Shown: in pieces, positions 1 to 64,000 of the stretch
How positions within the stretch are numbered: position 1 is the stretch's first letter
How the letters are laid out: each line of letters starts with the position of its first letter
NCBI GenBank assembly: GCA_964436545.1
Contig: CAYTCJ010000001.1
Coordinates: forward strand, 142,392-206,391
From: an uncultured Candidatus Saccharibacteria bacterium
GTDB taxonomy: Bacteria; Patescibacteriota; Doudnabacteria; UBA920
Length of the DNA stretch: 64,000 nt
Reading direction: 5' to 3'
Translations under genes and position numbers: made by a program
Notes under the pieces: generated by a model
The model's database searches: none
What the model was told of the DNA's origin: nothing
Seen by the model: only the letters and a program-made list of their open reading frames with translations

Positions 1-99
1 ATATGAGGGAAATGGTGGCTTTGCCGTATTATGTGGGCAAATTAATTTGGAGAGGTTTTTAGCCTATTTTCAGCCGGTTTATTAGGAAAAGGGCTTAAA

Positions 100-128
100 T
101 TGACAAAAACATTGGGTTATATTACAAT
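100..128 (+). promoter_or_regulatory. sigma70-like promoter TTGACA-17-TACAAT upstream of the rplJ leader
   Basis: TTGACA at 100-105, 17-nt spacer, TACAAT at 123-128, read directly. Confidence 0.55.
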
Positions 129-293
129 ATGTTTAATATATAAATTTCCTAAGAAAGTTGGCGTCTGTAAAATATCAGACATAATCCTAAAATTGGATCC
201 TGAACTTAGTTCAGGATGACAATATAGGTAAGCCCACCGAGGATCATTACGCAGAAATACGCAAAATTAGTGCGGATTGAGGCGGAAGTTTTC

Positions 294-321
294 ACTCGGA
301 ATAATCCGAGTATTTTTTTTT
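294..321 (+). terminator. intrinsic terminator/attenuator hairpin inside the rplJ 5' leader
   Basis: ACTCGGA-ATAA-TCCGAGT stem-loop followed by a run of 9 T, about 160 nt before the rplJ ATG. Confidence 0.5.
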
Positions 322-338
322 GGAATTTAATATTAAAC

Positions 339-390
339 CCTGTTAAATGTTGCCTTGCAACAGTTCGCTTCCGGCGAATTATTTAACAGG
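339..390 (+). other. three-way-junction RNA structure in rplJ leader (candidate L10/L12 autoregulatory site)
   Basis: CCTGTTAAAT/ATTTAACAGG outer stem encloses two hairpins (GTTGC-CTT-GCAAC and TTCGC-TTCCG-GCGAA). Confidence 0.35.
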
Positions 391-481
391 TAAAGGTCGA
401 TTCGTATAAACGAATAATAAGTAATTGATGACAAGTAACATTTATTAGTTATTAGTTATAAATTATTAGTTAGAAAAATTT

Positions 482-1030
482 ATGGCAAAATTAAAATCAC
501 AAAAAAACGAAGATTTGGCCGAATTAACTGAAAAGTTAAAACACGCTAAATCCGCCGTGCTTACCGGTTATAGCGGAACCACGGTAAAAGATATTACTAA
601 GTTTCGTTCTACTTTAAGAAAAGAAAAAGTTTTTTCTAAGGTTTATAAATTGACTTTAGTAAAAAAAGCAATGAAAGACGCTGGTTATGAAGGCGAAATT
701 GCAGATTATAAACAACCTGTAATTCTTTCGGTGTCCGAAGATGAAGATCCAACCCCAGCCAGAGTTATTAAGAGTTTATCTAAAGATATTAAGACTTTGG
801 TAATTTTAGAGGGTTTGTTTGAAAAGAAATTAGTGAGTAAAGACATGGTAATGTCTTTGGCAGACTTACCAAGCAAAGACCAGTTACGTTCCCAGTTTAT
901 GTCTGTGTTAAATGGACCAATTTCTGCTTTTGCTAGAGTGTTAAATGCCTACGCGGAAAAAATGTCCAAGGCTACAACTGCTGTGGCTTCTGAGCCATCT
1001 GCAGAATTAACAACTGCTCCGGCAGTGTAG
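482..1030 (+). CDS. rplJ: 50S ribosomal protein L10
   Basis: 182-aa ORF with L10-like N-terminus (VLTGYSGTTVKDITKFRSTLRK); sits directly upstream of L7/L12. Confidence 0.93.
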   Translation: MAKLKSQKNEDLAELTEKLKHAKSAVLTGYSGTTVKDITKFRSTLRKEKVFSKVYKLTLVKKAMKDAGYEGEIADYKQPVILSVSEDEDPTPARVIKSLSKDIKTLVILEGLFEKKLVSKDMVMSLADLPSKDQLRSQFMSVLNGPISAFARVLNAYAEKMSKATTAVASEPSAELTTAPAV

Positions 1031-1073
1031 GGTCAAGATTATTTAATAATTAACAAATTTTGAAAGGTAATAT

Positions 1074-1475
1074 ATGTCAGAAGAAAATAAGGATATTGTA
1101 GTGCCAGAAAAATATAAGGCAATTGTAGAGGCTGTAGAAAAACTTACAGCTATGGAATTGTCTGAGTTAGTAAAAATTTTAGAAGGTAAATTTGGCGTAT
1201 CAGCAGCTGCTCCTATGATGATGGCTGGTCCGGTTGCCGGCGGAGCCGCGGTTGCCGAAGAAAAAACCGAATTTAATGTTGAATTAGCTGAAGCCGGAGC
1301 TAACAAAATTAATGTCATTAAAGTGGTTAGAGAAATTACCGGTTTAGGACTTAAGGAAGCTAAAGATATAGTAGACGCAGCCCCAAAGATGGTAAAAGAA
1401 AATGTGGCCAAGGCTCAAGCTGAAGAATGGAAGAAAAAGATTGAAGAAGCCGGCGGTAAAGTGAATTTAAAATAA
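1074..1475 (+). CDS. rplL: 50S ribosomal protein L7/L12
   Basis: Ala/Gly hinge followed by canonical C-terminal domain ([24 protein letters not shown]). Confidence 0.97.
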
Positions 1476-1581
1476 TTTAGCAATATTATTTTAAATTCAT
1501 CCCGAACTTGCTTCGGGATCCATAAAATAATTTAGCAATATTATTTTAAATTCATCCCGAACGTTTTTAAGGGATTATAAA
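1472..1581 (+). repeat. 55-bp tandem duplication of the rplL stop/3' flank
   Basis: 36-bp exact direct repeat ATAATTTAGCAATATTATTTTAAATTCATCCCGAAC at 1472-1507 and 1527-1562; the rest of each unit has diverged. Confidence 0.8.
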
Positions 1582-1585
1582 AATA

Positions 1586-1626
1586 AAATCACCCCGCTTG
1601 TATACTAATAAGCGGGGTGATTTTAT
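1586..1626. terminator. bidirectional intrinsic terminator
   Basis: 12-bp stem ATCACCCCGCTT/AAGCGGGGTGAT flanked by an A-run and a T-run, between convergent rplL and ORF 1623-1940. Confidence 0.8.
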
Positions 1627-1940
1627 TTGGGTGGAGTTTGGTCTTTACGTTTTTCTAAAACTAACTGTCCATTTTTCTCTACAACATTATAGTAAGGGCC
1701 CATTCGCCAAGTAAGAATATCACCCGCATTAATGCCGGAGACATTATTCAGTAAATTAGCATCGCTTGGGTTTTGAGGTGCTTGGTGCAAAATCCAAACA
1801 CTACTCATGCCATTATTAGCCGAAAAAGTGGGTTTGGCCAAAGAAGTTATAGGTATTTTTTTAGTTTCTAAAGGTGGTGGGGTTTCCGGTGTGGGTAATT
1901 CTGGAGAACGGTTTAACAATTTATTTAAAAAGTTACGCAT
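1623..1940 (-). CDS. hypothetical protein (105 aa)
   Basis: ORF bounded by the terminator and the dus start region; no recognisable domain. Confidence 0.45.
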   Translation of the reverse strand: MRNFLNKLLNRSPELPTPETPPPLETKKIPITSLAKPTFSANNGMSSVWILHQAPQNPSDANLLNNVSGINAGDILTWRMGPYYNVVEKNGQLVLEKRKDQTPPK

Positions 1941-1974
1941 AGAAATCTTTATTGAATACAGCTATAATACTCGT

Positions 1975-3174
1975 ATGTCTAATTTTTGGCAAGATCTACC
2001 CAAACCTATATTTTGTTTAGCGCCCATGGAAGCAGTTACTGACTGCGTGTTTCGGGAGATTTTTGCTAAGTACGGGAATGGGGATGAGTCAAGAAGTATG
2101 AGTCAAGAATTAAGAAGTAGGAATCAGGAATTATGTGAAAGTCAGAAAAGCATTGAACTAAAACCTCAAACCTCAATCTTCAATTCTTTCATTATGTTTA
2201 CAGAATTTGTGAATGTAGACGGTCTTTTACATCCCGAAGGATTTAAAAAATTAAAAATTGATTTGGAGTTTACCGAAAATCAACGTCCCATAGTGGCCCA
2301 GCTTTGGGGCAGGGATCCGGAAAAGTTTTTAAAAGCCTCTCAGTTGGTGGCCAAAATGGGTTTTGATGGTATAGATATAAATATGGGTTGTCCGCAGGAA
2401 AAGGAGATTGCGCAAAAAACTTGTGCTTATTTAATTCGTGAGCCGAATTTAGCAGGGGAGATAATTCAGGCGACTATAGAAGGTGCAAGAGCAAATAACT
2501 CTCCCCAACCCTCCCTTTGGAAAAGGGAGGGAGCTACTGCATCTACTCCCTCTTGTCCAAAGCATGCCCTGAGCCTGCCGAATGGGAAGGGCAAGGGGGA
2601 GTTCTTGCCAGTTTCGGTTAAAACCCGCATTGGCTATTCCAAGGCAGAGGAAATGGAAAACTGGATTTCTCATTTGTTAACCTATCCTATCTCTGCTTTA
2701 ACTTTACATGCCCGAACCAAACAGGAAAAAAGTAAAGTTCCGGCGCATTGGGAAAAAATTAAGGAAGCGGTAAAAATTAGAGATAAGATACAAGAGAAAA
2801 GAGAAAAGGATAAAACACTAATTATTGGTAATGGCGATATTAAGTCGCGTGCCGAAGGCTTGGCACGTATAGCCGAAACCGGGTGCGACGGAGTAATGAT
2901 TGGCAGGGGAGCGTTTGGTAATCCTTGGCTGTTTAGAGCTGATAATTATATCCCCTCAACACAGGAAAAATTACAGGTGATGCTGGAGCATGCCGAACTT
3001 TACGAGAAAACCTATGCCGGATTAAAAAATTTTATTACCATGCGAAAAAACTTTAAAGCCTATGCCAGTGGCTTTGAAGGCTCTTTAACACTTAGAGCTA
3101 AACTTATGGAAACCAATAATACCGGAGAAGTAAAAAATATTATTGAGCAGTTTTTAAGGCAAGGTGAGTTTTAA
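1975..3174 (+). CDS. dus: tRNA-dihydrouridine synthase with two in-frame insertions
   Basis: Dus motifs (LAPMEAVTD, GFDGIDINMGCP, VSVKTRIGY, GCDGVMIGRGAFGNPW). Start trimmed to the ATG at 1975 because the upstream track extension overlaps the divergent ORF. Confidence 0.88.
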   Translation: MSNFWQDLPKPIFCLAPMEAVTDCVFREIFAKYGNGDESRSMSQELRSRNQELCESQKSIELKPQTSIFNSFIMFTEFVNVDGLLHPEGFKKLKIDLEFTENQRPIVAQLWGRDPEKFLKASQLVAKMGFDGIDINMGCPQEKEIAQKTCAYLIREPNLAGEIIQATIEGARANNSPQPSLWKREGATASTPSCPKHALSLPNGKGKGEFLPVSVKTRIGYSKAEEMENWISHLLTYPISALTLHARTKQEKSKVPAHWEKIKEAVKIRDKIQEKREKDKTLIIGNGDIKSRAEGLARIAETGCDGVMIGRGAFGNPWLFRADNYIPSTQEKLQVMLEHAELYEKTYAGLKNFITMRKNFKAYASGFEGSLTLRAKLMETNNTGEVKNIIEQFLRQGEF

Positions 3175-5148
3175 TAAACTGGAATCATTCAGTAAGTAAA
3201 GGGTTTTATTTTTTTCATCTACCACAAAATCTTTAAGGTTATTCCAGTTTGGATTGGTAAGGTTATAGACTAAATTACCTTGTTTATTCAATACCGTAAC
3301 CCGTTTTCTGGTTGGTTCCAGTATGTAGAGATTTTTGGTTTCCACAGAAGTAAAGATTTTTTTAGCTCCGGACAAAGGTTCGATTAAATTAGTTTTAAAC
3401 TCAGTCGGGTTGCCTGCATAGTATTTAATTATGCCATTGGGTTTTAGGAAATAAATACTGCCATCAATGGCAAAATCAACAATGGCTTTACTGTCTTCGG
3501 GGTTTAAAGTTAAGGCAATTTCGGGTTTGGCTAGGGTATTGTTTAATACCGCAAAACTCATGAGTTGGCTTTGGCCTATATTTAACATGTACAGTCTTTG
3601 TTTGGTGCTGTAATAGGCTAAATTAACGCTATCGGGCAGGCCGGGAACCGAAGAAGTGTAATTATCGGTTAGAGAGTTATTTTTGCTATCCCATAATTTT
3701 ATACCCAGGCCATCGTACACAGCAGTAAGGGTAGAGGAAAGCCTTTGCGAATAAATGGCTACTGAGTTGAGGGAAATTTCGTTATCTTTTATGGTATGGG
3801 TTTGTTTGTTGTAACTAATGAAGCGATTATTGGCATAGACTGCGAAGTGTTCGGGAAAATCATGTAAATTTTCGGCATTGGCTAAAACGCCCAAATTTTC
3901 GCTGGTAATTTCCAAAGTTTTTTCCAGTTTGCTTTTAACGGCATCTAAGGCGGTAAGCGTATCAGTTAGGAGAGTTTTTTGTGCATCGGTGCGGGGAGTT
4001 ATGTTGTTTAAGGCGTTTAAAGCTGAGTTTAAATATTGTCTGGCAGCCGGATCGTCTTTATACAACAAGGCAGATTCCGCATCACTTAAATTTTTTTGAG
4101 CCACGGTAATGGCTTGCTCGATTTTGGCGTTTGTAACTTTGCGGTCTTTAAAATACAGAGCCACAAAAACTTGGAAAATTAAAGCTACACATAACACACA
4201 AGCGGAAGCAAAGAAAAATTGTTTTTGCGGAGAGTATGACTTAAAATTTTTAAGACTTAACCAGCCTGATTTTTTTACGGACTGAAAAGTTTTAGTGAGC
4301 CAAGGTAGAAAATTAAAAGTACGCAAATTAATTTTTTTGGTTTGGGCGGCAAAATTTTGGAATTGCAGTTTTTTATTGGGATTAACAATGGCCAAAATAA
4401 AACTTTTAAGCTTAAAGCCCCAAGTGGGTTGGTTAATTCCGCTGGTTTCAATATATTCTTCCAGATTTATTTCTTCATCGGGGAGAGTGCCGGCCATGGC
4501 CTCCTCGGCAATAATGGCCCCTAAGGGCACCTTACCGCCCGAATTGGCTTTTAGAATATCTACAATGTGCGCAGTGGATTTTAAGAAGTTTTTTTGATGC
4601 AATAAGCCTTGGAGTCTATCTAGGGCTATGAGGTTAAATAATTGCGAGGTGGACAGTAAAATTAAATCGTTGAGTTGGATTTTGCCGGAAGCGAAGTTTT
4701 CAAAAGTTTTTACCGCATTGGATTTTTCCGGCGAACAAGCAAGGTCGGTTACTTGATTATCTCTAAAGAGCAGAGCGGTAATTTTTCCCACTGTGGAAAT
4801 ATGAAATAGATTGTTTTGTTTAACCGCAATTATACCATTGAATTTTAGGACCCAGTGAGCTAGGCCTAAAGTAATAAGTTTGCTTAATTCTTCGTTAACG
4901 TTGCTGAGGGAGGTTTCAAAAGTCTCCGGTGAGTTGGATTTGTCAAAGGTGCGTTTAATGGCGGAAAGTATGCTTAAACAAATCTTTTTAGAGGGCTCGA
5001 GGAGTTCCGGAGTGGTATCGGTAATTTCGGCTACAATAAAACATTCATTATTTTCGCCTTTAAGCTTTTCTGCCACGACAAAAACAAAGCCGGTATTACC
5101 GTCTTCCGGACCTAATTGAATTTTAGCGACCTGTGATTCCAACTCCAT
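3154..5148 (-). CDS. hypothetical single-pass membrane protein (about 664 aa)
   Basis: Long ORF with one TM segment (FFFASACVLCVALIFQVFVALYF) and a beta-rich C-terminal part. Start trimmed to the ATG at 5148 to avoid overlap with the divergent gene. Confidence 0.7.
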   Translation of the reverse strand: MELESQVAKIQLGPEDGNTGFVFVVAEKLKGENNECFIVAEITDTTPELLEPSKKICLSILSAIKRTFDKSNSPETFETSLSNVNEELSKLITLGLAHWVLKFNGIIAVKQNNLFHISTVGKITALLFRDNQVTDLACSPEKSNAVKTFENFASGKIQLNDLILLSTSQLFNLIALDRLQGLLHQKNFLKSTAHIVDILKANSGGKVPLGAIIAEEAMAGTLPDEEINLEEYIETSGINQPTWGFKLKSFILAIVNPNKKLQFQNFAAQTKKINLRTFNFLPWLTKTFQSVKKSGWLSLKNFKSYSPQKQFFFASACVLCVALIFQVFVALYFKDRKVTNAKIEQAITVAQKNLSDAESALLYKDDPAARQYLNSALNALNNITPRTDAQKTLLTDTLTALDAVKSKLEKTLEITSENLGVLANAENLHDFPEHFAVYANNRFISYNKQTHTIKDNEISLNSVAIYSQRLSSTLTAVYDGLGIKLWDSKNNSLTDNYTSSVPGLPDSVNLAYYSTKQRLYMLNIGQSQLMSFAVLNNTLAKPEIALTLNPEDSKAIVDFAIDGSIYFLKPNGIIKYYAGNPTEFKTNLIEPLSGAKKIFTSVETKNLYILEPTRKRVTVLNKQGNLVYNLTNPNWNNLKDFVVDEKNKTLYLLNDSSLLKLTLP

Positions 5149-5211
5149 AGTAGGTTTATTATACGATATTTTAAGGTTTTTGAAAACTTGTGTTATAATA
5201 CTACTAAACCC

Positions 5212-5772
5212 ATGTACGAAGAAATTCTTAATTCCAAACATCTTTCCCAAAGCTTGTGTGTCTTTATGCATTTGCCCCAAAGAGCTTACTCGATTAGCGA
5301 AACAGCTAAGGTCTTTCGGTTGTCTGTGCGAATGTCCGCCGGGATTTTAAATACCTTGACCGCTCATAATTTTTTAAAGTCAGTTACCAAACATAACAAG
5401 AAGTATTTTTACTACAAACCCAGTATCGATGTGCCTTCTTGGTTTAAAAGTAAGTTGCTAAAACCTAAAAAAAAGTTAGAAGATCCTTTATTTGAAGATT
5501 TAAAAAAATTGGCTTTAAAAGGAGTATTTCTAACGGGAATTTTTTGTGGACTACCCAATTTACCCGTAGATTTATTGTTAGTCGGCAGAGTGGATTTAAA
5601 AAAATTGAATAAGTTTTTAGACAAGTGGCAACAAATTATGGGATTGGAACTCAACTATAGTATTATGTCTGAAGAGGAATTTGTTGAAAGGAGAAATACG
5701 TTTGATAAATTTATAAAAGATATTTTTGACCATAGAAATTTAGTGGTGGTGGATAGGTTGGGTAAGAAGTAA
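5212..5772 (+). CDS. hypothetical protein (possible winged-helix N-terminal domain)
   Basis: ORF-track ORF 5188-5772; start moved to the second ATG; domain call is weak. Confidence 0.5.
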   Translation: MYEEILNSKHLSQSLCVFMHLPQRAYSISETAKVFRLSVRMSAGILNTLTAHNFLKSVTKHNKKYFYYKPSIDVPSWFKSKLLKPKKKLEDPLFEDLKKLALKGVFLTGIFCGLPNLPVDLLLVGRVDLKKLNKFLDKWQQIMGLELNYSIMSEEEFVERRNTFDKFIKDIFDHRNLVVVDRLGKK

Positions 5773-5868
5773 ATTAAAAGAGCGCTGAAGAAAGCACGCT
5801 GAAATAACGCAGAAGTCTTATTTTATCGACTTACCGGCGTTTCCATCAGCAATTTATGAGCAATATTT

Positions 5869-6105
5869 ATGAATGAAATCCAAAGTTTATATTTAGAATT
5901 TTTGCTAAATTTTCCGGAAAACTTAAGACCTTTGGTGTCTATTGGTTTAGCCGTGCTTTTGGTGTATGCCCTGTTTAAGGTGGTAAAAAAACAGTTTATA
6001 TATATTGTTGCTCTGGTGGTTTTACTCCCTGCATCGGTACCGATTTTAAAAAATATTTGGCAAGGGGTGGTAATGTTTATTAAGTTTTTGTTGAACACAA
6101 AGTAG
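5869..6105 (+). CDS. small membrane protein (78 aa, two predicted TM helices)
   Basis: Two hydrophobic stretches; the overlapping minus-strand ORF 5823-6098 is less protein-like. Confidence 0.45.
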   Translation: MNEIQSLYLEFLLNFPENLRPLVSIGLAVLLVYALFKVVKKQFIYIVALVVLLPASVPILKNIWQGVVMFIKFLLNTK

Positions 6106-6157
6106 AGAAGTATTTTTAAAAAGTTTATTGTCGATAATCAAATTGCTATATCTAGTA

Positions 6158-6266
6158 GCCTCGGTGAAGGAATGCCTGCACTCCGAAGCTGTGAATAGGG
6201 GGAGTGCCTGCACTCCGAAGCCTCGGCGAAGGAATGCTTGCACTCCGAAGCTTTAGCGTAGGAGTG
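6158..6266. repeat. three tandem 30-32-bp units ending in GCACTCCGAAGC, plus a terminal hairpin
   Basis: Units at 6158-6189, 6190-6221 and 6222-6251. The tail CTCCGAAGCTTTAGCGTAGGA recurs inverted at 18383-18404. Confidence 0.8.
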
Positions 6267-6313
6267 TGGATAACTTAAAGGTAAACTCTTGTTTACCTTT
6301 ATTTTATTGCAAC

Positions 6314-6342
6314 TTGACGCTAGGTAAACGAAAGTATATTAT
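6314..6342 (+). promoter_or_regulatory. candidate lexA promoter TTGACG-17-TATTAT
   Basis: TTGACG 6314-6319, 17-nt spacer, TATTAT 6337-6342. The spacer contains a GGTAAAC half-site. Confidence 0.5.
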
Positions 6343-6345
6343 TTA

Positions 6346-6422
6346 GTTAGCAGTTAGCAGTTAGCAGTTATCAGTTATCAGTTATCAGTTATCAGTTATC
6401 AGTTATCAGTTATCAGCAATCA
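6346..6422 (+). repeat. heptanucleotide tandem array (11 units: GTTAGCA x3, GTTATCA x7, GCAATCA x1)
   Basis: Counted directly; lies between the candidate lexA promoter and the lexA ATG. Confidence 0.9.
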
Positions 6423-6471
6423 GCAAAATGCTCCATTGTAATCTTAAATCATTAATTTTTAATCATATTTT

Positions 6472-7089
6472 ATGCCCAAAGAAATTACCAAAAGACAAAA
6501 AGAATTGCTCCAATTTATTATTAGAGAAATACGGGAACACAATTTACCGCCAAGTTTTTCGGAAATGATGGACTATTTTAAATATCGTTCTAAAAACGCC
6601 ATTGCCAAAATTTTAAAAGTTTTAGAACGAGAAGGTTATGTTAAAGTTTCCGGCAAGGCTCGCGGGATTGAAGTGCTCAAAACTTTAGGTGAAAGTTTAG
6701 AAAAGGGTTTGGTTAGCGTTCCACTTTTAGGCAATATCCAAGCCGGTAGCCCGCATTTGGCCGAAGAGCAAGTGGAAGAATGGATTAATTTACCCACTTC
6801 GCTTATTCGGGGCAGACGTGATGTATTTTTGTTAAAAGTGAGGGGAGATAGTATGGTAAATGCCGGAATTTATGAGCACGATTTAGTAATTGTCAGGCCG
6901 GTTAAAGAAGCTAAAAATAACGATATTGTTGTGGCACTGCTTCATGATGAAGCTACAGTAAAACGATTAATTTACGTAAAAAATCGAGCTTACCTAAAAG
7001 CTGAAAACCCTAATTATAAAAATATTTACCCTAAAGAGGAATGGATGATCCAAGGAAAAGTGGTGGGAGTGATTAGACAGCTTGAGTAG
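6472..7089 (+). CDS. lexA: LexA repressor
   Basis: Winged-helix N-terminal domain plus S24 peptidase domain with cleavage site and catalytic motifs (GNIQAGSP, RGDSMVNAGI, TVKRL). Confidence 0.93.
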   Translation: MPKEITKRQKELLQFIIREIREHNLPPSFSEMMDYFKYRSKNAIAKILKVLEREGYVKVSGKARGIEVLKTLGESLEKGLVSVPLLGNIQAGSPHLAEEQVEEWINLPTSLIRGRRDVFLLKVRGDSMVNAGIYEHDLVIVRPVKEAKNNDIVVALLHDEATVKRLIYVKNRAYLKAENPNYKNIYPKEEWMIQGKVVGVIRQLE

Positions 7090-7128
7090 AGTTATGGATT
7101 ATGAATAATGAATTATAAATAAAAAAAT

Positions 7129-7314
7129 ATGAGCGAAATTCAACAAAAAAAATTAAATATTATATCTGAGCTTAGAACACTGTGTGCTCATTGTGCGACC
7201 AGTGGCAATAGGGAACATAATTGTCCCATTAAACAAATTGCTTTAAAAGTGCAGTATTTACAAGGTGTCCCTTTAGTGGTAAATAGTGAATTTAAAGGTA
7301 TGCTTTGGGCCTAA
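7129..7314 (+). CDS. small Cys-containing hypothetical protein (61 aa)
   Basis: ORF with CAHC...HNC pattern; no family recognised. Confidence 0.35.
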   Translation: MSEIQQKKLNIISELRTLCAHCATSGNREHNCPIKQIALKVQYLQGVPLVVNSEFKGMLWA

Positions 7315-7400
7315 AAACAGATTTTAGATTTGTGATTGAGGATTTAAGAGTCATTTAATTTATAATTTAAAATTTATTTTGCTTATACATAAAACACTCG

Positions 7401-7652
7401 CTATTTGGCGAGTGTTTGTTTAATTGCTAATTGGATTTTTTCTAATTCAGCTCTTTTATTCCATAATTCTTGTTGTAAGGCCAAATTATGCTCAAATAGT
7501 GCTGTTTGATGTTCTGTGGTGAGAATTTTTATTTTATGATCTACGCAAAAGAGCGCCCAGTGGAGTTGCTCTTTGGACATTTTGTCAATCGCACCCAGTT
7601 CCGGAATTGTAATTCCCGGTTTTTCAAAAGTTGATTCGAGAGTTTTAGGCAT
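7401..7652 (-). CDS. hypothetical protein (83 aa)
   Basis: ORF only; helical C-terminal half. Confidence 0.4.
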   Translation of the reverse strand: MPKTLESTFEKPGITIPELGAIDKMSKEQLHWALFCVDHKIKILTTEHQTALFEHNLALQQELWNKRAELEKIQLAIKQTLAK

Positions 7653-7666
7653 AGGCAGTTAAAAGA

Positions 7667-8326
7667 TTATTTTTTGTAGTTTAAGTATTCTTTAGGTAAA
7701 TCAAGTTTAAATTTTTCGCACAATAATTTAACTGCTTCCACATACTTTCCCGGCCATTTATGTATCCAAGGCGACAGAAATTCAATCATATATTGAGGCG
7801 CAATACAACGGACAGTTTGGCCATCAATTACTCCAGTGCCTGTTAAAGATTCTGCTGGGTACATAATGCCATCAATAATACTACCATTGACATCACAAAC
7901 AAAAGCATGGACATCAAGCTTATTACCAATATTATCACCTAAAACAAAATTCCACTTGCTATCTTCCTTAATTTGTTTATAACCGTCTTTTTCTAAAAGC
8001 TCACGAAGCTTAGGCACAGCTTTCCAGTTTATAGCAATATCTAAATCGTTATGAGGGCGGAGTTGTTTGCCCAATAAAGCATCAACGCACCACCCGCCAT
8101 CAATCCAGATTTTAATATTATTGTTTTCAAATTGATTATATAAACTCAAAACTGTTTTAAGCTGCATTATTTTTTTTTGTAAATTAAAATAATCTTTTGT
8201 GCCTTTTAGCCACCCACCTTTTAAGAGTTGGCCGGAAAGGATTTGGCTTTTACTTGCCCAAAGGTAAGTGGTGTGAGCAGGGGAAAGGTTAATTTTCCCT
8301 TCTAAAAATTTGGCCTTGAAACCCAA
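7667..8326 (-). CDS. ANT(2'')-like nucleotidyltransferase domain protein (reading frame continues from the upstream Nudix gene)
   Basis: IWIDGGWCVDALLGKQLRPHNDLDIAI resembles the aminoglycoside-2''-adenylyltransferase family. An internal ATG at 8167 would give a stand-alone 167-aa protein. Confidence 0.7.
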   Translation of the reverse strand: MGFKAKFLEGKINLSPAHTTYLWASKSQILSGQLLKGGWLKGTKDYFNLQKKIMQLKTVLSLYNQFENNNIKIWIDGGWCVDALLGKQLRPHNDLDIAINWKAVPKLRELLEKDGYKQIKEDSKWNFVLGDNIGNKLDVHAFVCDVNGSIIDGIMYPAESLTGTGVIDGQTVRCIAPQYMIEFLSPWIHKWPGKYVEAVKLLCEKFKLDLPKEYLNYKK

Positions 8327-8616
8327 AGCAAAAATTTTGGCTTCACTAAGAGTGCCGACTTTTTCCTTCCGTTTGTGCCGGAAAAAATATCGGGTTGGTT
8401 ATTTACTTGATATTTAATTTGCTCTCCTAATTCTTCAATTATTTTTCTTTTTACAATGCTAGTGAGAGGTTTATTAAATTCATTTATTTTTATTCTCCCA
8501 CCCGATAAATCCCATTGCCCAAATTTGTCCTTTAAAACTAAAAGTTTGCCTTTAAATGTAAAGAATATTTTGACAGCCACAAAAAATAGTTCTTTGTGTT
8601 TGTTGTTTTTATCCAT
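8302..8616 (-). pseudogene. Nudix hydrolase, frameshifted at a homopolymer
   Basis: Nudix-box-like GGRIKINEFNKPLTSIVKRKIIEELG. Sensible Nudix sequence continues in the -1 frame after the A6 run at 8382-8387. Confidence 0.6.
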
Positions 8617-8622
8617 ATGAGT

Positions 8623-8697
8623 TGGTAGCGCTACCGGGAATCGAACCCGGATTTGTTGGATGAGAACCAACTATCCTAACCATTAGATGATAGCGCC
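8623..8697 (-). tRNA. tRNA-Glu (anticodon CUC) with encoded CCA
   Basis: Hand-folded cloverleaf: 7-bp acceptor, 4-bp D stem, GTTGG/CCAAC anticodon stem with loop TTCTCAT, 4-nt variable loop, CCGGG-TTCGATT-CCCGG T arm. Confidence 0.8.
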
Positions 8698-8915
8698 ATA
8701 TTGGGCAAGAATTATGAATTTTAAATTATGAATTAAGCAATGAGATTTATTTAACATTATCACTTTGCGGGTGACCACCCGAAGGGTGGGTGATAGCGCT
8801 ATAGACAGAATGATGAAAAACCAATTAACATTTACCAGCTTATCACAATGCTTTGTTTTTTTCAATATTTTATGACATAATATAAACACTGCATAGTTAA
8901 AACTTAAAAAGCTAA

Positions 8916-10130
8916 ATGACACAAAAATACAAATTTCCAGAAGGGTTTTTGTGGGGTGCGGCCTCTTCGGCGCATCAAACCGAGGGAAATAACACTAATT
9001 CCGACTGGTGGGCATGGGAAAATAGTCAAAAGCGAATAAATCAATTAAAAACTAAAGGCCTAAACCCCGAAGCTTTTAAAAGTGGAATTGCGGTTGATGC
9101 TTTTAATCGGTTTGATGAAGATTTTGCTTTGGCTAATATGCTAAAACACAATGCCACGCGGTTGTCCATTGAATGGGCCAGGATTGAACCAAAGCCCGGA
9201 GTATTTAACGAAGTAGCTTTAGAGCATTATGAGCAAGTTTTACGCTCTGCAAAATTTTATGGTTTAAAGACGTTCGTAACTTTACACCATTTTACCAATC
9301 CAATTTGGTTTGCTCAAAAAGGAGGTTTTGAGAACCGGGAAAATTTACAATATTTTATCCGCTATGCCAGTAAGATGGCAAGGCGTTTGTCGGAAAACGT
9401 AGATTTTTGGCTTACCATTAATGAACCGGAAGTTTATACTTTATTGAGTTATTGGCAAGGTGTGTTTCCGCCCCATAAAAAAAAGGTGTGGTCAGCGCTG
9501 AAGGTGGCAAAAAATTTGGTTTTGGCGCATAAGTTCGCAGTAAGAGAAATAAAATTTCATAGTCGCTCTCCGGTAAGTATGGCTTTTCACTTATCTAACG
9601 TGGTGGCAAACGGCCCAATTAGTAAGTTATTGGTAAAAATGTATAATCGTGTGTTTGGGCACTACTTTATCGATCAAACCATCAATTTTTGTGATTTTAT
9701 TGGGGTGAATTATTATTTTCAACATCAGATTGGGTGGCCAAATTTAGGAAAGTCATCCTTGAACCCAGATTTAAAAACCGATATTGGTTGGGAAATTCAT
9801 CCGGAAGGTTTAGAACCTGTGCTACTTGGTCTAAAAAAATACGAGAAACCAATATACATTACAGAGAATGGTATTGCGGATCAGCAAGATCATAAGCGTG
9901 AGCAGTTTATTAAAGAACATTTATTTTATGCTCACAAGGCCATAGCGAGCGGGGTAGATTTAAGAGGTTATTTACATTGGTCCTTAACGGATAATTTTGA
10001 ATGGGAAAAAGGTTTTGCGCCTAAGTTTGGTTTAGTTGCGGTTAATCGGGAGCAAAATTTTAAACGACAAGTGAGATTTAGTGCAATAAAATTTGCAGAA
10101 ATTTGTTGGAATAATTTTTTAGAATATTAA
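8916..10130 (+). CDS. beta-glucosidase, glycoside hydrolase family 1
   Basis: GH1 motifs FLWGAASSAHQTEG, TINEP and ITENG. Confidence 0.92.
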   Translation: MTQKYKFPEGFLWGAASSAHQTEGNNTNSDWWAWENSQKRINQLKTKGLNPEAFKSGIAVDAFNRFDEDFALANMLKHNATRLSIEWARIEPKPGVFNEVALEHYEQVLRSAKFYGLKTFVTLHHFTNPIWFAQKGGFENRENLQYFIRYASKMARRLSENVDFWLTINEPEVYTLLSYWQGVFPPHKKKVWSALKVAKNLVLAHKFAVREIKFHSRSPVSMAFHLSNVVANGPISKLLVKMYNRVFGHYFIDQTINFCDFIGVNYYFQHQIGWPNLGKSSLNPDLKTDIGWEIHPEGLEPVLLGLKKYEKPIYITENGIADQQDHKREQFIKEHLFYAHKAIASGVDLRGYLHWSLTDNFEWEKGFAPKFGLVAVNREQNFKRQVRFSAIKFAEICWNNFLEY

Positions 10131-10142
10131 AATTTCTGTATC

Positions 10143-11024
10143 ATGTTAAGTCTACTAACAATTTTACATTATTTGATTGCTGCAATTGTTGACACTTTGG
10201 ATAAATTTTTAATTTCCAAAAGAAAGATTCAGCCCGTGGCTTATACTTTTTGGAGCGTGATTACAGGTTTAGGAATTTTGGCAGTTTGGCCGTGGGTGTA
10301 CGAAAAAATTAGTTTAGGGCAAATGGGCCTAGACTTACTTTCGGGCGTGTTATTTAGTTTGGCCTTATATGTATTTTTAAAAGCCTTGTCCCAAGGTGAA
10401 GTTTCTCGAGTAATTCCGTTTATATTCGGGTTAGTACCCATATTTGATTTGCTGATTGGAAAAATTGTGGGACAAAATGCTTTATTCAGCCAAGAAATTT
10501 CGGCTATCTGTTTATTGGTACCCGGAGCCTTGATTATTTCCTACAAACCAAATTTTTGGGGAAAGCATTTGGTATTAAAGACCATGTCTGCCTTTTTGTG
10601 GAGCTGTAATTTTGCTTTGTGGCAATTTGTTGCCAAAACCGGAAATACGTTTAACCATTTTATGTTTAATCGGTTAGGGGCGGCCGGAATTTTAATTTTG
10701 TTTTTGGTTTGGCCGTACTACCGAACTTTGGTTTTTAAAAGAGAAACGGAAAGTAAACGTAAAGGCACAGTTGGTTTGTTTTTATTTAAACAAGTTTTGG
10801 GCGGGGCGAATATGATTTTTTTCAGTTGGTTGATTGTAGTGGGTAAAATTCCGTTGGTAAATGCTTTGCAGGGGTTTAGGTATGTGTTTTTATTCTTAGG
10901 AGCGTTATTCCTAAGTAAGAAAATGAAGCATTTATTAGAAGAAGATATTACTTCTAAAGTGGTAATGCAAAAAGTATGTGGGTTAGTTTTGATTATTTTA
11001 GGCACATTAGTATTATTTTTATAA
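10143..11024 (+). CDS. DMT/EamA-like multi-pass membrane transporter (tentative)
   Basis: 293 aa with about 10 hydrophobic segments; family call is by general resemblance only. Confidence 0.5.
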   Translation: MLSLLTILHYLIAAIVDTLDKFLISKRKIQPVAYTFWSVITGLGILAVWPWVYEKISLGQMGLDLLSGVLFSLALYVFLKALSQGEVSRVIPFIFGLVPIFDLLIGKIVGQNALFSQEISAICLLVPGALIISYKPNFWGKHLVLKTMSAFLWSCNFALWQFVAKTGNTFNHFMFNRLGAAGILILFLVWPYYRTLVFKRETESKRKGTVGLFLFKQVLGGANMIFFSWLIVVGKIPLVNALQGFRYVFLFLGALFLSKKMKHLLEEDITSKVVMQKVCGLVLIILGTLVLFL

Positions 11025-11025
11025 T

Positions 11026-11191
11026 CAAGGACCTACGCTCTTGCCACTTTAGACTTGGCAGAGCCAAGCCCTTAAAGTGGCTTTGGTCAATTTCTTCGTT
11101 AAAATACTGTGGTTTTTGTCGCCGTAGCTCCACTACGCCTCCAAAAATCCTCGTATTTTGCCTAGAAATTGCCTCAAAAGCGTAAGTCCTG
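11026..11191 (+). mobile_element. MITE-like structured repeat, copy A
   Basis: Terminal inverted repeats CAAGGACCTACGC/GCGTAAGTCCTG; flanked by ATAAT on both sides; starts 1 nt after the stop codon of the upstream gene. Confidence 0.75.
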
Positions 11192-11199
11192 ATAATAAA

Positions 11200-11238
11200 G
11201 AATACGGACTTCTGGGACATTCCCAGAAGTCCGTATTC
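11200..11238 (+). other. perfect 18-bp stem hairpin just upstream of the GH gene RBS
   Basis: GAATACGGACTTCTGGGA-CAT-TCCCAGAAGTCCGTATTC; ends 13 nt before the ATG at 11252. Confidence 0.7.
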
Positions 11239-11251
11239 TGGGGGAATATGA

Positions 11252-12232
11252 ATGAAAAAAAATTTGTTAAAATTATTGATTGGTTTTGTGGTAATTTTGG
11301 TTTTTTTATCTTTCTACGCCGGCAAAAAGGCTAAAACAATTGTTTACGGGATTACTTTTAGTCCTTACCAAGCAATTGAGTTAGGTTTAGATTGGCGGGC
11401 AACTTATTTGGCGCTTTTAGATGAAGTTGGCGTTAAACATTTGCGCTTGAGTGCGTATTGGAACCGAGTAGAGCCAAAGGCCGGCGAGTTTGATTGGACC
11501 GATTTGGATTTTCAAATTCAAGAAGCGCAAAAGCGAAAGGCGCAAATTGTTTTAGCCGTAGGCCGGCGTTTACCACGTTGGCCGGAGTGTCATGACCCAG
11601 AATGGCTTGCCAAAAAAGATTTTGCCCCAAGTTTAATGGCTTATGTGGAAGCGGTGGTGAATCGTTATAAAAATAATCCGGCGGTGGTTATGTGGCAGGT
11701 GGAGAACGAAGCCTTTCATTCGGTGTTTGGCATTTGTCCTAAATTAGACACCGCTTTGTTCGATAAAGAGATTGCTTTGGTAAAACAGTTAGACCCCGGC
11801 CGGCCCGTAGTCATTACCGATAGTGGCGAATTATCTTTGTGGCTGAAAGCTGGAAAAAGAGGCGATGCGTTTGGCTCTACTTTGTATCGGCACGTATTTT
11901 CCGATGTGTTTAACCGTTATTGGATAAACTATAATCCGTATTGGCTTTATCGGGCAAAAGGTGGTTTAATGAAATTATTGAATGGAAAAAAAGAATTAAT
12001 GATTATTGAGCTTCAGGCCGAACCCTGGACTACTAAGGGAATTTTAGGCACCTCCATTGAAGAGCAGTTTAAAACCATGAGTATGGAAAAGTTTAAAACC
12101 ATACTTTCCGTAGGCAAAGCGATTGGTTTTGAAAAACAGTATTTATGGGGTGGGGAATGGTGGTATTGGATGAAGCAAAACGGGCACCCGGAATTCTGGG
12201 AAACAGCAAGAATATTAATGAACAAAAATTAA
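11252..12232 (+). CDS. membrane-anchored glycoside hydrolase (clan GH-A TIM-barrel-like)
   Basis: N-terminal TM anchor. The HLRLSAYWNRVEP motif and QVENEA (catalytic NE-type motif) are typical of GH-A hydrolases; exact family unknown. Confidence 0.65.
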   Translation: MKKNLLKLLIGFVVILVFLSFYAGKKAKTIVYGITFSPYQAIELGLDWRATYLALLDEVGVKHLRLSAYWNRVEPKAGEFDWTDLDFQIQEAQKRKAQIVLAVGRRLPRWPECHDPEWLAKKDFAPSLMAYVEAVVNRYKNNPAVVMWQVENEAFHSVFGICPKLDTALFDKEIALVKQLDPGRPVVITDSGELSLWLKAGKRGDAFGSTLYRHVFSDVFNRYWINYNPYWLYRAKGGLMKLLNGKKELMIIELQAEPWTTKGILGTSIEEQFKTMSMEKFKTILSVGKAIGFEKQYLWGGEWWYWMKQNGHPEFWETARILMNKN

Positions 12233-12237
12233 AAAAT

Positions 12238-12402
12238 TAGGACTTCCGCTCTTGCCACTTAAACTTCGGCAGAGCCGAAGTTCTAAAGTGGCTTTGGTCA
12301 ATTTCTTCGTTAAAATGCTCCGTTATTTGTCGCCGTAGCAAAACTACGGCTCCAAATATACTCGCATTTTGCCTCGAACTTGACTCAAAAGCGTAAGTCC
12401 TA
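12238..12402 (+). mobile_element. MITE-like structured repeat, copy B
   Basis: TAGGACTT...AAGTCCTA termini; differs from copy C at one position by eye; begins 5 nt after the GH stop codon. Confidence 0.8.
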
Positions 12403-12483
12403 AAATGACAAAAACGACGAAAGCTTTGTCTATTAGTAGCATACTTTTTGTCAATTTTGTTCATTTGTGTAAATTTTGTCAAT

Positions 12484-13245
12484 ATGAATAACATTGTTGG
12501 TTTGGATATTGGCGGAACTAAAATCAATGGCGTGGTGGTTAGTGGAAAAACCATTTTACAAGAACTTACAGTGGCAACCCCCAAAAGTTGGCCGGAATTT
12601 AAAGTTGCCATTAAAGCCATGGTTAAGCAGTTAAATGCAGGGTATAAAATTTTCGCAGTGGGAGTAGGGATCCCTGGGGCAATAAATAACCACGGCAAAG
12701 TGCTTTATGCTCCCAACTTACCCTATTTAGTCAACCGAAATTTATTAGGTTTTTTACAAACCTTAAGCGTTAAAAAGATAAGTATTGAGAACGATGCCAA
12801 CTGTTTTGCTTTGGCGGAAGCTTATTTGGGGCAAGGACAAGGTTTAAAAAATTTTATAGGCATAACTTTGGGCACGGGGATTGGCGGAGGTTTAATTTCC
12901 AATGGGCAACTGTATGTTGGATTGCATGGGAGCGCATGCGAAGTCGGGCATATGATGGCAGACGAGCGCAATACCTATGAGGAATTATTCCAAATTTATC
13001 GGGAACAAAATAATTATTCGGCTTTGGGGAAATTATTAGGCCGACTGTGGGCGGATATTTATAACTTAATAGATGTGGAAGCGATTATTTTAGGCGGGAG
13101 TGTAACCAAATCCGCCAATCAATTTTTGGCTTATGCTTTGGCGGAATCACAACAGAGAATTTTAAATAAGCGTATCCGGCCCAAAATAATTATTTCTAAA
13201 TTAAATAATGCCGGCTCTTTAGGCGCGGCATTATTACCTTTATAG
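12484..13245 (+). CDS. ROK-family sugar kinase (glucokinase-like)
   Basis: IVGLDIGGTKI N-terminal ATP motif and a GSACEVGH ROK signature region. Start set at the ATG at 12484. Confidence 0.85.
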   Translation: MNNIVGLDIGGTKINGVVVSGKTILQELTVATPKSWPEFKVAIKAMVKQLNAGYKIFAVGVGIPGAINNHGKVLYAPNLPYLVNRNLLGFLQTLSVKKISIENDANCFALAEAYLGQGQGLKNFIGITLGTGIGGGLISNGQLYVGLHGSACEVGHMMADERNTYEELFQIYREQNNYSALGKLLGRLWADIYNLIDVEAIILGGSVTKSANQFLAYALAESQQRILNKRIRPKIIISKLNNAGSLGAALLPL

Positions 13246-13407
13246 GACTTCCGCTCTTGCCACTTAAACTTCGGCAGAGCCGAAGTTCTAAAGTGGCTTT
13301 GGTCAATTTCTTCGTTAAAATGCTCCGTTATTTGTCGCCGTAGCAAAACTACGGCTCCAAATATACTCGCATTTTGTCTCGAACTTGACTCAAAAGCGTA
13401 AGTCCTA
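13243..13407 (+). mobile_element. MITE-like structured repeat, copy C
   Basis: Nearly identical to copy B; its first three bases TAG form the stop codon of the ROK kinase gene. Confidence 0.8.
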
Positions 13408-13428
13408 CTTTGTTAAAAAAAATAGGGT

Positions 13429-14136
13429 TTATTTCTCTTCGTCATCTTCATCCTCATCATCTTCATCTTCTTCTTCGTCATCTTCATTGTCGTCGGATGT
13501 GGGCTCATGAGCAGTCTGGTCCACAAGCGGTTGGTCGGATACGGGAGGTTGAGTGGGCGGAGTATCGGAAGGATTTAAGTCCGGTAAGGGGTTTTCCGGA
13601 TTAAAGATTTGACTTTCGGGCAATTTGATTTGCGCGACTAATTTTTCGAATTCGGGTAAGTCTGCTGTGGAGTTAAGGCCCATGTGGGATAAAAATTCGG
13701 TAGTGGTTTGGTAGACAAAACTTCTGGCATCGTTTAAGCTGGGAGTTTTTTCTATTAAGCCACGCATAAGTAAATGTCGTATGCTGTATTGGGAATTTAC
13801 TCCTCTAATGGCTTCAATTTCAGCTTTGGAAATGGGTTGTCTGTAGGCAATAATGCCCAAAACTTCCACGCTGGCATCGGTAAGTTTTTCTCTAAGCTCA
13901 GCGTTTAAAAAGTTTTTAACCACAGTGGAGTTTTCCGCGTTGGTCGCCATTTGGTATTCGCCGTTATTGTCTAAAATGACTACTCCGGAATTTTGTTTGC
14001 CGGCAATTAGGGTTTGTAGGGCCGGTTGAATAACTTCTGCCGGTTGGTCCAATAATTTGGAAAAATCCTTTACACTTAAAGGTTTACTGGAAACAAACAA
14101 CAGACTTTCAATTATTGAGGGAAGATTGTTGGACAT
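13429..14136 (-). CDS. scpB: segregation and condensation protein B with poly-acidic C-terminal tail
   Basis: ScpB-like double winged-helix region (IESLLFVS, IIAYRQPISKAEIEAIRGV); sits next to scpA. Confidence 0.88.
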   Translation of the reverse strand: MSNNLPSIIESLLFVSSKPLSVKDFSKLLDQPAEVIQPALQTLIAGKQNSGVVILDNNGEYQMATNAENSTVVKNFLNAELREKLTDASVEVLGIIAYRQPISKAEIEAIRGVNSQYSIRHLLMRGLIEKTPSLNDARSFVYQTTTEFLSHMGLNSTADLPEFEKLVAQIKLPESQIFNPENPLPDLNPSDTPPTQPPVSDQPLVDQTAHEPTSDDNEDDEEEDEDDEDEDDEEK

Positions 14137-14149
14137 AAAAATAATAATA

Positions 14150-14386
14150 CTATTTTAATTTTAACATAATATATAAACCTAAAGCGATTAAACCAAAACT
14201 GTAAAGTAAAATGGTGGGTTTGGGGCCAAAAAAATTTTTTTCCACACCGGTTGGTTTTTCGGGCAGTTTTACCCAGCCATTGTTTATCAGCCAGCCCAGC
14301 GTGGCTTGGTTTACGGAATTTATGGCTAACGAACCATAAACAATTCCACTAATAATTAAGATTAATCCGATGGTGATTGAATTCAT
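14150..14386 (-). CDS. small membrane protein (78 aa)
   Basis: Two hydrophobic helices, between scpB and scpA. Confidence 0.5.
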   Translation of the reverse strand: MNSITIGLILIISGIVYGSLAINSVNQATLGWLINNGWVKLPEKPTGVEKNFFGPKPTILLYSFGLIALGLYIMLKLK

Positions 14387-14401
14387 TGGTTGGTAATCGG
14401 T

Positions 14402-15103
14402 TTACGTTTGTTTTTTTATAACTACTTCGGCAAATAAGGTTTCTTGCTCGGCGCTGAATAACCGCTGTTTAATTAATTCCAGTAAGGCTAAAAAAGTTAC
14501 AATAATTTCGTCTTTATTCTTGGCTTGGCTGATTAAATCGCTTAACTTGGTTTCAATTTGAGAGGAAAGTTGACCTTGCAAGTGGTCAATTTTTTCTTGA
14601 ATGGAAATGGCTTCTTTAATTTTAGCTTTGGGCAGATTATCCAGCTCTTTAAGTGCGGATAAGATTTTTAGAATGCTTTTGTGTAAAGTTTCGGCCGAAA
14701 CGGAAGGATCGGGAAAAAAGTTAATTTTTTCTTCAAAGGTTAGAATCCTGCCCCAGCTTTGTCTGCGTTTGTTGTCTTGATGTTTTAAAAATTTGGCAAC
14801 TTCTTTAAATTGTTTATAGAGCAATAATTTACCTTCCAAATCAACTCCCGGATCTTCTTCTTCGGTAGTAATTTCTAAAGTGGGGAGAATGGCTTTGGAT
14901 TTAATTACCAAAAGTTTGGCAGCAATAGCTAAGTAATCGGCTAAGGTGGTTGGGTCAATGTCTTTAAGTTGTTTAATGTATTGCAAAAATTGCTCGGTAA
15001 CGTCTGCCAGAGCAATGGTGGTAATGTCCAATTGTCTTTGTTCAATTAAACTTAGCAGTAAATCCAACGGGCCTTCAAAGTGTTTGGTTTTGGTGTGAAG
15101 CAT
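14402..15103 (-). CDS. scpA: segregation and condensation protein A
   Basis: FEGPLDLLLSLIEQRQLDITTIALADVTEQF is a typical ScpA N-terminus. Confidence 0.9.
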   Translation of the reverse strand: MLHTKTKHFEGPLDLLLSLIEQRQLDITTIALADVTEQFLQYIKQLKDIDPTTLADYLAIAAKLLVIKSKAILPTLEITTEEEDPGVDLEGKLLLYKQFKEVAKFLKHQDNKRRQSWGRILTFEEKINFFPDPSVSAETLHKSILKILSALKELDNLPKAKIKEAISIQEKIDHLQGQLSSQIETKLSDLISQAKNKDEIIVTFLALLELIKQRLFSAEQETLFAEVVIKKQT

Positions 15104-15111
15104 GCTTTTGT

Positions 15112-15517
15112 CTTGTCATCCCGTCCGCCAGCTGGCGGATTGATGCGGGATCCAGTTTATTTGATCAAGTTATTATATAAGTCTTGCCATTCAGGATTTT
15201 GTTTTTCAATTAAATCCAATTTCCATTTTCTTTTCCACTTTTTAAGCTGTTTTTCTCTTTCAATCGCAGATATTACTTCATTAGTTTGTTCATAATATAC
15301 TAAGGTGTGACATTTGTATCTCTTTGTAAAACCATCTGCTAAATTGTTTTTGTGTTGCCATGTTCTTTTTATTAAATCATTTGTGATCCCAATGTACAAA
15401 GTGCCGTTTCTTTTGCTTGCCATAATATATACATAGTAGTTTTTTTGATTTTTATACTTCATTGGGTGTTTTGTGTCTGGATCCCGCATCTCGGATGCAC
15501 TCGTGCGGGATGACAAG
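15112..15517 (-). mobile_element. GIY-YIG ORF enclosed by roughly 44-bp imperfect inverted-repeat arms
   Basis: Left arm CTTGTCATCCCG...GCGGGATCCAG (15112-15155) and right arm CTGGATCCCGC...CGGGATGACAAG (15477-15517) are reverse complements at both ends. Confidence 0.7.
15157..15462 (-). CDS. stand-alone GIY-YIG nuclease domain protein (101 aa)
   Basis: YYVYIMASKRNGTLYIGITNDLIKRTWQH and conserved E in AIEREKQLKKW. Start set at the internal ATG at 15462 because the track N-terminus runs through the repeat arm. Confidence 0.8.
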   Translation of the reverse strand: MKYKNQKNYYVYIMASKRNGTLYIGITNDLIKRTWQHKNNLADGFTKRYKCHTLVYYEQTNEVISAIEREKQLKKWKRKWKLDLIEKQNPEWQDLYNNLIK

Positions 15518-15541
15518 AAGGACAAGGAAGGGAGCTGGTAG

Positions 15542-16048
15542 TTATCGTTTTGTTTTTGAGAAAACACCCTTTATAGGTAAAACCAACTTCTCAAAATCTT
15601 TCATTGATAACTCAAAGCTGTCAGTATAAGAGCCGGCAGATGAAATAAGTTTTTTGCTCTTGGACATTCCTTTATCTAACAAGGTTTTAACATTATATTG
15701 ACTCCCAAACGGGTGTAAAAGGCCAATTTTAGTTTTTAGTTTTGCTTTAATTTCCTTTTCTGTGGCGAGGCTGACCTTTTTTGCCTTTAGAGCGGTTTTA
15801 ATTCCTTTTAAATCTAAATATTTACCTGCTGGCAGAACAATTAAAACAAAGTCTTTATCTGCACGCACTAAAACCACCTTAGCAATGTCGCTAAGTTTTC
15901 GTTTAGTGGTTTGGGCTAAATCGTGCGCCGTATACACGACTTTGTGTTTAAGTAAATTATACTTAACTTTGGTTTTATCTAAGAATTTGGTTAAATCGTT
16001 AGACAGTTTGGTGATTTTTGGATTTTTTTTCTTCATATTTTTTTTCAA
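15542..16048 (-). CDS. YbaK/aminoacyl-tRNA editing domain protein
   Basis: YbaK-like pattern (KVVLVRADKDFVLIVLPAGKYLDLKGIK ... HPFG). Confidence 0.7.
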   Translation of the reverse strand: MKKNMKKKNPKITKLSNDLTKFLDKTKVKYNLLKHKVVYTAHDLAQTTKRKLSDIAKVVLVRADKDFVLIVLPAGKYLDLKGIKTALKAKKVSLATEKEIKAKLKTKIGLLHPFGSQYNVKTLLDKGMSKSKKLISSAGSYTDSFELSMKDFEKLVLPIKGVFSKTKR

Positions 16049-16301
16049 TTTTTTTACCTATTAAATATAGTAAGGTCATATTTATTAACATAGGAATTAT
16101 AGTTACTAAAACTATTCCAACCTGATAAGGGATATTTGGGAATATAGAATAGAGTGGGCCTGAAATAAAAGACATAAAAAAACTCCATGGTAAAGTTAGT
16201 GTGCCAACAAAAAGCAATATCCCCATCGGCAGAGCAAAGACAAAGTAAATGGTCAAAATAAAATAAATAAGTGGCAGGATAATTTTCCAATGAAGTTTCA
16301 T
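15999..16301 (-). CDS. small membrane protein (100 aa)
   Basis: Three hydrophobic segments; overlaps the next gene's start by about 50 nt. Confidence 0.45.
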   Translation of the reverse strand: MKLHWKIILPLIYFILTIYFVFALPMGILLFVGTLTLPWSFFMSFISGPLYSIFPNIPYQVGIVLVTIIPMLINMTLLYLIGKKIEKKYEEKKSKNHQTV

Positions 16302-16373
16302 ATTTGTTGTTTTTGGTATATCTTTGAATATCTATGTATATTAGGACATATAGGACTAATTAGACGAATAAGA

Positions 16374-18212
16374 CTATTTATCTTTTAATTTCGGTAGATC
16401 CAACTTTATATGCAATTCTTTAAGTTGTTTTTCTTCCACAGTTCCGGGGGCGGACATCATTACATCTTCGGCACTGCCATTTTTAGGAAAAGCAATAACT
16501 TCTCTAATGTTATTTTCGTTCTCTAAGAGCATTAACAGTCTGTCTATCCCTGGCGCAAAACCGCCGTGTGGGGGTGCGCCGTATTCAAACGCACGAATCA
16601 TCCCGCCAAATTTTTCATCTACAGTTTTTTTGTCATAACCGACCAGTTCAAAGGCTTTATACATAATTTCCGGTTTGTAGTTGCGAATGGCGCCACTGGA
16701 AAGCTCGAGGCCATTGGCAATAATGTCGTATTGGTAAGCTTTAATAGTTAACGGATCGTGGTTGGTTAAAGCTTCCAGTCCGCCTTGAGGCATAGAAAAT
16801 GGATTGTGCATAAAATCCAATTTGCCTTCTTTATTCAGTTCATACATAGGAAAATCGGTAATCCACGCCCAAGCAATTAGGTTGGGATCTTTTAGATTAA
16901 ACAGATCACCCAAATGATGGCGAAGTTTGCCTAAAACTTTGTTAACCACTTCGCGACTGTCAGCCCCAAAGAAAATTATGTCGCCGGTTTGGGCTTGGGT
17001 TTTGGAAATTATTACTTGAGTTTCGTCTGGAGAGAGAAACTTAAGAATGGGGGAACGTAATTTTATTCCATCAACTATCACCCCTCCCTGACCCTCCCCA
17101 TCAGATGGGAGGGAATTATTTTCGCATACAATATACGCCAGACCGCCGGCGCCTTCTTTTTTAACAAATTCGGTAAGGTCATCAATTTGCGAGCGGGTGA
17201 GTTTGGCTCCACCTTTACAGCAAATCGCTTTTACCGCTCCACCACTTTTTAAGGCATTACCAAATACGCTAAAGCCGGTGGTTTTAAGCTCAGCCGATAA
17301 ATCTATAAGTTTCATTTCAAATCTTAAGTCCGGTCTGTCACTCCCGTATTCTTCCATAGCTGTAAGGTAGGGTAGGCGAGGAAAAGGTTTTTGCAAACAT
17401 TTTTTTTGCGCAAATTCTTCGGTGAGTTTAATAAACAAAGGTTCCATTTCGTTAAAGACCACCTCGTCTTTGTCCGCAAACGCAATTTCTAAATCTAATT
17501 GATAAAATTCACCCGGACTGCGGTCGGCTCTGGGGTCTTCGTCTCTAAAACAGGGTGCAATTTGAAAATATTTTGGCACTCCGCTTACCATTAACAATTG
17601 CTTAAATTGTTGAGGGGCTTGCGGGAGAGCGTAAAATTTTCCCGGGTGCAGGCGGGAAGGCACTAAATAGTCGCGGGCGCCTTCCGGACTGCTGGAGGTT
17701 AAAATGGGCGTGGTAATTTCTATAAAGCCTTGGGCATCCATCCAGTCGCGAATGAATTTAATCATTTTATGCCTTTTAAAGAGCATGGTTTGCATTTTTT
17801 CTCTTCGCAAATCCAAAAAGCGATATTTGAGACGAATGTCCTCGTTGGCTAATTGGTTTTGTTCGCCATGTCCGTGGGCGACCTGAAAGGGGAGGGGCTT
17901 TGAGGAATTTAAAAGTTGTAAGTTGTAAGTTGTAAGTTCTATGTTCCCAGTGGGAAGATTTGGATTTTTGGTTGCATCACTACGTTCTACCACTTGACCA
18001 TCTACTCTAATAACAAATTCATCTCTACATTTATCAGCCACAGAAAAAGCCTCAGCTTGGTCCGGATGAATGGCTAATTGGACCAAACCAGTATGATCTC
18101 TAAGATCAATAAAAATAACGCCTCCGTGGTCTCTTCGGGAGTTTACCCAACCGGATAAACTAACGGTTTGACCAACAAGCTTTGGCGTTTCTATGCAAAG
18201 TGTTCTTTTCAT
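16374..18212 (-). CDS. aspS: aspartyl-tRNA synthetase (bacterial type with GAD insertion domain)
   Basis: Class II motifs (FRDEDPRADRSPEF-like FRDEDPRADRSPGEFYQLD, GGFAPGIDRLLMLL) and an OB-fold N-terminus. Confidence 0.95.
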   Translation of the reverse strand: MKRTLCIETPKLVGQTVSLSGWVNSRRDHGGVIFIDLRDHTGLVQLAIHPDQAEAFSVADKCRDEFVIRVDGQVVERSDATKNPNLPTGNIELTTYNLQLLNSSKPLPFQVAHGHGEQNQLANEDIRLKYRFLDLRREKMQTMLFKRHKMIKFIRDWMDAQGFIEITTPILTSSSPEGARDYLVPSRLHPGKFYALPQAPQQFKQLLMVSGVPKYFQIAPCFRDEDPRADRSPGEFYQLDLEIAFADKDEVVFNEMEPLFIKLTEEFAQKKCLQKPFPRLPYLTAMEEYGSDRPDLRFEMKLIDLSAELKTTGFSVFGNALKSGGAVKAICCKGGAKLTRSQIDDLTEFVKKEGAGGLAYIVCENNSLPSDGEGQGGVIVDGIKLRSPILKFLSPDETQVIISKTQAQTGDIIFFGADSREVVNKVLGKLRHHLGDLFNLKDPNLIAWAWITDFPMYELNKEGKLDFMHNPFSMPQGGLEALTNHDPLTIKAYQYDIIANGLELSSGAIRNYKPEIMYKAFELVGYDKKTVDEKFGGMIRAFEYGAPPHGGFAPGIDRLLMLLENENNIREVIAFPKNGSAEDVMMSAPGTVEEKQLKELHIKLDLPKLKDK

Positions 18213-18453
18213 ATGATTTATTGTAACCGATAGACAGTCGGCACAAAGTTAATAATTAAAATTATTATAACAAAAACGTTAATTTTTGCCAAATTGTTTT
18301 GATTGAAATATAATATTCAAGTTAATTAAAAAATAAAGATTAAATGCTAAAAAAAATCGTCTTAGATTTAGAAACGCATCCGTCCTACGCTGAAAGCTTC
18401 GGAGGATTGCTTACCACTGTAAATAAAAGATTATTTTGTGAAGGTAGGTGTCT

Positions 18454-19032
18454 ATGCTAAAAAAAATCGTTTTAGACTTAGAAACGCAAAAGTCGTTTGA
18501 GGAAGTGGGAGGAAGAGGGAAAAATCATTTGTTAAAAATTTCTGTTTGCGGGATCTACGATTATGCCATAAATAAATACAGCGTGTTTCGCGAGCACGAA
18601 ATTCCAAAATTAGAAAATATTTTACAAACCGCAGATTTGGTGATTGGTTATAACATAAAAGATTTTGACTTTGAAGTCTTAAAACCTTATTTGAATTTTG
18701 ATGTTCATACTTTACCTTACTTGGATTTGTTGGAGGAGATTGGAAAAAAGTTAGGCCATCGACTTAAATTGCAAGATGTGGCAGAAGCCACTTTAGGTTC
18801 GGGTAAATCGGGTTCGGGTAAGGAAGCTTTACTCCTGTATAAACAAGGGCGGTTTGGGGATTTGGAAAAATATTGTTTGGATGATGTGAAGATCACCAAA
18901 CAACTGTATGATTACGTGACAAAAAACCAGAAGTTGTTGTATAAAGATTTTTTTAAAGTCAAAGAACTCGCGTTAAAAATCCCGGAGGCAAAACAAAGAG
19001 TCGGGGTAATGCATCAAGTAGCGCTTTTTTGA
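18454..19032 (+). CDS. RNase H-like 3'-5' exonuclease family protein
   Basis: LDLET...GYNIKDFDFEVL...CLDDV pattern of DEDD-type exonucleases. Start set at the ATG at 18454. Confidence 0.65.
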   Translation: MLKKIVLDLETQKSFEEVGGRGKNHLLKISVCGIYDYAINKYSVFREHEIPKLENILQTADLVIGYNIKDFDFEVLKPYLNFDVHTLPYLDLLEEIGKKLGHRLKLQDVAEATLGSGKSGSGKEALLLYKQGRFGDLEKYCLDDVKITKQLYDYVTKNQKLLYKDFFKVKELALKIPEAKQRVGVMHQVALF

Positions 19033-19139
19033 CAAGTCAAAAAAGAATTTTTAATTTCCAATTTTAAATTTTTAAAGAGTAAATTTAAACCTAAAATTCC
19101 AAATTGGGTATTAGTAATTAATTTTGAGTAAATTAGGAA

Positions 19140-20039
19140 TTGTCAAAGTTAAAAATCCCCAGCATAATTATTTTTGTAACCGTCTTAATTTATTTTTTAA
19201 GTTTGGTTTTTTCCGGTCGCTGGGTTTTACCTCAAATTATATCTTTCGGAGCGCTATCGATTCACTATTACGGAATAGTTATGGCTGTGGCAGTGGGTTT
19301 TGGTTATAAATTGGCCATGCACCGAACGCAACTTTATGAAATAGCTTTACCTTGGGCGGAAAAATTATTTTTTTGGGTAATTATTGGCGGATTGGTTGGA
19401 GCTAGAATTTATCATGTTTTTTCATCGGTTAGTTATTATTCTTTGCACCCGATGGAGATTTTAAAAGTTTGGCATGGCGGTTTGTCTATTTACGGCGCTT
19501 TGATTGGTGGATTTCTGGCTTTGCTTCTGTGGAAAAAACTTACAACTTACCTGCCTTGTCGGCAGACAGGCAACTTACCTGCCTTGTCGGCAGACAGGCA
19601 ACTTACAACACTTCTAAATTGGCTAACTCCCTCGCTCATTCTCGGTCAAATTATTGGTCGGTTTGGAAATTTATTTAATTACGAAGTTTATGGTTACCCG
19701 ACTAATTTACCTTGGAAGTTATTTGTGCCCAATGAATTTAGAGTTTTGGGTTATGAAGCTTTTGCTTTCTATCACCCGTGGTTTTTATATGAACAAATCG
19801 GCTTAATTTTAATTTTCATCCTCTTTAAGGTGTATTTTAATTTAAAATCCGAGCGCTTGTTTGTTTACTACGTTTTATTGTATAATTTAATGAGATTTGG
19901 TCTGGAATTTTTAAGAATTGATAGCCATTTCATTGGGCCTTTTAGGCAAAATGCTGTGGTGAGTTTATGCTTTGCGGTGGGGGCTTTGGGTTTGATAATT
20001 TATTGGAGAGTTTTAAAATCAGCTAACAATGCGTCTTGA
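19140..20039 (+). CDS. lgt: prolipoprotein diacylglyceryl transferase with an in-frame repeat insertion
   Basis: Lgt motifs (HYYGIVMAVAV, GARIYHV, WHGGLSIYGALIGG, GRFGNLFNYEVYG). Confidence 0.9.
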   Translation: MSKLKIPSIIIFVTVLIYFLSLVFSGRWVLPQIISFGALSIHYYGIVMAVAVGFGYKLAMHRTQLYEIALPWAEKLFFWVIIGGLVGARIYHVFSSVSYYSLHPMEILKVWHGGLSIYGALIGGFLALLLWKKLTTYLPCRQTGNLPALSADRQLTTLLNWLTPSLILGQIIGRFGNLFNYEVYGYPTNLPWKLFVPNEFRVLGYEAFAFYHPWFLYEQIGLILIFILFKVYFNLKSERLFVYYVLLYNLMRFGLEFLRIDSHFIGPFRQNAVVSLCFAVGALGLIIYWRVLKSANNAS

Positions 20040-20781
20040 TTTAACCAAATATCATAAATTTAGCGCCGGGGCCTTAAGCGCCTTGTATGTTTGGGTGCTG
20101 TATAATTGGACTACCCCGGTACCTATTTTTAGGTTTCTTTTGCCCGCATTTTTATGCATCTTGGGACTAACAGCGTATTATAATTTAAAATATTTAACCA
20201 CAGGGCAAGCTAAAAATGTTTGGCCCATTTTGCGAGTGGCGCTTTTACAGTCAGCCGGGTTTTTATTATTTTTTGTTATGCCTAGCGCGCCGGCCCGAAT
20301 AATGTTTTTGATGATCTCTTTCATTTTTTTGTTTATTTCGGAATATTTAATTTTAGATTTTTCGGAAAATATTTTATTTAACGAAGTGATTTTAATTTCC
20401 TTTGGGTTTTTTTACGGGTTTAACGGACTCTTGTGGAATTTTCCGACTTTTAATTATATCGGTCTCTTGGCCTTATTCGTAGTGTTAAGTTTATTAACTC
20501 GGTGTTTTTATGAATTTGCACCTTTAACCGCTAAGGCGAAATGGATAAACGCTTTGGTTTTGGCTTTTTTATCGGCACAAATTTTTTGGGCTTGTTTGTA
20601 TTTACCTTTTCATTTTTCGGCATTAGCGGTGATTGGGTTTAACTTGTATTATTTATTAGTCGGCTTAAATTATTTTTATATTTTTAATACTTTAACGGAA
20701 AAGAAATTTAAATTTTATGTCGGTTTGTCCGGAGTGTGCATTTTACTGGTAATGCTCACCACGCCTTGGAAAATTTTATAA
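20029..20781 (+). CDS. hypothetical multi-pass membrane protein (250 aa)
   Basis: ATG overlaps the lgt stop; 7-8 hydrophobic segments. Confidence 0.6.
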   Translation: MRLDLTKYHKFSAGALSALYVWVLYNWTTPVPIFRFLLPAFLCILGLTAYYNLKYLTTGQAKNVWPILRVALLQSAGFLLFFVMPSAPARIMFLMISFIFLFISEYLILDFSENILFNEVILISFGFFYGFNGLLWNFPTFNYIGLLALFVVLSLLTRCFYEFAPLTAKAKWINALVLAFLSAQIFWACLYLPFHFSALAVIGFNLYYLLVGLNYFYIFNTLTEKKFKFYVGLSGVCILLVMLTTPWKIL

Positions 20782-20782
20782 T

Positions 20783-21012
20783 CAGGGCTTACGCTCTTGC
20801 CACTTTAGACTTGGCAGAGCCAAGCCCTTAAAGTGGCTTTGGTCAATTTCTTCGTTAAAATACTGTGGTTTTTGTCGCCGTAGTTCCACTACGGCTCCAA
20901 AAATCCTCGTATTTTGCCTGGATCGTGATGATTTGGCTTGAGTTCGGGCTCAGCCCGAACTTTAAAGCCAAATCAAGCTCTTGTCGAAATTGCCTCAAAA
21001 GCGTAAGTCCTG
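20783..21012 (+). mobile_element. MITE-like structured repeat, copy D, carrying a nested 66-bp palindromic insertion
   Basis: Same subfamily as copy A; flanked by ATAAT on both sides; extra segment 20920-20985 is absent from copy A. Confidence 0.75.
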
Positions 21013-21086
21013 ATAATCTTTTCTGCCTGAGCGTATCGGCAGAATAGGGCTATCGCTTTACATTAATTATCATTTAACCCTTACCA

Positions 21087-22052
21087 ATGACAGAAATTAA
21101 GCAGAAAATTTTAATAACCGGTGGAGCCGGGTTTATTGGTTCTAATTTTGTGCATTATTGGCTGAAGCAACATCCGGCGGATAAAATAGTGGTTTTAGAT
21201 AAGCTCACTTATGCCGGACGCAAAGAAAATTTAAACGGAGTATGGGAAAAAATTCAATTTATTCAAGGAGATATTTGCGACCCATCACAAGTTGATAAAA
21301 CCATGAAGGGTGTAGATATTGTGGTGCATTTTGCGGCGGAAAGTCATGTGGACAGGTCTATTACCGGGCCCGATGAATTTATTACAACCAATGTTTTAGG
21401 CACGCATAATTTGTTAAAGCACGCTTTAAAACACGGAGTTAAAAGGTTTCATCATGTTTCTACCGACGAGGTGTTTGGTTCTTTGCCTCTGGGGAGTAAA
21501 GAAAAATGGACCGAAAATTCTCCCTATAATCCTCGCAGTCCGTATTCAGCCAGTAAAGCGGGATCGGATAATTTAGTAAGGGCTTATTATTATACTTACA
21601 AGCTACCCATTACAATTTCTAATTGTTCCAATAATCTTGGGCCGAGGTGTTTTCCAGAAAAATTAATTCCTTTGGCCATTACCAATTTATTGCAAAATAA
21701 AAAAGTTCCGCTTTACAAACCCGGGAATCAAATTCGGGAATGGTTGTATGTAGAAGATCATTGCAGTGCCATCGAAGCCATTTTAACAAAAGGCCAAGTC
21801 GGAGAAACTTATTTTATTGGGCCGGATAATCCGGAGTTAACCAATTTGGCAGTTATAAAAAAATTACTTGAGCTAATGGGTTTAAAGGAAGACATGATTG
21901 AATTCGTGGCAGATAGGCCTGGGCATGACCAGCGCTATGCTATGGATCATGGTAAAATTACCAGAGAGCTGGGCTGGCAACCTAAGTTTGGGCTGGAAGA
22001 AGCTCTAAAACTCACGGTGGAGTGGTATGCGGGGCAAGCACATAAGCCATAA
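21087..22052 (+). CDS. rfbB: dTDP-glucose 4,6-dehydratase
   Basis: TGGAGFIGSNF Rossmann motif, YSASKAGSD catalytic motif, RmlB-like length. Confidence 0.92.
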   Translation: MTEIKQKILITGGAGFIGSNFVHYWLKQHPADKIVVLDKLTYAGRKENLNGVWEKIQFIQGDICDPSQVDKTMKGVDIVVHFAAESHVDRSITGPDEFITTNVLGTHNLLKHALKHGVKRFHHVSTDEVFGSLPLGSKEKWTENSPYNPRSPYSASKAGSDNLVRAYYYTYKLPITISNCSNNLGPRCFPEKLIPLAITNLLQNKKVPLYKPGNQIREWLYVEDHCSAIEAILTKGQVGETYFIGPDNPELTNLAVIKKLLELMGLKEDMIEFVADRPGHDQRYAMDHGKITRELGWQPKFGLEEALKLTVEWYAGQAHKP

Positions 22053-22141
22053 GCAAATCAGCGGATTAGATTGGAAATAAGATGAAAGTAGCGAAGATTT
22101 TTATTACAAAAAGCTAACACCTATAACCTAATACCTAAAAT

Positions 22142-22882
22142 ATGAAAGGCATAATTCTTTCCGGTGGGGCAGGCACTCGGCTTTACCCCTTAACCAAAAT
22201 TACTAGTAAACAACTCTTACCGGTTTATAACAAACCGATGATTTACTATCCTTTGGAAACTTTGCTCAAGGCCGGCATAAAGGATATTTTAATTATTGTT
22301 TCGCCGGAACACAGCGACGATTATTTAAAACTTTTGGGTAGTGGCGGTGAGTTTGGCGCCCGCTTCACTTACGAAATTCAAGACAAACCCGAAGGTTTGG
22401 CCCAAGCCTTTATTATTGGGGAAAATTTTATTGGTCAAGATAATGTTTGTATGATTTTAGGGGATAACATTTTTTTTACCGAAGATGAAAATGTCTTATC
22501 GAATCATATTAAGAATTTTAAGTTAGGCGGACAAATTTTTGCCAAAGAAGTGAGTGATCCGGAAAGATTTGGCGTAGTGAAGTTTGACAGTCAGGGTAAA
22601 GCCATACAGATAGAAGAAAAACCCCAAACTTACTTATCTAACTATGCCATTACCGGACTCTATCTTTACGATAATCGGGTAGTGGAAGTGGCTAAACAAG
22701 TGAGGCCCTCAGGGCGCGGGGAGTTGGAAATTACCGATATTCACAATTGGTATTTAAAGCGAGGGGAACTACAGGTAGATATTGTTAAAGGAGAATGGCT
22801 GGATGCCGGCACATTTGAAAGTCTATTTCGTGCCGGAGAGCTAGCAAGAAGCAGAGCTTATAATGCGGATATACAGATTTAA
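22142..22882 (+). CDS. rfbA: glucose-1-phosphate thymidylyltransferase (short form)
   Basis: GGAGTRLYPLT, PEGLAQAF and LGDNIF motifs. Confidence 0.9.
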   Translation: MKGIILSGGAGTRLYPLTKITSKQLLPVYNKPMIYYPLETLLKAGIKDILIIVSPEHSDDYLKLLGSGGEFGARFTYEIQDKPEGLAQAFIIGENFIGQDNVCMILGDNIFFTEDENVLSNHIKNFKLGGQIFAKEVSDPERFGVVKFDSQGKAIQIEEKPQTYLSNYAITGLYLYDNRVVEVAKQVRPSGRGELEITDIHNWYLKRGELQVDIVKGEWLDAGTFESLFRAGELARSRAYNADIQI

Positions 22883-22956
22883 ATACTGATAATCCGAACA
22901 ATTCGGATTATGGCTAATATGTTCAGCGTGAGCTTCATATCATTTGTATCATTAGC

Positions 22957-23937
22957 ATGTATTCGTATATTGGTATCGCAGTTATGACTATACGCCACCA
23001 AAAAATTATTTCCGCCATCTTAATTGCCATTGTAGCTTTTGGCGGTTTTGAGATTTTAGCGAAGATAATCAATCTTAACCAAACGGAATGGTTTTTGAAG
23101 GCCGGTTTTGCCATTTGGTTGTATTTGGCACTCAAGATTGGAATTTTATACGATCTCCATTTTAAACAACCGGGAGCTCTAAAACGAGCCATAAAAAAGC
23201 ACGAAAGCATAGAACATTGGTTTGTCCGAAGCCTAAAAATAGTTTTGAGTGCTTTATTTGACCGTTTTAGTCATTTAGCCACCAAAGACCATTGGCTGAA
23301 ATTTCAAAATTATTTAATTCTGCCCGGTATTTTATTTTGGTCAACGGTAATTTTAATTTATAAAAATGCTTCACCCCTTACCGACAGGCCCTTACAGCAA
23401 TTTTTTATTTTTCTTTCGGGTACAGCTTTGGTAGTAGCCTTTTGGTATTTAAAAGAAATTTTTATTCGCCACACGGAAAAGGTGGAATCCGATGTAATTG
23501 CCGGGCTTGCAATAGTAAAAATTTATTCCGCTATTATTGCGTATGGTGCCACCCTCTCTATTTTTAGAAGGTTTTGTTTGGAGCCCAAGTTGTTTGTAAT
23601 GGCGGTGTTTGCAATTAGTTTTTTGTTAATCTACCAAGCCTTGTTCCAACATAAGTTAGTTAAACTTACCAATCTCTTTTGGACATTGGTGATTTCCGGT
23701 CTTATGGGGAGTTTGGGTTATGTGATCTATCGTTTTTGGGCTATTAACCCTTATACGGCCATGCTGGTAATGGGCGCGGTGTTTAATGCCTTATGGGGAA
23801 TTTTCCATTACAAATTAGACGGGGCTTTAACTAAAAGAGCCTTTTTGGAGACTTTATTAATTTGTCTGTTGTTAATTATTATGCTGGCCTCGGTAACCAA
23901 TTTTAAAGAAAGAATTTTAAATGCCTGCGTGTATTAA
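22957..23937 (+). CDS. hypothetical multi-pass membrane protein (326 aa)
   Basis: Long hydrophobic ORF; no family recognised. Confidence 0.55.
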   Translation: MYSYIGIAVMTIRHQKIISAILIAIVAFGGFEILAKIINLNQTEWFLKAGFAIWLYLALKIGILYDLHFKQPGALKRAIKKHESIEHWFVRSLKIVLSALFDRFSHLATKDHWLKFQNYLILPGILFWSTVILIYKNASPLTDRPLQQFFIFLSGTALVVAFWYLKEIFIRHTEKVESDVIAGLAIVKIYSAIIAYGATLSIFRRFCLEPKLFVMAVFAISFLLIYQALFQHKLVKLTNLFWTLVISGLMGSLGYVIYRFWAINPYTAMLVMGAVFNALWGIFHYKLDGALTKRAFLETLLICLLLIIMLASVTNFKERILNACVY

Positions 23938-24983
23938 AACCAATACAAAAAACAGATGACTAACAAGCATAAAATCAATAACACGGTGTTGTTGATTTTT
24001 TTATCCAAATGGGCAAGTTTATTTTGAACTGCCTTATTTAGGTCAATGAGTAAGAAAAATAATATTAAACCCCCCAAAATTAAAATGGGGTTGTTTGCCA
24101 AATCTTTTACGGGATTTGTCTTACTTACTAAACTTTTAATTGGCGCGGAAGTAGTTTTGGCAGGAAGGTTGGTTGGTAAGCTTGGCTTTACCTGGATTTT
24201 CTCGTTTGTTGCTTCATTGCTTAACGGAGTTTGGGGTAGAGTAAAATTTTGAGCAAATTTATCTCCCCTTAGTGCTTCTGGTGGGGGATTAGGCATTAGA
24301 GTCTGAGTTTCAGGGGTCTTTATGTCTACAACCTCCGAGTTAGGCGTTAAAACAGTCTCTGGGGTTTGTGCGCTTAAAGGCGGAGGAGGGGTTTTCTTTT
24401 TTACCACGGTTTTTCGGCTGGAAGTTTTTGGCTTGGGAGCCGGTTTTTTTACCAGAGGAGTGGTTTCGGCAATAGGAGCTGATTTTTTTATTGGTAGTAA
24501 GCTCCCAAAAGTATTGGCAATGGCAGAGCCGTAGGAATTTGCGCCTTGTCCAAAGTTCAGTCCCATTCCTTGGTCTTTAAAACCCTCGGTTAAAATATTC
24601 GCTCTATGGGTGGGGCTGTTCATCCAAGCGCTCATTAAACTTTCCGTGGAAAAAAATTCAATGGCTAAGTTTTCACCCAGCTGTAAGTAGGGAGTATAGC
24701 CTTCGCTTACAATTTTGTTCCAAATATAATTACCCTCCGGATCGGTATGGCTAAAATAGTGACGACTTTGCATATCGTCGGCTTTATATTGAGCAGCTTT
24801 GCCAAGCCGAATGTCCGAGTTTAAGGCCGGCAGGTTATTGGCCAGTCTTTCCTGATTGACAGCATTGAGAATATTTTCAGGAGTTAAATCTGAGGCATTG
24901 ACCCGGGAAGTCTTTATAGGTATATTTCTAAAGGCCAAAATTACTAAGCCCAGTCCCAATAAAATTAAAAGCTTTTTATGCAT
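23934..24983 (-). CDS. CAP/SCP-domain secreted protein with Pro/Thr-rich linker and C-terminal TM anchor
   Basis: Signal peptide; CAP-like core (YFSHTDPEG ... WMNSPTHRANIL); C-terminal hydrophobic helix. Confidence 0.8.
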   Translation of the reverse strand: MHKKLLILLGLGLVILAFRNIPIKTSRVNASDLTPENILNAVNQERLANNLPALNSDIRLGKAAQYKADDMQSRHYFSHTDPEGNYIWNKIVSEGYTPYLQLGENLAIEFFSTESLMSAWMNSPTHRANILTEGFKDQGMGLNFGQGANSYGSAIANTFGSLLPIKKSAPIAETTPLVKKPAPKPKTSSRKTVVKKKTPPPPLSAQTPETVLTPNSEVVDIKTPETQTLMPNPPPEALRGDKFAQNFTLPQTPLSNEATNEKIQVKPSLPTNLPAKTTSAPIKSLVSKTNPVKDLANNPILILGGLILFFLLIDLNKAVQNKLAHLDKKINNTVLLILCLLVICFLYWF

Positions 24984-25081
24984 AGTAGGTTTTGTAAGTG
25001 CATTTTAACAGATGTAACTTATAACTACAAATTTTTATATGGCTTAAATAAGAGGAAAAATTTCTTGATTATAATATAATA

Positions 25082-25110
25082 TTGACAAATATTAAAATTT
25101 ATGATATTAT
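25082..25110 (+). promoter_or_regulatory. promoter TTGACA-17-TATTAT for the sortase gene
   Basis: TTGACA 25082-25087, 17-nt spacer, TATTAT 25105-25110. Confidence 0.55.
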
Positions 25111-25144
25111 ATATGGTTAAATATTATAAATTGATTAAATAAAT

Positions 25145-26524
25145 ATGAGTAGCACTGTAGGTAAAAATTATTCCACTACCGAGGAAGTTGCAAAATTACT
25201 TCATTTTTTTGACGAGCCAAAGACCGCTCATCACTCAGAAAATCACACTCATTCCGTAAGTCACGAACCTGAGCAGAATCATCAGCAATCTGATGTAGAG
25301 GTTCATCATTCAGAATCGTCCCATATTCACGGCGAGTCCTTAGAGGAAGATACTCAGACACATTCGAGTGCTTGGCAAAGCCGAATTAGCAAAGTTTTAG
25401 TGGCCATTATTCCTTACGGGGTGGTATTTATTGTGGGAGCAGTGGGGTATTTTTTCTTCTTGTCCAATTCCAATTTTGATGTAAATGTGATCAAACAAGT
25501 TGCTCCTAAGTCTTCGGGTTTACCGGTGGCAATTAAAGATTCGGAAATTTTGGCTTTGCAAAAAAATAACGAAGTGTTAAATCAGTATTATGCTTGGATT
25601 AACAAGTATTATTTTGATGTTTCCGATGCCGGGATTTTAGACCCGAATACCGACAACTCCGGCAATGGGTTAAGTAATTTTCATAAGTATTTGCTGGGCT
25701 TAAGTCCGAAAGCTTATGATTCGTTAGGTTTAGGCATGCCGGATAGCCAAGCTATTGCCCATGGCATTAACCCGTTAAGCGGGGGTAAATTAACCGCCCA
25801 GCAACAAGAGATTGTAGATAAATATTTTGATTTGGAAATTATTAACAATCGCTTGACTTTAGAACAATTAAGCAAGCAAGGTTATGTGGCGGGCAAGAGC
25901 ATTACCAATAATAATTCGTTGGATACTTATAATTCATTTAACTCAAGTAACGATTCTTCACAATTAGAAACAGCCAGGAATGGAATTAAGTTAGTTCAAA
26001 GACCCAATGGGCCAATTACTCAAACTTTAGCTCAAGATAATCCGGTTTTATCGGAAATTGATTCTGCCAATATTAATGTAGATGTTGCCGGCAGGTTGGA
26101 AATTCCTTCGTTGGGGATTAATGTGCCGGTAATTTGGACTAAAAATCCCAAAAATTTTGAAAAAGATTTGCAAAGCGGTGTGGTGCATTATCCTGGCACA
26201 GCTTTACCCGGACAAATCGGGACTGCCTATATTTCCGGTCACTCCAGTAACTATGCTTGGGCCAAAGGCGAGTATAATAAAGTTTTTAGCAAACTCGGAG
26301 ACTTACCCAATAACAGTTCGTTTATTGTGACAGTAGTGCAAAAAAATGGTAAAGATGCCAGATTGCATTATGTAGTAACTAAGCGACAGGAATTTTCACC
26401 GACTGACCAAGAACAGTTTAAAAATACCGGAGATTCTTTGGTAGCGCTATCGACTTGTTGGCCAGTGGGGAGTACAAAATCGAGACTTGTAGTCTTTGGT
26501 AAATTAACTCAAGTGGAAAAGTAG
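25145..26524 (+). CDS. sortase-family transpeptidase with His-rich N-terminal region and TM anchor
   Basis: C-terminal sortase fold motifs (YISGHSS, LVALSTCWP catalytic Cys, conserved R in SRLVVFG). N-terminus is rich in H/S/E. Confidence 0.85.
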   Translation: MSSTVGKNYSTTEEVAKLLHFFDEPKTAHHSENHTHSVSHEPEQNHQQSDVEVHHSESSHIHGESLEEDTQTHSSAWQSRISKVLVAIIPYGVVFIVGAVGYFFFLSNSNFDVNVIKQVAPKSSGLPVAIKDSEILALQKNNEVLNQYYAWINKYYFDVSDAGILDPNTDNSGNGLSNFHKYLLGLSPKAYDSLGLGMPDSQAIAHGINPLSGGKLTAQQQEIVDKYFDLEIINNRLTLEQLSKQGYVAGKSITNNNSLDTYNSFNSSNDSSQLETARNGIKLVQRPNGPITQTLAQDNPVLSEIDSANINVDVAGRLEIPSLGINVPVIWTKNPKNFEKDLQSGVVHYPGTALPGQIGTAYISGHSSNYAWAKGEYNKVFSKLGDLPNNSSFIVTVVQKNGKDARLHYVVTKRQEFSPTDQEQFKNTGDSLVALSTCWPVGSTKSRLVVFGKLTQVEK

Positions 26525-26525
26525 A

Positions 26526-26623
26526 GTTCACAGATCACTGATAAACACTGATAACACAGATGATGTAAGGTGAGGTATCTGTATTGGGTTCACAGATCAC
26601 TGATAAACACTGATAACACAGAT
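26526..26623 (+). repeat. two exact 36-bp direct repeats separated by 26 bp
   Basis: GTTCACAGATCACTGATAAACACTGATAACACAGAT at 26526-26561 and 26588-26623. Confidence 0.9.
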
Positions 26624-26744
26624 TAAGATAAATCCAATGTTTTTAAGCCTTCCAGCTGTTTTAAACCTTGAATTTCTTGATTCAAAAGAGTAATAAAATA
26701 TGAATAAAAGCTTATATAAGAGGAAAAATCTCAAAGCTCCAGAC

Positions 26745-26773
26745 TTGACTTTTTGTCCAAAATAATTTATAAT
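26745..26773 (+). promoter_or_regulatory. promoter TTGACT-17-TATAAT for the giant surface protein gene
   Basis: TTGACT 26745-26750, 17-nt spacer, TATAAT 26768-26773. Confidence 0.6.
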
Positions 26774-26861
26774 ATGTGGTTATTACTTAAAACATTAAGG
26801 TAAGTAACATCAATTAATTTTTTAGTTTATTACCAAATGAGCTAAAAAAGGATAAATCACT

Positions 26862-29800
26862 ATGCAAAGATTTAAATCACTTATAACTTTAAAGGTCTCA
26901 GTTTTAACCTTTGTGGGCCTGTTCCTCTTAGTTGGAACGGTTTTGGCTTTGGCGCCCAGACAAATTACCACTACCAAAGCTGAAAATTGTTACAATGCCC
27001 CGGAAGTTGCCACTTTAAACCCATTTCCAGTGTCTTGGAATGGGGTTACTGGCAGTGATTGTACTGATGCACCGGTGATTGCGATTAGAAATGCCAATGG
27101 GGGCAGTTATGCGCAAAGTGCCAGCGCCCAAGTGGGTGAAGAGTTAAGAGTCAGAATTTATATTCACAATGGTGCTCAGCAAGGTTTAGATACCAACTTA
27201 ACTACCTCTTTAGGGGTAAACGGGGGTATGTATATTAATGGAAATAACATTTCCATGACAGCGACAGCCAGCCGAGGTGATGGTAATGGCGGATATATCC
27301 CGACTAATTCTGTGAATGGTTCTGTGAATGTCGATTTGCCCAGCGGGGCTACTTTGGAAATGATTCCGGGAAGCGAGGAATTTTATGACTATCAGGCTAA
27401 CCGAATCTATTCCGGTTCCGCCGGTTTTTACGGACAGAGCGGAGTTTTTGACATGCAAAATATGGAAGCTTGTTTTGAGTTTTCTAAATTCTTTGTTTTT
27501 AGAGTTAAAGTGATTGGTGAAACCGGCGGGGGTATAAACCCTCCTGCAAATCCCGGCTCTGGTTGGTTAACTGCCAGTTTAGCCGGCACGGTGCCCAACC
27601 AATGCTTGTATAAAGCTAGAGTGCAATGGGATACGGAAAATATGTCCCAAGTGTTGGTGACTGTTTCCAATCCGGAGCAAAATTCCGACAATTATTATGG
27701 TAACGACGTAGTCTTTTCCTATTCGCCAAACAGTGACGAAACTGTTAATTGGATAAATCCTAATGATGGTTATAGGTTTACCCTGTGGGAAGTAAATCCT
27801 GCCAGCGGTGGTCAAAACATGAATGTGGCGGGACAAAATTTATTGGTTAAACACATTGCCGAGCAATGGGTAAGTGGTGGTGATGATAATTTTTGCCACA
27901 CTCCGGTAGCTGATTTAGTATGTTCTCCGGGCAGTCAAAATGCCATGGGGAATGACATTGTTTTATTTAATGCCCAAGGCGGGGATGAAACTTCCGAGTA
28001 TGTTTGGTCAGCCCCGGGTGGTTTTAACCAGCAAAGTAATGGGAAAAATTTTCATGTCACTTATCCGGCTCAGGCCAGTGGAAGTTTTACGGTCACAGTT
28101 TCCAATGCCGGACAGACGGCTGAATGTGTTGTGCATGTAAGTCCCAGAGAACAACAAAATACTAATTATGAATTACACGTTTATAATCAAAACGGTCAAT
28201 TAAAGGACAACGGAGAGTTTTGTGTGGGCGATACCCCACAATATAAAATTACCGGTAATGCTACCATTGCTGGGAGTAAAATTTTGTGGAGTTCTAGAAA
28301 AAATAACGTGCAAACCGGTGAATTTGATGCAGACTATGGTTTTACGTTAAATGCTCAAGGTAATTGGAGCGAATGGGGTTCCACTTGGAATAGTAGTCAT
28401 ATTGGTGATTGGGAAAAACAATCTAATGTTAACTATGTTTTAAAAACTGTAAGTTTTAGAGTGAAGGATTGTTCTAATACTCCTCCGCCTCCAGTGGCAG
28501 TTTGTCCAAGTCAAAATCTTTCTGGATACCCCACAACCATTAAAATTGGGGAATATGCAACTGTTTTAGCTCCAGCTGGTTGGAATGGCGGTACTTTAGT
28601 ATCTTCTAACCCAAATGTGGCTCCAGTTTTTGGTGGAAATAGTGTGGTTGGTAGAGCTCAAGGTAGTACTAATGTTTCTGGTACTGGCTTTACCGCACCA
28701 AACGGCGCCACCAATTGTGCTTTAGGTGCAGTAAATATTACTGTTACCCAAACTCAAACTCCTCCACCTTCAGCCGTGTGTCCAACTGGACAAAGTGTTT
28801 CTGTTTCTCCTGCCTCAATTAAAGTAGATGAGTATGCTACAGCTTATGCGCCTAGTGGCTGGTATGGTGGATCTTTTAGTTCATCTAATTCCAATGTTGC
28901 CTCAATTTCCGGTAGTAGCATAAGAGGTAATGCTCAAGGTACTGTATCAATCTCCGGTTCCGGGTTTACTGCTTCTAACGGCGCCACCAATTGTGCTTTA
29001 GGTGCGGTGAATGTTTCCGTGACCCAAACGCAAACTCCGCCTCCGGCAGTGTGTCCGAGCGGGTATAGTTTAAGCGTTTCCCCAACTTCCTTTAAAGTAG
29101 GCGAATACGGTTATATTACCGTGCCCAGCGGATGGTATGGTGGAAATTTTACTTCTTCAAATACTTCAGTAGCTAATATATCCGGTATGTCGGTTTATGG
29201 TTACGGTGCCGGTACAGCCTCTATTTCCGGCTCAGGCTGGACTGCTTCTAACGGCGCTACCAATTGTGCTTTAGGTGCGGTGAATGTTTCCGTGACCCAA
29301 ACTCCGCCTCCGGCTGTTTGTCCAACCGGCGCTTATGTCTCTGTTTCTCCCGCTTCCGTAAAAGTAGGTGAATATGCTACAGCTTATGCGCCTAGTGGCT
29401 GGAGTAATGGGAGTTTTAGTTCTTCAAATTCTTCTGTGGCTTCTGTTTCCGGCAATAGCATAAGAGGTAATGCTCAAGGTGCTGTATCAATTTCCGGTTC
29501 CGGGTTTACTGCTCCTAACGGCGCTGTTAACTGTGCCTTAATCGGAGCGAGTTTAAATGTGACCATTCAGCCTCCTCCTCCGGCAGAATGTCCAAGTAAT
29601 GCCAGCGTGAGAGTGACTCCGGCTAATATTTATGTAAATGATTTTGCCACTGTTTCCGCTCCGGCTGGTTTTAGTAACGGAAGTTTTGTTTCTTCCAATC
29701 CTTCAGTAGCCAGTTTGGTAGATGGTGCCAGAGGTAATTCAATCAAAGGTTTATCGGCCGGTACGGCTTATGTGTCCGGAACTAACTGGACTGCGCCTAA

Positions 29801-32411
29801 CGGGGCTGTTAATTGCAGTTTAAGCAGTGATTCAATTACAGTAAGTAATCGACCAATTCAGCCTCCGGCAGAAGTTACCGCCAGTGCCACCGCTACCGCC
29901 AGTGCCACCGCTTATGCCAGCTGTCCAGATGGCACCAGAGCCAGCGCCAGCGCTTCGGCCAGTGCCACTGCCACCGCGACCGCGAGCACCAGAGGTGAAG
30001 CGGAAAAGTTAGCTTACGAAAGGGCCTATGCTCAAGCTGAAGCTATGGCCTATGCCCAAGCTGAAGCCAAGGTAGTTTGTAAAGAATTACCCCCACCGCC
30101 TCCAGCTCAATTAACCTGTTCCCCAATTCAACAAACCGCGGATGTTAACCAGACTGTGAATTTTTCCGCTAATGGCGGAAATGGGACTTACACTTGGACC
30201 GCCAACGGCGCCGTAATTACCAGCGGTAACGGCAGTCAATTTAGCACTCGTTATACTCAAGGCGGCAGTAAAGTGGTAAGTGTAAGTAGCGGAAATCAAA
30301 CGCAAAATTGTTATGTGCAAGTTAATCAAGTTCAAACAGAAGCGTTAACTTGTACCACTTTAACTCCGGAAGTGGAAATTAACCAAACTGCCAATTTTAG
30401 GGCTACCGGCGGGGCGACCTCGGCTTACGCTTGGCAAGCTTTGGGAGCTAATCCGGCCAGTGGCAACGGACGTGATTTTAGCACTAAATTCAGTTCCGCG
30501 GGTTATAAAACCGTCTTTGTGCAAAATGGTTCTGCTACCGAAAGCTGTTCGGTGAGAGTTAAAGAACCTGTCCAGTCCAATGCGGAAATGGAATTGGTAA
30601 AGACCGTTCGAAATCTTACCGACAATACCGACTTTAGTCATAACGTAAGCGCTAAACAAAACGATAAAGTAGAATACAAAATTTTTGTGAGAGCTTTAAC
30701 CGCTACTGCTTTGCGCAATGTTAGAGTTACCGACGAAATGCCTTTCGGTTTAATTTACGAAGCCGGTAGTTTAAAAGTGGACGGTCAAAGCTCCAATCCG
30801 GGCTTGACGAGTGGTGGTTTAGTGTTTGATACGGTTAATCAAAATGGGATTACCATTACTTACCGAGCGACGGTAAATGTGAATAGTGGCACCCTTACCA
30901 ATTTGGCCCGAGCTACGGCCGATAATGCCCAAAGTAAATTAGATCGAGCCAATATTACTGTAGTGCCGGTTGTTCAAGGTCAACCAACTTTAAGCATAAC
31001 TAAAGAAGTTAGAAACTTAGGACCTTCTCAGACTACTAACTTTACTTCTTCGGTAAATGCCAAAAAGTCCGATACCGTTCAATATCGCATTACGGTTAGA
31101 AATGTGGGCAATGCCACAGCTAACAATGTGGTCTTAAGCGACTCCAGCATTATTATCAATTCCATTACCGGTTTGTCTGTTTCCAAAACTTATTCCGGCA
31201 CCTTGTCAAACGGTTTGAATTTAGGCAGTTTGGCTCAAGGTGAAAATGTCATTATCACTTACAATGCCAATGTGTCCATTGAGCAGGGTGAAATTAGAAA
31301 TACCGCTACGGTCTCGGCTTCTAATGCTTCTACCGAAAGAGCCATTGCTTTAGTTAATGTGATCAAAGACAATGAACCACCGGTCAATCCGCCGGGCGGA
31401 GGGAGTACTAATATTATCAACACTTGTGTAAACAATTCCTGCAACAACACGAATATTGTTTACATCAACCAAACCGGAGGCACTGTGCCGGCAAATGACT
31501 TTAGACAACTTTCTATTTCAAAGTTAGTCAGAAGTATTAATGGTGGAGCGTTCCAAGACAGTGTAAGCGTTAACAATAACGATACCGTGGAATTCGAAGT
31601 CATTGTAAGAAATACAGGGAATCAGGTAGTTAATAATGTCATCTTAAACGATACCTTTAGCTCTAATTTGTATTTGGTTTCCGGTACGGTGAGAGTAGAT
31701 GGTAATTATTGGGGTGATAATATTAACTCAATTAATTTAGGTAGTATTTTAAGCGGTCAGCAAAAACGGGTGGTGTTCCAAGCTAGAGTTAATGGTGCTT
31801 CCGGTCAAACCGTACAAAATATTGCCAGAGTTTACGGCGATAATGCCAATCAAGTGCAGGATGACGCTTGGGTGTTTGTGCAAGGTGGTCAAGTGCAAGG
31901 GGGTAATGTAAATTTGGTTTATAGCAAAAAAGCAGTAAACGAAACCAAGAATACCGAGGCTACCGCTGTTGTAGCCAGTAAAGAAGATTATATTACCTAT
32001 ACCTTAACCGTAACCAACTCCGGTAATGTACCGGCTAACAGTTTTGTGATCACCGATGACTTAAGCCAAGTTTTACCTTATGCCGATATGGTAGATAACG
32101 GCGGTGGATCTTTATCCGGAAATATTTTGTCTTACCCCGGCATTACCATCCCAGCGGGGGGCAGTGTAAGTAAGAGCTTTAAAGTCAGAGTCAAATTTGC
32201 TTTAGCAGCTAACTTGTCTTACACCATGACTAACACTTATGGCAATACCGTAAGTATCCGCATTAATACCCCGCAAGTTTTAGGTGCTTTTGTGGCTCCG
32301 AAAACCGGTGGGCCTTCCGCTCAAATGGCTTCTATCTTTGGTACCTTAATGGTTGCCGGTATGGTAGTAGTGAGAAATAGAAAAAAAGTTTTGGAACTTA
32401 TCTGGAGTTAA
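26862..32411 (+). CDS. 1849-aa sortase-substrate surface protein (signal peptide, Ig-like/PKD-like repeats, DUF11-type repeats, C-terminal APKTG sorting signal)
   Basis: N-terminal signal/TM. Repeated modules. C-terminus is VAPKTGG, then a hydrophobic helix, then RNRKK, the classic sorting-signal architecture. Confidence 0.88.
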   Translation: MQRFKSLITLKVSVLTFVGLFLLVGTVLALAPRQITTTKAENCYNAPEVATLNPFPVSWNGVTGSDCTDAPVIAIRNANGGSYAQSASAQVGEELRVRIYIHNGAQQGLDTNLTTSLGVNGGMYINGNNISMTATASRGDGNGGYIPTNSVNGSVNVDLPSGATLEMIPGSEEFYDYQANRIYSGSAGFYGQSGVFDMQNMEACFEFSKFFVFRVKVIGETGGGINPPANPGSGWLTASLAGTVPNQCLYKARVQWDTENMSQVLVTVSNPEQNSDNYYGNDVVFSYSPNSDETVNWINPNDGYRFTLWEVNPASGGQNMNVAGQNLLVKHIAEQWVSGGDDNFCHTPVADLVCSPGSQNAMGNDIVLFNAQGGDETSEYVWSAPGGFNQQSNGKNFHVTYPAQASGSFTVTVSNAGQTAECVVHVSPREQQNTNYELHVYNQNGQLKDNGEFCVGDTPQYKITGNATIAGSKILWSSRKNNVQTGEFDADYGFTLNAQGNWSEWGSTWNSSHIGDWEKQSNVNYVLKTVSFRVKDCSNTPPPPVAVCPSQNLSGYPTTIKIGEYATVLAPAGWNGGTLVSSNPNVAPVFGGNSVVGRAQGSTNVSGTGFTAPNGATNCALGAVNITVTQTQTPPPSAVCPTGQSVSVSPASIKVDEYATAYAPSGWYGGSFSSSNSNVASISGSSIRGNAQGTVSISGSGFTASNGATNCALGAVNVSVTQTQTPPPAVCPSGYSLSVSPTSFKVGEYGYITVPSGWYGGNFTSSNTSVANISGMSVYGYGAGTASISGSGWTASNGATNCALGAVNVSVTQTPPPAVCPTGAYVSVSPASVKVGEYATAYAPSGWSNGSFSSSNSSVASVSGNSIRGNAQGAVSISGSGFTAPNGAVNCALIGASLNVTIQPPPPAECPSNASVRVTPANIYVNDFATVSAPAGFSNGSFVSSNPSVASLVDGARGNSIKGLSAGTAYVSGTNWTAPNGAVNCSLSSDSITVSNRPIQPPAEVTASATATASATAYASCPDGTRASASASASATATATASTRGEAEKLAYERAYAQAEAMAYAQAEAKVVCKELPPPPPAQLTCSPIQQTADVNQTVNFSANGGNGTYTWTANGAVITSGNGSQFSTRYTQGGSKVVSVSSGNQTQNCYVQVNQVQTEALTCTTLTPEVEINQTANFRATGGATSAYAWQALGANPASGNGRDFSTKFSSAGYKTVFVQNGSATESCSVRVKEPVQSNAEMELVKTVRNLTDNTDFSHNVSAKQNDKVEYKIFVRALTATALRNVRVTDEMPFGLIYEAGSLKVDGQSSNPGLTSGGLVFDTVNQNGITITYRATVNVNSGTLTNLARATADNAQSKLDRANITVVPVVQGQPTLSITKEVRNLGPSQTTNFTSSVNAKKSDTVQYRITVRNVGNATANNVVLSDSSIIINSITGLSVSKTYSGTLSNGLNLGSLAQGENVIITYNANVSIEQGEIRNTATVSASNASTERAIALVNVIKDNEPPVNPPGGGSTNIINTCVNNSCNNTNIVYINQTGGTVPANDFRQLSISKLVRSINGGAFQDSVSVNNNDTVEFEVIVRNTGNQVVNNVILNDTFSSNLYLVSGTVRVDGNYWGDNINSINLGSILSGQQKRVVFQARVNGASGQTVQNIARVYGDNANQVQDDAWVFVQGGQVQGGNVNLVYSKKAVNETKNTEATAVVASKEDYITYTLTVTNSGNVPANSFVITDDLSQVLPYADMVDNGGGSLSGNILSYPGITIPAGGSVSKSFKVRVKFALAANLSYTMTNTYGNTVSIRINTPQVLGAFVAPKTGGPSAQMASIFGTLMVAGMVVVRNRKKVLELIWS
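28483..29865 (+). repeat. five tandem roughly 270-bp (about 90-aa) Ig-like repeats inside the giant gene
   Basis: Each unit runs PPP-(A)VCP...NGA(T/V)NCAL...V(T/S)VTQT. Long stretches of DNA identity occur between units, e.g. AACGGCGCCACCAATTGTGCTTTAGGTGC. Confidence 0.85.
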
Positions 32412-32481
32412 ATATACGGATATTAATCTACTGATACTACAGATGCCTACAGATAAAGACTGTAGATAAAATAAAAATAAC

Positions 32482-32505
32482 AGCGGGGGCTTTACAGCCC
32501 CCGCT
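32482..32505. terminator. bidirectional terminator between convergent genes
   Basis: AGCGGGGGC-TTTACA-GCCCCCGCT flanked by A/T runs. Confidence 0.7.
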
Positions 32506-32549
32506 TTAAAAATTAAAAGTTAAGGATAATATCTTTTTAAGATAAATAT

Positions 32550-32990
32550 TTATAATATTTTATTTGTGCCCCCGCTTTGATTAGTTTTTTGTGAGTTTAA
32601 GGCTTCGGCAAGTGGTCTTTCCAGAATAATTTCTTTATTTTTTAACTTAAATCCGACAAGAATACCAGGGATGAGAAAAGTAAGTAGAGTTATTGCTTTG
32701 ATTGGATTTTTTGAAATTATATTCAAGAAATCATGTAAATAAAAATTTTTAAAAGAAGTATTACCGATAAGCATAAGTCCAAAAAATGAAATCAGAAATG
32801 TTGAGCCGATAGAAGTTAGTCTTGCTCTTATTCCTCTAAGGTAATATGGATTAACGTGTTCACTCTTTATAATATTAAAATTTTTTTGGTTATGATATCG
32901 ACCTAATATTGACATTTCACCAGTTATTAACCCATGACTAAAGTAGCCAATCGCAACTCCAAATATTAAACACAATAAATATCCCAACAT
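32550..32990 (-). CDS. hypothetical membrane protein (146 aa)
   Basis: Four hydrophobic segments; no family recognised. Confidence 0.5.
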   Translation of the reverse strand: MLGYLLCLIFGVAIGYFSHGLITGEMSILGRYHNQKNFNIIKSEHVNPYYLRGIRARLTSIGSTFLISFFGLMLIGNTSFKNFYLHDFLNIISKNPIKAITLLTFLIPGILVGFKLKNKEIILERPLAEALNSQKTNQSGGTNKIL

Positions 32991-33269
32991 GTTTGTATTA
33001 ATTTAATGTTTATTAAATACATTATACCAAGATTTTTTAATTATTAGTAGCTCTAAAAAAGGGTGAGTTAAACTACCATTATTCCTCTTGCCTAAGTTTT
33101 ATTTTTGGATTATTATAATTACAAACGAATACACATACCAAAACACAGCCAAAAATTGTTAGAGAAATGAGGCTGTTTTATTTTATCACCGATCACAGAT
33201 AGCACAGATACAGGATTTTAAAACAAAAATTAGTGAATTAGTGTTATCGGTGATCTGTGGACAATATTT

Positions 33270-34490
33270 ATGGATCAAACTTATTTAAAAGAATTAATTG
33301 AAGAAGTCAATAAACGCCAAGGCGGGGTGATTTTGAATTTGGATAATTCGCCTTCGGCCGTGGTTTTGTCCATTGAAAAATATAATCAGTTAATCAGCAA
33401 TCAGCAATCAGCGAATCAGCAATCAGCAATCAGCGAATCAGCAATCAGTAGTTCCTCCTTCGCTTCCAACTTCGCTGATGCTTCGTTGGACAAGAAAGCT
33501 ATGGAGGATAAACAGCAGTCAGCGAATCAAACCATTTTGGTTACCGGCGGGGCAGGGTATATTGGCGCGCATTTGGTTAAACAACTTTTGCATGCCGGGT
33601 ATAAGGTTGTGGTGGTGGATAATTTATCTACCGGTAAAAGAGAAAACGTTCCCAGCCAAGCAATTTTCTTAGAAGGCGATTTAGCCGATGTAAATTTTTT
33701 GCGTGATGTGTTTTCCGCGCATAACATTTCCACAGTTGTGCATTTGTCCGCATCGATTGAAGTGGAAGAATCGGTAAAAGAACCGGTAAAATATTTTGAA
33801 AACAATGTTTTAAATTCCGCTAAACTGCTTTTGGTTATGGATGAGTTTAATGTGCGAAAGTTAATTTTTTCTTCCACCGCAGCCGTGTATGGAGAACAAA
33901 AACAACAACCCATTTCCGAAACTGCCCTCCCAAAGCCCAATAATCCTTATGGACACAGTAAACTGTTAGCCGAGCAAGTGATTGAATATTACTGCACTCA
34001 TAAGCAATTTACCGCAGTGGTGTTTAGATATTTTAATGCTTGTGGGGCGGATTTTGAAGGCAATATAAAAGCTACGCACGAATCGCATTTGCTCGCCAAA
34101 GTTATGCAAGTGGCGCACGGCCATGTTGCGCAAATTGTGGTGAATGGGGCCGATTACCACACCCCGGACGGCACTTGTGTCCGGGATTATGTGCACGTGT
34201 TGGATATTGTCGGTGCCCATATTTTAGCGTTAAATAAATTCGGAGAGTTAAAAGGTTTTGAGGTTTTTAATATTGGCACTGGCCAAGGAGTAAGCGTTTT
34301 GGAAATTATTAATGCCACAGCGGAATATTTAAATAAAATGATTCCTATGCAAATGGGGGAAAGGCGAGCGGGCGATGCGGAAGAAACCGTGGCTGATGCG
34401 GAAAAAATTAAACAGTATTTGGGTTTTAAACCCATGTTTAGCGATTTGGAAACCATAGTCAAAACAGCTTATAAACAATCGGCGAATTAA
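33270..34490 (+). CDS. galE: UDP-glucose 4-epimerase with an in-frame N-terminal Phd/YefM-like extension
   Basis: GalE core begins near VTGGAGYIGAH with YGHSKLLAE catalytic motif. An internal ATG at 33501 would give a normal-length GalE of about 330 aa. Confidence 0.85.
   Translation: MDQTYLKELIEEVNKRQGGVILNLDNSPSAVVLSIEKYNQLISNQQSANQQSAISESAISSSSFASNFADASLDKKAMEDKQQSANQTILVTGGAGYIGAHLVKQLLHAGYKVVVVDNLSTGKRENVPSQAIFLEGDLADVNFLRDVFSAHNISTVVHLSASIEVEESVKEPVKYFENNVLNSAKLLLVMDEFNVRKLIFSSTAAVYGEQKQQPISETALPKPNNPYGHSKLLAEQVIEYYCTHKQFTAVVFRYFNACGADFEGNIKATHESHLLAKVMQVAHGHVAQIVVNGADYHTPDGTCVRDYVHVLDIVGAHILALNKFGELKGFEVFNIGTGQGVSVLEIINATAEYLNKMIPMQMGERRAGDAEETVADAEKIKQYLGFKPMFSDLETIVKTAYKQSAN
33384..33449 (+). 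repeat. AATCAGC-type heptanucleotide array (7+7+8-nt pattern) inside the galE ORF
   Basis: Counted directly; encodes ISNQQSANQQSAISESAIS between the Phd-like part and the GalE part. Confidence 0.9.
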
Positions 34491-34530
34491 TTTTAGCTAA
34501 AATTTTAAAAATCAAAAAATTATTTTTTTT

Positions 34531-34556
34531 GCTTCATTGACGGCCGTCAATGAAGC
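34531..34556. repeat. 26-bp perfect palindrome
   Basis: GCTTCATTGACGG|CCGTCAATGAAGC with no loop, at the left edge of the GC-rich island. Confidence 0.9.
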
Positions 34557-34663
34557 AAAGAACTATTTTAAGAAAAAAATTAATATAAAAATGTTAAAGC
34601 CCGAACGAGTCCTCCTAGGTTCGTTCGGGCTTTTGGGTTTGTGGGAGGTATTTCAACCCCCCG

Positions 34664-35281
34664 TTATAATACAACCACCTCGAACGAGAATCGTTCGGGG
34701 GGCAAATCGTGGTGCGGGGGCGGGGACATCGTCTCCCACGACCGAAAGGCCGTGGCAGACAGTGTCTGCCCCATAAAAAACAAAAAGTTGTCGGAGACGC
34801 AATTTAGTGGAAGGGGTTGCCGGAATGCCAGCCGGAGGCCTACGGCCTCCAAAAGTTCAGCCTCGGGCCGAACTCCTTTGTCCGCCAAGAGGCGAACAAA
34901 GCTAGATCTGCCCGCGTGGGGCCATATATCCGGCGCGAGGCAGGGCTTAAGCACCGGCGTGCGTGCAAATACCTCCTCGCAGTTTACCATCCACGTTTGG
35001 ATGGCGTTGCCCCAATGCCACGCTCGCACAACCGCGAGGTGGCGCTCCACTACATTGAGCGCGAAGTCAAACTTCCGACGCTCAATTGCGCCTTCTCCTG
35101 CCACCAAGTCCAGTGGGGTGGTTGGGACGAGGTCGTCCTTTTCCACTACTTGCTGGGCGAGCGACAGGAGGTGGTCCTTGCGCGGGGGGTTTCCGCCGTT
35201 ATGGACCAATAACGGCGGAAGCTCAAACTTTTTTTCTCCGGGAAGTTCAAGAAAAACCCGGTCGCCGATTTGAGTCGGCAT
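34664..35281 (-). CDS. orphan GC-rich hypothetical protein (205 aa), likely horizontally acquired
   Basis: ATG at 35281 is preceded by AGGAGG (35292-35297) and a TTGCCA-18-TATAAT promoter. Hand tally shows GC enrichment at third codon positions of this frame. No family recognised. Confidence 0.45.
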   Translation of the reverse strand: MPTQIGDRVFLELPGEKKFELPPLLVHNGGNPPRKDHLLSLAQQVVEKDDLVPTTPLDLVAGEGAIERRKFDFALNVVERHLAVVRAWHWGNAIQTWMVNCEEVFARTPVLKPCLAPDIWPHAGRSSFVRLLADKGVRPEAELLEAVGLRLAFRQPLPLNCVSDNFLFFMGQTLSATAFRSWETMSPPPHHDLPPERFSFEVVVL

Positions 35282-35323
35282 TTTTTTTATACCTCCTATT
35301 TGATTTAGTACTGCAAGGTTTTG

Positions 35324-35353
35324 ATTATATAATTTATTCCTAATACTTGGCAA
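35324..35353 (-). promoter_or_regulatory. promoter TTGCCA-18-TATAAT for the GC-rich ORF
   Basis: Complement of 35348-35353 is TTGCCA; complement of 35324-35329 is TATAAT. Confidence 0.5.
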
Positions 35354-35428
35354 ATTTTTGGTTTTGAGGAATTTATGTTATAATTTTAAAACCTTTTTAA
35401 GATTTTTGCGTATCAATTAAGTGGATAG

Positions 35429-35607
35429 CACCTTCACCCCCACCTAGTGTTATGCTTTGAATTACAGAACTAAACTCTTTTGTCATTCCGGCCCCGAGCC
35501 GGAATCTATGGCTTGATAAATAAGAGAATGTTAGATCCTGAAACAAGTTCAGAATGACAGTAAAAGGACGTCTGTAATTCAAAGTCTTATGGATGGAGGG
35601 AGAGGGG
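35429..35607. repeat. roughly 180-bp nested long-hairpin element, an ORF-less relative of the GIY-YIG element arms
   Basis: Nested inverted repeats: CTTTGAATTACAGA/TCTGTAATTCAAAG (35455-35468 with 35571-35584) and TGTCATTC/GAATGACA (35481-35488 with 35552-35559), plus GC-rich outer arms. Confidence 0.7.
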
Positions 35608-35617
35608 AAAACTAAAA

Positions 35618-36340
35618 ATGAAAAAATTATCTGTAATTATTCCGGCCTATAACGAAGCGCAGAGAATAGAAAAAACTTTGCTTTCTGTGAGTGAGTTTTT
35701 AAAACAACAGACCTATGAAAGCGAGATTTTAGTCGTGAGTGATGGGAGTAAAGATGAAACAGAAGTTGTAGTTCGTCGTTTAGAGAATCAGATACCAAAT
35801 TTATCTATCATCCCCAATAAAGCCAATCACGGGAAAGGCTGGGTGGTAAAGCAAGGGATGCTAAAAGCCAGTGGGGATGTAAGAGTATTTATGGATGCGG
35901 ATAATTCCACTAAAATTGAGGAAATTAGCCAATTTATTCCGTTGTTGGAGCAAGGGTTTAGTGTGGTAATTGGTTCTCGCCGAACAGAAGGTGCCAAAAT
36001 TGCCAAACACCAAGGCTTAATTAGGGATTTTTTAGGCGGAGTTTTTCGGCTCATTGTCCATACTTTAGTGCCTTTGGGCGTAACCGATTCTCAGTGTGGT
36101 TTTAAGGCCTTTACCGCCACTTCGGCAGAAATGATTTTTCCGAAACAAAAAATTTTTCGCTGGGCCTTTGATGTGGAAATTTTAGCCATTGCCAAACAAT
36201 TAAAGTTTAAAATCAAAGAGTTGCCCATTACTTGGGTAAACGATGGTGAAAGTCATGTAAAGCTGGGCGGAATGGTGAATATGCTGTGGGAAATTGTGCA
36301 AATTAGAATTAATTTATGGCTGGGAAAATATGAAAAATAA
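35618..36340 (+). CDS. family 2 glycosyltransferase (polyprenol-phosphate sugar synthase-like)
   Basis: SVIIPAYNE, VSDGSKD and DADNS motifs. Confidence 0.88.
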   Translation: MKKLSVIIPAYNEAQRIEKTLLSVSEFLKQQTYESEILVVSDGSKDETEVVVRRLENQIPNLSIIPNKANHGKGWVVKQGMLKASGDVRVFMDADNSTKIEEISQFIPLLEQGFSVVIGSRRTEGAKIAKHQGLIRDFLGGVFRLIVHTLVPLGVTDSQCGFKAFTATSAEMIFPKQKIFRWAFDVEILAIAKQLKFKIKELPITWVNDGESHVKLGGMVNMLWEIVQIRINLWLGKYEK

Positions 36341-37976
36341 TTTTCAATTTTCAATTTTCAATTTTCCAATTAAGGTTTTTTTAGCCTTATGTGCTTTTTT
36401 TGTGTTGTCACAAAATGTTTTTGCTTACCAAGTGGGGATAAACCAAATTGTGTTAAACGATCCGGGTTATACCCAAAATGCTAACGATGTAGACAAGTCT
36501 TGGGGGTTGGTAAAAACCGCAGTCTTGCCGGTGTGGGAAAAAAATATCGGTTCTAAAGAAGTGGTAGTGGCAATTATAGATACCGGTGTAGACGCGACGC
36601 ACGAAGATTTGCAAAGTATCAATTGGGTAGAGGGCTTTGATGTATTAAACAGAAAATTAATTACCGGAAAAATCAATTCCGATGATAACGGCCACGGCAC
36701 ATTGATTGCCGGAGTAATTGGCGCCACGCCCAATAATTTAGTAGGGATTGCCGGTGTGGCTTGGCAAGTTTCCCTTATGCCCATTAAGGCTTTAGATGCC
36801 AAAGGTAAAGGGGATACGGCTAAAGTGGCAGAAGCGATTATTTGGGCAGTGGACCACGGCGCGCAAATAATTAATTTGTCAGTCGGGGGGATTGGTTTTG
36901 GGCGGGATAAGATTTTATCGGAAGCCATTACTTACGCGTATAGAAAGAATGTGGTGATTGTGGCAGCCGTGGGGAATGATTCCACCACCACTGCGGTAAA
37001 TTTGGACGAACAACCCGTGTATCCGGCTTGCGAAGATAACGGAGAAAATATGGTAATTGGCGTAAGCGCCATTGACCAGAACGATTTAAAACCCGAATTT
37101 GCCAACTTTGGAAAAAATTGTGTAGATGTGGTGGCGCCCGGCAAACGCATTTTATCTACAATTAACCACGACCCGGTTACACATAATTATTCGCCCAATG
37201 CCTATGCTTATGCTTCGGGTTCGTCTTTGGCTACGCCATTTGTAACCGGACAAGCAGTGCTTATTAAATCCGCTTTTCCTTATGCCACCAATGCGCAAAT
37301 TAGAGAGAGAATTTTAATGACTGCGGATAAAGTTGATATGCTGAATTTGTCCCAGTGTTTGGGCAGGTTATGCGCCGGGCTTTTAGGGCAGGGAAGAATT
37401 AACGTTAAAAATAGTTTGGATACGCAAATTTTACAAACCGCTTTTTTGGAAGGGGATTTGTTAAGATCCACTCAAACCGGCAATGTGTATTTTTACACTG
37501 CGGGGAAAAGAATGTTAGTGTCCAGTTTTGTGTATAACCAAAGGTTTTTAGGTTTATTTGTTAAAAATTTGCCCGAAGAACAACTTACCCCGATTCCCGA
37601 AGGCCCTTACGCTTTGCCGGCGGAAAACACTTTGGTTAAAGCAGAAAAAGATAAAACCGTTTACCTCATTAAAAATAACCAAAAATTACCCGTTTCAGCC
37701 AAAGTGTTTGCTCAAAGAGGGTTTAAGTTTTCCCAAATTCAAGTGGTGAGTTTTGCCGAATTAAACTCTTGGGTGCCGGGAAATTTTTTGGCGCCAATAG
37801 ATGGCACCATAGTTAAAAGTCTAAATGGCAAGCAAACGTTTTGGACTTTAAACGAAACCTTAAGGCCCATTAATCAACAATTTATTAAAGCTCGGGGTTT
37901 GGGCGGTTTTCCCAAATTGGTTTTTAGCGACAAAGAGCTTACCGGCTTTGCCAAAGGTGAGTCACTAATTAAGTAA
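36330..37976 (+). CDS. secreted subtilisin-like serine protease (S8) with C-terminal repeat modules
   Basis: Catalytic triad motifs IIDTGVD, NGHGTLIAG and SGSSLATPFV. Signal peptide. Start set at the ATG at 36330, which overlaps the previous stop. Confidence 0.9.
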   Translation: MKNNFQFSIFNFPIKVFLALCAFFVLSQNVFAYQVGINQIVLNDPGYTQNANDVDKSWGLVKTAVLPVWEKNIGSKEVVVAIIDTGVDATHEDLQSINWVEGFDVLNRKLITGKINSDDNGHGTLIAGVIGATPNNLVGIAGVAWQVSLMPIKALDAKGKGDTAKVAEAIIWAVDHGAQIINLSVGGIGFGRDKILSEAITYAYRKNVVIVAAVGNDSTTTAVNLDEQPVYPACEDNGENMVIGVSAIDQNDLKPEFANFGKNCVDVVAPGKRILSTINHDPVTHNYSPNAYAYASGSSLATPFVTGQAVLIKSAFPYATNAQIRERILMTADKVDMLNLSQCLGRLCAGLLGQGRINVKNSLDTQILQTAFLEGDLLRSTQTGNVYFYTAGKRMLVSSFVYNQRFLGLFVKNLPEEQLTPIPEGPYALPAENTLVKAEKDKTVYLIKNNQKLPVSAKVFAQRGFKFSQIQVVSFAELNSWVPGNFLAPIDGTIVKSLNGKQTFWTLNETLRPINQQFIKARGLGGFPKLVFSDKELTGFAKGESLIK

Positions 37977-38033
37977 TTTCCAATTTTTAATTTCTAATTT
38001 TTAATAAGGGATTAGTACTAAAAAAATAAACAC

Positions 38034-39881
38034 ATGTTAAGTAAAAAAATATTTAACTTCATATTAATTTTAGTAATTTGCATTTTACCTGTAGTTAGTT
38101 TTGCGCAAATTGACACGGGTTTTAACCCGAATAAGTTAATTGATGATGCCATTTTTGCCGATACACAAACTTTTGGCGGACCGGAAGGCATACAAAAATT
38201 TTTGGAAATTAAAAATTCCATTTTAGCCAACACCAACCCGGCTTTTTTAGCGATGTTAAAAGAACCCGATTCCGTTGAGCTTAAGACCGCGTTAGAAGAT
38301 CCGAACCCAAACTTAGGCCGGTTAAGGACAGCAGCCGAGTTAATTTGGGATGCCAGTCGGCATAGCGGGCTAAATCCGCAAGTGATTTTGGTAACTTTGC
38401 AAAAAGAACAGGGTTTAATTACCAATCATCAAAATTCGCCTACCGATAAACTCCAAAAAGTTTTAGATAAGGCTATGGGTTTTAATTGCCCCGATGGTGG
38501 CGGGTGTGGTAATTTATTCCCAGGTTTTTATTACCAGTTATTCGGCAATTTCGATTCCGCCAATAACCGTTATTTGGGCGCTACCAAGTCCTTAATTAAG
38601 TCTTTTTCCTATCCGGAAGGTCGGGGGCCTTTGGTAAATGGCAGTGTGTCTAAGGTTGGGCAAAATATTAGTTTAGAAAATATTACTTCTAATCCTGACG
38701 CGCCCAAAGAGCAAGTGGTGAATTTGGGCAACCGCGCCACTGCCGCACTGTACCGTTATACGCCTCATGTATTTAACGGTAACTATAATTTTTGGCGATT
38801 TTTTCAAGAATGGTTTAGGTACCCGAATGGCACTTTGTTAACTTTAAACGGCGACAATCGTTTATACATTATTCAAAACGGCACCAAACAAATTGTGCCG
38901 GAGTTTGTGGTTAAAGCCAGAAATTTAGATGTGACTAAAAAAATTATCGCTTCGCCCAACGAGCTATCTACTTATCCGGAAGATAAAATTTTTGGTCCGG
39001 CCGACAACACAGTGGTTAAAGCCGAAGGTGATAATAAACTCTATGTGTTTATCAAAAACATTAAACACCCGGTTTCGGAATTTGTGTTAAGCCAAAGAAA
39101 TTTAAGCACCGGCACAGTCTTGGGTATTACGGCGGGCGAAAGTCAGTTGTTTGAACAAGGTCCGGTACTGCCACCTTCTAACGGGACCATTTTAAGAGGT
39201 GAAGTAAATAAAAGTGTGTATGTAGTGGAAAATAGCACTTTAAAATTATTTTCCGATTTTACCTTTAAACAAAGAAAAGTGGCCGGCAAAAATGTAATTG
39301 TGGTGCCGGATGCGGAAATTGATACTTACCAAAAAATGGGTTTTGTGGCCCCCTTAGACGGCAGTTTGGTAAAAGCCAATGGGAGCCAAACCGTGTATTT
39401 AATTGAACAAGGTTTAAAGCATCCTATTTCAGCCGAGTTATTTAAAAATCGGGGTTTTAAAGCAAAAGAGATTGCTGTAATTTCTAAAGACGAAGTGGAC
39501 TCTTTAAGTATTGGCGCTTATGCACACCCGAAAAATATGACTTGGCTTAAAAATAGCCAAACCGGAGAATTGTATTTATTTAAGGAAGGAGCTTTGCACG
39601 CCATTTCCAAGTTTGTGGCCAAACAAAGGGGTATTACTCCGGATTTTGCTTTTAGCTCGGGAGAAATACAGGAATGGCCCATGGGTATAAGCGTGGCACC
39701 CAAAGACGGGACTTTAATTAGCGGGAGCGAATCTAAAACCGTTTACTTAGTTAGTAAATCACAGTTAAGACCGCTTACTGCCACGGCTTTTAAGAAACGC
39801 AAACTCAATTTTAAAAATGTAGTTAAACTGCCTCAAGATGAAGTTGACGCTTATGCTAAAGGCGAGGTATTGAATAAATAA
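38034..39881 (+). CDS. secreted protein with about six 60-65-aa repeat modules shared with the S8 protease C-terminus
   Basis: Signal peptide. Repeated pattern DG(T/S)L(V/I)K...(T/S)VY(L/V)(I/V)...K(H/R)P(I/V)...F...G(F)... Confidence 0.75.
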   Translation: MLSKKIFNFILILVICILPVVSFAQIDTGFNPNKLIDDAIFADTQTFGGPEGIQKFLEIKNSILANTNPAFLAMLKEPDSVELKTALEDPNPNLGRLRTAAELIWDASRHSGLNPQVILVTLQKEQGLITNHQNSPTDKLQKVLDKAMGFNCPDGGGCGNLFPGFYYQLFGNFDSANNRYLGATKSLIKSFSYPEGRGPLVNGSVSKVGQNISLENITSNPDAPKEQVVNLGNRATAALYRYTPHVFNGNYNFWRFFQEWFRYPNGTLLTLNGDNRLYIIQNGTKQIVPEFVVKARNLDVTKKIIASPNELSTYPEDKIFGPADNTVVKAEGDNKLYVFIKNIKHPVSEFVLSQRNLSTGTVLGITAGESQLFEQGPVLPPSNGTILRGEVNKSVYVVENSTLKLFSDFTFKQRKVAGKNVIVVPDAEIDTYQKMGFVAPLDGSLVKANGSQTVYLIEQGLKHPISAELFKNRGFKAKEIAVISKDEVDSLSIGAYAHPKNMTWLKNSQTGELYLFKEGALHAISKFVAKQRGITPDFAFSSGEIQEWPMGISVAPKDGTLISGSESKTVYLVSKSQLRPLTATAFKKRKLNFKNVVKLPQDEVDAYAKGEVLNK

Positions 39882-39884
39882 ACT

Positions 39885-41336
39885 ATGGGTTTAGTTTTTC
39901 AAAATATTTTTTGGCTTACAGCTTCAAGGGCAATTGCCCTTGTTTTGCTGTTTTTAGCTTATACTCAATTATTTAGATATTTAGGACCTTTTGGCAACGG
40001 ACAATACCAATTTGTGTTGTCTTATGTTTTAATTTTTTCCACGGTGGTGGATTTTGGCGTTCAGCAATTCATTACCAAAAAAATTACCGAAGAGCCGGAG
40101 AAAACCACGGAATATTTTAAGAGTTTTTTTAAATTTGAAATTTTGGCTTCCGGATTTTTATTTGTCCTGTTAATGAGTATTGCTTACTTAAAGGCTTTTG
40201 AAGCCCCATTAATTTCCGCTATTTGGGTTACGGGTTTGGGAATGGTAGTTAATGGTTTATGCTATCCGTATTTGGCAGTGTTAACCGCCAAGCAAGATTT
40301 AAAAAAAGTGGCAATCATCAATTTTTTAAATTCCTTGGTTAATGTAAGTGTGATTTTTCTGGCGATTTGGCTAAAAAAATACATAGTTTTTTTAGCCAGC
40401 ATCCAACTGATTTTTGGCTTAATGGATTGGGTGTTGTATAGGATGTTTGTAAAAAAATATTTATCAACCCCCCCTACCCCCCCTTTAGACAAAGGGGGGG
40501 AGGAAGATCGTGCTTTAGACAAAGTTGATAAGTTAGGGGGGGCTGTTGTAATTTTAAATATTCTTAAATCTGCGTGGCCTTTTGCTTTACTGGTCGGTTT
40601 TAGCGCAATTTACAACCGCATTGACGTAGTGATAATTACCGGCATGCTCGGGTTTGCGCAAACCGGAATTTACACTTCGGCCTATAAGTTTTTTGATTTG
40701 CTCAATTTTTTCCCCGCTTCGGTGTCGCACGCGCTTTTTCCCGCGTTGTCCGGCTTTATGGCCACAGGTAAAATTGCCGAGGTAAAAATCACTTTGGAAA
40801 AATATTTAAGACTTATGATAGCTATTGCTGTGCCTATGGCTGTGGGTGGAGCTATTTTATCAGGACAATTAATTTTACTCGTGGCCGGAGAACGGTTTTT
40901 GGAAGCGGGTAAAATTTTAGCGATTCTCATTTGGGCCATAGCAATACTATTTATTTATATTCCTGTAAATTCTTTAGTAATTTCTCAGTTAACCAAAAAA
41001 GCAGTTGTGATTACCGGAGTAAATGTTATACTGAATATTGTGGGGAATATAGTCTTGTTGCCCATTTATGGGATTAAGGGTTCGGCAATAATGACAGTGG
41101 TTAGCGAGTTAGTCCAAGGTGGTTTTTATTTTTATTTGGTTAAAAAAAATATTACGGATTTCGCTTTTTTCTCTCTGCTGTGGAAACCCGCTTTGGCCAG
41201 TGCGATTATGGGTGTAATGGTTTGGCAAGTTAGAGAAGTAAATTTATTAACGGGTGTTTTTCTTGGGGTGGTAAGTTACACAGTAAGTTTGTATTTACTT
41301 AAGTTTTTTAAGGAAATTAATATAAAATTTTTTTAA
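39885..41336 (+). CDS. polysaccharide flippase (MOP/Wzx-type)
   Basis: 483 aa with about 12-14 TM segments; Wzx-like N-terminus; sits in the glycan cluster. Confidence 0.75.
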   Translation: MGLVFQNIFWLTASRAIALVLLFLAYTQLFRYLGPFGNGQYQFVLSYVLIFSTVVDFGVQQFITKKITEEPEKTTEYFKSFFKFEILASGFLFVLLMSIAYLKAFEAPLISAIWVTGLGMVVNGLCYPYLAVLTAKQDLKKVAIINFLNSLVNVSVIFLAIWLKKYIVFLASIQLIFGLMDWVLYRMFVKKYLSTPPTPPLDKGGEEDRALDKVDKLGGAVVILNILKSAWPFALLVGFSAIYNRIDVVIITGMLGFAQTGIYTSAYKFFDLLNFFPASVSHALFPALSGFMATGKIAEVKITLEKYLRLMIAIAVPMAVGGAILSGQLILLVAGERFLEAGKILAILIWAIAILFIYIPVNSLVISQLTKKAVVITGVNVILNIVGNIVLLPIYGIKGSAIMTVVSELVQGGFYFYLVKKNITDFAFFSLLWKPALASAIMGVMVWQVREVNLLTGVFLGVVSYTVSLYLLKFFKEINIKFF

Positions 41337-41351
41337 TAGGAATATATTTTT

Positions 41352-43106
41352 ATGCCTGACGGAAACAAAAAACCACAAATAGAACGATTAGGACTTGAAT
41401 CAGCCATTGGGGCTTCGTTATTGTCTGAAAGAGCCGAAGCACAGTCATTTGATGTAGAGAAGATGAAGAGAACATTGCAAAACGATCCATTTTATTTTGA
41501 AGGACATGAAGAAGAAATTAATTTTGAAACGGATGATAAAATTACCCCAGAAATACAAAATTTTGTAAAACAGTTAATTAGTTTACAAAATAGAATTTTT
41601 GATGTTGCTATCACCAACAAACCATCAATAAACAGCCTTGATAAAAAAGGTAGCTTTAACATTAATATGACGGCTTTAGAAAGCTTATGCAAAGAAATTT
41701 TTACACTTATTACTAGACAAATGCAAATAAATTTGTCTTTTTCTCGTGACAATTATAATTACTTATTTCTGTATGAATTACCTAAATATTTGTCGAAATT
41801 TGGCATCGTAATTTACGATACAATCTTTAGAATTGATGATGGTACGGCGAATGGTCTTGGGTCAGCATATCCTTTTGCATTATTTTTTGGAGTGGAGGGC
41901 AAAAGGATTGAGTCAGCAGATGGGTGGAATAGAACAATCGAGACCCCAGTTTTAAATGTTCGGCCAGTTCCTGAATTTGGGGAGCAAAAAAGCTCGCAAT
42001 TTGTTGGAGTAAACAATCAATTTGCGAATGGAAATGTTATGCTACTTAATCGTTCTGACGAAATAACAGCTTCTCAAAGGGAAAAAAACAAAGCTCTCTT
42101 TGAGAACCTATTAAAGAGTGATGAATCAAGTTATTTAGATCTTGTCCGACAAAGTAATGATCCAATAACTCAAGCAACTTTACTGGCCTCAGCACAAATT
42201 TTAAAACGAAACGGTGGCGTTGATTTTATATTTTCAGATGCCACAGATAGAATAAAATTACATGAAATCGGTCATATGATATTTAACCGTGATTCAAAAG
42301 ATCTATCGAAGCATAAAGCACCAACTACCAAAGGCGAATTTTTAATAAACCCACTTAATCTAAATGTCCAAATTCACAGAGAAATTGGTGCCATTTTATA
42401 TGAAATGAAGAAAGTTAAAAATAAGGATAAAGTGTTCTTATTATTTCTTAAATTTATTCGAAGTGGGGTTTTAAAGGGTAGAGTTTTTCAAGATTTTGAG
42501 CATGATGAAGCTGTAAATTGGGTTTTTGATAGAATGGTTAATTTAATTAAACGGGATCCTTTTAAGTATGGTATGGAAATTGATTTTGAAAGTCCGGTGT
42601 CTCATGAAAATCAAATAATTATGCAGTTGGCAAAAATTTCAGCCAATCCAAAATGGGTGGAAGAATTAGTTGATGAAATTCACGAAATACATTTACAAAA
42701 TTTACAGCAAGGATTTTTGGCTAAATATTATCGAAGTCAAGATTTGCCTATGCCGGCAGGGGTGGTGGATAAGCCCATTGTAGAAACTGTTTATGAAGTA
42801 AAAAAGCCATTTCCAGTTGTAGAGATTGGTGTTGGAGCTCTTGCAGTAGGTGGAATGGTTGCCGGCGGAATTGCTTTAAATAAATGGGGAGTTAGAAAAG
42901 AATTAGTCCGTTTAGAAGAGAGATTACCAGACTTAATCAGAAAAAGAGTACATAAAAAGTATAATGTAAATGAGCTTGTAAATAACTTACAGTTTGGTGC
43001 TTCCAAAGAAAATTTAGATTTACAAAGAAGGCAAGGCGCAATTGCTGAACTTAGAAGAATTAAAGTTGATGAAAAGATTATTGCTTATTTAGAAAAACAT
43101 TTATAG
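41352..43106 (+). CDS. orphan 584-aa protein with HExxH motif and a C-terminal TM segment
   Basis: LHEIGHMIF motif; hydrophobic VVEIGVGALAVGGMVAGGIAL; no family recognised; visibly more AT-rich than its neighbours. Confidence 0.6.
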   Translation: MPDGNKKPQIERLGLESAIGASLLSERAEAQSFDVEKMKRTLQNDPFYFEGHEEEINFETDDKITPEIQNFVKQLISLQNRIFDVAITNKPSINSLDKKGSFNINMTALESLCKEIFTLITRQMQINLSFSRDNYNYLFLYELPKYLSKFGIVIYDTIFRIDDGTANGLGSAYPFALFFGVEGKRIESADGWNRTIETPVLNVRPVPEFGEQKSSQFVGVNNQFANGNVMLLNRSDEITASQREKNKALFENLLKSDESSYLDLVRQSNDPITQATLLASAQILKRNGGVDFIFSDATDRIKLHEIGHMIFNRDSKDLSKHKAPTTKGEFLINPLNLNVQIHREIGAILYEMKKVKNKDKVFLLFLKFIRSGVLKGRVFQDFEHDEAVNWVFDRMVNLIKRDPFKYGMEIDFESPVSHENQIIMQLAKISANPKWVEELVDEIHEIHLQNLQQGFLAKYYRSQDLPMPAGVVDKPIVETVYEVKKPFPVVEIGVGALAVGGMVAGGIALNKWGVRKELVRLEERLPDLIRKRVHKKYNVNELVNNLQFGASKENLDLQRRQGAIAELRRIKVDEKIIAYLEKHL

Positions 43107-43124
43107 ATTTTAGATTTCTAACCC

Positions 43125-43559
43125 ATGCTACATAATTCTAAAACCCGCATTATGGTTTTTGGCACTTTTGACATTTTGCATAAAGGCCACTTGAATTTTT
43201 TTAAACAAGCAAGGGGCTTATCTAACAATCCATTTTTAATTGTAAGCGTGGCGAGGGATAGAAATGTAAAAAAAATTAAAGGCCACAAACCCGCAAACAG
43301 CGAGCAAACCAGATTAAAATTTGTGGCATTGTCGGATTTGGTTAATAAAGCTGTTTTGGGCGGGGTTAAAAACCATTTACCGCATATTTTAAAAGCAAAG
43401 CCAAGCATTATTGCTTTAGGTTATGACCAAACGGTATATGTAAAAAATTTAAAACAAGATTTAACAAAAGCGGGTTTAAATGTTAAAGTGAAACGGTTAA
43501 AAGCTTTTAAACCGCATTTGTACAAATCATCTAAACTAAATTTCCGGAATACTAAATGA
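43125..43559 (+). CDS. cytidylyltransferase-like nucleotidyltransferase (HxGH family)
   Basis: FGTFDILHKGH motif typical of the glycerol-3-phosphate cytidylyltransferase / RibL-like family. Confidence 0.75.
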   Translation: MLHNSKTRIMVFGTFDILHKGHLNFFKQARGLSNNPFLIVSVARDRNVKKIKGHKPANSEQTRLKFVALSDLVNKAVLGGVKNHLPHILKAKPSIIALGYDQTVYVKNLKQDLTKAGLNVKVKRLKAFKPHLYKSSKLNFRNTK

Positions 43560-44653
43560 TAATAGGTATTGAAGCCGAACGAGCCAACACTTCGCAAAAA
43601 ACCGGAGTGGAGCATTATGCAAAACAATTAATTCTTCATTTGGCCAAACTTGACACTATAAATACATATATCTTGTATTTAAGGACTGAGCCGGAAGAAT
43701 GGTTTTTAGCTTTGCCGAAAAATTTTAAAGTTAAGGTTATGCCTTTTCCCGTATTTTGGACCCAAATTCGGTTATCGTGGGAAATGTTTTTCCGCCCTCC
43801 GGATGTGCTATTTGTGCCGGCTTCCGCTTTGCCTTTGGTGCACCCTAAAAATTCCGTAATTACTATTCACGATGTGGCTTGGCGTTATTTTCCGGAAAGT
43901 TTTACCGCGTTTATGAAATGGTTTTTAGAGTGGTCCACTCAATTGGCAGTTAAGCGGGCCGGTAAAATTATTGCGGTTTCCGAAAGTACTAAAAAAGATA
44001 TTTTAAAATTTTATAGAGTTAATGATAGAAATATTCAAGTAATTTATCACGGTTACGAGACATCCTCCCCCCTAGAGGGAGAGGGGAGGGTGAGGGGGCT
44101 ACCCGAAAAATACGTTTTATTTTTATCCACGCTTCAACCGAGAAAAAATTTAGCCGGTTTAATTGATGCTTTTAAATTACTAAAAATTGAGCACCCGGAT
44201 TTGCCTCATAAGTTAGTGGTGGTGGGTAAAGCGGGCTGGAAGTATGAGAGTATCATACAAAAAATTAAAGCCAACTCAGACACTGTTATATACTTAAGTT
44301 ATGTGAGCGATGCAGACCGGTTAGCCGTATTGTCGCAAGCGGATTTGTTAGTTTTACCTTCTTTGTACGAAGGTTTTGGCATGCAAATTCTAGAAGCTTT
44401 TGCCTTGCAAGTGCCGGTAGTTTTATCTAACACTTCCAGTTTGCCCGAGGTGGCCGGCGAAGCTGGGCTGTATTTTGATCCAAAAAAACCTCAGGATATT
44501 AAGCAGGCAATTGCCAGTGTGTTATTTGATAAGTCGTTGGCGGAAAATTTAACCGCCAAAGGGAAGGCACGATTAAAATTATTTAGTTGGGAAAAGTGCG
44601 CCCAAGAAACTTTAAATATTTTTTTGTCATTCCGTCCGCCAGCTGGGGATTGA
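43556..44653 (+). CDS. family 4 (GT-B) glycosyltransferase
   Basis: C-terminal EGFGMQILEA motif (E-x7-E region). The stop codon lies inside a hairpin-element fragment. Confidence 0.88.
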   Translation: MIIGIEAERANTSQKTGVEHYAKQLILHLAKLDTINTYILYLRTEPEEWFLALPKNFKVKVMPFPVFWTQIRLSWEMFFRPPDVLFVPASALPLVHPKNSVITIHDVAWRYFPESFTAFMKWFLEWSTQLAVKRAGKIIAVSESTKKDILKFYRVNDRNIQVIYHGYETSSPLEGEGRVRGLPEKYVLFLSTLQPRKNLAGLIDAFKLLKIEHPDLPHKLVVVGKAGWKYESIIQKIKANSDTVIYLSYVSDADRLAVLSQADLLVLPSLYEGFGMQILEAFALQVPVVLSNTSSLPEVAGEAGLYFDPKKPQDIKQAIASVLFDKSLAENLTAKGKARLKLFSWEKCAQETLNIFLSFRPPAGD

Positions 44654-44671
44654 TCCGGAATCTATTCGCCT

Positions 44672-46234
44672 ATGCTAAAAGATTTACATCAGAAAATTAA
44701 AAATTTACCCAGACTCAGGTTGCTAATTATTCTATTTGCCATTTGGCAGTATGTTTGCATTGTTTGGCTGGCGCTTTTTCATTTACCCAAAGAATTTATT
44801 TGGTTGAATTTGGGTTTATTGTCCGGTTTTGTGGTGTTGGCGCCAATTTTTGAATCGTTATTACTGTTAACTCTTTCGTTGCCGTTTTTTGTAGTTTTAC
44901 CGCAAAATAATTTTGACACTTTGGCAATGTGGCGACCGTTGTTTGCTTTGGTTTTTTTAACTTGGTTAATTCGTGATTTGAAATTCAATTATAAAGCAAT
45001 TACTTTTTTACCTTGGGATAAATTTTTAGGTTGGTTTGTATTTGTGGGCTTAAGTGTAACTTTATTATTTGCGGAATTTCCCGGCCAAGGGTTTAAACAA
45101 ATAGTTTTTTGGTTAAACATTTATTGTTTTTATGTGGTGTTAATAAATGTCTTGCATACCAAACAACAGATTTTTGAATTTATTCGTTACTTAATTTGGT
45201 CTTTAACCATAATTGTGACTTTGGGCTTTACTCAGCTCATTGGCACCTTTTTAACCTCTTTGGATACATTTTGGGTATATTGGGCCAGTAATGTTACGAG
45301 TTTGTACTATGGTAAAAATTTTGCCGAGGTGGCGTTATACTCCAATTCTTGGTTTTCTTACGCTGGCGGAAGAGAGCTTAGAATGTTTTCCATAATGCCT
45401 GACTCGCAAAGTTTTGCTTATGTTTGTTTGTTTGGTCTGTGTATTGCGACGGCGTTAACTAACCATGTGTTCATTTACGTTAGAAAATGGCTATGGTCCG
45501 GAATTCGTTTTGCCGGGCTGGGTTTGATTTTATCCGGTACCCGCGCGGTTTGGGTAGGTATGCTCGTGCCTTTTTTGGTGGTGTTGTGGGGATACGCTAA
45601 AAATTTTCAAAAGCATTTGGCTAAAAAATTTATTTTACCTTTTGTCATTATTTTAGTATTATTTGCCATTTCGCCAATTATCAATCGGGGTTTGGGTTTA
45701 TTGAGGGTGGGTTATAAGGAAAATTTTATTACTCGGGTAAAAAGTATTTACGATTTAGAAGAGCCTTCCAATGCCGGCAGAATTCAAATTTGGAAGGAAA
45801 CTTTGGCGTTTGGCATCAAACATCCTTTGGGAGTGGGTTTTGGCAATTTTATTACCACGTTTGGATTGGCTACCCATGAGGAGTATGAGCAATTAGCCGG
45901 AGAAATTAACGAAAGATATAATTTGCCCAAGCGTTTTGTGAGCGCGCATAATTTATATTTACAAATTTTTATTGAAGCGGGAATTTTTGGGTTGGGTGTG
46001 TTTATGTGGTATGTTTATGGTATCTTTAATGCTTTTTGGCAGTTCGTGAAGTCATATAAAAAGCAGGAAGATTTTTTGGTTTATTTTGTAGCCGGTGCTT
46101 TAATTATGCTTCTGTGGGTTTTGGCTTCCGCGATTTTTGATGTCACTCTGCTTAATGACAAAGTTTTAATTTATTTTTTCACTTATATCGGCCTAGCCGG
46201 TATAATCGTTAAAAAATATCACGAATATGAATAA
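44672..46234 (+). CDS. O-antigen ligase/polymerase-like membrane protein
   Basis: 520 aa, multi-pass; Wzy_C-like loop (LSGTRAVWVG); glycan-cluster context. Confidence 0.7.
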   Translation: MLKDLHQKIKNLPRLRLLIILFAIWQYVCIVWLALFHLPKEFIWLNLGLLSGFVVLAPIFESLLLLTLSLPFFVVLPQNNFDTLAMWRPLFALVFLTWLIRDLKFNYKAITFLPWDKFLGWFVFVGLSVTLLFAEFPGQGFKQIVFWLNIYCFYVVLINVLHTKQQIFEFIRYLIWSLTIIVTLGFTQLIGTFLTSLDTFWVYWASNVTSLYYGKNFAEVALYSNSWFSYAGGRELRMFSIMPDSQSFAYVCLFGLCIATALTNHVFIYVRKWLWSGIRFAGLGLILSGTRAVWVGMLVPFLVVLWGYAKNFQKHLAKKFILPFVIILVLFAISPIINRGLGLLRVGYKENFITRVKSIYDLEEPSNAGRIQIWKETLAFGIKHPLGVGFGNFITTFGLATHEEYEQLAGEINERYNLPKRFVSAHNLYLQIFIEAGIFGLGVFMWYVYGIFNAFWQFVKSYKKQEDFLVYFVAGALIMLLWVLASAIFDVTLLNDKVLIYFFTYIGLAGIIVKKYHEYE

Positions 46235-46268
46235 GTAAGAATTTCTAAATTTCACCAACCATATTATT

Positions 46269-46712
46269 ATGCCTCAAAATCAATTTGAAAATCACAACCA
46301 CCAAATAACACTAATAAGGGAAAAAGCCAAATCAGATGTTTCTTTGGTTCTGTTAAGATTGGGTAACGACTATAATAGTTTACAAGCAAATAATGATATA
46401 AGTGCCCATCAAAAAACTATTATGCTTCAAACGATTACGTTGAGAAGCGTTGGGGAATTGTATAAAATTTACGAAACTAGAAATCGTGCTTTAAAAGCTT
46501 TGGGGATAGTAGATTTTGAAGATTTTCCAAATTTTATTAAATTAGAAGATTTACCTACCGGTATTTATGTAAGCGACTTTGAATTGGGAGGAATGTTAAA
46601 TGCATTTGACGAGGAAATAAGAAATAGGGGTGAAAATTTGGATCATAATCCGGGACTTGAAAAAGAATTTGATAAAGCTTTTGAAAAATGGCAAGAGAGC
46701 AAAAAAAATTAA
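46269..46712 (+). CDS. hypothetical protein (147 aa)
   Basis: ORF only; no family recognised. Confidence 0.5.
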   Translation: MPQNQFENHNHQITLIREKAKSDVSLVLLRLGNDYNSLQANNDISAHQKTIMLQTITLRSVGELYKIYETRNRALKALGIVDFEDFPNFIKLEDLPTGIYVSDFELGGMLNAFDEEIRNRGENLDHNPGLEKEFDKAFEKWQESKKN

Positions 46713-46715
46713 TCT

Positions 46716-47825
46716 ATGCCCAAAGTAATAATTATTCAAGTCATATATAATAACCGAAAATGGATTGAGCCGGTGTTTAGCGCGATTTTCAAGCAAACTT
46801 TTTCGGATTTTAAAGTGGTGGTAGTTATTGCAGGGAATGAAGATGGGAGTAAAGAATTGTTGTTAGAAAAATTTCCACAGGCCAAGTCCCGTACCGTGGA
46901 CGAATTTTTACAAAATTCGGACTCTGGTACTGGGATGGAAATAATTGACCCAGGCTATAACATTGGTTTTGCCAAGGGGCATAATTTGGTGTTTGAGAAA
47001 TACTGCAACCCCTCCCTTACCCTCCCCATAAAGGGGAGGGAAGAAGAAGGGGTGGAGTTTTTTCAACTAGTTAATCCAGATATGATTATGGAGCCTAATT
47101 ATATTGAGGAGATGTTAAAGGCTTTTAAAGATGAAACAGTGGGGGGAGCGACGGGCAAGCTTTTTAAAATAGCGAGTAGTGAAGAGAGAATAGAGAATAG
47201 AACAGAAAAGATTTTGGATACGACAGGTGTAATAATACAAAAATCCGGTAGGGCCTATGACAGAGGACAGCACGAAGTAGATAAGGGTCAGTATGATTCT
47301 GCTGTGCTGGTGGATGCAGTCTCTGGTGCTGGGGCAATGTATAGGAAAACAGCTTTAGAAGCTGTTAAATATCAAATTCTAAAAAATAAAAACCAAACAA
47401 ATTCCAAATCAATATTATCTACTACCCAACACGAATTTTTTGACGAAGATTTTCATTCTTATTGGGAAGATGTGGACTTAAGCTGGCGGATGAAAAACTT
47501 AGGCTGGAAAAATGTTTTTGTGCCAACTGCGGTGGGTTATCACGGCCGGACTGCCGGGTCATCGCAAGGTGGCTATTGGCGTTTAGTTGATTTTATTCGC
47601 CATCATCGCGCTTTGCCCTTACGCATTCGGCAGTTGAATTACCAAAACCATCTTTTAATGTATATAAAAAATTCACCTTATTTTTACCCGCAGTTTTTTA
47701 TTAGAGAAGTTTTTATGTTGTGTTATGTGTTAATTTTTGAAACCTCGGTTTTAAAAATTATACCCCAACTAATAAAATTACTTCCTCAAGTGTGGAAGAA
47801 AAGAAAATATTTTTATGAGAGATAA
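46716..47825 (+). CDS. family 2 glycosyltransferase with in-frame insertions
   Basis: GT2 pattern (VIIIQVIYNN, GFAKGHN, LVNPD, WEDVDLSWR). Confidence 0.82.
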   Translation: MPKVIIIQVIYNNRKWIEPVFSAIFKQTFSDFKVVVVIAGNEDGSKELLLEKFPQAKSRTVDEFLQNSDSGTGMEIIDPGYNIGFAKGHNLVFEKYCNPSLTLPIKGREEEGVEFFQLVNPDMIMEPNYIEEMLKAFKDETVGGATGKLFKIASSEERIENRTEKILDTTGVIIQKSGRAYDRGQHEVDKGQYDSAVLVDAVSGAGAMYRKTALEAVKYQILKNKNQTNSKSILSTTQHEFFDEDFHSYWEDVDLSWRMKNLGWKNVFVPTAVGYHGRTAGSSQGGYWRLVDFIRHHRALPLRIRQLNYQNHLLMYIKNSPYFYPQFFIREVFMLCYVLIFETSVLKIIPQLIKLLPQVWKKRKYFYER

Positions 47826-48549
47826 TTATTTTAAGGAATTGTATTCAAATACAAACACTTTTCATTCTTATCAAGATGTTAAAGAAGCAAAAAGTTATTC
47901 AGATATAGTACTGTCCGAAGTCCGCCTACCGAGTGACCCATTAATTTTAGATTGCGCATCAGGTGTAGGGTTTGAAGCAGAAGACTTAAGGGCTAAGTTT
48001 AGAGGTAAAGTAATTGAATTAGATATATCAACGAATGGTAGATCTGGAAAAGATAATCAAAAGTTTGTTCAAGCAGATATTAATGCCCTGCCTTTTCCCA
48101 ACAATCAGTTTGATTTTGTGCATATAAAAGATGCTTTAATTCATTGTGAGCCTGATAATTTTTTTTCTGAAGCGTCTAGAGTTTTAAAACCAGGAGGGCA
48201 GTTATTGGTTGTAGTTAATTGTGTCCCAGAAAATGGACCAAATAGAAAATATTTTACAGTAATTTCCGATGGAAAAATATTAAGTGAAGCGGGCTTTTCT
48301 GATTTAAATGATTTTATCAAAAGATCCTCAATAGCAAAAAATGTTTATAAACAAACAGGTTATAATTCTGTTGAGATTTCACCACCCTATTTTGCATATA
48401 GAGCAAGTGTATATAAAGAAAAAGCAAAACAATTTGGATTGGAGACAATACCCTTCTCAACGATTATTTGGCACCCAAGTTCAGGTGAAAGTAATTGGGG
48501 AAATTTTAAGAGAAATATTTTTCTTTTTAAAAAAAGTGTTGTGCAATAA
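47815..48549 (+). CDS. class I SAM-dependent methyltransferase
   Basis: Motif I LDCASGVG and a Methyltransf_11-like core (FDFVHIKDALIH ... LKPGGQLLVV). Confidence 0.8.
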   Translation: MRDNYFKELYSNTNTFHSYQDVKEAKSYSDIVLSEVRLPSDPLILDCASGVGFEAEDLRAKFRGKVIELDISTNGRSGKDNQKFVQADINALPFPNNQFDFVHIKDALIHCEPDNFFSEASRVLKPGGQLLVVVNCVPENGPNRKYFTVISDGKILSEAGFSDLNDFIKRSSIAKNVYKQTGYNSVEISPPYFAYRASVYKEKAKQFGLETIPFSTIIWHPSSGESNWGNFKRNIFLFKKSVVQ

Positions 48550-48556
48550 AATTACT

Positions 48557-49435
48557 ATGCATTTATCAATCATAATTTTATCGTATAATTCCCAAACCGA
48601 TTTGGAGCAATTATTGCCCAGTGTTTTTAGCAGTGAAGGGGTGGGGTTTAACCCTCACAGTAATAAGAGTTATCAAGCTGAGGTGATTGTGGTGGATAAT
48701 GGCTCAAAAGACGTTACGGTGGAGTATTTACAGACTGTTAATTTTCCATTAAAGACGATACTAAATACCAATACCGGTTTTGCTCATGGAAATAATTTAG
48801 GCATAAGGCAGGCAAAGGGGGATTATATTTTACTTTTAAACCCCGATACTAAATTAGAACCAAATACTTTACGAGTTATGCTGGAGTTTATGGAAAAAAA
48901 TCATGATGTGGGAATTGCGGGTTGTAAACTCATTAAGGCAGATGGGAGTTTGGATTTAGCTTGTCGGCGAAGATTTCCCAATCTTAAAAATGCATTTTAT
49001 AAATTATTTTTGGGGAATAACCGTGATTACAATTATACGGAAATTAACGAAGATCAGAGTATGGAAGTAGATAGTGTGGTGGGCGCATTTTTGTTAATTA
49101 GAAAATCAGTTATTGAAAAAATTGGCCTGTTAGACGAAACTTTTTTTATGTATGGGGAAGATTTAGACTGGTGTTGGCGCTGTAAGGCCTCGGGTAAAAA
49201 AGTTTGGTATTATCCTAAGGCGGTTTGCTACCACTACAAAGGCTCGTCTTCGGCCAAGGTTTCGTTTAAAGCTTTGGGCTGGTTTTACGAGGCTATGTGG
49301 ATTTTTTATAAAAAACACTATTTAGCTCAAAGTAATTGGGTAACGGGAGGATTAGTGTGGATAGCAATAAAAATTAGATATTTGACGGCCATAAGTATCA
49401 ATTGGTTTAGAAAAGAAAAATTTGTGAGCAAATAA
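48557..49435 (+). CDS. family 2 glycosyltransferase (rhamnosyltransferase-like)
   Basis: SIIILSYNS, VVDNGSKD, LLLNPD and GEDLDWCWR motifs. Start set at the ATG at 48557. Confidence 0.88.
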   Translation: MHLSIIILSYNSQTDLEQLLPSVFSSEGVGFNPHSNKSYQAEVIVVDNGSKDVTVEYLQTVNFPLKTILNTNTGFAHGNNLGIRQAKGDYILLLNPDTKLEPNTLRVMLEFMEKNHDVGIAGCKLIKADGSLDLACRRRFPNLKNAFYKLFLGNNRDYNYTEINEDQSMEVDSVVGAFLLIRKSVIEKIGLLDETFFMYGEDLDWCWRCKASGKKVWYYPKAVCYHYKGSSSAKVSFKALGWFYEAMWIFYKKHYLAQSNWVTGGLVWIAIKIRYLTAISINWFRKEKFVSK

Positions 49436-49477
49436 TAAATTATGGTATAGTAATTTAAGAATCATTAACAAAATATT

Positions 49478-50731
49478 ATGGAGAATGAACCAACAGATTT
49501 AACTCAAAATTTAGAAACTAAACAAAAGATTGCCAAACGCCGACAAGTGGTTTTGTGCATAATTCTGTTGATTTTAGCTTATCGCGTGGGCTACACTTCG
49601 GGCCAAAAGGGTTATGAATTTAATCCTAAAGCTTTTAAAATTGTCAATAAAAACGATACCACTCAAGTGGTGGATTACAATTTGCTTTGGGACACCTTAA
49701 AGGTGGTGGATAATAAATTTATAGAAAAGCACCCTAACCAAGAAGCTATTTTGTATGGCGCCATAAAAGGCGCGGTGGCCAGTTATGGCGACCCTTATAC
49801 CGCATTTTTTGAACCTAAAGAACTTACATCTTTTAAAACCGACTTAGCCGGAAGTTTCGATGGGATTGGCGCGGAAATTGGTAAAAAAGATGGCAATATT
49901 GTAATTGTGGCGCCGTTAGATGATATGCCGGCGCAAAAAGCGGGAATTTTGGCCAAAGATATTTTGTTAGAAGTTAATGGCGAATCGGTGGTTAACTGGT
50001 CGGTGGAAGAAGTGGTGAGTAAAATTAGAGGTCCCAAAGGCACGAAAGTAAAAATAAAAATTTTCCGCGAGGGGAAAACCGCACCTTTGGATTTTGAAAT
50101 TACCAGACAAAAAATTGAAATTAAGAGCGTTAAGCTGGAATTTAAAGAGCTGAACAATAAAAAATTAGCTGTGGTAAAAATTAATCGTTTTGGCGATGAT
50201 ACTTTAGGCTTAATGCAAAAAGCCGTAAATGATATTTTAGCCGGTGGGTCTGCCGGAATAATTTTGGATTTAAGAAATAATCCGGGCGGATATTTAACTA
50301 CCGCAGTAGATATTGCTTCGTTTTGGGTGGAGAATGGCTTAACCGTGGTGAGTGAAGAAAAAGCGAATGCCGAAGCGCAAAAACATTTAGCCGGTGGCAA
50401 CAACCGGTTAGCTAAAATTCCCACTGTGGTGTTAATTAATGGCGGGAGTGCTTCGGCTTCGGAAATTTTAGCCGGTGCCTTGCAAGATTATAATTTGGCC
50501 AAATTAGTGGGTGAAAAATCTTTTGGCAAAGGCAGTGTGCAAGAACTTATCGATTTACAAAAAGGCACTGCGGTTAAGGTTACGGTAGCTAAGTGGATTA
50601 CGCCTAACGGTAAAAATTTAAATAAGGAAGGTTTACACCCTAACGTAGAAGTAAAATTGACCGATGAAGACATAAAGGCCGATAAAGATCCGCAAATGGA
50701 CGAAGCTACCAAACTAATTACAAATAACTAA
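49478..50731 (+). CDS. ctpA: carboxy-terminal processing protease (S41) with PDZ domain
   Basis: GIGAEIG, PDZ segment, LDLRNNPGGYL and INGGSASASEILAGALQD motifs. Confidence 0.92.
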   Translation: MENEPTDLTQNLETKQKIAKRRQVVLCIILLILAYRVGYTSGQKGYEFNPKAFKIVNKNDTTQVVDYNLLWDTLKVVDNKFIEKHPNQEAILYGAIKGAVASYGDPYTAFFEPKELTSFKTDLAGSFDGIGAEIGKKDGNIVIVAPLDDMPAQKAGILAKDILLEVNGESVVNWSVEEVVSKIRGPKGTKVKIKIFREGKTAPLDFEITRQKIEIKSVKLEFKELNNKKLAVVKINRFGDDTLGLMQKAVNDILAGGSAGIILDLRNNPGGYLTTAVDIASFWVENGLTVVSEEKANAEAQKHLAGGNNRLAKIPTVVLINGGSASASEILAGALQDYNLAKLVGEKSFGKGSVQELIDLQKGTAVKVTVAKWITPNGKNLNKEGLHPNVEVKLTDEDIKADKDPQMDEATKLITNN

Positions 50732-50747
50732 TATCTATAAATAATAT

Positions 50748-51068
50748 ATGAATTACTGGAAAAAGCCGGAAAAGCCTCAGTTGCCAGAAATGTATGGCTT
50801 TAGGGCGACAGAAAGAGTGTATATAAAAGGCAATCCTAAAGAGGTGTATCAGGTATGTAATTTTGTTAATGGTTTAGTGGTATTATTGCGGATATCGCCA
50901 GAAACTGTAGATAACCCATTGCATCAAAGACAATTTTCAAAAGAAACATTCAGAGCTCGACCAGAAGATATGATTAGTTATGATAAAGATACAAAGCGAG
51001 ATGAATTAGTTGATAAAATATTAGATGCAAAAGACAAATTAGATGCAACAAAAAGAAAAAAACTTTAA
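50748..51068 (+). CDS. hypothetical protein (106 aa)
   Basis: ORF only. Confidence 0.45.
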   Translation: MNYWKKPEKPQLPEMYGFRATERVYIKGNPKEVYQVCNFVNGLVVLLRISPETVDNPLHQRQFSKETFRARPEDMISYDKDTKRDELVDKILDAKDKLDATKRKKL

Positions 51069-51101
51069 AGGTTATAAAAAAGGTTGCTGATTAAATTTCT
51101 T

Positions 51102-52898
51102 ATGAAAATTACCGCACAGGAATTAAGAACTAAATATCTGGAATTCTTTCAAACTAAAGGGCATACCATTATTCCTTCGGCGTCTTTAGTGCCGGCCAAT
51201 GATTCTTCGGTGTTATTTACCACAGCCGGTATGCATCCGTTGGTGCCATATTTATTGGGCGAACCTCACCCGGGCGGAAAGCGAGTGGCCAATGTGCAAA
51301 AATGTGTTCGAACGGGCGACATAGACGAAGTGGGTGACGAAACTCACAATACTTTTTTTGAAATGCTGGGTAATTGGAGTTTTGGAGATTATTTTAAACA
51401 AGAAGCCATAGCGTGGAGCTTTGAATTTTTAACTGACCCGAAATGGCTTGGACTCCCGTTAAATCGACTAGCTTTTACCTGTTTTGCAGGCGATGAAGAT
51501 GCGCCCAAAGATACTCAATCAGCCGAAATTTGGAAAAGCTTGGGTGTGCCGGAAACACGTATTTCATTTTTACCTAAAGAAAAAAATTGGTGGATTGCGG
51601 GCGAAACCGGACCTTGTGGGCCTGATACCGAAATGCATTATTGGATAGACGATGGCACACCGGCGCCGGATAGTTATGATCCCAACGAACCGCGTTGGGT
51701 GGAAATTTGGAATGATGTGTTTATGCAGTTTGAAAAAATGGCAGATGGCACATTAGTCCCATTAAAAAAACCGAATGTAGATACGGGTTTGGGTTTAGAT
51801 AGAGTATTGGCGGTATTAAACGGCCAAAAGAGCGTGTATGATACCGATTTGTTTAAGCCCATGTGGGAAGTGATTGGACTTCAAAATGAAATCTTAAGTC
51901 ATGGTGAAATTAAAAAAGCGCGCATTATTTTAGACCATATTCGCGCCAGTGTGTTTATTGTGAGCGATGGCGTTGAGCCTTCTAACAAAGACCGCGGTTA
52001 TGTTTTAAGACGACTATTAAGAAGAAGTTTGGTCATGGGTAAATTATTAAATATAAAAGGTGAATGGCTAAAAGCTTTAGTCGGACAGGTAATTTTTACC
52101 TATGCTTCACCTTATACCGAACTTAGAGATAACAGCGAAAGAATCTTTAACATTATTGAGGCGGAAAAAAACAAATTTGAAGTCACCTTGGAAAAAGGGC
52201 TGAAGCAATTAGAATTAGGAATTAAGAATTATGAATTAGGAATTACGGGAAAAATTGCTTTTGACTTGTATCAGACATATGGTTTTCCCAAAGAACTTAC
52301 CAAAGAATTGGCAGTACAATCCGGTCAAATTTTTGATGAAGCAAAAGAATTGGAATATAATCAAGAATTTAAAAAGCACCAAGAGCTCTCCAGAACCGCC
52401 AGTGCGGGACAGTTTAAAGGGGGACTAGCCAGTCATAGTGATAAAATTGTGCGCTTGCATACCGCTACTCATTTGTTAAATGCCGGTTTAAGGCAAGTTT
52501 TAGGCGATAAGGTGTGGCAAAAGGGGAGTAATATTACGGAAGAACGCACTCGATTTGATTTTACTCACGATAAAAAATTAACCCCCGAAGAAATTTTGGC
52601 TGTGGAAAGTTTAGTGAATGATTGGATAGCCAGAGATTTAAAAGTTAAAAGAGAAGTTATGCCTTTAGAAAAAGCTAGGGAACTGGGTGCCATTGGTGTA
52701 TTTGGCGAAAAGTATGCGAGTGAAGTGTCTATTTATACAGTTTACGATGCCAATTCAGGCGAAATTGTCAGTCGGGAATTTTGTGGGGGTCCGCATGTGG
52801 AGCACACAGGCAGTATTGGGCATTTTAAAATCCAAAAAGAAGAAGCTTCCTCGGCTGGGGTAAGGCGAATTAAAGGTGTAATACAGGATAAAGGCTAA
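51102..52898 (+). CDS. alaS: alanyl-tRNA synthetase, short form lacking the C-terminal C-Ala domain
   Basis: FTTAGMHP, FFEMLGNWSFGDYFK, and editing-domain HTATHLL...CGGPHV. About 599 aa from the ATG at 51102. Confidence 0.92.
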   Translation: MKITAQELRTKYLEFFQTKGHTIIPSASLVPANDSSVLFTTAGMHPLVPYLLGEPHPGGKRVANVQKCVRTGDIDEVGDETHNTFFEMLGNWSFGDYFKQEAIAWSFEFLTDPKWLGLPLNRLAFTCFAGDEDAPKDTQSAEIWKSLGVPETRISFLPKEKNWWIAGETGPCGPDTEMHYWIDDGTPAPDSYDPNEPRWVEIWNDVFMQFEKMADGTLVPLKKPNVDTGLGLDRVLAVLNGQKSVYDTDLFKPMWEVIGLQNEILSHGEIKKARIILDHIRASVFIVSDGVEPSNKDRGYVLRRLLRRSLVMGKLLNIKGEWLKALVGQVIFTYASPYTELRDNSERIFNIIEAEKNKFEVTLEKGLKQLELGIKNYELGITGKIAFDLYQTYGFPKELTKELAVQSGQIFDEAKELEYNQEFKKHQELSRTASAGQFKGGLASHSDKIVRLHTATHLLNAGLRQVLGDKVWQKGSNITEERTRFDFTHDKKLTPEEILAVESLVNDWIARDLKVKREVMPLEKARELGAIGVFGEKYASEVSIYTVYDANSGEIVSREFCGGPHVEHTGSIGHFKIQKEEASSAGVRRIKGVIQDKG

Positions 52899-53009
52899 GT
52901 ATTTAGGGTTAAGGTTTAAGAAAAAATGATTGTCTTATTCCTCCCAAAAAAATAAATAAGGATACAATGTAATTTTTATTGAGCGGTTTTTGGTAGAAAT
53001 TTTAAATCT

Positions 53010-53366
53010 ATGGCTGAATATCCAATAAATCCCGAAGTTTGGGCAGAAAATTTTTTTACCGCAGAGGTAGTTGATGCTGATGATCCGAAGTCACTAATAA
53101 AAAGAACCAGGTTTATAATAACCGAAACAGGTAAAATACTTATTGGTTATCAACATAGTGACATTATAAAATTTGGCGGTGCCACTGTATTCTCTAATTT
53201 AGATGGAGTTTACAAGTATCATCTTATAGATGAAAAAAATAAAATTATGTTTTATAAAGATGATGCTGGAATAAAGCAATTATTTAATTTTCAATTAAGT
53301 GATGCTGACATAGAGATAGTTAAAAAAGTGATTGCAAGAAAAATTAAAGCTGTGCTTGGATACTAA
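53010..53366 (+). CDS. hypothetical protein (118 aa)
   Basis: ORF only. Confidence 0.45.
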   Translation: MAEYPINPEVWAENFFTAEVVDADDPKSLIKRTRFIITETGKILIGYQHSDIIKFGGATVFSNLDGVYKYHLIDEKNKIMFYKDDAGIKQLFNFQLSDADIEIVKKVIARKIKAVLGY

Positions 53367-53367
53367 T

Positions 53368-54537
53368 ATGAATTTAAAATTTTACAATTGCCCGGAGCCG
53401 GCTGAGTTAGATACAGGCCTTTTACCCAAAGAGGTAAATTTTTTAAGTTACCTGCCGGATTTTAAGTTATTGGAAGCTTTTAAATTAGCTTATGCCGACT
53501 ACAAAAATATTTTAATTATCGGACACGGGGGCAGTATTACCAGCTCGGATGCATTTTATAACAGCCTTAAATATTCTTTGGAATTAAAAAGAGTGGAATT
53601 TTTAAATACCACAGATCCCGATTATATTAATTTTTTAAAGCACAGTTTAAACCCCAAAGAAACTTTGATTTTGGCAATTTCCAAAGCGGGTGAAACTATA
53701 ACTCAGTGGGAAATGCTCACGCAATTTTTAGATTTTTCCATTGTGGTGGTAACGCAAAAGAGTAGTCCGCTGAGAGCTTTAGCGGAAAAACTCAATTTAA
53801 AAATTGTTACTCATCCGCCCATTGGCGGACGGTATACCGGTTTAACGGAAGTGGGTTTATTGCCTGCGGAATTATGTGGAATATCCGGCAAAGCCATTTT
53901 AGCCGGAGCCAAGGCGGTGTATGCCAATTTTTACAAAGCCAATCCCGCATGGAATTTGGCCTCGGTTTTGTTTCAACTGGAAGCGCAAGGCAAGGTAGAT
54001 GTGTTCATGCCTTTTTATAGTCAGGCGTTGTTTGCTTTTAATAAAATTATTATTCAGTTATGTCACGAAAGTTTTGGCAAAGCCGGTAAAGGACAAACTT
54101 TTTTTGCCCACGAATCTCCGGAGAGTCAGCACCATACTAATCAAAGATTTTTTGGTGGACAAAAAAATATTTGCGGTTTGTTTATCAGCCAGCAACGTTT
54201 CAAACACAATCTGCTAAGTGTGTATCCGGCTCAAACTCACAGTGTGCAAATTAAGGGCCATAGTTTGTTTGATATTAACAAAATTCCGTTAGCGGAATCT
54301 ATGCACAGTGAACTTCTGGGAACTTTGCAAAATGCGCAAGTGGCGGGGATTCCCAGTATGCATTTGGAAATTTCGGAAATTACTTTGGAAAAAATGGGTG
54401 AATTTATGGCTTTTTGGCAGATCTTTGCAGTCTATGCTTCGGTATTAAGACAGGTGGATCCTTTTAACCAGCCCGAGGTGGAAAACAGCAAAAATATTTC
54501 CTTCACTAATCGATTAAAGTTTAAGGGGTTGTTGTAG
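53368..54537 (+). CDS. pgi: glucose-6-phosphate isomerase family (short SIS-type)
   Basis: IIGHGGSITSS, ISKAGETIT and GGRYTGLTEVGLLPA motifs. Start set at the ATG at 53368. Confidence 0.75.
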   Translation: MNLKFYNCPEPAELDTGLLPKEVNFLSYLPDFKLLEAFKLAYADYKNILIIGHGGSITSSDAFYNSLKYSLELKRVEFLNTTDPDYINFLKHSLNPKETLILAISKAGETITQWEMLTQFLDFSIVVVTQKSSPLRALAEKLNLKIVTHPPIGGRYTGLTEVGLLPAELCGISGKAILAGAKAVYANFYKANPAWNLASVLFQLEAQGKVDVFMPFYSQALFAFNKIIIQLCHESFGKAGKGQTFFAHESPESQHHTNQRFFGGQKNICGLFISQQRFKHNLLSVYPAQTHSVQIKGHSLFDINKIPLAESMHSELLGTLQNAQVAGIPSMHLEISEITLEKMGEFMAFWQIFAVYASVLRQVDPFNQPEVENSKNISFTNRLKFKGLL

Positions 54538-54609
54538 CTTGCTAATGGTTGGGTAAATTCAGTATAATGTTAAAAGATGCCTATAAATACCTAATCTCTT
54601 TACCTATTT

Positions 54610-56289
54610 ATGATAGCTACGGTTTACATAAATTTAGAAGATGATGTTGCCAAAATTGTTGCCAGAATAAAAAAAGTTCGAGGTGGGGAAATCGTCTTGG
54701 TATGTCCGAAGCGATGTTTTTTATTTTCCGACAAAGTAAATTTGGGATTGCTAAAAAAGCAAACTGATTTTTTAGGAAAAAAGATCAGTATTTTAACAAT
54801 GGATGACAAAGGTCAAAACTTTGCCAAAGACGCAGGTTTTGAAATTAAGCCTTTTCCCAAAAGTGGTTTTAGACCTTTGGCTGTATCCGATATACAAATT
54901 AATAAATTACAGAAAAAAGATTCCGAGCCAATGGCGGGTGCGCCCAATCAAATTTCCAAAGCAGTCAAGGAAGTTAGTAATTTCGTTAGCGGATTAGTGG
55001 CAAAAAAACCTGAGTCAACGGAAAATTTACTCGGTCAAAGATCCTCGTTAAAATTAAAACCGGCGACCAAAATCTCAAATCCTATCACCCTTACAAATGG
55101 GGCTTTGGCCACCAAACCCACGAAAGCCAAATCCAGTCACTTAAAGATTATTTCCTTTGTGGCTTTATTATCTGTAATTTTATGTTTAGGTTTATTTTTT
55201 ATAGTTTTGCCGGAGGCTCAAGTGGTTATTTATCCCAAATCGGAAACGTTAATTAGAGATTTTGATATTTCTCTAGATAGCTCCGTAGCCACAGTGGATG
55301 TGGCCGGTTTAATCCTGCCAGCCACAAAAATTTCCGAAAATTTTACTCAGACCGGCAAGTTTCAGAGTCAAGGTAAAAAAGATGTGGGCAATAAGGCTAG
55401 CGGGTATGTGAGAATCTATAACTTTACCGGACAAACTTTAAATTTAAAAGCCGAAACCACCACTTTAAATGCTTCCGGTAAGGTTTATAAGTTGGCCAAT
55501 GATGCTTTACAAATTAAACCCGTAAAATACAAAAATCCCAAAACCAAAGAAATCGATGAATCCAGTTTATCGGAAGCCTTGGCAATCATTGCGACAGCAG
55601 GCGGTGAAAGCTATAATTTGCCTGCCGGTTTAAGGCTGGAAATTAGTAATACCGTGTTCGGCAGTCGTCCTCAGTTATTGTATGCCAAAACCGACGACCC
55701 GATTACCGGGGGCTATACTCGGTATCTTTCCGTGGTGTCCCAAGAAGATGTAAATTTTGCCCGAGAAGAATTGGGTAAAGAAATTTTAAACACTCTCAAG
55801 CAAAAAATTTCCGAATCCGGTTTGGAATTACCGGATGGCGGTTACCGGATGGAAGTTTTGGATTATTCCACCGATAAGTCCATTAATACCGAATCTCCCA
55901 GTTTTAATGCGAAGCTCGCGGTTAAAATTGTTGGGGTGGCATTTTCCAAAAATAATTTTATAGCTCTGGTTAAAGGCAGACTATTGCAAGGACTGTCGGA
56001 AAATAAAGATTTGGATTTGGAAAATCAAACCACAATGGTTAAGCAATTTAAAAATATTGATTTGAATTCGTTTAACGCCAACCTCTCGGTGCATTTGGAG
56101 ACTAAAATATTTTCCAAATTGGTTCTAAGCGAATATTATGAAAAGTTAAAAGGAAAAAATATAAAGAGTGCGAATGAGTTTTTGCTTGCCGATGAAAATC
56201 TTGAGAAGGTAGAGGTAACTTTACTTCCCGCGTGGCAAAAAACTTTTCCACTAATTAAAAGTAGGATAAAAATTATCATTAATAAATAA
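54610..56289 (+). CDS. hypothetical membrane-anchored protein (559 aa)
   Basis: One TM segment (IISFVALLSVILCLGLFFIVL); no family recognised. Confidence 0.6.
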   Translation: MIATVYINLEDDVAKIVARIKKVRGGEIVLVCPKRCFLFSDKVNLGLLKKQTDFLGKKISILTMDDKGQNFAKDAGFEIKPFPKSGFRPLAVSDIQINKLQKKDSEPMAGAPNQISKAVKEVSNFVSGLVAKKPESTENLLGQRSSLKLKPATKISNPITLTNGALATKPTKAKSSHLKIISFVALLSVILCLGLFFIVLPEAQVVIYPKSETLIRDFDISLDSSVATVDVAGLILPATKISENFTQTGKFQSQGKKDVGNKASGYVRIYNFTGQTLNLKAETTTLNASGKVYKLANDALQIKPVKYKNPKTKEIDESSLSEALAIIATAGGESYNLPAGLRLEISNTVFGSRPQLLYAKTDDPITGGYTRYLSVVSQEDVNFAREELGKEILNTLKQKISESGLELPDGGYRMEVLDYSTDKSINTESPSFNAKLAVKIVGVAFSKNNFIALVKGRLLQGLSENKDLDLENQTTMVKQFKNIDLNSFNANLSVHLETKIFSKLVLSEYYEKLKGKNIKSANEFLLADENLEKVEVTLLPAWQKTFPLIKSRIKIIINK

Positions 56290-56330
56290 TGGCTTAAATA
56301 AGCGATAAAAAATATTTTTTGCCTTACCCT

Positions 56331-56359
56331 TTGACAAAATTTATATTTTATAATAAAAT
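56331..56359 (+). promoter_or_regulatory. candidate promoter TTGACA-17-TAAAAT upstream of infA
   Basis: TTGACA 56331-56336; TAAAAT 56354-59. Confidence 0.4.
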
Positions 56360-56391
56360 TATCAAGATTATTAATTATCTGGTAAATCCAT

Positions 56392-56640
56392 TTGTCTAGC
56401 ACTCAAGAATTTAGCCAGCAAGGATCAAAAAAAGATTCCTTTGAATTAGAGGGCAAAGTAATTGAAAATTTGCCCAACGCTCTTTTTCGCGTTCAATTAA
56501 ATTCCGGTCAAACTGTCTTAGGTCACTTGTCCGGAAAAATGCGTGTAAACATGATAAAGGTATTACCTGGTGATAAAGTTATCATTGAGCTTACCGCTTA
56601 CGATTTAACCAAAGGTAGAATTACCAAAAGATTAAGATAG
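56392..56640 (+). CDS. infA: translation initiation factor IF-1
   Basis: S1-like core [32 protein letters not shown]. There is no upstream in-frame ATG, so a TTG start at 56392 is assumed. Confidence 0.9.
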
Positions 56641-56676
56641 CATTTGCTAAATCTTAACCGCTAAACGCTAATAAAT

Positions 56677-56790
56677 ATGAAAGTTAGAGCTTCCGTAAAA
56701 CCGATTTGTAAAAAGTGTAAAATCGTTAAACGATTTGGCAGGATTTTTGTTATTTGTGAAAATCCTAAACATAAACAAAGACAAGGTTAA
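56677..56790 (+). CDS. rpmJ: 50S ribosomal protein L36
   Basis: Hand translation gives [37 protein letters not shown]. It falls below the ORF-track length cutoff. Confidence 0.93.
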
Positions 56791-56859
56791 TTAATCTACC
56801 TATTAACCGATTATTTTAATTGGTTATAAATTTATCATTATAAATTATTTAAACTATCT

Positions 56860-57249
56860 ATGGCTCGTATTGCAGGTATAAACATTCCCAACGAAAAAAC
56901 CATTGTGGCATCCTTACCTTATATTTACGGGGTGGGTTGGCCTTTGGCGCGAAAAATTTTAAATGAGGTAAAAGTTAGTCCTCATAAAAGAACTAAAGAT
57001 TTAACCGAAGTGGAATTAAACAAGATTCGCGATTATATTGAAAAGAGTTTTAAAGTTGAAGGGGAGTTAAAGCAACAAGTCTTGTTAAACATTAAAAGAC
57101 TTAAAGAAATTTCCGCTTATCGTGGTATTAGGCATATGCGGGGTTTACCGGTTAGAGGTCAACGAACTAAAACCAATTCCCGCACCCGCCGAGGTAATGT
57201 AAGAAAAACCGCAGGCTCTGGCAGAAAATCCGCTTCGGAAAAGACCTAA
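56860..57249 (+). CDS. rpsM: 30S ribosomal protein S13
   Basis: [11 protein letters not shown]-terminus and an Arg-rich C-terminus. Confidence 0.96.
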
Positions 57250-57250
57250 T

Positions 57251-57299
57251 TAGGATTTACGCTCTTGCCACTTAAACTTCCGCAGAGCCGAAGTTCTAA
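57251..57299 (+). mobile_element. 5' fragment of the MITE-like repeat (copy E)
   Basis: TAGGATTTACGCTCTTGCCACTTAAACTTCCGCAGAGCCGAAGTTCTAA matches the first roughly 49 nt of copies B/C; starts 1 nt after the rpsM stop. Confidence 0.7.
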
Positions 57300-57389
57300 T
57301 TAGCTTGTGCCAATCTGTAGAACATTCCGGAATTTCTTCTGAAAAATATTATTTAAAACGGATTCTAATTAGCTAATATTTAAAACTTT

Positions 57390-57848
57390 ATGGAAACTAC
57401 TTCGCAATCAAAAGAAGAAACTACAATTGCAACGCCTACGGCTGAGGTGGTTGTTGAAAATGCTCCTAAAATTAAATCCAAGAAGAAAAAGACTAAAAAT
57501 AAAGTTACTAAAGGTAAAATTTATATCAATTCAACTTATAACAACACGATTGTATCGGCAACCGACATTTCCGGTAATGTTTTGGTTTGGTGTAGCGCCG
57601 GAAAAATTGGCTTTAAGGGTTCCAAAAAATCCACTCCTTATGCCGGACAAAGAACCATGGAAGATGTTTTGTCTAAGTTAAAAGAACGAGGCTTAAATGA
57701 AGTGGATATTTTAATTAAAGGCATCGGCTCCGGTAGAGAATCGGCCATTCGGGCTTTGCAAGGCAGTGGTTTGAACATTTTAACCATTAAAGACCAAACT
57801 CCCACTCCGCACGGGGGCGTAAGACCGAAAAAACCCAGAAGAGTATAG
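57390..57848 (+). CDS. rpsK: 30S ribosomal protein S11 with Lys-rich N-terminal extension
   Basis: Core GKIYINSTYNNTIVSATDISGNVL...TPHGGVRPKKPRRV. Confidence 0.95.
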   Translation: METTSQSKEETTIATPTAEVVVENAPKIKSKKKKTKNKVTKGKIYINSTYNNTIVSATDISGNVLVWCSAGKIGFKGSKKSTPYAGQRTMEDVLSKLKERGLNEVDILIKGIGSGRESAIRALQGSGLNILTIKDQTPTPHGGVRPKKPRRV

Positions 57849-57934
57849 TTTAAAAAAATTGGGTATGGGTAATTCCGGATGCAAAACAATTTTAATTACT
57901 TACAAAATTTTACTTAATTTTCTTTAATAATATT

Positions 57935-58543
57935 ATGAGATATACAGGACCAAAAGTTAAAAAAGCAAGACGTTTAGGCATGGCCTTTACCGTTAAGGAT
58001 GCCAAAATTTTGCAAAAACGTCCCACCCCTCCCGGCCAACACGGACAAAACCGAGCGAGAATTTCTGAATACGGCACCCAGCTGAGAGAGAAGCAAAAAA
58101 TGAAGATAAATTACGGGGTTATGGAAAAGCAGTTTAGAAATTATTTTAAAAAAGCTTTGAGCCAAACCGGAGTAACGGGTGATAATTTGCTAAAACTGTT
58201 GGAGACCAGATTGGATAACGTGGTTTTCAGAGCCGGGTTTGCCGAAACCAGGCAACAGGCCAGACAGTTGGTAAGCCACGGTTTTTTGGTGGTTAATGGA
58301 AAAAAAGTTAACATTCCTTCGTTCCGAGTAAAAGTTGGCAATACCTTTAAATTCGCACCGACAAAATTAAAGAGCAAGTATGTAGAGCAGTTAAAGGAAA
58401 AACTTAAAAATTTCTCTTCCCCTGAATGGATAGAAGTTAACAAAGCCGAGTTGACCGGCAAGTTACTATCGGAACCTAATTCCGATTTAGTACAAAACAC
58501 CATTAACACTCAGTTAATCGTAGAACATTACAGCCGAATCTAG
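57935..58543 (+). CDS. rpsD: 30S ribosomal protein S4
   Basis: MRYTGPKVKKARRLG N-terminus and S4 domain (LETRLDNVVFRAGFA). Confidence 0.96.
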   Translation: MRYTGPKVKKARRLGMAFTVKDAKILQKRPTPPGQHGQNRARISEYGTQLREKQKMKINYGVMEKQFRNYFKKALSQTGVTGDNLLKLLETRLDNVVFRAGFAETRQQARQLVSHGFLVVNGKKVNIPSFRVKVGNTFKFAPTKLKSKYVEQLKEKLKNFSSPEWIEVNKAELTGKLLSEPNSDLVQNTINTQLIVEHYSRI

Positions 58544-58557
58544 TTAATAGATTTAAC

Positions 58558-58600
58558 CTTTACGGTAATACCTCGTCAGCTTTACCGTAAAGCCTTTTAT
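58558..58600 (+). terminator. hairpin/attenuator between rpsD and rpoA
   Basis: 11-bp stem CTTTACGGTAA/TTACCGTAAAG with 13-nt loop, followed by CCTTTTAT. Confidence 0.45.
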
Positions 58601-58652
58601 ATCTCAATAATCAAGCAAAGATTTATATCTTTGCAATCGGAGGCTAATAAAT

Positions 58653-59588
58653 ATGGAAGCAATTCCACTACCCAATCGGGCAAAAATTGAAACGTTAGGT
58701 AACAATCGGTATAAAATGGTTTTAGAACCACTATACCCGGGTTTTGGAGTTACCGTCGGGAATGCCTTAAGACGCGTATTATTGTCATCGATGCCGGGCG
58801 CTGCGGCTACCGCGGTGAAAATTAAATATGTTGACCATGAGTTTTCCACTGTTCCGAATGTGAAAGAAGATGTCATTCAAATTATTTTGCAATTAAAACA
58901 ATTACGTTTTGTAAGTCACAGTAGCGAACCGGTTAGATTGCAATTAAAAGTCAAAGGCGAAAAGGTAATTACCGCCGAAGATATTCAAGAAACCGACCAA
59001 GTTAAAGTTATCAATAAAGATTTGCACATTGCCACCTTGGAAGGCAAAACTTCAGATTTTGAAATGGAATTAATTGTTGAACAAGGCAGAGGCTACGCAC
59101 CGGTGGAATCTCGCGAGCACCAAAAAGCGGAAATTGGTATGATTGCTTTGGATGCCGTTTTTACTCCGGTTAAATCGGTTTATTTTGATATTTCCAATGT
59201 ACGTGTGGGACAATTTACCAACTACGATAAATTGGAAGTCACCATGGAAACCGATGGCACCATTAGTGGCGCGGACGCTATCAATATTTCCGCTCATATT
59301 TTAGTCGATCATTTTTCCATGCTGTTTGCTCAAAACGATGGCATTGTGGAAGCCAATAGTGAATCGGTAGTTACTCCGGAAATGACAGAACATTTACCTG
59401 AAGAAACCGAAATGCCGGAAAACGAAATTACCATGTCCACACTTTCCACTCGCGCCAAAAATGCCTTGGTTAAAAACAACATTACCACGCTGGAAGCTTT
59501 AAAACAATTATCCACCGAACAAATTGAAAATATTGAAGGTTTGGGTAAAAAGACCATAACTGAAATTTTAGAATTTATTAGCCGATAA
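58653..59588 (+). CDS. rpoA: DNA-directed RNA polymerase alpha subunit
   Basis: N-terminal domain motifs (EPLYPGFGVTVGNALRRVLLSS) and C-terminal domain (LSTRAKNAL). Confidence 0.96.
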   Translation: MEAIPLPNRAKIETLGNNRYKMVLEPLYPGFGVTVGNALRRVLLSSMPGAAATAVKIKYVDHEFSTVPNVKEDVIQIILQLKQLRFVSHSSEPVRLQLKVKGEKVITAEDIQETDQVKVINKDLHIATLEGKTSDFEMELIVEQGRGYAPVESREHQKAEIGMIALDAVFTPVKSVYFDISNVRVGQFTNYDKLEVTMETDGTISGADAINISAHILVDHFSMLFAQNDGIVEANSESVVTPEMTEHLPEETEMPENEITMSTLSTRAKNALVKNNITTLEALKQLSTEQIENIEGLGKKTITEILEFISR

Positions 59589-59594
59589 TTTTTT

Positions 59595-59939
59595 ATGAGA
59601 CATAGAAAAAAGTTAAAAATTGGTAAAGGCACCGACCAAAAGAGAAAGTTGTTAAAAACTTTAGCTTCCTCTTTAATTTTGTACGAAAAAATTAAAACTG
59701 GTTTGCGTAACGCCAAAGTTTTAAAATCCCATGTGGAAAAATTAATTACCAGAGCTAAAGAGAACACCTTGGCCAATCGCAGAATTTTGTTAACCAAACT
59801 CAGCCCCATGGCAACCAAAAAAGCTTTGGAAGTGTTTGGGCCCAAGTATAAAGATCGCAAGGGTGGTTATACAAGAATAGTTAAACTCGAGCACCATACT
59901 TCCGGGTTGTCTAAGGTGCTTATAGAATTTGTTGAATAA
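59595..59939 (+). CDS. rplQ: 50S ribosomal protein L17
   Basis: MRHRKK...HVEKLITRAK and GGYTRIVKL motifs. Confidence 0.95.
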   Translation: MRHRKKLKIGKGTDQKRKLLKTLASSLILYEKIKTGLRNAKVLKSHVEKLITRAKENTLANRRILLTKLSPMATKKALEVFGPKYKDRKGGYTRIVKLEHHTSGLSKVLIEFVE

Positions 59940-59964
59940 TTTTAGATTATTAGAAGATTTAATT

Positions 59965-60372
59965 ATGAAATCATCAAAAGCTACATTGGCAAAAAATATT
60001 GTAAGAAAGTGGCACAAAATCGACGCTTCTAAACAGAGCATGGGTAGAGTTGCGGCGCAAATTGCTATTTTACTTCGAGGAAAGCATAAACGAGATTTTA
60101 CCCCCAATATGGATATGGGTGATTTTGTAGTGGCGATTAATACGAACCATTTGAAATTTTCCGGCAGAAAAGTTAACCAAAAAGTGTATTACAGACATTC
60201 CGGTTATTTGGGTGGTATTAAGTCGGAAAAGTTAAGTGTGGTTTTGCAAAAAAATCCCAGCGAAGCTTTAAGACGAGCAGTCTTTAGTATGCTGGATGAT
60301 GTAAAATTTAGAAAAGCGATGATGGCTCGTTTAAAACTTGTGGGCACATCTGAGCATAATTATAAAGTTTAA
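59965..60372 (+). CDS. rplM: 50S ribosomal protein L13
   Basis: WHKIDASKQSMGRVAAQIAILLRGKHK...YYRHSGYLGG. Start set at the ATG at 59965. Confidence 0.95.
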   Translation: MKSSKATLAKNIVRKWHKIDASKQSMGRVAAQIAILLRGKHKRDFTPNMDMGDFVVAINTNHLKFSGRKVNQKVYYRHSGYLGGIKSEKLSVVLQKNPSEALRRAVFSMLDDVKFRKAMMARLKLVGTSEHNYKV

Positions 60373-60397
60373 TTTTATTTTTTAAAGAATATTTTTT

Positions 60398-60910
60398 ATG
60401 GTGACTAAAACTCCAAGTAAACCTGCGGTTAAAAAACCTCGAGCCCCTAAAAAGGAAACTATAATTGAGTCGGCTGTGGAAACCCCCGTGGTGGCTAAAA
60501 AAGTTGCTGTGCCCAAAGACAGCGGTAAATATATTTTTGCCACCGGAAGAAGAAAAACCTCCATTGCCAACGTGAGATTGTTTCCGGGTTCGGGTAAACA
60601 TGTAGTTAACAAAAAACCTTTGGAAACTTATTTTAGTTTTGCCTTTTATAAAGAGAAAGTTTTAGAACCCTTCAATTTAACCGGCTTGGCCAAGGAATAT
60701 TTTTTCACCGCCCATATTAATGGAGGTGGAATTCATTCCCAGGCCGAGGCCTTAAGGCATGGTTTGGCCAGAGCCTTGTCTAGCACTTCCGAAGAAGTAA
60801 AAAATCTATTAAAAAAGAATGGGCTTTTGACTAGAGATGACCGCAAGAAAGAAAGAAAGAAACCGGGACTCAAAAGAGCCAGAAGAAGCCCACAGTGGGC
60901 CAAACGTTAA
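60398..60910 (+). CDS. rpsI: 30S ribosomal protein S9 with N-terminal extension
   Basis: ATGRRKTSIANVRL...GGGIHSQAEALRHGLARAL...RSPQWAKR. Confidence 0.95.
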   Translation: MVTKTPSKPAVKKPRAPKKETIIESAVETPVVAKKVAVPKDSGKYIFATGRRKTSIANVRLFPGSGKHVVNKKPLETYFSFAFYKEKVLEPFNLTGLAKEYFFTAHINGGGIHSQAEALRHGLARALSSTSEEVKNLLKKNGLLTRDDRKKERKKPGLKRARRSPQWAKR

Positions 60911-60914
60911 AATT

Positions 60915-60947
60915 ATCCCCTCCGCTATATTGGAGGGGATTTTTTTA
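60915..60947 (+). terminator. intrinsic terminator after rpsI
   Basis: ATCCCCTCC-8 nt-GGAGGGGAT followed by T7. Confidence 0.85.
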
Positions 60948-61011
60948 TCCACATATTAATAAATTAAATATCAGTTATACTTATTAAGTATAAATTAACC
61001 AGAATTAATCT

Positions 61012-61776
61012 ATGTACAATTTTCCCAAATGGTTAGTAAATTTAGGGGTTGGTCTGTTAATTGTCTTCTTAGCGCTTTTGGTTTTAGATAAAGGTATTGG
61101 CTTGGGCAATAAGCTCACCGGCAAAAAACCCGATAATACTTTATCGGTTTCTGCTGAGGGTAAGGTGAAAGCCACACCCGATTTAGCCACCATTAATTTG
61201 GGTGTCATTACCCAAGGCGCAGAAGCTTCAAAAGTTCAAGACGATAACAGCAAAAAAATTAACAAGATTTTGGAATTTGTTAAAAAGCAGGGGATTACCA
61301 AAGACGATATTTCCACTTCTCAGTTTAACATTTACCCACAGTATAATTATACTAATGGTAAAAATGAGATTATTGGTTATCAGTTGGACCAAACCATTAC
61401 AGTAAAAGTAAAAGGGGTGGATAAATCCACGGAAATTTTAGGTAAAATTTTAAGCGGTGCGGTTTCGGAAGGTGCTAACCAAATTTATGGAGTTGCGTTG
61501 GGTTTTGATGATCCGGATAATTTAAGACAACAAGCCAGAGAATTAGCCATTGAAAAAGCCAAGGAAAAGGCCAAAGAATTGGCTAAAGTAGCGGGGATTA
61601 AATTAGGTAAAGTGATTAGCGTTTCCGAAGCGGGTAGTGGCAATTATCCTATGCCTTATTATGGAGCCGGTTATGGTGGCGGAGGTATGGCAATGGAAAA
61701 AGCAGTGTCTCCCAATATTGAACCGGGTTCGCAAGATGTAGTGGAAAATATGTCCGTAACGTTTGAAGTTAAGTAA
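61012..61776 (+). CDS. SIMPL/DUF541-family secreted protein
   Basis: TM/signal, then LSVSAEGKVKATPDLATINLGV...; a typical SIMPL-domain pattern. Confidence 0.8.
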   Translation: MYNFPKWLVNLGVGLLIVFLALLVLDKGIGLGNKLTGKKPDNTLSVSAEGKVKATPDLATINLGVITQGAEASKVQDDNSKKINKILEFVKKQGITKDDISTSQFNIYPQYNYTNGKNEIIGYQLDQTITVKVKGVDKSTEILGKILSGAVSEGANQIYGVALGFDDPDNLRQQARELAIEKAKEKAKELAKVAGIKLGKVISVSEAGSGNYPMPYYGAGYGGGGMAMEKAVSPNIEPGSQDVVENMSVTFEVK

Positions 61777-61789
61777 ACTAGTTTTACAT

Positions 61790-61819
61790 TTTTAAACCCC
61801 GCTAAACAGCGGGGTTTAA
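61790..61819. terminator. hairpin between the convergent SIMPL gene and rnpB
   Basis: TTTAAACCCCGC-TAAACA-GCGGGGTTTAAA 12-bp stem; there is no clean T-run on either side. Confidence 0.5.
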
Positions 61820-61824
61820 AAATG

Positions 61825-62560
61825 TTTAAAGCAAACTCATAAGCCGAATTCTGTTCACCCCGTTAGAAGTCCGGTGTCTAAAGACATCGGCAGACGCCTT
61901 TTGGCGTCTTACTTCTAACGGGGTTAACAATCATCTCTCTGGTCCCGATGTTACCACCGGGATCTTGCGACCTACCAAATTTGGTCTTGCACTCAAGTAA
62001 GAATTTAGCCGTTTCACCCGAGCGTTAGCGAGAATGTCCTACGAAGCCTTAGCATAAGTAGGCTACTCGTTTATTACTCGGCTCGCCCTGCCCTTTGCTT
62101 GCAAAGAGCGGGGCGTCCCGACTCTTTCGTATCGGGACGTCTCTGTTCGCATCTCGCACCTTACGGTGGACGGGGATTACCCGCTACTATTTTTGATAAC
62201 TCTTAAGCGGTCATCAAATAAGTGTTCGGACTTTCCTCCCCCCACTTTCTATCCTTTATTACAATTCAAAAGCTTGCAAGCTATTTTGAATACGTTTTTT
62301 TAGTTGCCCATAACTGCCTTTGAATTGTTTGAGATTTTTTTCTCTGGCTCTCGCATCTTTCTCTGATGCAAAAGCTTCGTAGTAAATCAATCCAACAGGG
62401 AGCCTATGTTTGGTATATCCTGATTGCAAAGACATATGTTCCTTAATTCTTCGCTTTAGGTCACTTGTGTAACCTATATAGATTTGACCACCTTTGGATA
62501 TTTTCAAAGCATAGACATAAAACATAGAAAGTGGGGGGCGATTGTTCGGTTTGCTTTAAA
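61825..62560 (-). ncRNA. rnpB: RNase P RNA (bacterial type A) interrupted in P3 by a 275-nt ORF-bearing insert
   Basis: GAGGAAAGUCCG, GGGUGAAACGGC, GCAAGACCAAAU, GGUAGGUCGCAAGAU, AGAGAUGAUUGUU and ACAGAAUUCGGCUUAUG motifs appear in the canonical order. P1, P2 and P3 pairings were verified by hand. Confidence 0.85.
62259..62525 (-). CDS. stand-alone GIY-YIG nuclease domain protein (88 aa) inside the rnpB P3 loop
   Basis: MFYVYALKISKGGQIYIGYTSDLKRRIKEH ... EKDARAREKNLK is a GIY-YIG signature; same strand as rnpB. Confidence 0.8.
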   Translation of the reverse strand: MFYVYALKISKGGQIYIGYTSDLKRRIKEHMSLQSGYTKHRLPVGLIYYEAFASEKDARAREKNLKQFKGSYGQLKKRIQNSLQAFEL

Positions 62561-62567
62561 CCGATTA

Positions 62568-62596
62568 ATAATATCATATTTTCAAAGCTTTGTCAA
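62568..62596 (-). promoter_or_regulatory. rnpB promoter TTGACA-17-TATTAT
   Basis: Complement of 62591-62596 is TTGACA; complement of 62568-62573 is TATTAT. The -10 element ends 7 nt before the first P1 nucleotide. Confidence 0.7.
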
Positions 62597-62683
62597 ATTT
62601 TATTTCTTTTGCACAAAAAATTTTCTTTGGAATGTTAGCATAATTATTGTATAATATTAAAGAAATTAAGTAATATTTTTGGA

Positions 62684-64000
62684 ATGAAAAAATCCGAATT
62701 AGTTTTTAATATTGTTTTAATCCCGATTGATTATATCATGCTCCTTATTGCCGGAGTGTTATCATTTTACATTAGGCAATACAGTCAACCCATTATCGGG
62801 CCGGTGATTTTTAAAATTACCGCTCAAGATTTATTAAAAGCGAGTTGGTATATAATTCCACCCTTAATTATTATTTTTGCTTTACTTGGGCTTTATAATT
62901 TAAAAGGTACCCGAAGTTTTTTATTTCAAGCCGGCAAAGTATTTATTGGGGTATCTTTGGGTTTATTATTGGTGATTTTGTTGTTCTTCTTTGATCAGAC
63001 AATTTTTCCTTCTCGGTTCATTATTTTAAGCACGTGGGTATTGGGAATAGTTTTCGTTTTGCTGGGGCGGATTAGTTTAAAATTGTTGCAAACCTATTTA
63101 TTCCAAAAAAATATCGGTCTGCATAAATTGGTATTAATTTGCAGTGATAGCCATCCGGCCATCAGTGAATATTTAAAAAATAAAGCAAATGGATATTTGG
63201 TCACTGCTGAGGAAAAATTTAATGCAGATATAATGGTTAAATTACAGACTCTGTATAAACAAGGGTTACTCGATGAAATTTTGCAGACCGATCAATCTTT
63301 AAGTTACGAAGCTAACTGGCAACTGGTGCAATTTGCCAGAAACCATGGAATTGCTTTTAGCTATTTGCCTAATTTATTTGAAGTACAAAATAATTCCTTG
63401 GAAACCTTAAATATCGATGGTTCCTTAATTATTTTTTTAAAAAATTCCCCTTTGGATGGGTGGGGGAAAGTGGTGAAGCGAATTTTAGATATTATTTTTT
63501 CCATAATTTGCTTAACACTTACCGCCCCGTTATTTTTAATCATTGCCTTAACGGTAAAATTTACCAGTCCGGGTAAAGTGTTTTATGTGGCTAAACGAGG
63601 TGGTAAGGGCAAAGACTTTGATTTTTATAAATTTCGAACCATGCACACACATTTGTCCGTAGGTAATAGTTATGGTGGTCAAGAAGCGGAAAAAGTCAGA
63701 CAAATGTTATGGGAAAAAAATGACCGTGGCGGAATTGCAAGCCCATTTTTAAAAATCAAACATGACCCCAGAGTAACTCGGGTAGGCAGATTTTTAAGAA
63801 AAACCAAACTGGATGAAATTCCTCAATTTTGGAATGTGCTTAAAGGTGATATGAGTTTGGTGGGCCCTAGGGCGCATGTGTTAGACGAAGTGGAAAAGTA
63901 TAGAAATAAATATAGACGCATGTTTAGTATAAAACCGGGGATATTCGGTTTGTCGCAAATTGCTCAAATGCACAGACCTGATTTGCCCTTTAACGATGAA
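62684..64000 (+). CDS. polyprenyl-phosphate sugar phosphotransferase (WbaP/bacterial sugar transferase family), 3'-truncated by the window end
   Basis: Hand translation in frame from the ATG at 62684: N-terminal TM helices, then SPGKVFYVAKRGGKGKDFDFYKFRTM...DEIPQFWNVLKGDMSLVGPR. Absent from the ORF track because no stop lies in the window. Confidence 0.88.
   Translation, partial: MKKSELVFNIVLIPIDYIMLLIAGVLSFYIRQYSQPIIGPVIFKITAQDLLKASWYIIPPLIIIFALLGLYNLKGTRSFLFQAGKVFIGVSLGLLLVILLFFFDQTIFPSRFIILSTWVLGIVFVLLGRISLKLLQTYLFQKNIGLHKLVLICSDSHPAISEYLKNKANGYLVTAEEKFNADIMVKLQTLYKQGLLDEILQTDQSLSYEANWQLVQFARNHGIAFSYLPNLFEVQNNSLETLNIDGSLIIFLKNSPLDGWGKVVKRILDIIFSIICLTLTAPLFLIIALTVKFTSPGKVFYVAKRGGKGKDFDFYKFRTMHTHLSVGNSYGGQEAEKVRQMLWEKNDRGGIASPFLKIKHDPRVTRVGRFLRKTKLDEIPQFWNVLKGDMSLVGPRAHVLDEVEKYRNKYRRMFSIKPGIFGLSQIAQMHRPDLPFNDE

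Follow-up and report, generated by a model that had tools for sequence, protein, structure and literature searches.

Two consecutive genes on the + strand of the window (the whole 64-kb stretch of DNA that was analysed) encode a sortase and its putative substrate, and the coordinates of all their domains given below refer to that strand. The first gene (25145..26524) codes for a type II membrane protein of 459 amino acids. The second (26862..32411), which starts 338 bp downstream of it, codes for a secreted multi-domain surface protein of 1849 amino acids. Both ORFs lie where a preliminary description of this DNA had placed them. Each is preceded by a sigma-70-like promoter candidate with 11/12 consensus matches, a TG-extended TTGACA-17-TATTAT at 25082..25110 (+) for the sortase gene and TTGACT-17-TATAAT at 26745..26773 (+) for the substrate gene. 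These are consensus matches only, the total of promoter-like sites in the region being no higher than the shuffled expectation. The intergenic segment holds two perfect 36-bp direct repeats (26526..26623, +; copies 26526-26561 and 26588-26623) with 0 mismatches where 0 copies are expected by chance. Beyond the substrate gene the GC-rich perfect palindrome AGCGGGGGCTTTACAGCCCCCGCT (32482..32505) is terminator-like and separates this gene from the convergent ORF 32550-32990 (-). The pair sits in an island of cell-envelope glycopolymer and lipoprotein genes that is collinear across the clade and includes sugar-nucleotide enzymes, GT2 and GT4 glycosyltransferases, a Wzx-like flippase and a Wzy_C ligase-like protein.

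ORF 25145-26524 codes for a genuine sortase. Its product matches the Pfam family Sortase PF04203 over residues 318-454 (75.6 bits, cutoff 26.6) and TIGR01076 (41 bits, cutoff 39.35), and the 461 homologs retrieved carry sortase names in Candidatus Doudnabacteria / Patescibacteria. Contigs CAYYWQ010000001.1 (1.21 Mb), CAVYGQ010000001.1 (0.95 Mb) and CAWINB010000004.1 (0.87 Mb), from genomes that are nearly complete, also encode a member of the family. The catalytic domain (residues 301-459; 26045..26521) is modelled by AF2 with pLDDT 85-95 as an eight-stranded β-barrel, the sortase fold, and Foldseek aligns the model to solved sortases with probability 1.0 and E-values down to 5e-12. The catalytic motif LVALSTCWP was correctly recognised in the preliminary description, as was the transmembrane anchor. 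An alignment of 32 sequences, the window sortase and 31 homologs, shows that H366 (ISGHSSNY), C438 (LSTCWP) and R447 (SRLVVFG) are invariant. The β6/β7 loop PTDQEQFxNxG is conserved in the family, with Q424 and F425 invariant. The polypeptide ends 12 residues past Arg447 and has no C-terminal transmembrane segment.

The cytoplasmic N-terminal part of the sortase (residues 1-78; 25145..25378) consists of a short conserved motif, KKYPxxTxEVAKMLG at residues ~8-28, and then of a low-complexity stretch that varies, with pLDDT <50 at residues 23-78. In the window sortase this stretch is His/Ser/Glu-rich, exactly as had been quoted earlier. It is not a family trait because its length and composition differ among the 31 homologs. 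The transmembrane helix is predicted at residues about 78-106 (25379..25462), with P90, F95, Y102 and F105 invariant, and basic residues on its N-terminal side suggest an N-in/C-out orientation by the positive-inside rule. It is followed by a conserved extracellular helical module (residues 131-245; 25535..25879), modelled as helices with pLDDT about 80-90 and containing the invariant motif DNSGNGLSNFxKYLLxLNPKxYD, in which D170, N171, S172, G173, N174, G175, L176, N178, F179 and K181 do not vary. This module is not a part of the characterised sortase classes and gives no Pfam match at E<=0.05; it recalls a TSP3-type calcium-binding repeat, which we take to be a resemblance only. An Asn/Ser-rich linker of variable length (residues 247-300; 25883..26044), unalignable and disordered (pLDDT <50), connects the module to the catalytic domain.

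The window sortase scores under every class-specific NCBIfam cutoff. The class C model is the highest-scoring one, though far short (54.1 bits against a cutoff of 160), followed by the class D models (44.4 and 46.7 bits, cutoffs 165 and 140), whose LPNTA-type motif also differs from that of the substrate, by class E (40.3 bits, cutoff 160), in whose motif the Ala stands at position 2 and not at position 1 as in the substrate, and by class F (20.1 bits, cutoff 166). No member of the family of 32 matches the class A model at E<=0.01, and the substrates have APxTG and never LPxTG; class B, whose substrates carry NPxTN or (S/P)PxTG, likewise gives no match at E<=0.01 among the family members. Class assignment by fold was tried and failed: Foldseek probabilities are 1.0 for classes C, A, E and F and, although class C structures top the list, the E-values of the four classes differ by no more than a factor of 100. 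The core of the model superposes best on lid-less enzymes of classes A and E. The DP[FWY] lid motif of class C is absent throughout the sortase, whose pre-β1 region is the variable disordered linker. The enzyme thus does not cluster with a class of known specificity; clustering with a class of unrelated specificity was what the preliminary description would have counted against its reading.

The product of the second gene begins with a putative signal peptide (residues 1-40; 26862..26981) composed of a basic n-region, a 20-residue hydrophobic core and the sequence ...LALAPR...TKA|EN, in which the bar marks the cleavage site predicted from the sequence layout; APR and xAExC are conserved in the alignment of this region. 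Next comes a head of two β-sandwich domains (residues ~42-220 and ~230-340; 26985..27881) with invariant C67, H102 and C204 and the motifs YVHNGA and ACFEFS. The head is a lineage-restricted family with a tandem β-sandwich fold. A word-indexed homolog search with it found 3 proteins only, and its comparison is based on locus-derived alignments and an exhaustive HMMER search. Structure matches are to generic FnIII/Ig-like folds only, and its profile gave nothing significant against PDB sequences, leaving no identifiable ligand-binding homolog.

The long middle part is built of repeats, whose limits were set from the spacing of Cys residues before direct alignment, self-BLAST of the protein giving no off-diagonal matches. 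A first Ig-like module of type 1 (27897..28145; ~80 aa, Cys354-Cys422 pair) has weak PKD-type matches below cutoff and is followed by a ~110-aa module without significant Pfam family (residues 430-540; 28149..28481; Cys454-Cys537 pair). Five tandem repeats of ~90 aa (28494..29864), separated by Pro-rich linkers, each have a conserved Cys pair; they are 47-63% identical to the first and share 28 invariant columns including the two Cys. This block yields no Pfam Big_2 match even at E<=1 and its PDB profile search was empty. An Ala/Ser/Thr-rich low-complexity spacer (29870..30075), inside which an 18-bp tandem repeat is found at 29876-29920, leads to an Ala/Glu/Tyr-rich segment (AYAQAEA-type) and a poly-Pro stretch. 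Copies 2 and 3 of the type 1 module (30093..30572) were aligned to copy 1, with which these ~80-aa modules share 33-41% of their residues. The type 1 modules all stay sub-cutoff against PKD (19.2 bits, cutoff 23.5) and BiPBP_C (24.2 bits, cutoff 26.8), and copies 2-3 have a weak match to an intimin Ig-like domain (E=0.004).

Four DUF11-type (TIGR01451) domains complete the stalk (residues 1244-1805; 30591..32276). They are recognised above cutoff by the multi-copy HMM TIGR01451 (90 bits against 24, 4 stretches), by Pfam DUF11 PF01345 (100.7 bits, 4 stretches) and by DUF7507 (67.4 bits). The DUF11 region gave nothing significant against PDB sequences. The last domain resembles the isopeptide-forming D2 domain of RrgB, its match to TIGR04226 (fimbrial isopeptide D2) reaching 25.7 bits for a cutoff of 30 (E=1.7e-5). 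The four DUF11-type modules may have isopeptide bonds, and the Cys pairs conserved in many stalk modules may form disulfides. The five repeats, three modules, spacer and "at least four" DUF11 domains of the preliminary description all stand, while its Big_2 and PKD labels find no match above thresholds. Among orthologs the N-terminal head and the C-terminal anchor region are conserved and the repeat-bearing middle is variable.

The protein ends with a cell-wall sorting signal (residues 1806-1849; 32277..32408) of the form LGAFV-APKTG-G, a 21-residue hydrophobic helical segment, RNRKK, and then VLELIWS within a tail of 8 residues, the C-terminal end reading ...GAFVAPKTGGPSAQMASIFGTLMVAGMVVVRNRKKVLELIWS. 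The layout is the tripartite one of LPXTG-type signals, with Ala in place of Leu at position 1. The APKTG pentapeptide (residues 1812-1816; 32295..32309) is the only xPxTG in the substrate. Taken by itself, the tail reaches 16.3 bits with TIGR01167 LPXTG_anchor (cutoff 15.9), the alignment beginning at profile position 3. The scissile bond is predicted to be Thr1815-Gly1816, as in all characterised sortases including SrtB of C. difficile (PMC4155245). None of the pilin features sought in the 1849 residues, namely a [YFW]PK / YPK(N) motif, an E-box or a second xPxTG, was found. ORF 26862-32411 is the only one of the 64-kb window with a credible sorting signal.

The proximity of a sortase gene to an APKTG substrate, pointed out earlier for this locus, extends over the lineage. 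An orthologous giant protein follows the same sortase family in 58 of the 67 related loci that are informative, 45 with a signal-bearing protein downstream and 13 with an orthologous head-domain ORF downstream; the sortase is kept in the conserved backbone without adjacent substrate in the other nine. There is one sortase per locus, and the 10-kb flanks of the related loci hold no signal-bearing protein elsewhere and no alternative substrate. The motif is equally constant. Among 119 distinct tails 82 have APKTG, 109 have Ala at the first position, the rest having Ser or Pro, and 110 have F/Y at position -2; the motif lies at a fixed distance from the basic cluster, with a median of 20 residues. 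The stretch of 8 residues past the basic cluster, atypical for sorting signals, is also conserved. SPKTG and PPKTG are found as minor natural variants, and APATG occurs too. Of 51 locus substrates, 47 begin the motif with Ala and none with Leu (0/51), and all complete tails of the C-terminal homologs (21/21) are [A/P]PxTG. Signals that start with Leu are confined to a few head-domain relatives at the greatest distance (E about 1e-4). The preliminary description had taken many LPXTG proteins elsewhere as grounds for giving up its reading; none was seen in the window, nor in the 1.33 Mb covered by related loci.

Distant loci have a more elaborate organisation. They carry 2-3 substrates in an operon-like array with overlapping genes, in the order sortase, large, (large) and small signal-bearing proteins, the last of ~210 aa. 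The small proteins are not orthologous to the giant substrate, yet display [FY]-x-[AS]-P-x-[TS]-G beside the same sortase family.

Dozens of independent genomes have tails built in this way, which excludes chance as the origin, and the APKTG tag, being conserved throughout the lineage, is a natural variant of specificity and not an isolated mutation. A specificity that has co-evolved, as opposed to a tolerated mutation, is indicated by the Ala at the motif start, the aromatic residue at -2 and the conserved β6/β7 loop. We give very little credit to a coincidental adjacency, with a C-terminal helix that does no more than anchor the protein in the membrane, an APKTG without importance and a sortase acting on unrelated substrates elsewhere. 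The nine loci where the giant protein is missing next to the sortase and the separate promoter-like sites of the two genes speak for such a reading; it has to face the near-invariant A-P-x-T-G with its aromatic residue and fixed spacing in all those tails, the presence of the motif in small, non-orthologous neighbours of the same enzyme family and the lack of another substrate in any flank. The nine loci imply that the enzyme may serve substrates encoded elsewhere. Together with the 2-3 substrates of the distant loci, and with 64 kb seen here, they keep the epithet "dedicated", previously given to the sortase, at the level of a conjecture.

We privilege the hypothesis, with a probability of about 0.7, that the two genes form a lineage-specific sortase-substrate pair of a Doudnabacteria-type CPR bacterium in which a natural [F/Y]-x-A-P-K-T-G signal replaces LPXTG and serves wall anchoring. 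The signal peptide at its N-terminus would direct the 1849-aa protein to Sec for export. The hydrophobic segment and the basic tail at its C-terminus, arranged as in other sorting signals, would then hold it in the membrane, where Cys438 of the external catalytic domain, with His366 and Arg447, would attack the Thr-Gly bond of APKTG by the chemistry common to the sortase family. Resolution of the acyl-enzyme by the amine of a peptidoglycan precursor, by analogy with known systems, would attach the protein covalently to the wall. The outcome would be a conserved head of two β-sandwiches, displayed on the cell surface at the end of a stalk with about 13 Ig-like modules. As a rough guess, at some 4 nm for each of about 15 modules, such a fibre might measure roughly 50-70 nm. 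The substrate is plausibly an MSCRAMM-like surface adhesin contacting a host cell or a substrate. The host-attachment role proposed in the preliminary description fits this architecture; the word adhesin rests on the architecture because the head, with its generic FnIII/Ig-like matches and no identifiable ligand-binding homolog, does not allow a binding function to be assigned.

Two other fates of the cleaved protein were weighed against wall anchoring. The first is the assembly of a pilus or fibre, in which a class C-like polymerase would couple the giant protein to further copies of itself, or to subunits encoded elsewhere, by linking the Thr of APKTG to a Lys of the next subunit. The top rank of the class C model for 32/32 family members, the class C structures heading the Foldseek list, the D2-like last domain, with which the JGI name of ortholog fragments agrees, and the resemblance of the distant 2-3-substrate arrays to operons of tip, shaft and base pilins keep this reading alive. 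All 32 sequences nevertheless stay below the class C cutoff, at about one third of its value, and the fold agrees just as well with classes A, E and F. The window contains one substrate and one sortase, and a subunit of 1849 residues and about 15 domains is unlike shaft pilins. Wall anchoring is favoured because the substrate has neither YPK, E-box nor second xPxTG, the enzyme has no DP[FWY] lid and superposes best on lid-less class A and E cores, and each locus has a single sortase, which also lacks the C-terminal membrane segment. We consider pilus assembly unlikely.

The second is that cleavage at APKTG is followed by transfer to an acceptor other than peptidoglycan, such as a polymer or lipid of the envelope made by the glycopolymer island, or by release through hydrolysis. 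To our knowledge, the nucleophile of every characterised sortase is a peptide amine, which argues against it, and none of the present findings indicates a different acceptor. The two genes lie inside a conserved glycopolymer island, although the collinearity of that island may reflect vertical inheritance instead of functional coupling. The additional conserved extracellular helical module of the sortase and the atypical conserved tail of 8 residues past the basic cluster would suit an unusual acceptor. The envelopes of CPR bacteria are, moreover, poorly understood (PMC5220378). On balance this fate seems improbable, to about the same degree as a pilus. A search of the literature on the cell wall and adhesins of Doudnabacteria found nothing relevant, and a 2026 preprint on a novel CPR pilus names a sortase only in passing and is not about the present pair.

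Among known systems a natural signal with a residue other than Leu at its first position is that of C. difficile SrtB, which cuts (S/P)PXTG between T and G, mainly as PPKTG and SPKTG, and is the single sortase of a genome with a handful of adhesin-like substrates (PMC4155245, PMC5118464). The similarity lies in the small first residue followed by P-x-T-G, and SPKTG/PPKTG are minor forms of the Doudnabacteria tails. These tails are dominated by Ala, which is not a preference of C. difficile, and the window sortase, unlike the class B enzyme SrtB, scores best, if weakly, against classes C, D and E and carries an additional helical module and, in the cytoplasm, a long N-terminus. With S. aureus SrtA (class A) it shares the N-terminal membrane anchor, the lid-less core and the His-Cys-Arg triad, and its substrate has the signal peptide, N-terminal head, repeat stalk and tripartite C-terminal signal of LPXTG MSCRAMM-type adhesins. 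It departs from the SrtA system in having no class A HMM match, in the Ala that stands for Leu at the motif start, in a recognition region that reaches upstream to F/Y at -2 and in the conserved 8-residue end tail. Class E enzymes of Actinobacteria (PDB 5go5, 9j0t) provide another lid-less core and another natural replacement of a canonical residue by Ala; SrtE of S. avermitilis gives the lowest rmsd to the model of the window sortase (2.6-2.7 Å over 154 columns). In their LAXTG motif, unlike here, it is the Pro of position 2 that is replaced, not the Leu of position 1. The substrate resembles DUF11/TIGR01451 surface proteins in its four domains well above cutoff and in its D2-like terminal one (RrgB D2, TIGR04226). 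It differs from DUF11/isopeptide stalk proteins in that TIGR04226 stays sub-cutoff and in that the head and the five-repeat block belong to no described family.

The only APxTG-accepting sortases that we know of so far, F40, F1-21 and cW11, are products of directed evolution. These S. aureus SrtA variants come from randomisation of the β6/β7 loop and have reduced activity, and F40, which was assayed on an APKTG peptide, prefers XPKTG with X = A, D or S (PMC9126251, PMC8248031, PMC11638967). Their motif is that of the tails described here, and the native APATG of histone H3 is also among the natural variants. The window enzyme, unlike them, is natural and conserved and has the unrelated loop PTDQEQFxNxG; its own APxTG activity is putative. 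If it holds, a natural clade-wide Ala-first signal would be added to the list of LPXTG, NPQTN, (S/P)PXTG, LPNTA and LAXTG motifs, and its pairing with an enzyme family outside the curated classes would offer a natural experiment on how the pocket for the first position is tuned. Conserved in synteny through a whole uncultivated lineage, the pair would bring a lineage-restricted head to the cell surface, making the substrate a testable candidate for a cell-cell attachment molecule in presumed episymbionts. A bolder reading, to which we give somewhat less than an even chance, is that of a new CPR-restricted sortase class defined by its conserved accessory helical module, strictly confined to the extended [F/Y]-x-A-P-K-T-G and closed to LPXTG, with a use as natural orthogonal APxTG ligase, also on histone H3 APATG, and with the substrate as the principal host-contact adhesin of an episymbiotic lineage. 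APxTG ligases are valued for orthogonal labelling and for histone H3 ligation at the native APATG, and an enzyme that nature has adapted to APKTG could give engineering a better point of departure. The sequence of a FRET peptide for the sorting motif is GAFVAPKTGGPS.

Fragments of orthologs of the giant protein are already named in databases as "LPXTG cell wall anchor domain-containing protein" (PGAP) and "fimbrial isopeptide formation D2 family protein" (JGI). In about 20 other loci a 250-760-aa ORF stands between sortase and substrate genes. That it might be the substrate's N-terminus, split off, was considered and dropped: these intervening ORFs, absent from the window, code for unrelated secreted proteins with a C-terminal anchor of their own.

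The ORF at 25145-26524 (+) codes for a 459-aa protein that matches Pfam Sortase at residues 318-454 (75.6 bits for a cutoff of 26.6) and scores slightly over the cutoff of TIGR01076. Its relatives number 461 at E ≤ 1e-5, the named ones belonging to Candidatus Doudnabacteria or the Patescibacteria group, and 398 loci of the genome collection carry one. Alignment of 32 members reveals five regions. At the cytoplasmic end, a short motif is conserved and the low-complexity sequence after it is variable; next come a conserved transmembrane helix, the strikingly conserved, near-invariant extracellular segment DNSGNGLSNFxKYLLxLNPKxYD, a variable linker, and a catalytic domain in which His366, Cys438 and Arg447 are invariant. 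The family matches, the triad and the fold bear out the sortase call of the preliminary description, which had also singled out a His/Ser/Glu-rich N-terminus. This stretch lies within the variable part of the protein, is common only to the closest homolog and does not hold as a meaningful feature. Ahead of the low-complexity region, residues ~8-28 (window 25166-25228) carry the family-wide consensus KKYPxxTxEVAKMLG, a motif that suggests a cytoplasmic interaction site. In the AlphaFold model the catalytic domain has a pLDDT of 85-95, residues 1-78 and 247-300 are disordered, and residues 131-245 (window 25535-25879) form a confident all-helical module with no match in Pfam. The extracellular segment lies in this module and ranks among the best-conserved parts of the sortase. 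By eye, the module may resemble a degenerate bacterial TSP3-type repeat (DxDxDGxxDxxE) with its acidic residues replaced.

NCBIfam class models give 54 bits for class C, 44-47 for D, 40 for E and 20 for F, the cutoffs being 140-166, and the class A and class B models do not match the sortase; the outcome is the same for all 32 family members. Sequence matches in the PDB are weak (≤30 bits). A fold search retrieves class C, A, E and F structures at E values of 5e-12 to 5e-10, with the closest core superpositions on lid-less class A and class E enzymes (TMt 0.70-0.77; 2.6-2.7 Å for S. avermitilis SrtE). Neither the DP[F/W/Y] lid motif nor a C-terminal transmembrane segment is found in the protein. 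Since the models stay below cutoff, the fold is ambiguous, and lid and C-terminal segment are both missing, we assign the enzyme to no class and treat it as an unclassified CPR-type subfamily. The lean of the HMM scores towards class C is one argument for the main rival explanation of the locus, a pilus-type polymerisation carried out by the sortase; these scores are, however, far under the cutoff and the enzyme has no lid.

The 1849-aa product of the downstream ORF 26862-32411 (+) ends in ...INTPQVLGAFVAPKTGGPSAQMASIFGTLMVAGMVVVRNRKKVLELIWS. Both the ORF and the APKTG tail proposed initially are confirmed, and a scan of every ORF in six frames identified this C-terminus as the sole credible sorting-signal terminus of the 64-kb window. 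The pattern xPxTG occurs once in the protein, as APKTG. Its last 69 residues alone barely reach the generic LPXTG_anchor model (16.3 versus 15.9 bits), in an alignment that starts at profile position 3, past the Leu position. The N-terminal signal peptide has a conserved ...LALAPR...TKA/EN region, the slash marking the inferred cleavage site. The head that follows (residues ~42-340) is modelled confidently as two β-sandwiches (pLDDT 86), with invariant C67, H102 and C204 and with the motifs YVHNGA and ACFEFS. It has no sequence relatives in Pfam or the PDB, and its family is rare: 135 representatives in 1.84 billion proteins, nearly always as the N-terminal part of a large protein. The head and the C-terminal ~300 residues are the parts best conserved across loci and the middle is variable. 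The stalk starts with one ~80-aa Ig-like module and one ~110-aa module to which no family could be assigned, continues with five ~90-aa repeats (47-63% identity to the first), an Ala/Ser/Thr spacer and two further copies of the ~80-aa module, and closes with four DUF11-type domains. The labels Big_2 and PKD used previously find no support above thresholds; the defensible name, "Ig-like modules", specifies no family. A Cys pair is conserved in most of the non-DUF11 modules and suggests intradomain disulfides. The last DUF11 domain is similar, below cutoff (25.7 versus 30 bits), to the isopeptide-forming D2 domain of RrgB. This likeness would suit pilus polymerisation, but pilin motif and E-box are both absent from the substrate.

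Eighty related loci were fetched with 10-kb flanks and all their ORFs were scanned for the layout of C-terminal motif, transmembrane segment and basic residues. A signal-bearing protein lies downstream of the sortase in 45 of them. An orthologous head-domain ORF occupies this position in 13 others, its C-terminus being off the contig except in locus L035, where the tail, passed over by the layout filter, reads FIAPKTG on inspection. Another 13 loci are too short to judge, and 9, forming a distinct subclade, have at least 6 kb of downstream sequence without a substrate. No signal-bearing protein was found upstream of the sortase or elsewhere in these flanks, and a family-HMM search of 1.33 Mb detects one sortase domain per locus, the window included. 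Coincidental adjacency of the two genes is effectively excluded by conservation.

The first pentapeptide residue is Ala in 47 of the 51 large substrates of these loci and Leu in none, within the extended consensus V-L-G-A-F-[V/I]-A-P-K-T-G-A-[D/E]-T. Two independent samples of the protein database agree with the locus data. Complete tails of C-terminal-domain homologs all read APKTG, APQTG, APTTG or PPKTG; those of the head-domain family (135 representatives, exhaustive HMMER) read APKTG (35), APTTG, APPTG, APRTG and similar, L-first signals being restricted to its most distant members (E about 1e-4). The pooled set holds 119 distinct tails with Ala, Ser or Pro first, Leu being excluded by the filter design and covered by open-position scans. 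APKTG accounts for 82 of these tails, Ala is first in 109 (Ser or Pro in the remainder), and Phe or Tyr stands two residues upstream of the motif in 110. The spacing from motif to basic cluster has a median of 20 residues, and a median of 8 residues follows the cluster, often ending in ...LIFT. Small non-orthologous proteins of ~210 aa beside more distant sortase members have the C-terminal pattern [F/Y]-x-[A/S]-P-x-[T/S]-G, an indication that recognition, rather than shared ancestry alone, accounts for the aromatic at -2 and the small residue at position 1. We regard these sequence comparisons as the decisive result in favour of APKTG as a real, selected signal; together with the co-occurrence, they make the APKTG protein a well-supported cognate of the sortase throughout the lineage.

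Distant sortase members are followed by two to three signal-bearing genes (loci L065, L066, L069, L070, L072, L075, L077, L078), including one, for a small ~210-aa DUF11-like protein with the C-terminal pattern above, that overlaps the 3' end of the large gene before it (e.g. L070:17930-18586, L072:7917-8549). This layout resembles a pilus operon and speaks for polymerisation, but the window locus has one substrate only. Of the readings considered, classical sorting on an altered signal has the best support. The substrate would be exported by Sec and kept in the membrane by its C-terminal helix and basic tail; Cys438 would form a thioacyl at Thr1815, and transfer to a peptidoglycan-precursor amine would then leave the head displayed on a long stalk. 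The enzyme family, triad, fold, signal layout, co-occurrence and motif conservation are its observed basis; scissile bond, acceptor and adhesive function are the parts that we infer. A dedicated sortase and a host-attachment adhesin are both plausible. The second rival is that the protein is shed or passed on to a non-peptidoglycan acceptor, for which the glycopolymer context of the genes and the unexplained helical module are the sole grounds.

Sortases are widespread in CPR, one family occurring in more than half of the genomes (PMC6744442), and pipelines already label ortholog fragments "sortase" and "LPXTG cell wall anchor domain-containing protein", so the kind of system is already known. 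A non-Leu first residue ahead of P-x-T-G has its nearest natural precedent in C. difficile SrtB, whose (S/P)PXTG substrates are cut at the T-G bond (PMC4155245, PMC5118464); SrtB is a class B enzyme, unlike the window sortase. APKTG/APXTG was found in open-access papers and bioRxiv only as target of the engineered S. aureus SrtA variants F40, F1-21 and cW11 (PMC9126251, PMC8248031, PMC11638967), and the same sources yielded no account of a natural sorting signal starting with Ala, nor of this subfamily. The locus provides a candidate for a natural APxTG-specific sortase and, for an uncultivated lineage of presumed episymbionts, a surface structure that is conserved.

The pair is surrounded by a cell-envelope island whose genes keep their order in most related loci. 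Upstream are Lgt, a dTDP-sugar dehydratase, a nucleotidyl transferase, an uncharacterised polytopic membrane protein (22957-23937, +; no Pfam match, conserved C-terminus ...TNFKERILNACVY) and, directly before the sortase, a divergent gene for a CAP/SCP-domain protein with a C-terminal transmembrane segment (23934-24983, -). Of the last two, the membrane protein precedes the sortase in 54 related loci and the CAP/SCP-domain protein in 58; both could be functionally linked to it or simply syntenic. Downstream are an epimerase, a GT2, an S8 subtilase, a Wzx-like flippase, a GT4, a Wzy_C protein and an S41 protease. Because the epimerase gene directly follows the sortase in the nine substrate-less loci, on the same collinear backbone, the sortase is a conserved backbone member and the substrate gene a variable insert. 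Sortases of the subclade without substrate at this position (catalytic domain 54-61% identity) are in loci L047, L049, L051, L052, L054-L058 and L063. The NAD-dependent epimerase of the window (33270-34490) has an extra ~85-aa N-terminal extension with a weak Phd/YefM antitoxin-like match (26.5 bits for a cutoff of 29.8) and two copies of the Gln/Ser-rich repeat SANQQSA.

In about 20 related loci, the genes for the sortase and the APKTG substrate are separated by a gene, absent from the window, for an extra secreted protein of 250-760 aa (e.g. L006:11389-12279, L008:11330-12772, L010:11165-12394, L011:9453-11711, L028:1819-2994, L029:11653-13947, L036:11412-12254, L060:10787-12547). These proteins have no PxTG motif. 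Their conserved, unusual C-terminus, which may be a different anchoring or sorting signal, consists of a Lys-rich patch (PPKKG/KKK), a Gly/Ala-rich transmembrane helix, GGG and a 10-20-residue tail closing in Pro (...GGRP, ...GGKP, ...PGRP, ...PRSP). The CPR-type sortase and head-domain protein described here are also found on short contigs of non-CPR MAGs (L064, Acidobacteriaceae; L068, Binatia; L075, Verrucomicrobiia), probably by binning contamination rather than horizontal transfer.

Near-consensus sigma-70-like promoter candidates precede both the sortase and the substrate gene. The perfect GC-rich palindrome AGCGGGGGCTTTACAGCCCCCGCT (32482-32505), flanked by A/T runs between the substrate gene and the convergent ORF 32550-32990 (-), resembles an intrinsic terminator that would act in both directions. 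The spacer before the substrate gene begins, right after the sortase stop codon, with a perfect 36-bp direct repeat, GTTCACAGATCACTGATAAACACTGATAACACAGAT, in two copies 26 bp apart (26526-26561 and 26588-26623), the only ones in the window; it may serve in regulation or protein binding. "ACAGAT"-rich sequence is also present after the substrate stop codon, at about 32420-32470, and a partial match with 2 mismatches lies at 33194-33209.

Follow-up and report, generated by a model that had tools for sequence, protein, structure and literature searches.

The locus considered here raises the question of how an antitoxin-like peptide came to share one reading frame with a sugar-nucleotide enzyme, and whether the repeat tract between them created the fusion, switches it, or is incidental to it. 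The initial annotation of the window (the whole 64,000-nucleotide stretch of DNA that was analyzed) described the first roughly 45 codons of a galE gene as resembling a Phd/YefM antitoxin and left two readings: a small antitoxin-like gene welded to galE by repeat expansion, or a genuine switchable fusion. The analysis favors neither. With a probability of about 0.8, the two-domain protein is real and old rather than an accident of the repeat, belongs to a surface-glycan locus, and acquired its array later.

The reading frame is as first described. An uninterrupted ORF on the forward strand (33270–34490) runs from an ATG at 33270 through the array into GalE and encodes 406 residues plus stop, laid out as YefM-like module, linker, and GalE; its product is identical to protein record P0001. 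The GalE catalytic domain (residues 88–406; 33531–34487, forward strand) scores 375 bits against the equivalog model TIGR01179, for which the cutoff is 262.3, with residues 89–402 aligned to model positions 2–323 of 332, and it matches PF01370 at 1.9e-57. The NAD-binding GxxGxxG motif is present (G93-G94-A95-G96-Y97-I98-G99), and the catalytic Ser...Tyr-x-x-x-Lys residues (S201/S202, Y227, and K231) display no variation across a 96-sequence family alignment. AlphaFold2 models the domain with a pLDDT above 90. Judged by its motifs and model score, the catalytic domain is a complete UDP-glucose 4-epimerase, and the full-length GalE expected downstream of the array is thus in place. In these respects the protein is like GalE of the SDR superfamily; unlike the usual GalE, it carries a conserved N-terminal module of ~43 residues and a disordered linker of 10–50 residues. 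An intrinsic terminator-like hairpin with a 17-pair stem and a T-rich tail follows galE on the 3′ side (34525–34562, forward strand) and is conserved in the related loci L001 and L036.

The N-terminal module (residues 1–43; 33270–33398, forward strand) displays the features of a truncated Phd/YefM core. In the AlphaFold2 model (pLDDT above 90), it forms a helix (residues 3–15), two strands (19–24 and 27–33), and a second helix (35–43). Comparison of residues 6–60 with PF02604 (PhdYeFM_antitox) gives E=1.7e-6 and 28.1 bits, slightly below the gathering score of 29.8, while the same residues reach 22.4 bits against TIGR01552 (phd_fam) and exceed its cutoff of 20.8. Among 92 orthologous modules, 74 match PF02604 individually (E≤0.01; best 1.4e-7) and virtually no other family. 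Alignment of the module profile with the standalone antitoxin P0152 by hhalign, run profile-to-sequence as P0152 yielded no antitoxin family alignment, returned a probability of 97.6% (E 4.5e-12, 39 columns). P0152, a 61-aa protein, carries PF02604 and among PDB entries most closely matches Rv2865 and RelB1, two antitoxins of the YefM type; a homologue search seeded with it retrieved no protein besides P0152 itself. A module-only profile found no significant match among PDB sequences. Structural comparison with Foldseek placed RelB2, YefM, and RelB1 at the top of the PDB matches of the module (TM 0.66–0.72), with 6l8e also among the best, at E-values that are not significant because the query comprises only 46 residues. 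On the strength of the profile matches, the hhalign result, and the fold comparison, the module is well supported as a homologue of the Phd/YefM antitoxin N-domain core, with formal threshold membership being borderline. The Phd/YefM resemblance noticed at the outset, and expected to emerge from profile comparison, therefore holds for ~43 residues.

Homology does not extend to the whole antitoxin. Type II antitoxins of the Phd/YefM group include E. coli YefM (2a6q), phage P1 Phd (3hs2), and M. tuberculosis RelB/RelJ, and relative to these the module has neither the strand β1 nor the C-terminal toxin-binding region nor an adjacent toxin gene, and it is fused to an enzyme. The PF02604 alignment begins at HMM position 13 of 74, such that positions 1–12, corresponding to β1, are absent; Met1 directly precedes helix 1 in about 100 relatives, and P0152 possesses 21 additional N-terminal residues, including β1, which the module does not have. 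At the other end, the HMM positions after about 50–67 (the toxin-binding C-terminus) give way to a low-complexity linker without conservation and then to GalE. In place of the complete β1-α1-β2-β3-α2 N-domain fold, the model displays α-β-β-α only. That β1 might be encoded upstream of a mis-called start was considered and rejected: an in-frame TGA lies at 33234–33236, the intervening codons are unconserved, and an upstream-extended start is also contradicted by the conserved Met-Asp-Asn beginning in about 100 relatives.

The genomic neighborhood points in the same direction. In order, the locus comprises a giant CLIPPER-domain surface protein, the fusion gene, a family-2 glycosyltransferase, an S8 peptidase, a protein of ~615 aa without assigned function, and a flippase (Polysacc_synt, Wzx/MurJ-type). 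The direct downstream neighbor of the fusion gene is the family-2 glycosyltransferase or, in the lineage of the window, an inserted 205-aa gene. A GC-rich island downstream was considered as a structured RNA. Rfam returned no match for it, and the island proved to be a protein gene, with a Shine-Dalgarno sequence, a start codon, and over 2000 homologous proteins. Among these neighbors, neither the window nor any of four annotated relatives has a toxin gene of the YoeB, Doc, RelE, or ParE type; a partner toxin in relatives had been suggested as worth seeking. Without a toxin partner this is not a toxin–antitoxin system, and, as judged from gene content, the neighborhood is a conserved surface-glycan locus. 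Given the missing β1, the missing toxin-binding tail, and the missing adjacent toxin gene, the module cannot act as an antitoxin: it is a homologue of Phd/YefM antitoxins and not a functional member of the class.

The age of the fusion can be read from its distribution. A search with the whole ORF against 5.8 billion proteins yielded 7985 matches at E≤1e-30, of which the best 120 were analyzed. These 120 proteins measure 358–456 aa, cover 91–100% of the query at 51–75% identity, and all display the module-linker-GalE architecture; where named, they are Patescibacteria or Doudnabacteria "GalE". Their N-termini align gap-free to MDNxYLQELIxExxxRGGGLILNxxxKPAxVVLTIEKYNQLL, and ILVTGGAGYIG follows after the linker. 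The complete module from the conserved Met-Asp-Asn start is found in 103 of the 120, with the remainder representing mis-called starts or contig ends. When one genome per species was scanned with the module profile, 31 loci were recovered (labeled Doudnabacteria, Daviesbacteria, "Saccharibacteria", or Patescibacteria); all 30 complete ORFs among them continue from the module into GalE, and the thirty-first is truncated at the edge of its contig. Only 23 proteins emerged when 1.84 billion cluster representatives were searched with a profile. Nine of the eleven shortest or longest of these are GalE fusions or truncated or frameshifted fragments thereof, the other two being a spurious repeat protein and the standalone antitoxin P0152. 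Ten of the remaining twelve measure 355–405 aa, which is the fusion length; among those ten, P0137 and P0142 are fusions by sequence, P0018 is a fusion also recovered by the whole-ORF search, and the others are known by their lengths. P0134 and P0147 are shorter, at 307 and 294 aa.

The module is also constrained in its sequence. Between the window and L001, the nearest strain, whose protein is at least 90% identical, the module differs at 8 synonymous and 0 replacement sites; against L002 (75% identical) the counts are 12 synonymous and 2 replacement differences. Mean column identity amounts to 66% for the module versus 57% for the whole protein. By these counts, the module is under purifying selection. 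The fusion must long predate the array, given that its homologues share the architecture mostly without repeats and that L001 possesses only the seed from which the array could have grown. The idea that repeat expansion welded the antitoxin-like gene to galE was accordingly not borne out, with 120 of the 120 best homologues and 30 of 30 ORFs being fused and mostly repeat-free, and the closure of the upstream frame in relatives, which the initial annotation had allowed for, was not seen: the module frame is open in all 30 complete ORFs. Annotation sources that give the protein any name call it plain "GalE", and a full-text literature search for an antitoxin–epimerase fusion or for Patescibacteria GalE found nothing relevant.

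Module and enzyme are separated by a disordered linker rich in Ser, Ala, Gln, and Asn (residues 44–87; 33399–33530, forward strand; pLDDT about 56). Counted from beyond module residue 46, the linker of relatives has a median length of 24 residues (range 3–41), and its sequence is unconserved. The AATCAGC(G) microsatellite (33384–33449, forward strand) begins at the last codons of the module and occupies the first part of this region, encoding NQLISNQQSANQQSAISESAIS. Its 22-nt period, composed of 7+7+8 nt and repeated about 3 times, was described correctly from the start: Tandem Repeats Finder reports 33384–33448 with period 22, 3.0 copies, and 95% matches, or alternatively AATCAGC x7.9, and the repeat patterns of 14–15 nt have a chance expectation of 0.00–0.01 in shuffles of the window. 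At most 3 perfect AATCAGC units stand in succession, as a G interrupts every 2–3 units.

The origin of the array can be traced to the module itself. Its start coincides with the codons N39-Q-L-I-S43 (AAT-CAG-YTA-ATC-AGC), the conserved end of the second module helix, which already contain two tandem AATCAG copies. At this site L001 has only AATCAGCTAATCAGCAA; its gene, still in frame, is shorter by 51 nt. A single cluster of at least 90% identity includes the window with the array, P0121/L001 without it, and P0122 with a different array. L002 displays a degenerate version with 22-nt periodicity, L003 and L019 each carry AATCAG-type runs of their own, independent or degenerate, and L004 carries another heptamer, AATTTCC, at the array site; linkers of orthologues are mostly repeat-free. 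The contig of P0123/L036 is a separate case, being a probable chimera joined via AATCAGC-like repeats. Overall, the AATCAGC array arose recently, at the strain level, as a microsatellite in an unconstrained linker. The conserved N-Q-L-I-S codons would serve as a slippage seed, which replication slippage would expand into the tolerant linker, and length changes would survive only as multiples of three. Under this constraint units would arrive as 7+7+8 combinations, and the conserved codon seed would explain why "ISESANQ"-like peptides reappear in distant orthologues.

The tendency is not confined to galE. Besides the AATCAGC array, the 64 kb contain 8 arrays of period 7, where 0.03 would be expected, and no array of period 3–6 or 8. 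Most of the 7-nt tandem repeats of the window lie in or near intergenic regions, and two heptamer arrays are found at the 5′ ends of neighboring surface-locus genes (36339 and 37974). This genome is prone to heptamer slippage. Cyanobacterial STRR sequences are likewise heptanucleotide tandem repeats; the resemblance consists of the genome-wide excess of 7-nt repeats, largely in or near intergenic regions, while phylum and unit sequences are different. No description of heptanucleotide repeats in Patescibacteria was found in a full-text literature search.

An array of this kind invites the reading of a phase-variable switch, in which slippage by 7, 8, or 22 nt would toggle GalE and thereby the surface glycan, with the OFF state releasing a free YefM-like peptide of 55–138 aa. 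GalE and surface-glycan genes are classic targets of phase variation, and lic/lgt tetranucleotide repeats are among the simple-sequence-repeat contingency loci. The prediction that repeat gain or loss would couple or uncouple the two parts holds in simulation: adding or removing one unit of 7, 8, or 22 nt destroys the frame and gives products of 55–138 aa, whereas changes of 15, 21, or 66 nt leave it intact. Array length varies among strains with over 90% identical proteins, and the excess of heptamer arrays in the genome, including those at 36339 and 37974, fits the same reading. However, each of the alleles recovered keeps the frame (window, P0121, P0122, P0002, P0125–P0127, P0003, and L003), in a survey that was protein-based and could have missed some out-of-frame alleles, which gene callers would split. 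The tract is interrupted, with runs of no more than 3 perfect heptamers or three periods of 22 nt, and the neighboring TAATTTC array stays at 4.6 copies in both the window and L001. Moreover, the repeat is absent from most orthologues, such that switching cannot be a conserved function. Heptanucleotide repeats drive phase variation of hmw in Haemophilus influenzae (PMC8262952), where the 7-bp repeats of hmw1A and hmw2A constitute contingency loci (PMC8262952, PMC12721329). The galE array is like such loci in having a repeat unit whose length is indivisible by three, in or near a surface-glycan gene, with a copy number that varies between strains. It is unlike them in that the tract of the window is short and interrupted, lies in an interdomain linker instead of at a 5′ end, was seen in in-frame alleles only, and is mostly absent from relatives. 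A phase switch is therefore unlikely, and the genuine switchable fusion that the initial annotation entertained went unsupported: the few alleles compared are all in frame, the tract is interrupted, the internal ATG is unconserved, and no toxin is present.

A second set of signals lies in the 5′ leader. A consensus scan identified a candidate sigma-70-like promoter upstream (TTGCCT-17 nt-TATTAT; 33088–33116, forward strand), and a TTGCA..TGnTATTAT promoter occupies the equivalent position in at least 12 relatives. Between it and the start codon, all 34 of 34 loci contain a terminator-like hairpin termed HP1 (33145–33186, forward strand; ACAGCC...GGCTGT followed by a U-tract). Its elements follow in the order of an A/C-only tract, a hairpin with an invariant CAGC/GCUG core and a loop of 6–24 nt, and the U-tract. 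On alignment A5, HP1 pairing is found in 80% of cells versus 43–61% in slid registers; six pairs display double changes, and covariation reaches 0.178 versus 0.084 in shuffles, a value attained by 0 of 500. No Rfam family matches HP1, and its covariance model detects virtually no second copy in 350 kb. In several loci a separate upstream terminator and promoter precede HP1 and its U-tract ends 4–17 nt before the ATG, placing HP1 in the 5′ UTR of galE. These observations make HP1 a candidate attenuator or leader terminator. A generic terminator style and a terminator of the upstream gene were both rejected as explanations of HP1, owing to its near-uniqueness in 350 kb and to the separate terminator and promoter that precede it in many loci.

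HP1 is followed by a long imperfect hairpin, HP2 (33186–33260, forward strand), built from CACAGAT/ATCTGTG and ATCACCGAT/ATCGGTGAT repeats. The RNA of 33122–33285 folds at −34.4 kcal/mol (z=−3.5), equaled by 0 of 200 shuffles. HP2 is lineage-specific, with about half of the relatives being without it. Arrays of direct and inverted repeats separate HP1 from the ATG; that they form a conserved operator was rejected as a general feature, since they are missing in about half of the relatives.

The leader bears on the reading of the fusion as a trigger enzyme, in which the module would retain nucleic-acid binding and GalE would repress its own promoter or leader, so that the glycan locus would be expressed according to sugar-nucleotide status. 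PutA, with an N-terminal ribbon-helix-helix joined to proline dehydrogenase, is a trigger enzyme of this type, and in antitoxins the parent Phd/YefM domain binds DNA as a dimer. The appearance of 6l8e among the best fold matches, the conserved promoter-proximal HP1 with its invariant CAGC...GCTG core, and the lineage-specific direct and inverted repeat arrays before the start codon are all consistent with such a role. Like PutA, the protein combines a small fold of a dimeric nucleic-acid-binding type with a flexible linker and a metabolic enzyme. Unlike PutA, its fold is YefM-like and not ribbon-helix-helix, and the expected DNA-contact residues are unconserved: basic positions of P0152 ("ISKKNS" and "ELRTS"), for which a part in DNA binding is expected from the equivalent YefM residues R10 and R31, align to N-L/x and N/Q in the module. 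The absence of strand β1 and a net charge of about −1 also argue against DNA binding by the module. Furthermore, the half-sites of HP1 are 6–24 nt apart, a spacing that fits a hairpin rather than a fixed dimer operator, and the arrays after HP1 are those missing in about half of the relatives. Autoregulation of this kind is thus decidedly improbable. A broader scheme would have the YefM-derived module bind its own leader at HP1 or the promoter, read-through into the glycan locus follow the sugar-nucleotide/NAD state, and the microsatellite add a heritable on/off layer; this, too, appears unlikely. Membership of the fusion in the trigger enzymes or in the contingency loci is not supported.

The remaining explanation depends on an internal start. 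An in-frame ATG at 33501–33503 (M78; forward strand), noted early on as lying just before the Rossmann motif, does exist there, 10 codons before the GalE strand TILVTGGAG. M78 is common to the window and L001 with no wider conservation; only 39 of 117 relatives have a Met within 15 residues upstream of the GalE start, and no Shine-Dalgarno-like sequence was seen by eye directly 5′ of the ATG. An accidental join of an antitoxin gene to galE by repeat or assembly error, with GalE starting at 33501, could appeal to this ATG and to the probable P0123/L036 chimera but is scarcely credible, as one frame is kept in every relative including the repeat-free ones, the internal Met is unconserved, no toxin gene is present, and a 66-nt array is expected to be shorter than a sequencing read.

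The reading of an old, constrained fusion with a later array leaves the role of the module to be considered. The module derives from the Phd/YefM N-domain core, with loss of β1 and of the C-terminal toxin-binding tail, and it may serve GalE as a flexibly leashed handle for self-association or tethering. Because the parent Phd/YefM N-domain dimerizes obligately and GalE also functions as a dimer, we infer such a role by analogy. We consider it less likely that the module works as an antitoxin or as a DNA-binding repressor. Loss of β1 could abolish the YefM-type dimer, and where linkers are very short, as in P0064 with about 4 residues, the paired modules of a GalE dimer might be too far apart to meet.

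Neither a new mechanism nor a new kind of system is proposed here, the function of the module being the part that we infer. What the locus displays is an antitoxin fold reused: a Phd/YefM core without its toxin-binding tail is kept on a housekeeping sugar-nucleotide enzyme across an uncultured Patescibacteria clade. Toxin–antitoxin predictors would report an orphan antitoxin and annotation pipelines a plain GalE, such that both would miss the architecture. The array also captures the birth of a coding microsatellite, in which conserved N-Q-L-I-S codons appear as a proto-repeat growing into a tolerant linker. These observations are relevant to the evolution of toxin–antitoxin systems and to the biology of the candidate phyla radiation (Patescibacteria). 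Patescibacteria are generally regarded as episymbionts, and the fusion, its leader hairpin, and the surrounding glycan locus are targets for studying cell-surface control in these bacteria.

A promoter-proximal leader element lies immediately 5′ of the fusion gene, at 33088-33186 in the window, and the same position is occupied in the related loci L001-L033, so that all loci compared carry one (34/34). Each copy comprises, in order, an A/C-only tract, a hairpin, and a U-tract; the hairpin core (CAGC/GCUG) is invariant, while the loop ranges from 6 to 24 nt. The element is seldom found elsewhere, the position upstream of galE being nearly its sole site, and it matched no family in Rfam. It may act on galE as a leader terminator or an attenuator.

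The 5′ UTR between this hairpin and the start codon (33186-33260) is itself repetitive, displaying direct-repeat runs of 5-8 nt followed by their inverted copies. Such runs occur in about half of the relatives (L001, L002, L006, L014-L017, L022, L027, and L030), with pairs such as TCGGAT/ATCCGA, CGAAT/ATTCG, and CGCGGAT/ATCCGCG. The repeats build long imperfect hairpins (z = −3.5 in the window), and their sequence varies from lineage to lineage.

Heptanucleotide tandem repeats are strongly over-represented across the 64-kb window, where eight arrays were identified in addition to the galE array, compared with 0.03 expected; no tandem arrays of period 3-6 or 8 were found there. The eight lie at 442-472, 6345-6416, 8709-8735, 17913-17938, 36339-36371, 37974-38005, 47168-47201, and 52207-52245. 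Several are located directly 5′ of genes or within their first codons: ORF 6472 is preceded by AGTTATC x10, and heptanucleotide arrays flank the S8 peptidase and 615-aa genes of the galE glycan locus. In relatives, too, arrays with 7-8-nt units immediately precede the galE start.

A related repeat appears in L036, a metagenome contig of 3.9 kb: at 312-1826 (protein P0123), AATCAGC-like repeats ('SNQQSANQPDSQSAVS') connect the galE linker with a fragment of DnaE (HHH_6 region). This contig probably arose as a chimera, assembled across the AATCAGC-like repeat, and it indicates that this repeat type is also present inside dnaE of this lineage.

Longer repeats in the window, listed together under 19543-19606 and 1468-1582, are a perfect tandem repeat of 28 nt in 2.3 copies, whose unit (CAACTTACCTGCCTTGTCGGCAGACAGG) harbors an inverted repeat of its own, and a 55-nt repeat in 2.1 copies.

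A 146-aa ORF on the minus strand (32550-32990) separates galE from the gene of the giant surface protein. Its product matched no protein family and, judged by eye from the sequence, looks like a membrane protein; there is no gene call at the corresponding position in L001, the nearest strain, or in L034.

On the other side of galE, a GC island (34600-35300; 56-62% GC versus ~38% in the surroundings) contains a minus-strand ORF (34667-35281) with a GGAGG Shine-Dalgarno sequence. The 205-aa product had no match in Pfam, NCBIfam, or PADLOC, and it has >2000 homologues of 205-210 aa, the named ones being from Acidobacteria (Bryobacteraceae, Acidobacteriaceae) in nearly every case. The gene is missing from more distant relatives and looks like a horizontal acquisition inserted between galE and the glycosyltransferase gene. 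Because the L001 allele is 57% identical within flanks that are >95% identical, cassette replacement is suggested.

Follow-up and report, generated by a model that had tools for sequence, protein, structure and literature searches.

Brown et al. 2015 reportedly were the first to note insertions encoding GIY-YIG proteins in the rRNA genes of CPR bacteria. In the 23S rRNA of Salmonella, Leptospira, Coxiella and others, RNase III excises the IVSs, the ends are not religated, and an ORF is present in some of them (23S_rRNA_IVP). GIY-YIG domains are also found in homing endonucleases such as the intron-encoded I-TevI and the free-standing Seg and Mob proteins of T-even phages. In the REPIN-RAYT system, palindromic REP doublets occur together with a nuclease/transposase gene which they flank, the enzyme being a Y1 HUH transposase. 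To our knowledge, no naturally fragmented bacterial RNase P RNA has been described. Non-intron insertions encoding GIY-YIG proteins in the 16S and 23S rRNA genes of CPR bacteria were described by Tsurumaki et al. 2024 (PMC11270868), where IVSs in rRNA which are cut by RNase III are also treated. RNase P RNAs of CPR bacteria are divergent, carry large helix extensions and commonly score below the Rfam thresholds (PMC8172020).

The locus described here is situated in a stretch of 64,000 nt from an uncultured Candidatus Saccharibacteria bacterium (GCA_964436545.1 CAYTCJ010000001.1:142392-206391), which is called the window in the following and in whose coordinates all positions are given. With the CPR rRNA insertions, the nearest kind of element so far described, it shares the phylum, the small ORF, the lack of intron features, the placement at a stem-loop's tip or base within an essential structural RNA gene and the sporadic occurrence, and the family to which its ORF belongs has itself a member in a 23S rRNA gene. 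What differs is the host, which here is helix P3 of the RNase P ribozyme and in relatives also its P15-17 arm. Bracketing arms, copies in tRNA leaders and ORF-less hairpin relics are not described in PMC11270868. A literature search, which was incomplete, turned up neither an RNase P RNA gene reported to contain an ORF or IVS nor a description of bracketing arms or of an association with tRNA leaders, and nothing relevant was found in the literature on UPF0213/YhbQ and GIY-YIG proteins with tRNA in Patescibacteria. The original prediction, made from the sequence of the window, had regarded an ORF nested in rnpB as without described precedent. This stands for RNase P RNA as the host, for which no report was found, but not for the principle of an ORF within a structural RNA, which is known from CPR rRNA genes (PMC11270868). 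As GIY-YIG insertions had already been described there, the novelty lies in the host RNA and in the anatomy of the inserted cassette and not in the principle. The described insertion family is defined on rRNA hosts, and rnpB is a new host. The novelty is narrower, and the scope wider, than had been claimed.

Direct reading of the minus strand confirmed the predicted type-A RNase P RNA gene with all its coordinates, and likewise the complete GIY-YIG ORF on the same strand at the tip of P3 (Table 1). The promoter is also where it had been predicted. Its hexamers TTGACA (62596-62591) and TATTAT (62573-62568), the latter directly preceded by TG, form the sole promoter-like site which a promoter scan detected on the minus strand within 61700-62750, and promoter-like hexamers are present at the equivalent position in two related loci (L006 and L008). 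The conserved P4 strands (GAGGAAAGUCC ... ACAGAAnnCGGCUUA) are present in canonical order with CCGAA pairing to UUCGG, and the other type-A elements follow in canonical order from GAGGAAAGUCCG to ACAGAAUUCGGCUUAUG. The G+C-rich hairpin just past P1 may, with low confidence, be a terminator shared with the convergent SIMPL gene. It gave weak Rfam matches to terminator hairpins of sRNA families, and a terminator scan did not call it by its criteria.

Table 1. Features of the rnpB locus and of its insert, in window coordinates
Feature	Position	Strand	Basis and remarks
rnpB transcription unit, type-A RNase P RNA with insert, about 738 nt	61824..62561	minus	RF00010 match; P1, P2, P3 and P4 pairings read directly; fold
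Sigma-70-like promoter, TTGACA-17 nt-TG-TATTAT	62568..62596	minus	11 of 12 consensus positions matched; 7 nt separate its end from P1
P1 5' strand GUUUAAAGCAAAC	62549..62561	minus	13-bp complement of 61824-61836
P2 5' strand AACAAUCG	62539..62546	minus	Pairs with UGAUUGUU; 7 bp (AACAAUC 62546-62540 with GAUUGUU 61932-61926) plus one G-U pair, 8 bp in all
Cassette 5' arm, P3 5' strand CCCCCCACUUUCU	62526..62538	minus	Abuts the AUG
88-amino acid single-domain GIY-YIG (UPF0213/YhbQ-type) ORF	62259..62525	minus	ATG 62525-62523, TAA 62261-62259; PF01541
8-nt spacer UAAAGGAU, stop codon to 3' arm	62251..62258	minus	Pairs with the first codons in the predicted fold
Cassette 3' arm, P3 3' strand AGAAAGUGGGGGG	62238..62250	minus	Perfect complement of the 5' arm
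P4 5' strand with conserved region GAGGAAAGUCCG	62227..62238	minus	Sole exact match in the window; directly after the P3 3' arm
P2 3' strand UGAUUGUU	61926..61933	minus	Pairing and covariation
P4 3' strand with conserved region ACAGAAUUCGGCUUAUG	61838..61854	minus	Read directly; RF00010 match
P1 3' strand GUUUGCUUUAAAC	61824..61836	minus	Pairs with the P1 5' strand; core of 12 bp (62560-62549 with 61836-61825), 13 with 62561/61824
G+C-rich hairpin AAACCCCGCU-GUUU-AGCGGGGUUU	61794..61817	minus	Just past P1

At its gathering threshold Rfam reported a single tRNA and no RNase P RNA in the window. In E-value mode RF00010 matched 61824-62284 with 58.6 bits (E 4.5e-17). The match which had been expected was thus obtained with the insert in place, but it stayed below the gathering score of 100 bits. 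The model cannot bridge the insert, and the 5' end of its alignment is for this reason misplaced into the ORF. Two related loci passed the gathering score despite the insert, with 141 bits (L008) and 111.8 bits (L015). No second P4 motif was found elsewhere in the 64-kb window.

That the ORF belongs to the ribozyme gene is seen from the helices on both sides of it. In every locus of this layout about 35 nt located 5' of the ORF pair with sequence located 3' of P4, forming P1 and P2. In the eight loci compared the sequences of P1 and P2 vary and their complementarity is kept; P1 covaries in L002, L006, L011, L015, L017, L042 and L156, and P2 covaries in relatives, with pairs such as GAUAGCCG/UGGCUAUC and AGAUGAUCG/UGAUCAUCU. 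Because P1 and P2 straddle the ORF and covary, the ORF is truly inside the RNase P RNA and the split helices are maintained by selection.

The layout is not confined to the window. An identical protein in the same context is found on an independent Logan contig, and homologues with 95%, 83%, 71%, 68%, 64%, 61% and 55% identity occupy the same place, directly 5' of an RF00010 match or of a P4 motif. Their sources are assemblies of JGI, ENA, Logan and NCBI, among them genomes of Doudnabacteria, Buchananbacteria and Falkowbacteria, and the layout was seen in L001-L006, L008/L017, L011, L015, L042 and L216. Mis-assembly, which had been named as a possible refutation, can be set aside because five or more assemblies, independent of each other and made from different samples, show the same junctions.

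The insert is closed by P3 itself, a perfect stem of 13 bp, or of 14 bp if U62251 is counted as paired with the A of the AUG. The stem encloses 275 nt, of which 267 are ORF and 8 are spacer. In the minimum free energy fold of the 736-nt transcript P1 and P3 are both present, P3 is lengthened to about 22 bp with inclusion of the AUG, and the z-score is -13. The geometry of the insert is that of an rRNA-type IVS, with a position at the apex of a helix and a closing stem of 13-14 bp (about 22 bp in the fold). The arms, 14 nt each, do not vary among six rnpB loci with saturated silent sites in their ORFs, which implies a sequence-specific constraint or reader. Compensatory variants of the arms exist as well, namely CACCUUCU/AGAAGGUG in L216 and CACUCUCU/AGAGAGUG in L218; in the latter, which is located outside rnpB, the arms are nearly identical to those of the window with one compensatory pair. 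The 7-nt sequence CCGAACA flanks the insert on both sides as a direct repeat; it is absent from L008 and was dismissed as chance.

The 88-amino acid protein matched PF01541 in Pfam with 54.5 bits at a cut-off of 22.6 (E 1.5e-14). Its closest solved relatives are single-domain UPF0213 proteins, BH0048 (PDB 1ZG2, E 5.6e-13) and EF2693, and UPF0213 is also represented by 1YWL; SLX1 is more distant, and I-TevI is not among the closest. Tyrosine 5, tyrosine 16, glycine 18, arginine 26, histidine 30 and glutamate 62 are invariant in 29 sequences and correspond to the catalytic-type tyrosine, Tyr-x-Gly, arginine, histidine and glutamate. The protein consists of the catalytic domain only and has no DNA-binding module of the kind found in classical homing endonucleases. 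The ratio dN/dS is 0.16 for the ORF of the window compared with L002, and in the remaining ORF pairs the silent sites are saturated (pS 0.75-0.97) with pN values of 0.15-0.33; this substitution pattern indicates that the ORF is under purifying selection. The probable substrate of the nuclease is DNA with hairpins or palindromes as targets, by which the cassette would be spread or maintained. The missing Shine-Dalgarno sequence was considered as a further clue and rejected as uninformative, as the genome rarely uses one (of 37 long ORFs in the window, about 7 are preceded by one).

For comparison, 120 related rnpB loci were collected from metagenomes with an rnpB motif independent of P3. Most of them have an ordinary P3 of 5-12 bp with a loop of 3-7 nt, so that the empty P3 expected in relatives was indeed found; the counts of small P3 helices are approximate, the automatic P1 finder having failed or given spurious long-range pairs at some metagenome loci. 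From the start of P1 to P4 the ordinary loci measure 36-49 nt and the window 322 nt. A GIY-YIG ORF is contained in P3 in three of the 120 loci (L135, L156 and L166; about 3%) and in the P15-17 arm in one (L187), and two further genomes have an ORF at the P16/P17 position (L037 and L043). Long cassette-like P3 stems without an ORF were seen in L130, L151, L154, L187 and L206. These ORF-less stems, which enclose 28-150 nt in the relatives, are candidate relics, and empty, occupied and relic forms of P3 thus coexist. At least three arm types have been found in P3: CACUUUCU, CACCACUU and CAUCUAAC. Presence and absence at one conserved site, by which homing endonucleases are recognised, is seen here with P3 empty in most of the 120 loci and carrying an ORF in three; no recent empty/occupied polymorphism was seen inside one species.

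The case is not singular but part of a large cassette family of Patescibacteria, which is also present in the P15-17 arm of rnpB, in 23S rRNA and in tRNA leaders. More than 1000 relatives of the protein were found in a protein collection, nearly all of the named ones from Patescibacteria, and at least 542 copies exist in species-representative genomes. The only annotation given to the family is "GIY-YIG nuclease family protein". A phage origin was dropped after a scan of viral contigs, which gave four weak matches only. The genomic context was counted for 69 ORFs in the 80 best loci of the species-representative genomes. Of these ORFs, 26 end 1-39 nt upstream of a tRNA on the same strand, most often tRNA-Ala, and none of the 69 adjoins a tRNA on the opposite strand. 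Six are in rnpB, four of them in P3 and two in the P15-17 arm. One family member is located inside a 23S rRNA gene with arms of 18 bp (L031). For 16 cassettes in other contexts no host RNA was found by Rfam; they occupy intergenic hairpins, often just upstream of genes.

The inverted repeat recurs in more than half of the family ORFs examined: its 5' arm, rich in C, lies just ahead of the start codon, and its G-rich 3' arm starts 0-3 nt past the stop codon. A perfect flanking inverted repeat of at least 9 bp was present in 37 of 67 family ORFs (9-22 bp) versus 0.55% of shuffled controls. Protein similarity tracks the arm type and not the host site. The protein of L156, which is located in P3 and has CACCACUU arms, is closest to those of three intergenic copies (L026, L048 and L079) and of the P16/17 copy L037, all with the same arms. 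As the arms follow the ORF lineage in this group, and as L218 carries almost the arms of the window outside rnpB, the arms belong to the cassette unit; in the window the cassette's own arms therefore serve as P3. Several copies with different arms can occur in one genome (L017 and L058; L025 and L073). In a structure-based search, ORF-less hairpins with cassette-type arms were detected in 19 of 81 loci, including five in L018 and more at other helices within the rnpB genes of L015 and L017. In copies adjacent to tRNAs the first 8-19 nt of the downstream unit recur as a direct repeat just ahead of the 5' arm, and at one locus the whole unit is duplicated in tandem. A target direct repeat of this kind is absent from the rnpB copies, and a single insertion mechanism is therefore not established.

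Taken together, it is likely that the window contains a working type-A rnpB of a Patescibacteria (CPR) bacterium, with a P3 built from the inverted-repeat arms of a compact cassette which belongs to a large family and appears to be selfish. The cassette consists of a C-rich 5' arm, an ORF of about 265 nt for a single-domain UPF0213/SLX1-like GIY-YIG nuclease, and a G-rich 3' arm. The members of the family lodge at the hairpin tips of stable-RNA genes (P3 and P15-17 arm of rnpB, 23S rRNA) and immediately upstream of tRNAs, in every case on the strand of the host. To judge from this distribution, the cassette probably is or was a selfish mobile element, for which rnpB probably offers a safe and strongly transcribed harbour. 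Presumably without a promoter of its own, it would be transcribed from the rnpB promoter. In the RNA the arms would clamp the ends of the insert, by which P2 and P4 would be juxtaposed and the ribozyme core could fold. The extended stem of about 22 bp, which would bury the AUG, may either be tolerated as a giant extension of P3 or be cut by a double-strand-specific RNase without religation. If it were cut, the RNase P RNA would consist of two pieces joined by P1, P2 and the stump of P3, and the ORF would be released as an almost leaderless mRNA. According to a passage in PMC11143913, which cites Guerrier-Takada and Altman 1992, active M1 RNA has been reconstituted from fragments.

The alternative which survives best concerns the fate of the insert in the RNA. 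The insert may never be removed, so that the mature RNase P RNA keeps a P3 extension of about 300 nt and one molecule is both ribozyme and mRNA. This is a realistic possibility, though one to which the smaller share of the probability was given. P3 is naturally variable in length, large helix extensions are tolerated in CPR RNase P RNAs (PMC8172020), the ORF-less P3 stems of relatives already enclose up to 150 nt, and P1 and P3 are retained in the predicted fold, in which the ORF forms a closed domain. Retention would mean, however, that translating ribosomes have to open P3 beside the catalytic core to read an ORF whose start, with the AUG and the first codons, lies hidden in the lengthened stem of the predicted fold, and the long perfect stem resembles a substrate of double-strand RNases, as in the IVSs of rRNA.

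Another explanation is that the host has domesticated the GIY-YIG protein for a function connected with tRNA or RNase P, be it in RNA processing, as a quality-control nuclease or as an RNase P accessory protein, and that its placement serves co-regulation. The very large size of the family, its near confinement to Patescibacteria and its near absence from viral contigs would agree with this, as would the embedding of about half of the copies in same-strand tRNA or rnpB units. The strong and deep purifying selection agrees equally with a benefit to the host and with selfishness. Occupancy is sporadic, however, at about 3-4% of the sampled rnpB genes, ORF-less relics exist, genomes hold several copies with different arms, the switching of sites follows the ORF lineage, and the closest solved relatives are UPF0213/SLX1 domains of the DNA-nuclease type. 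As this combination is the signature of a selfish element, a domesticated host factor is regarded as improbable.

That the gene is a disrupted and decaying copy while a second intact gene supplies the enzyme is very unlikely. The score of 58.6 bits against a gathering threshold of 100 could be taken to suggest decay, and the check for a second rnpB was confined to the 64-kb window. Scores below the threshold are, however, usual for CPR rnpB (PMC8172020), and L008 and L015 exceed it despite the insert. Lineages with saturated silent sites in their ORFs keep the layout, compensatory changes are seen in P1 and P2, P4 is intact, and the window lacks a second P4 motif. A group I or II self-splicing intron is still less credible, and so is an assembly chimera: group I introns bearing GIY-YIG ORFs are frequent in other structural RNA genes and a weak NCBIfam match to a group I intron endonuclease was obtained (19.7 bits, cut-off 56), but with only 8 of the 275 inserted nt being non-coding there is no room for an intron core, as the original prediction had argued, no intron family was matched at E <= 10 in an Rfam E-value scan of 61600-62800, and the recurrence of the junctions in independent assemblies speaks against a chimera.

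Compared with the other systems introduced above, the cassette in rnpB resembles the 23S rRNA IVSs as a helix-apex segment with a long closing stem and sporadic occurrence, and the host RNA would likewise work as non-covalently joined pieces. The host is rnpB, however, and the ORF encodes a putative nuclease; excision has been shown for the IVSs and is proposed here by analogy. With the GIY-YIG homing endonucleases it shares the catalytic domain, the residence in conserved essential genes, presence and absence, and an apparent cycle of gain, decay and loss. In contrast to them, the protein of 88 amino acids has no DNA-binding domain and is closest to UPF0213/SLX1, no intron is involved, the inverted-repeat arms are part of the unit, and the family resides on chromosomes, with almost no copies in viral contigs. 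The resemblance to REPIN-RAYT is one of anatomy only, a small nuclease gene bracketed by a palindromic repeat with ORF-less copies scattered nearby. The cassette family differs from it in the GIY-YIG enzyme, in the many ORF copies per genome and in their location inside RNA genes on the strand of the host.

The nested arrangement is real, selected and recurrent, with three or more arm types in P3 and with occupation of the P15-17 arm as well. It raises the question whether bacteria can have an RNase P RNA that is fragmented by nature or that bears a translated loop of 300 nt, and with it the questions of how ORFs buried in stable-RNA precursors are expressed and of where the helix extensions and the sub-threshold Rfam scores of structured RNAs in CPR bacteria originate. 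Such inserts hide rnpB, which is used as a check of genome completeness, from standard annotation, and an abundant cassette family marks tRNA and rnpB loci in CPR genomes. Tentatively, the arms together with the mini GIY-YIG nuclease might even represent an unrecognised class of hairpin-resident mobile elements with an SLX1-like enzyme directed by structure or palindromes, the ORF-less relics of which would be a main source of the odd helix expansions in CPR RNase P RNAs and rRNAs, and which would leave a two-piece ribozyme with the excised P3 loop as the mRNA of the nuclease; this is a doubtful proposal at present. If it were true, bacteria of this lineage would live with an RNase P ribozyme that occurs naturally in two pieces.

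Besides helix P3 of rnpB, the gene of RNase P RNA, the family of cassettes (a C-rich 5' arm, a small GIY-YIG ORF and a G-rich 3' arm, the arms forming an inverted repeat) was found in domain I of a 23S rRNA gene in Moranbacteria, where the insert is closed by a stem of 18 bp. Further cassettes lie immediately 5' of tRNAs, one locus carrying a tandem duplication of the complete unit. Their 3' arm reaches into the tRNA and covers its initial 4-5 nt, and a direct repeat of tRNA nucleotides 1-10/11 (at most 19 nt) stands ahead of the 5' arm. The arrangement may reflect either duplication of the target site or a decoy hairpin.

Palindromic hairpins with arms of the cassette type and no ORF between them, arrayed or single, adjoin ORF-bearing copies at several loci, with example arms CCCCCAUCUUUU…AAAAGGUGGGGG. 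Genes for secreted proteins of the MKK… type often follow directly on their 3' side, and the motif GAAAAGGTCGAA is repeatedly found close to them. ORF-less hairpins are also present in the cassette-bearing rnpB genes of other assemblies, with arms nearly identical to those of the P3 cassette; the one at the P12 position reads CCCCCCACCUUCU…AGAAGGUGGGGGG with about 83 nt enclosed, and the one at the P19 position CCCCCACUUUC/GAAAGUGGGGG. Two more C-run/G-run hairpins were noticed in the rnpB of the window, both similar in style to ORF-less cassette arms.

Features in the window and in loci of other assemblies (L-numbers; coordinates within the locus)
Feature	Position	Strand	Sequence or remark
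Second small GIY-YIG ORF	window 15157-15440	-	contains …NYYVYIMASKRNGTLYIGITNDLIKRTWQHK…REKQLKKWKRKWKLDLIEKQNPEW…
rnpB hairpin after P12	window 62086-62113	-	CCCCGCUCUUUGC-AA-GCAAAGGGCAGGG
rnpB P19-like stem	window 61857-61924	-	14 bp, 40 nt enclosed; ACCCCGUUAGAAGU / ACUUCUAACGGGGU
Sole tRNA	window 8626-8697	-	
Copy of tRNA 5' end	window about 8770-8800	-	AGCGCTATCA
23S rRNA insert	L031 1340-1630		CCCAGCACCUAACAAGCU / AGCUUGUUAGGUGCUGGG
ORF-less rnpB hairpins	L008/L017 2405-2510, 2702-2726; L015 2670-2694		
tRNA-adjacent cassettes	L014, L019, L020, L021, L025, L028, L034, L045, L073, L077, L082 and others, about 1985-2290		
Duplicated tRNA-adjacent cassette	L022 1852-2497		
ORF-less palindromic hairpins	L018 1786-2372; L012, L016, L055, L059, L061, L065		
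Group I intron match	L044 569-801		RF00028, 49 bits

On a Patescibacteria contig, the group I intron match precedes a cassette by about 1.2 kb and has no connection with it.

The second GIY-YIG ORF of the window belongs to a different subfamily from the 88-aa ORF in P3, with which it shares 37% identity over 62 aa (tblastn, E 1.7e-7); its listed length of 136 aa, from a GTG start, is probably overextended. With a lenient pattern applied to the whole window, a Shine-Dalgarno-like motif stands ahead of few of the long ORFs, about 7 of 37; the leaders are A/U-rich.

The 5' end of the only tRNA in the window occurs a second time about 75 nt upstream of that tRNA, followed by the hairpin CCCACCC-TTCG-GGGTGG, a layout resembling the direct repeat plus arm of cassette-bearing tRNA leaders. 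This copy and hairpin may be a relic.
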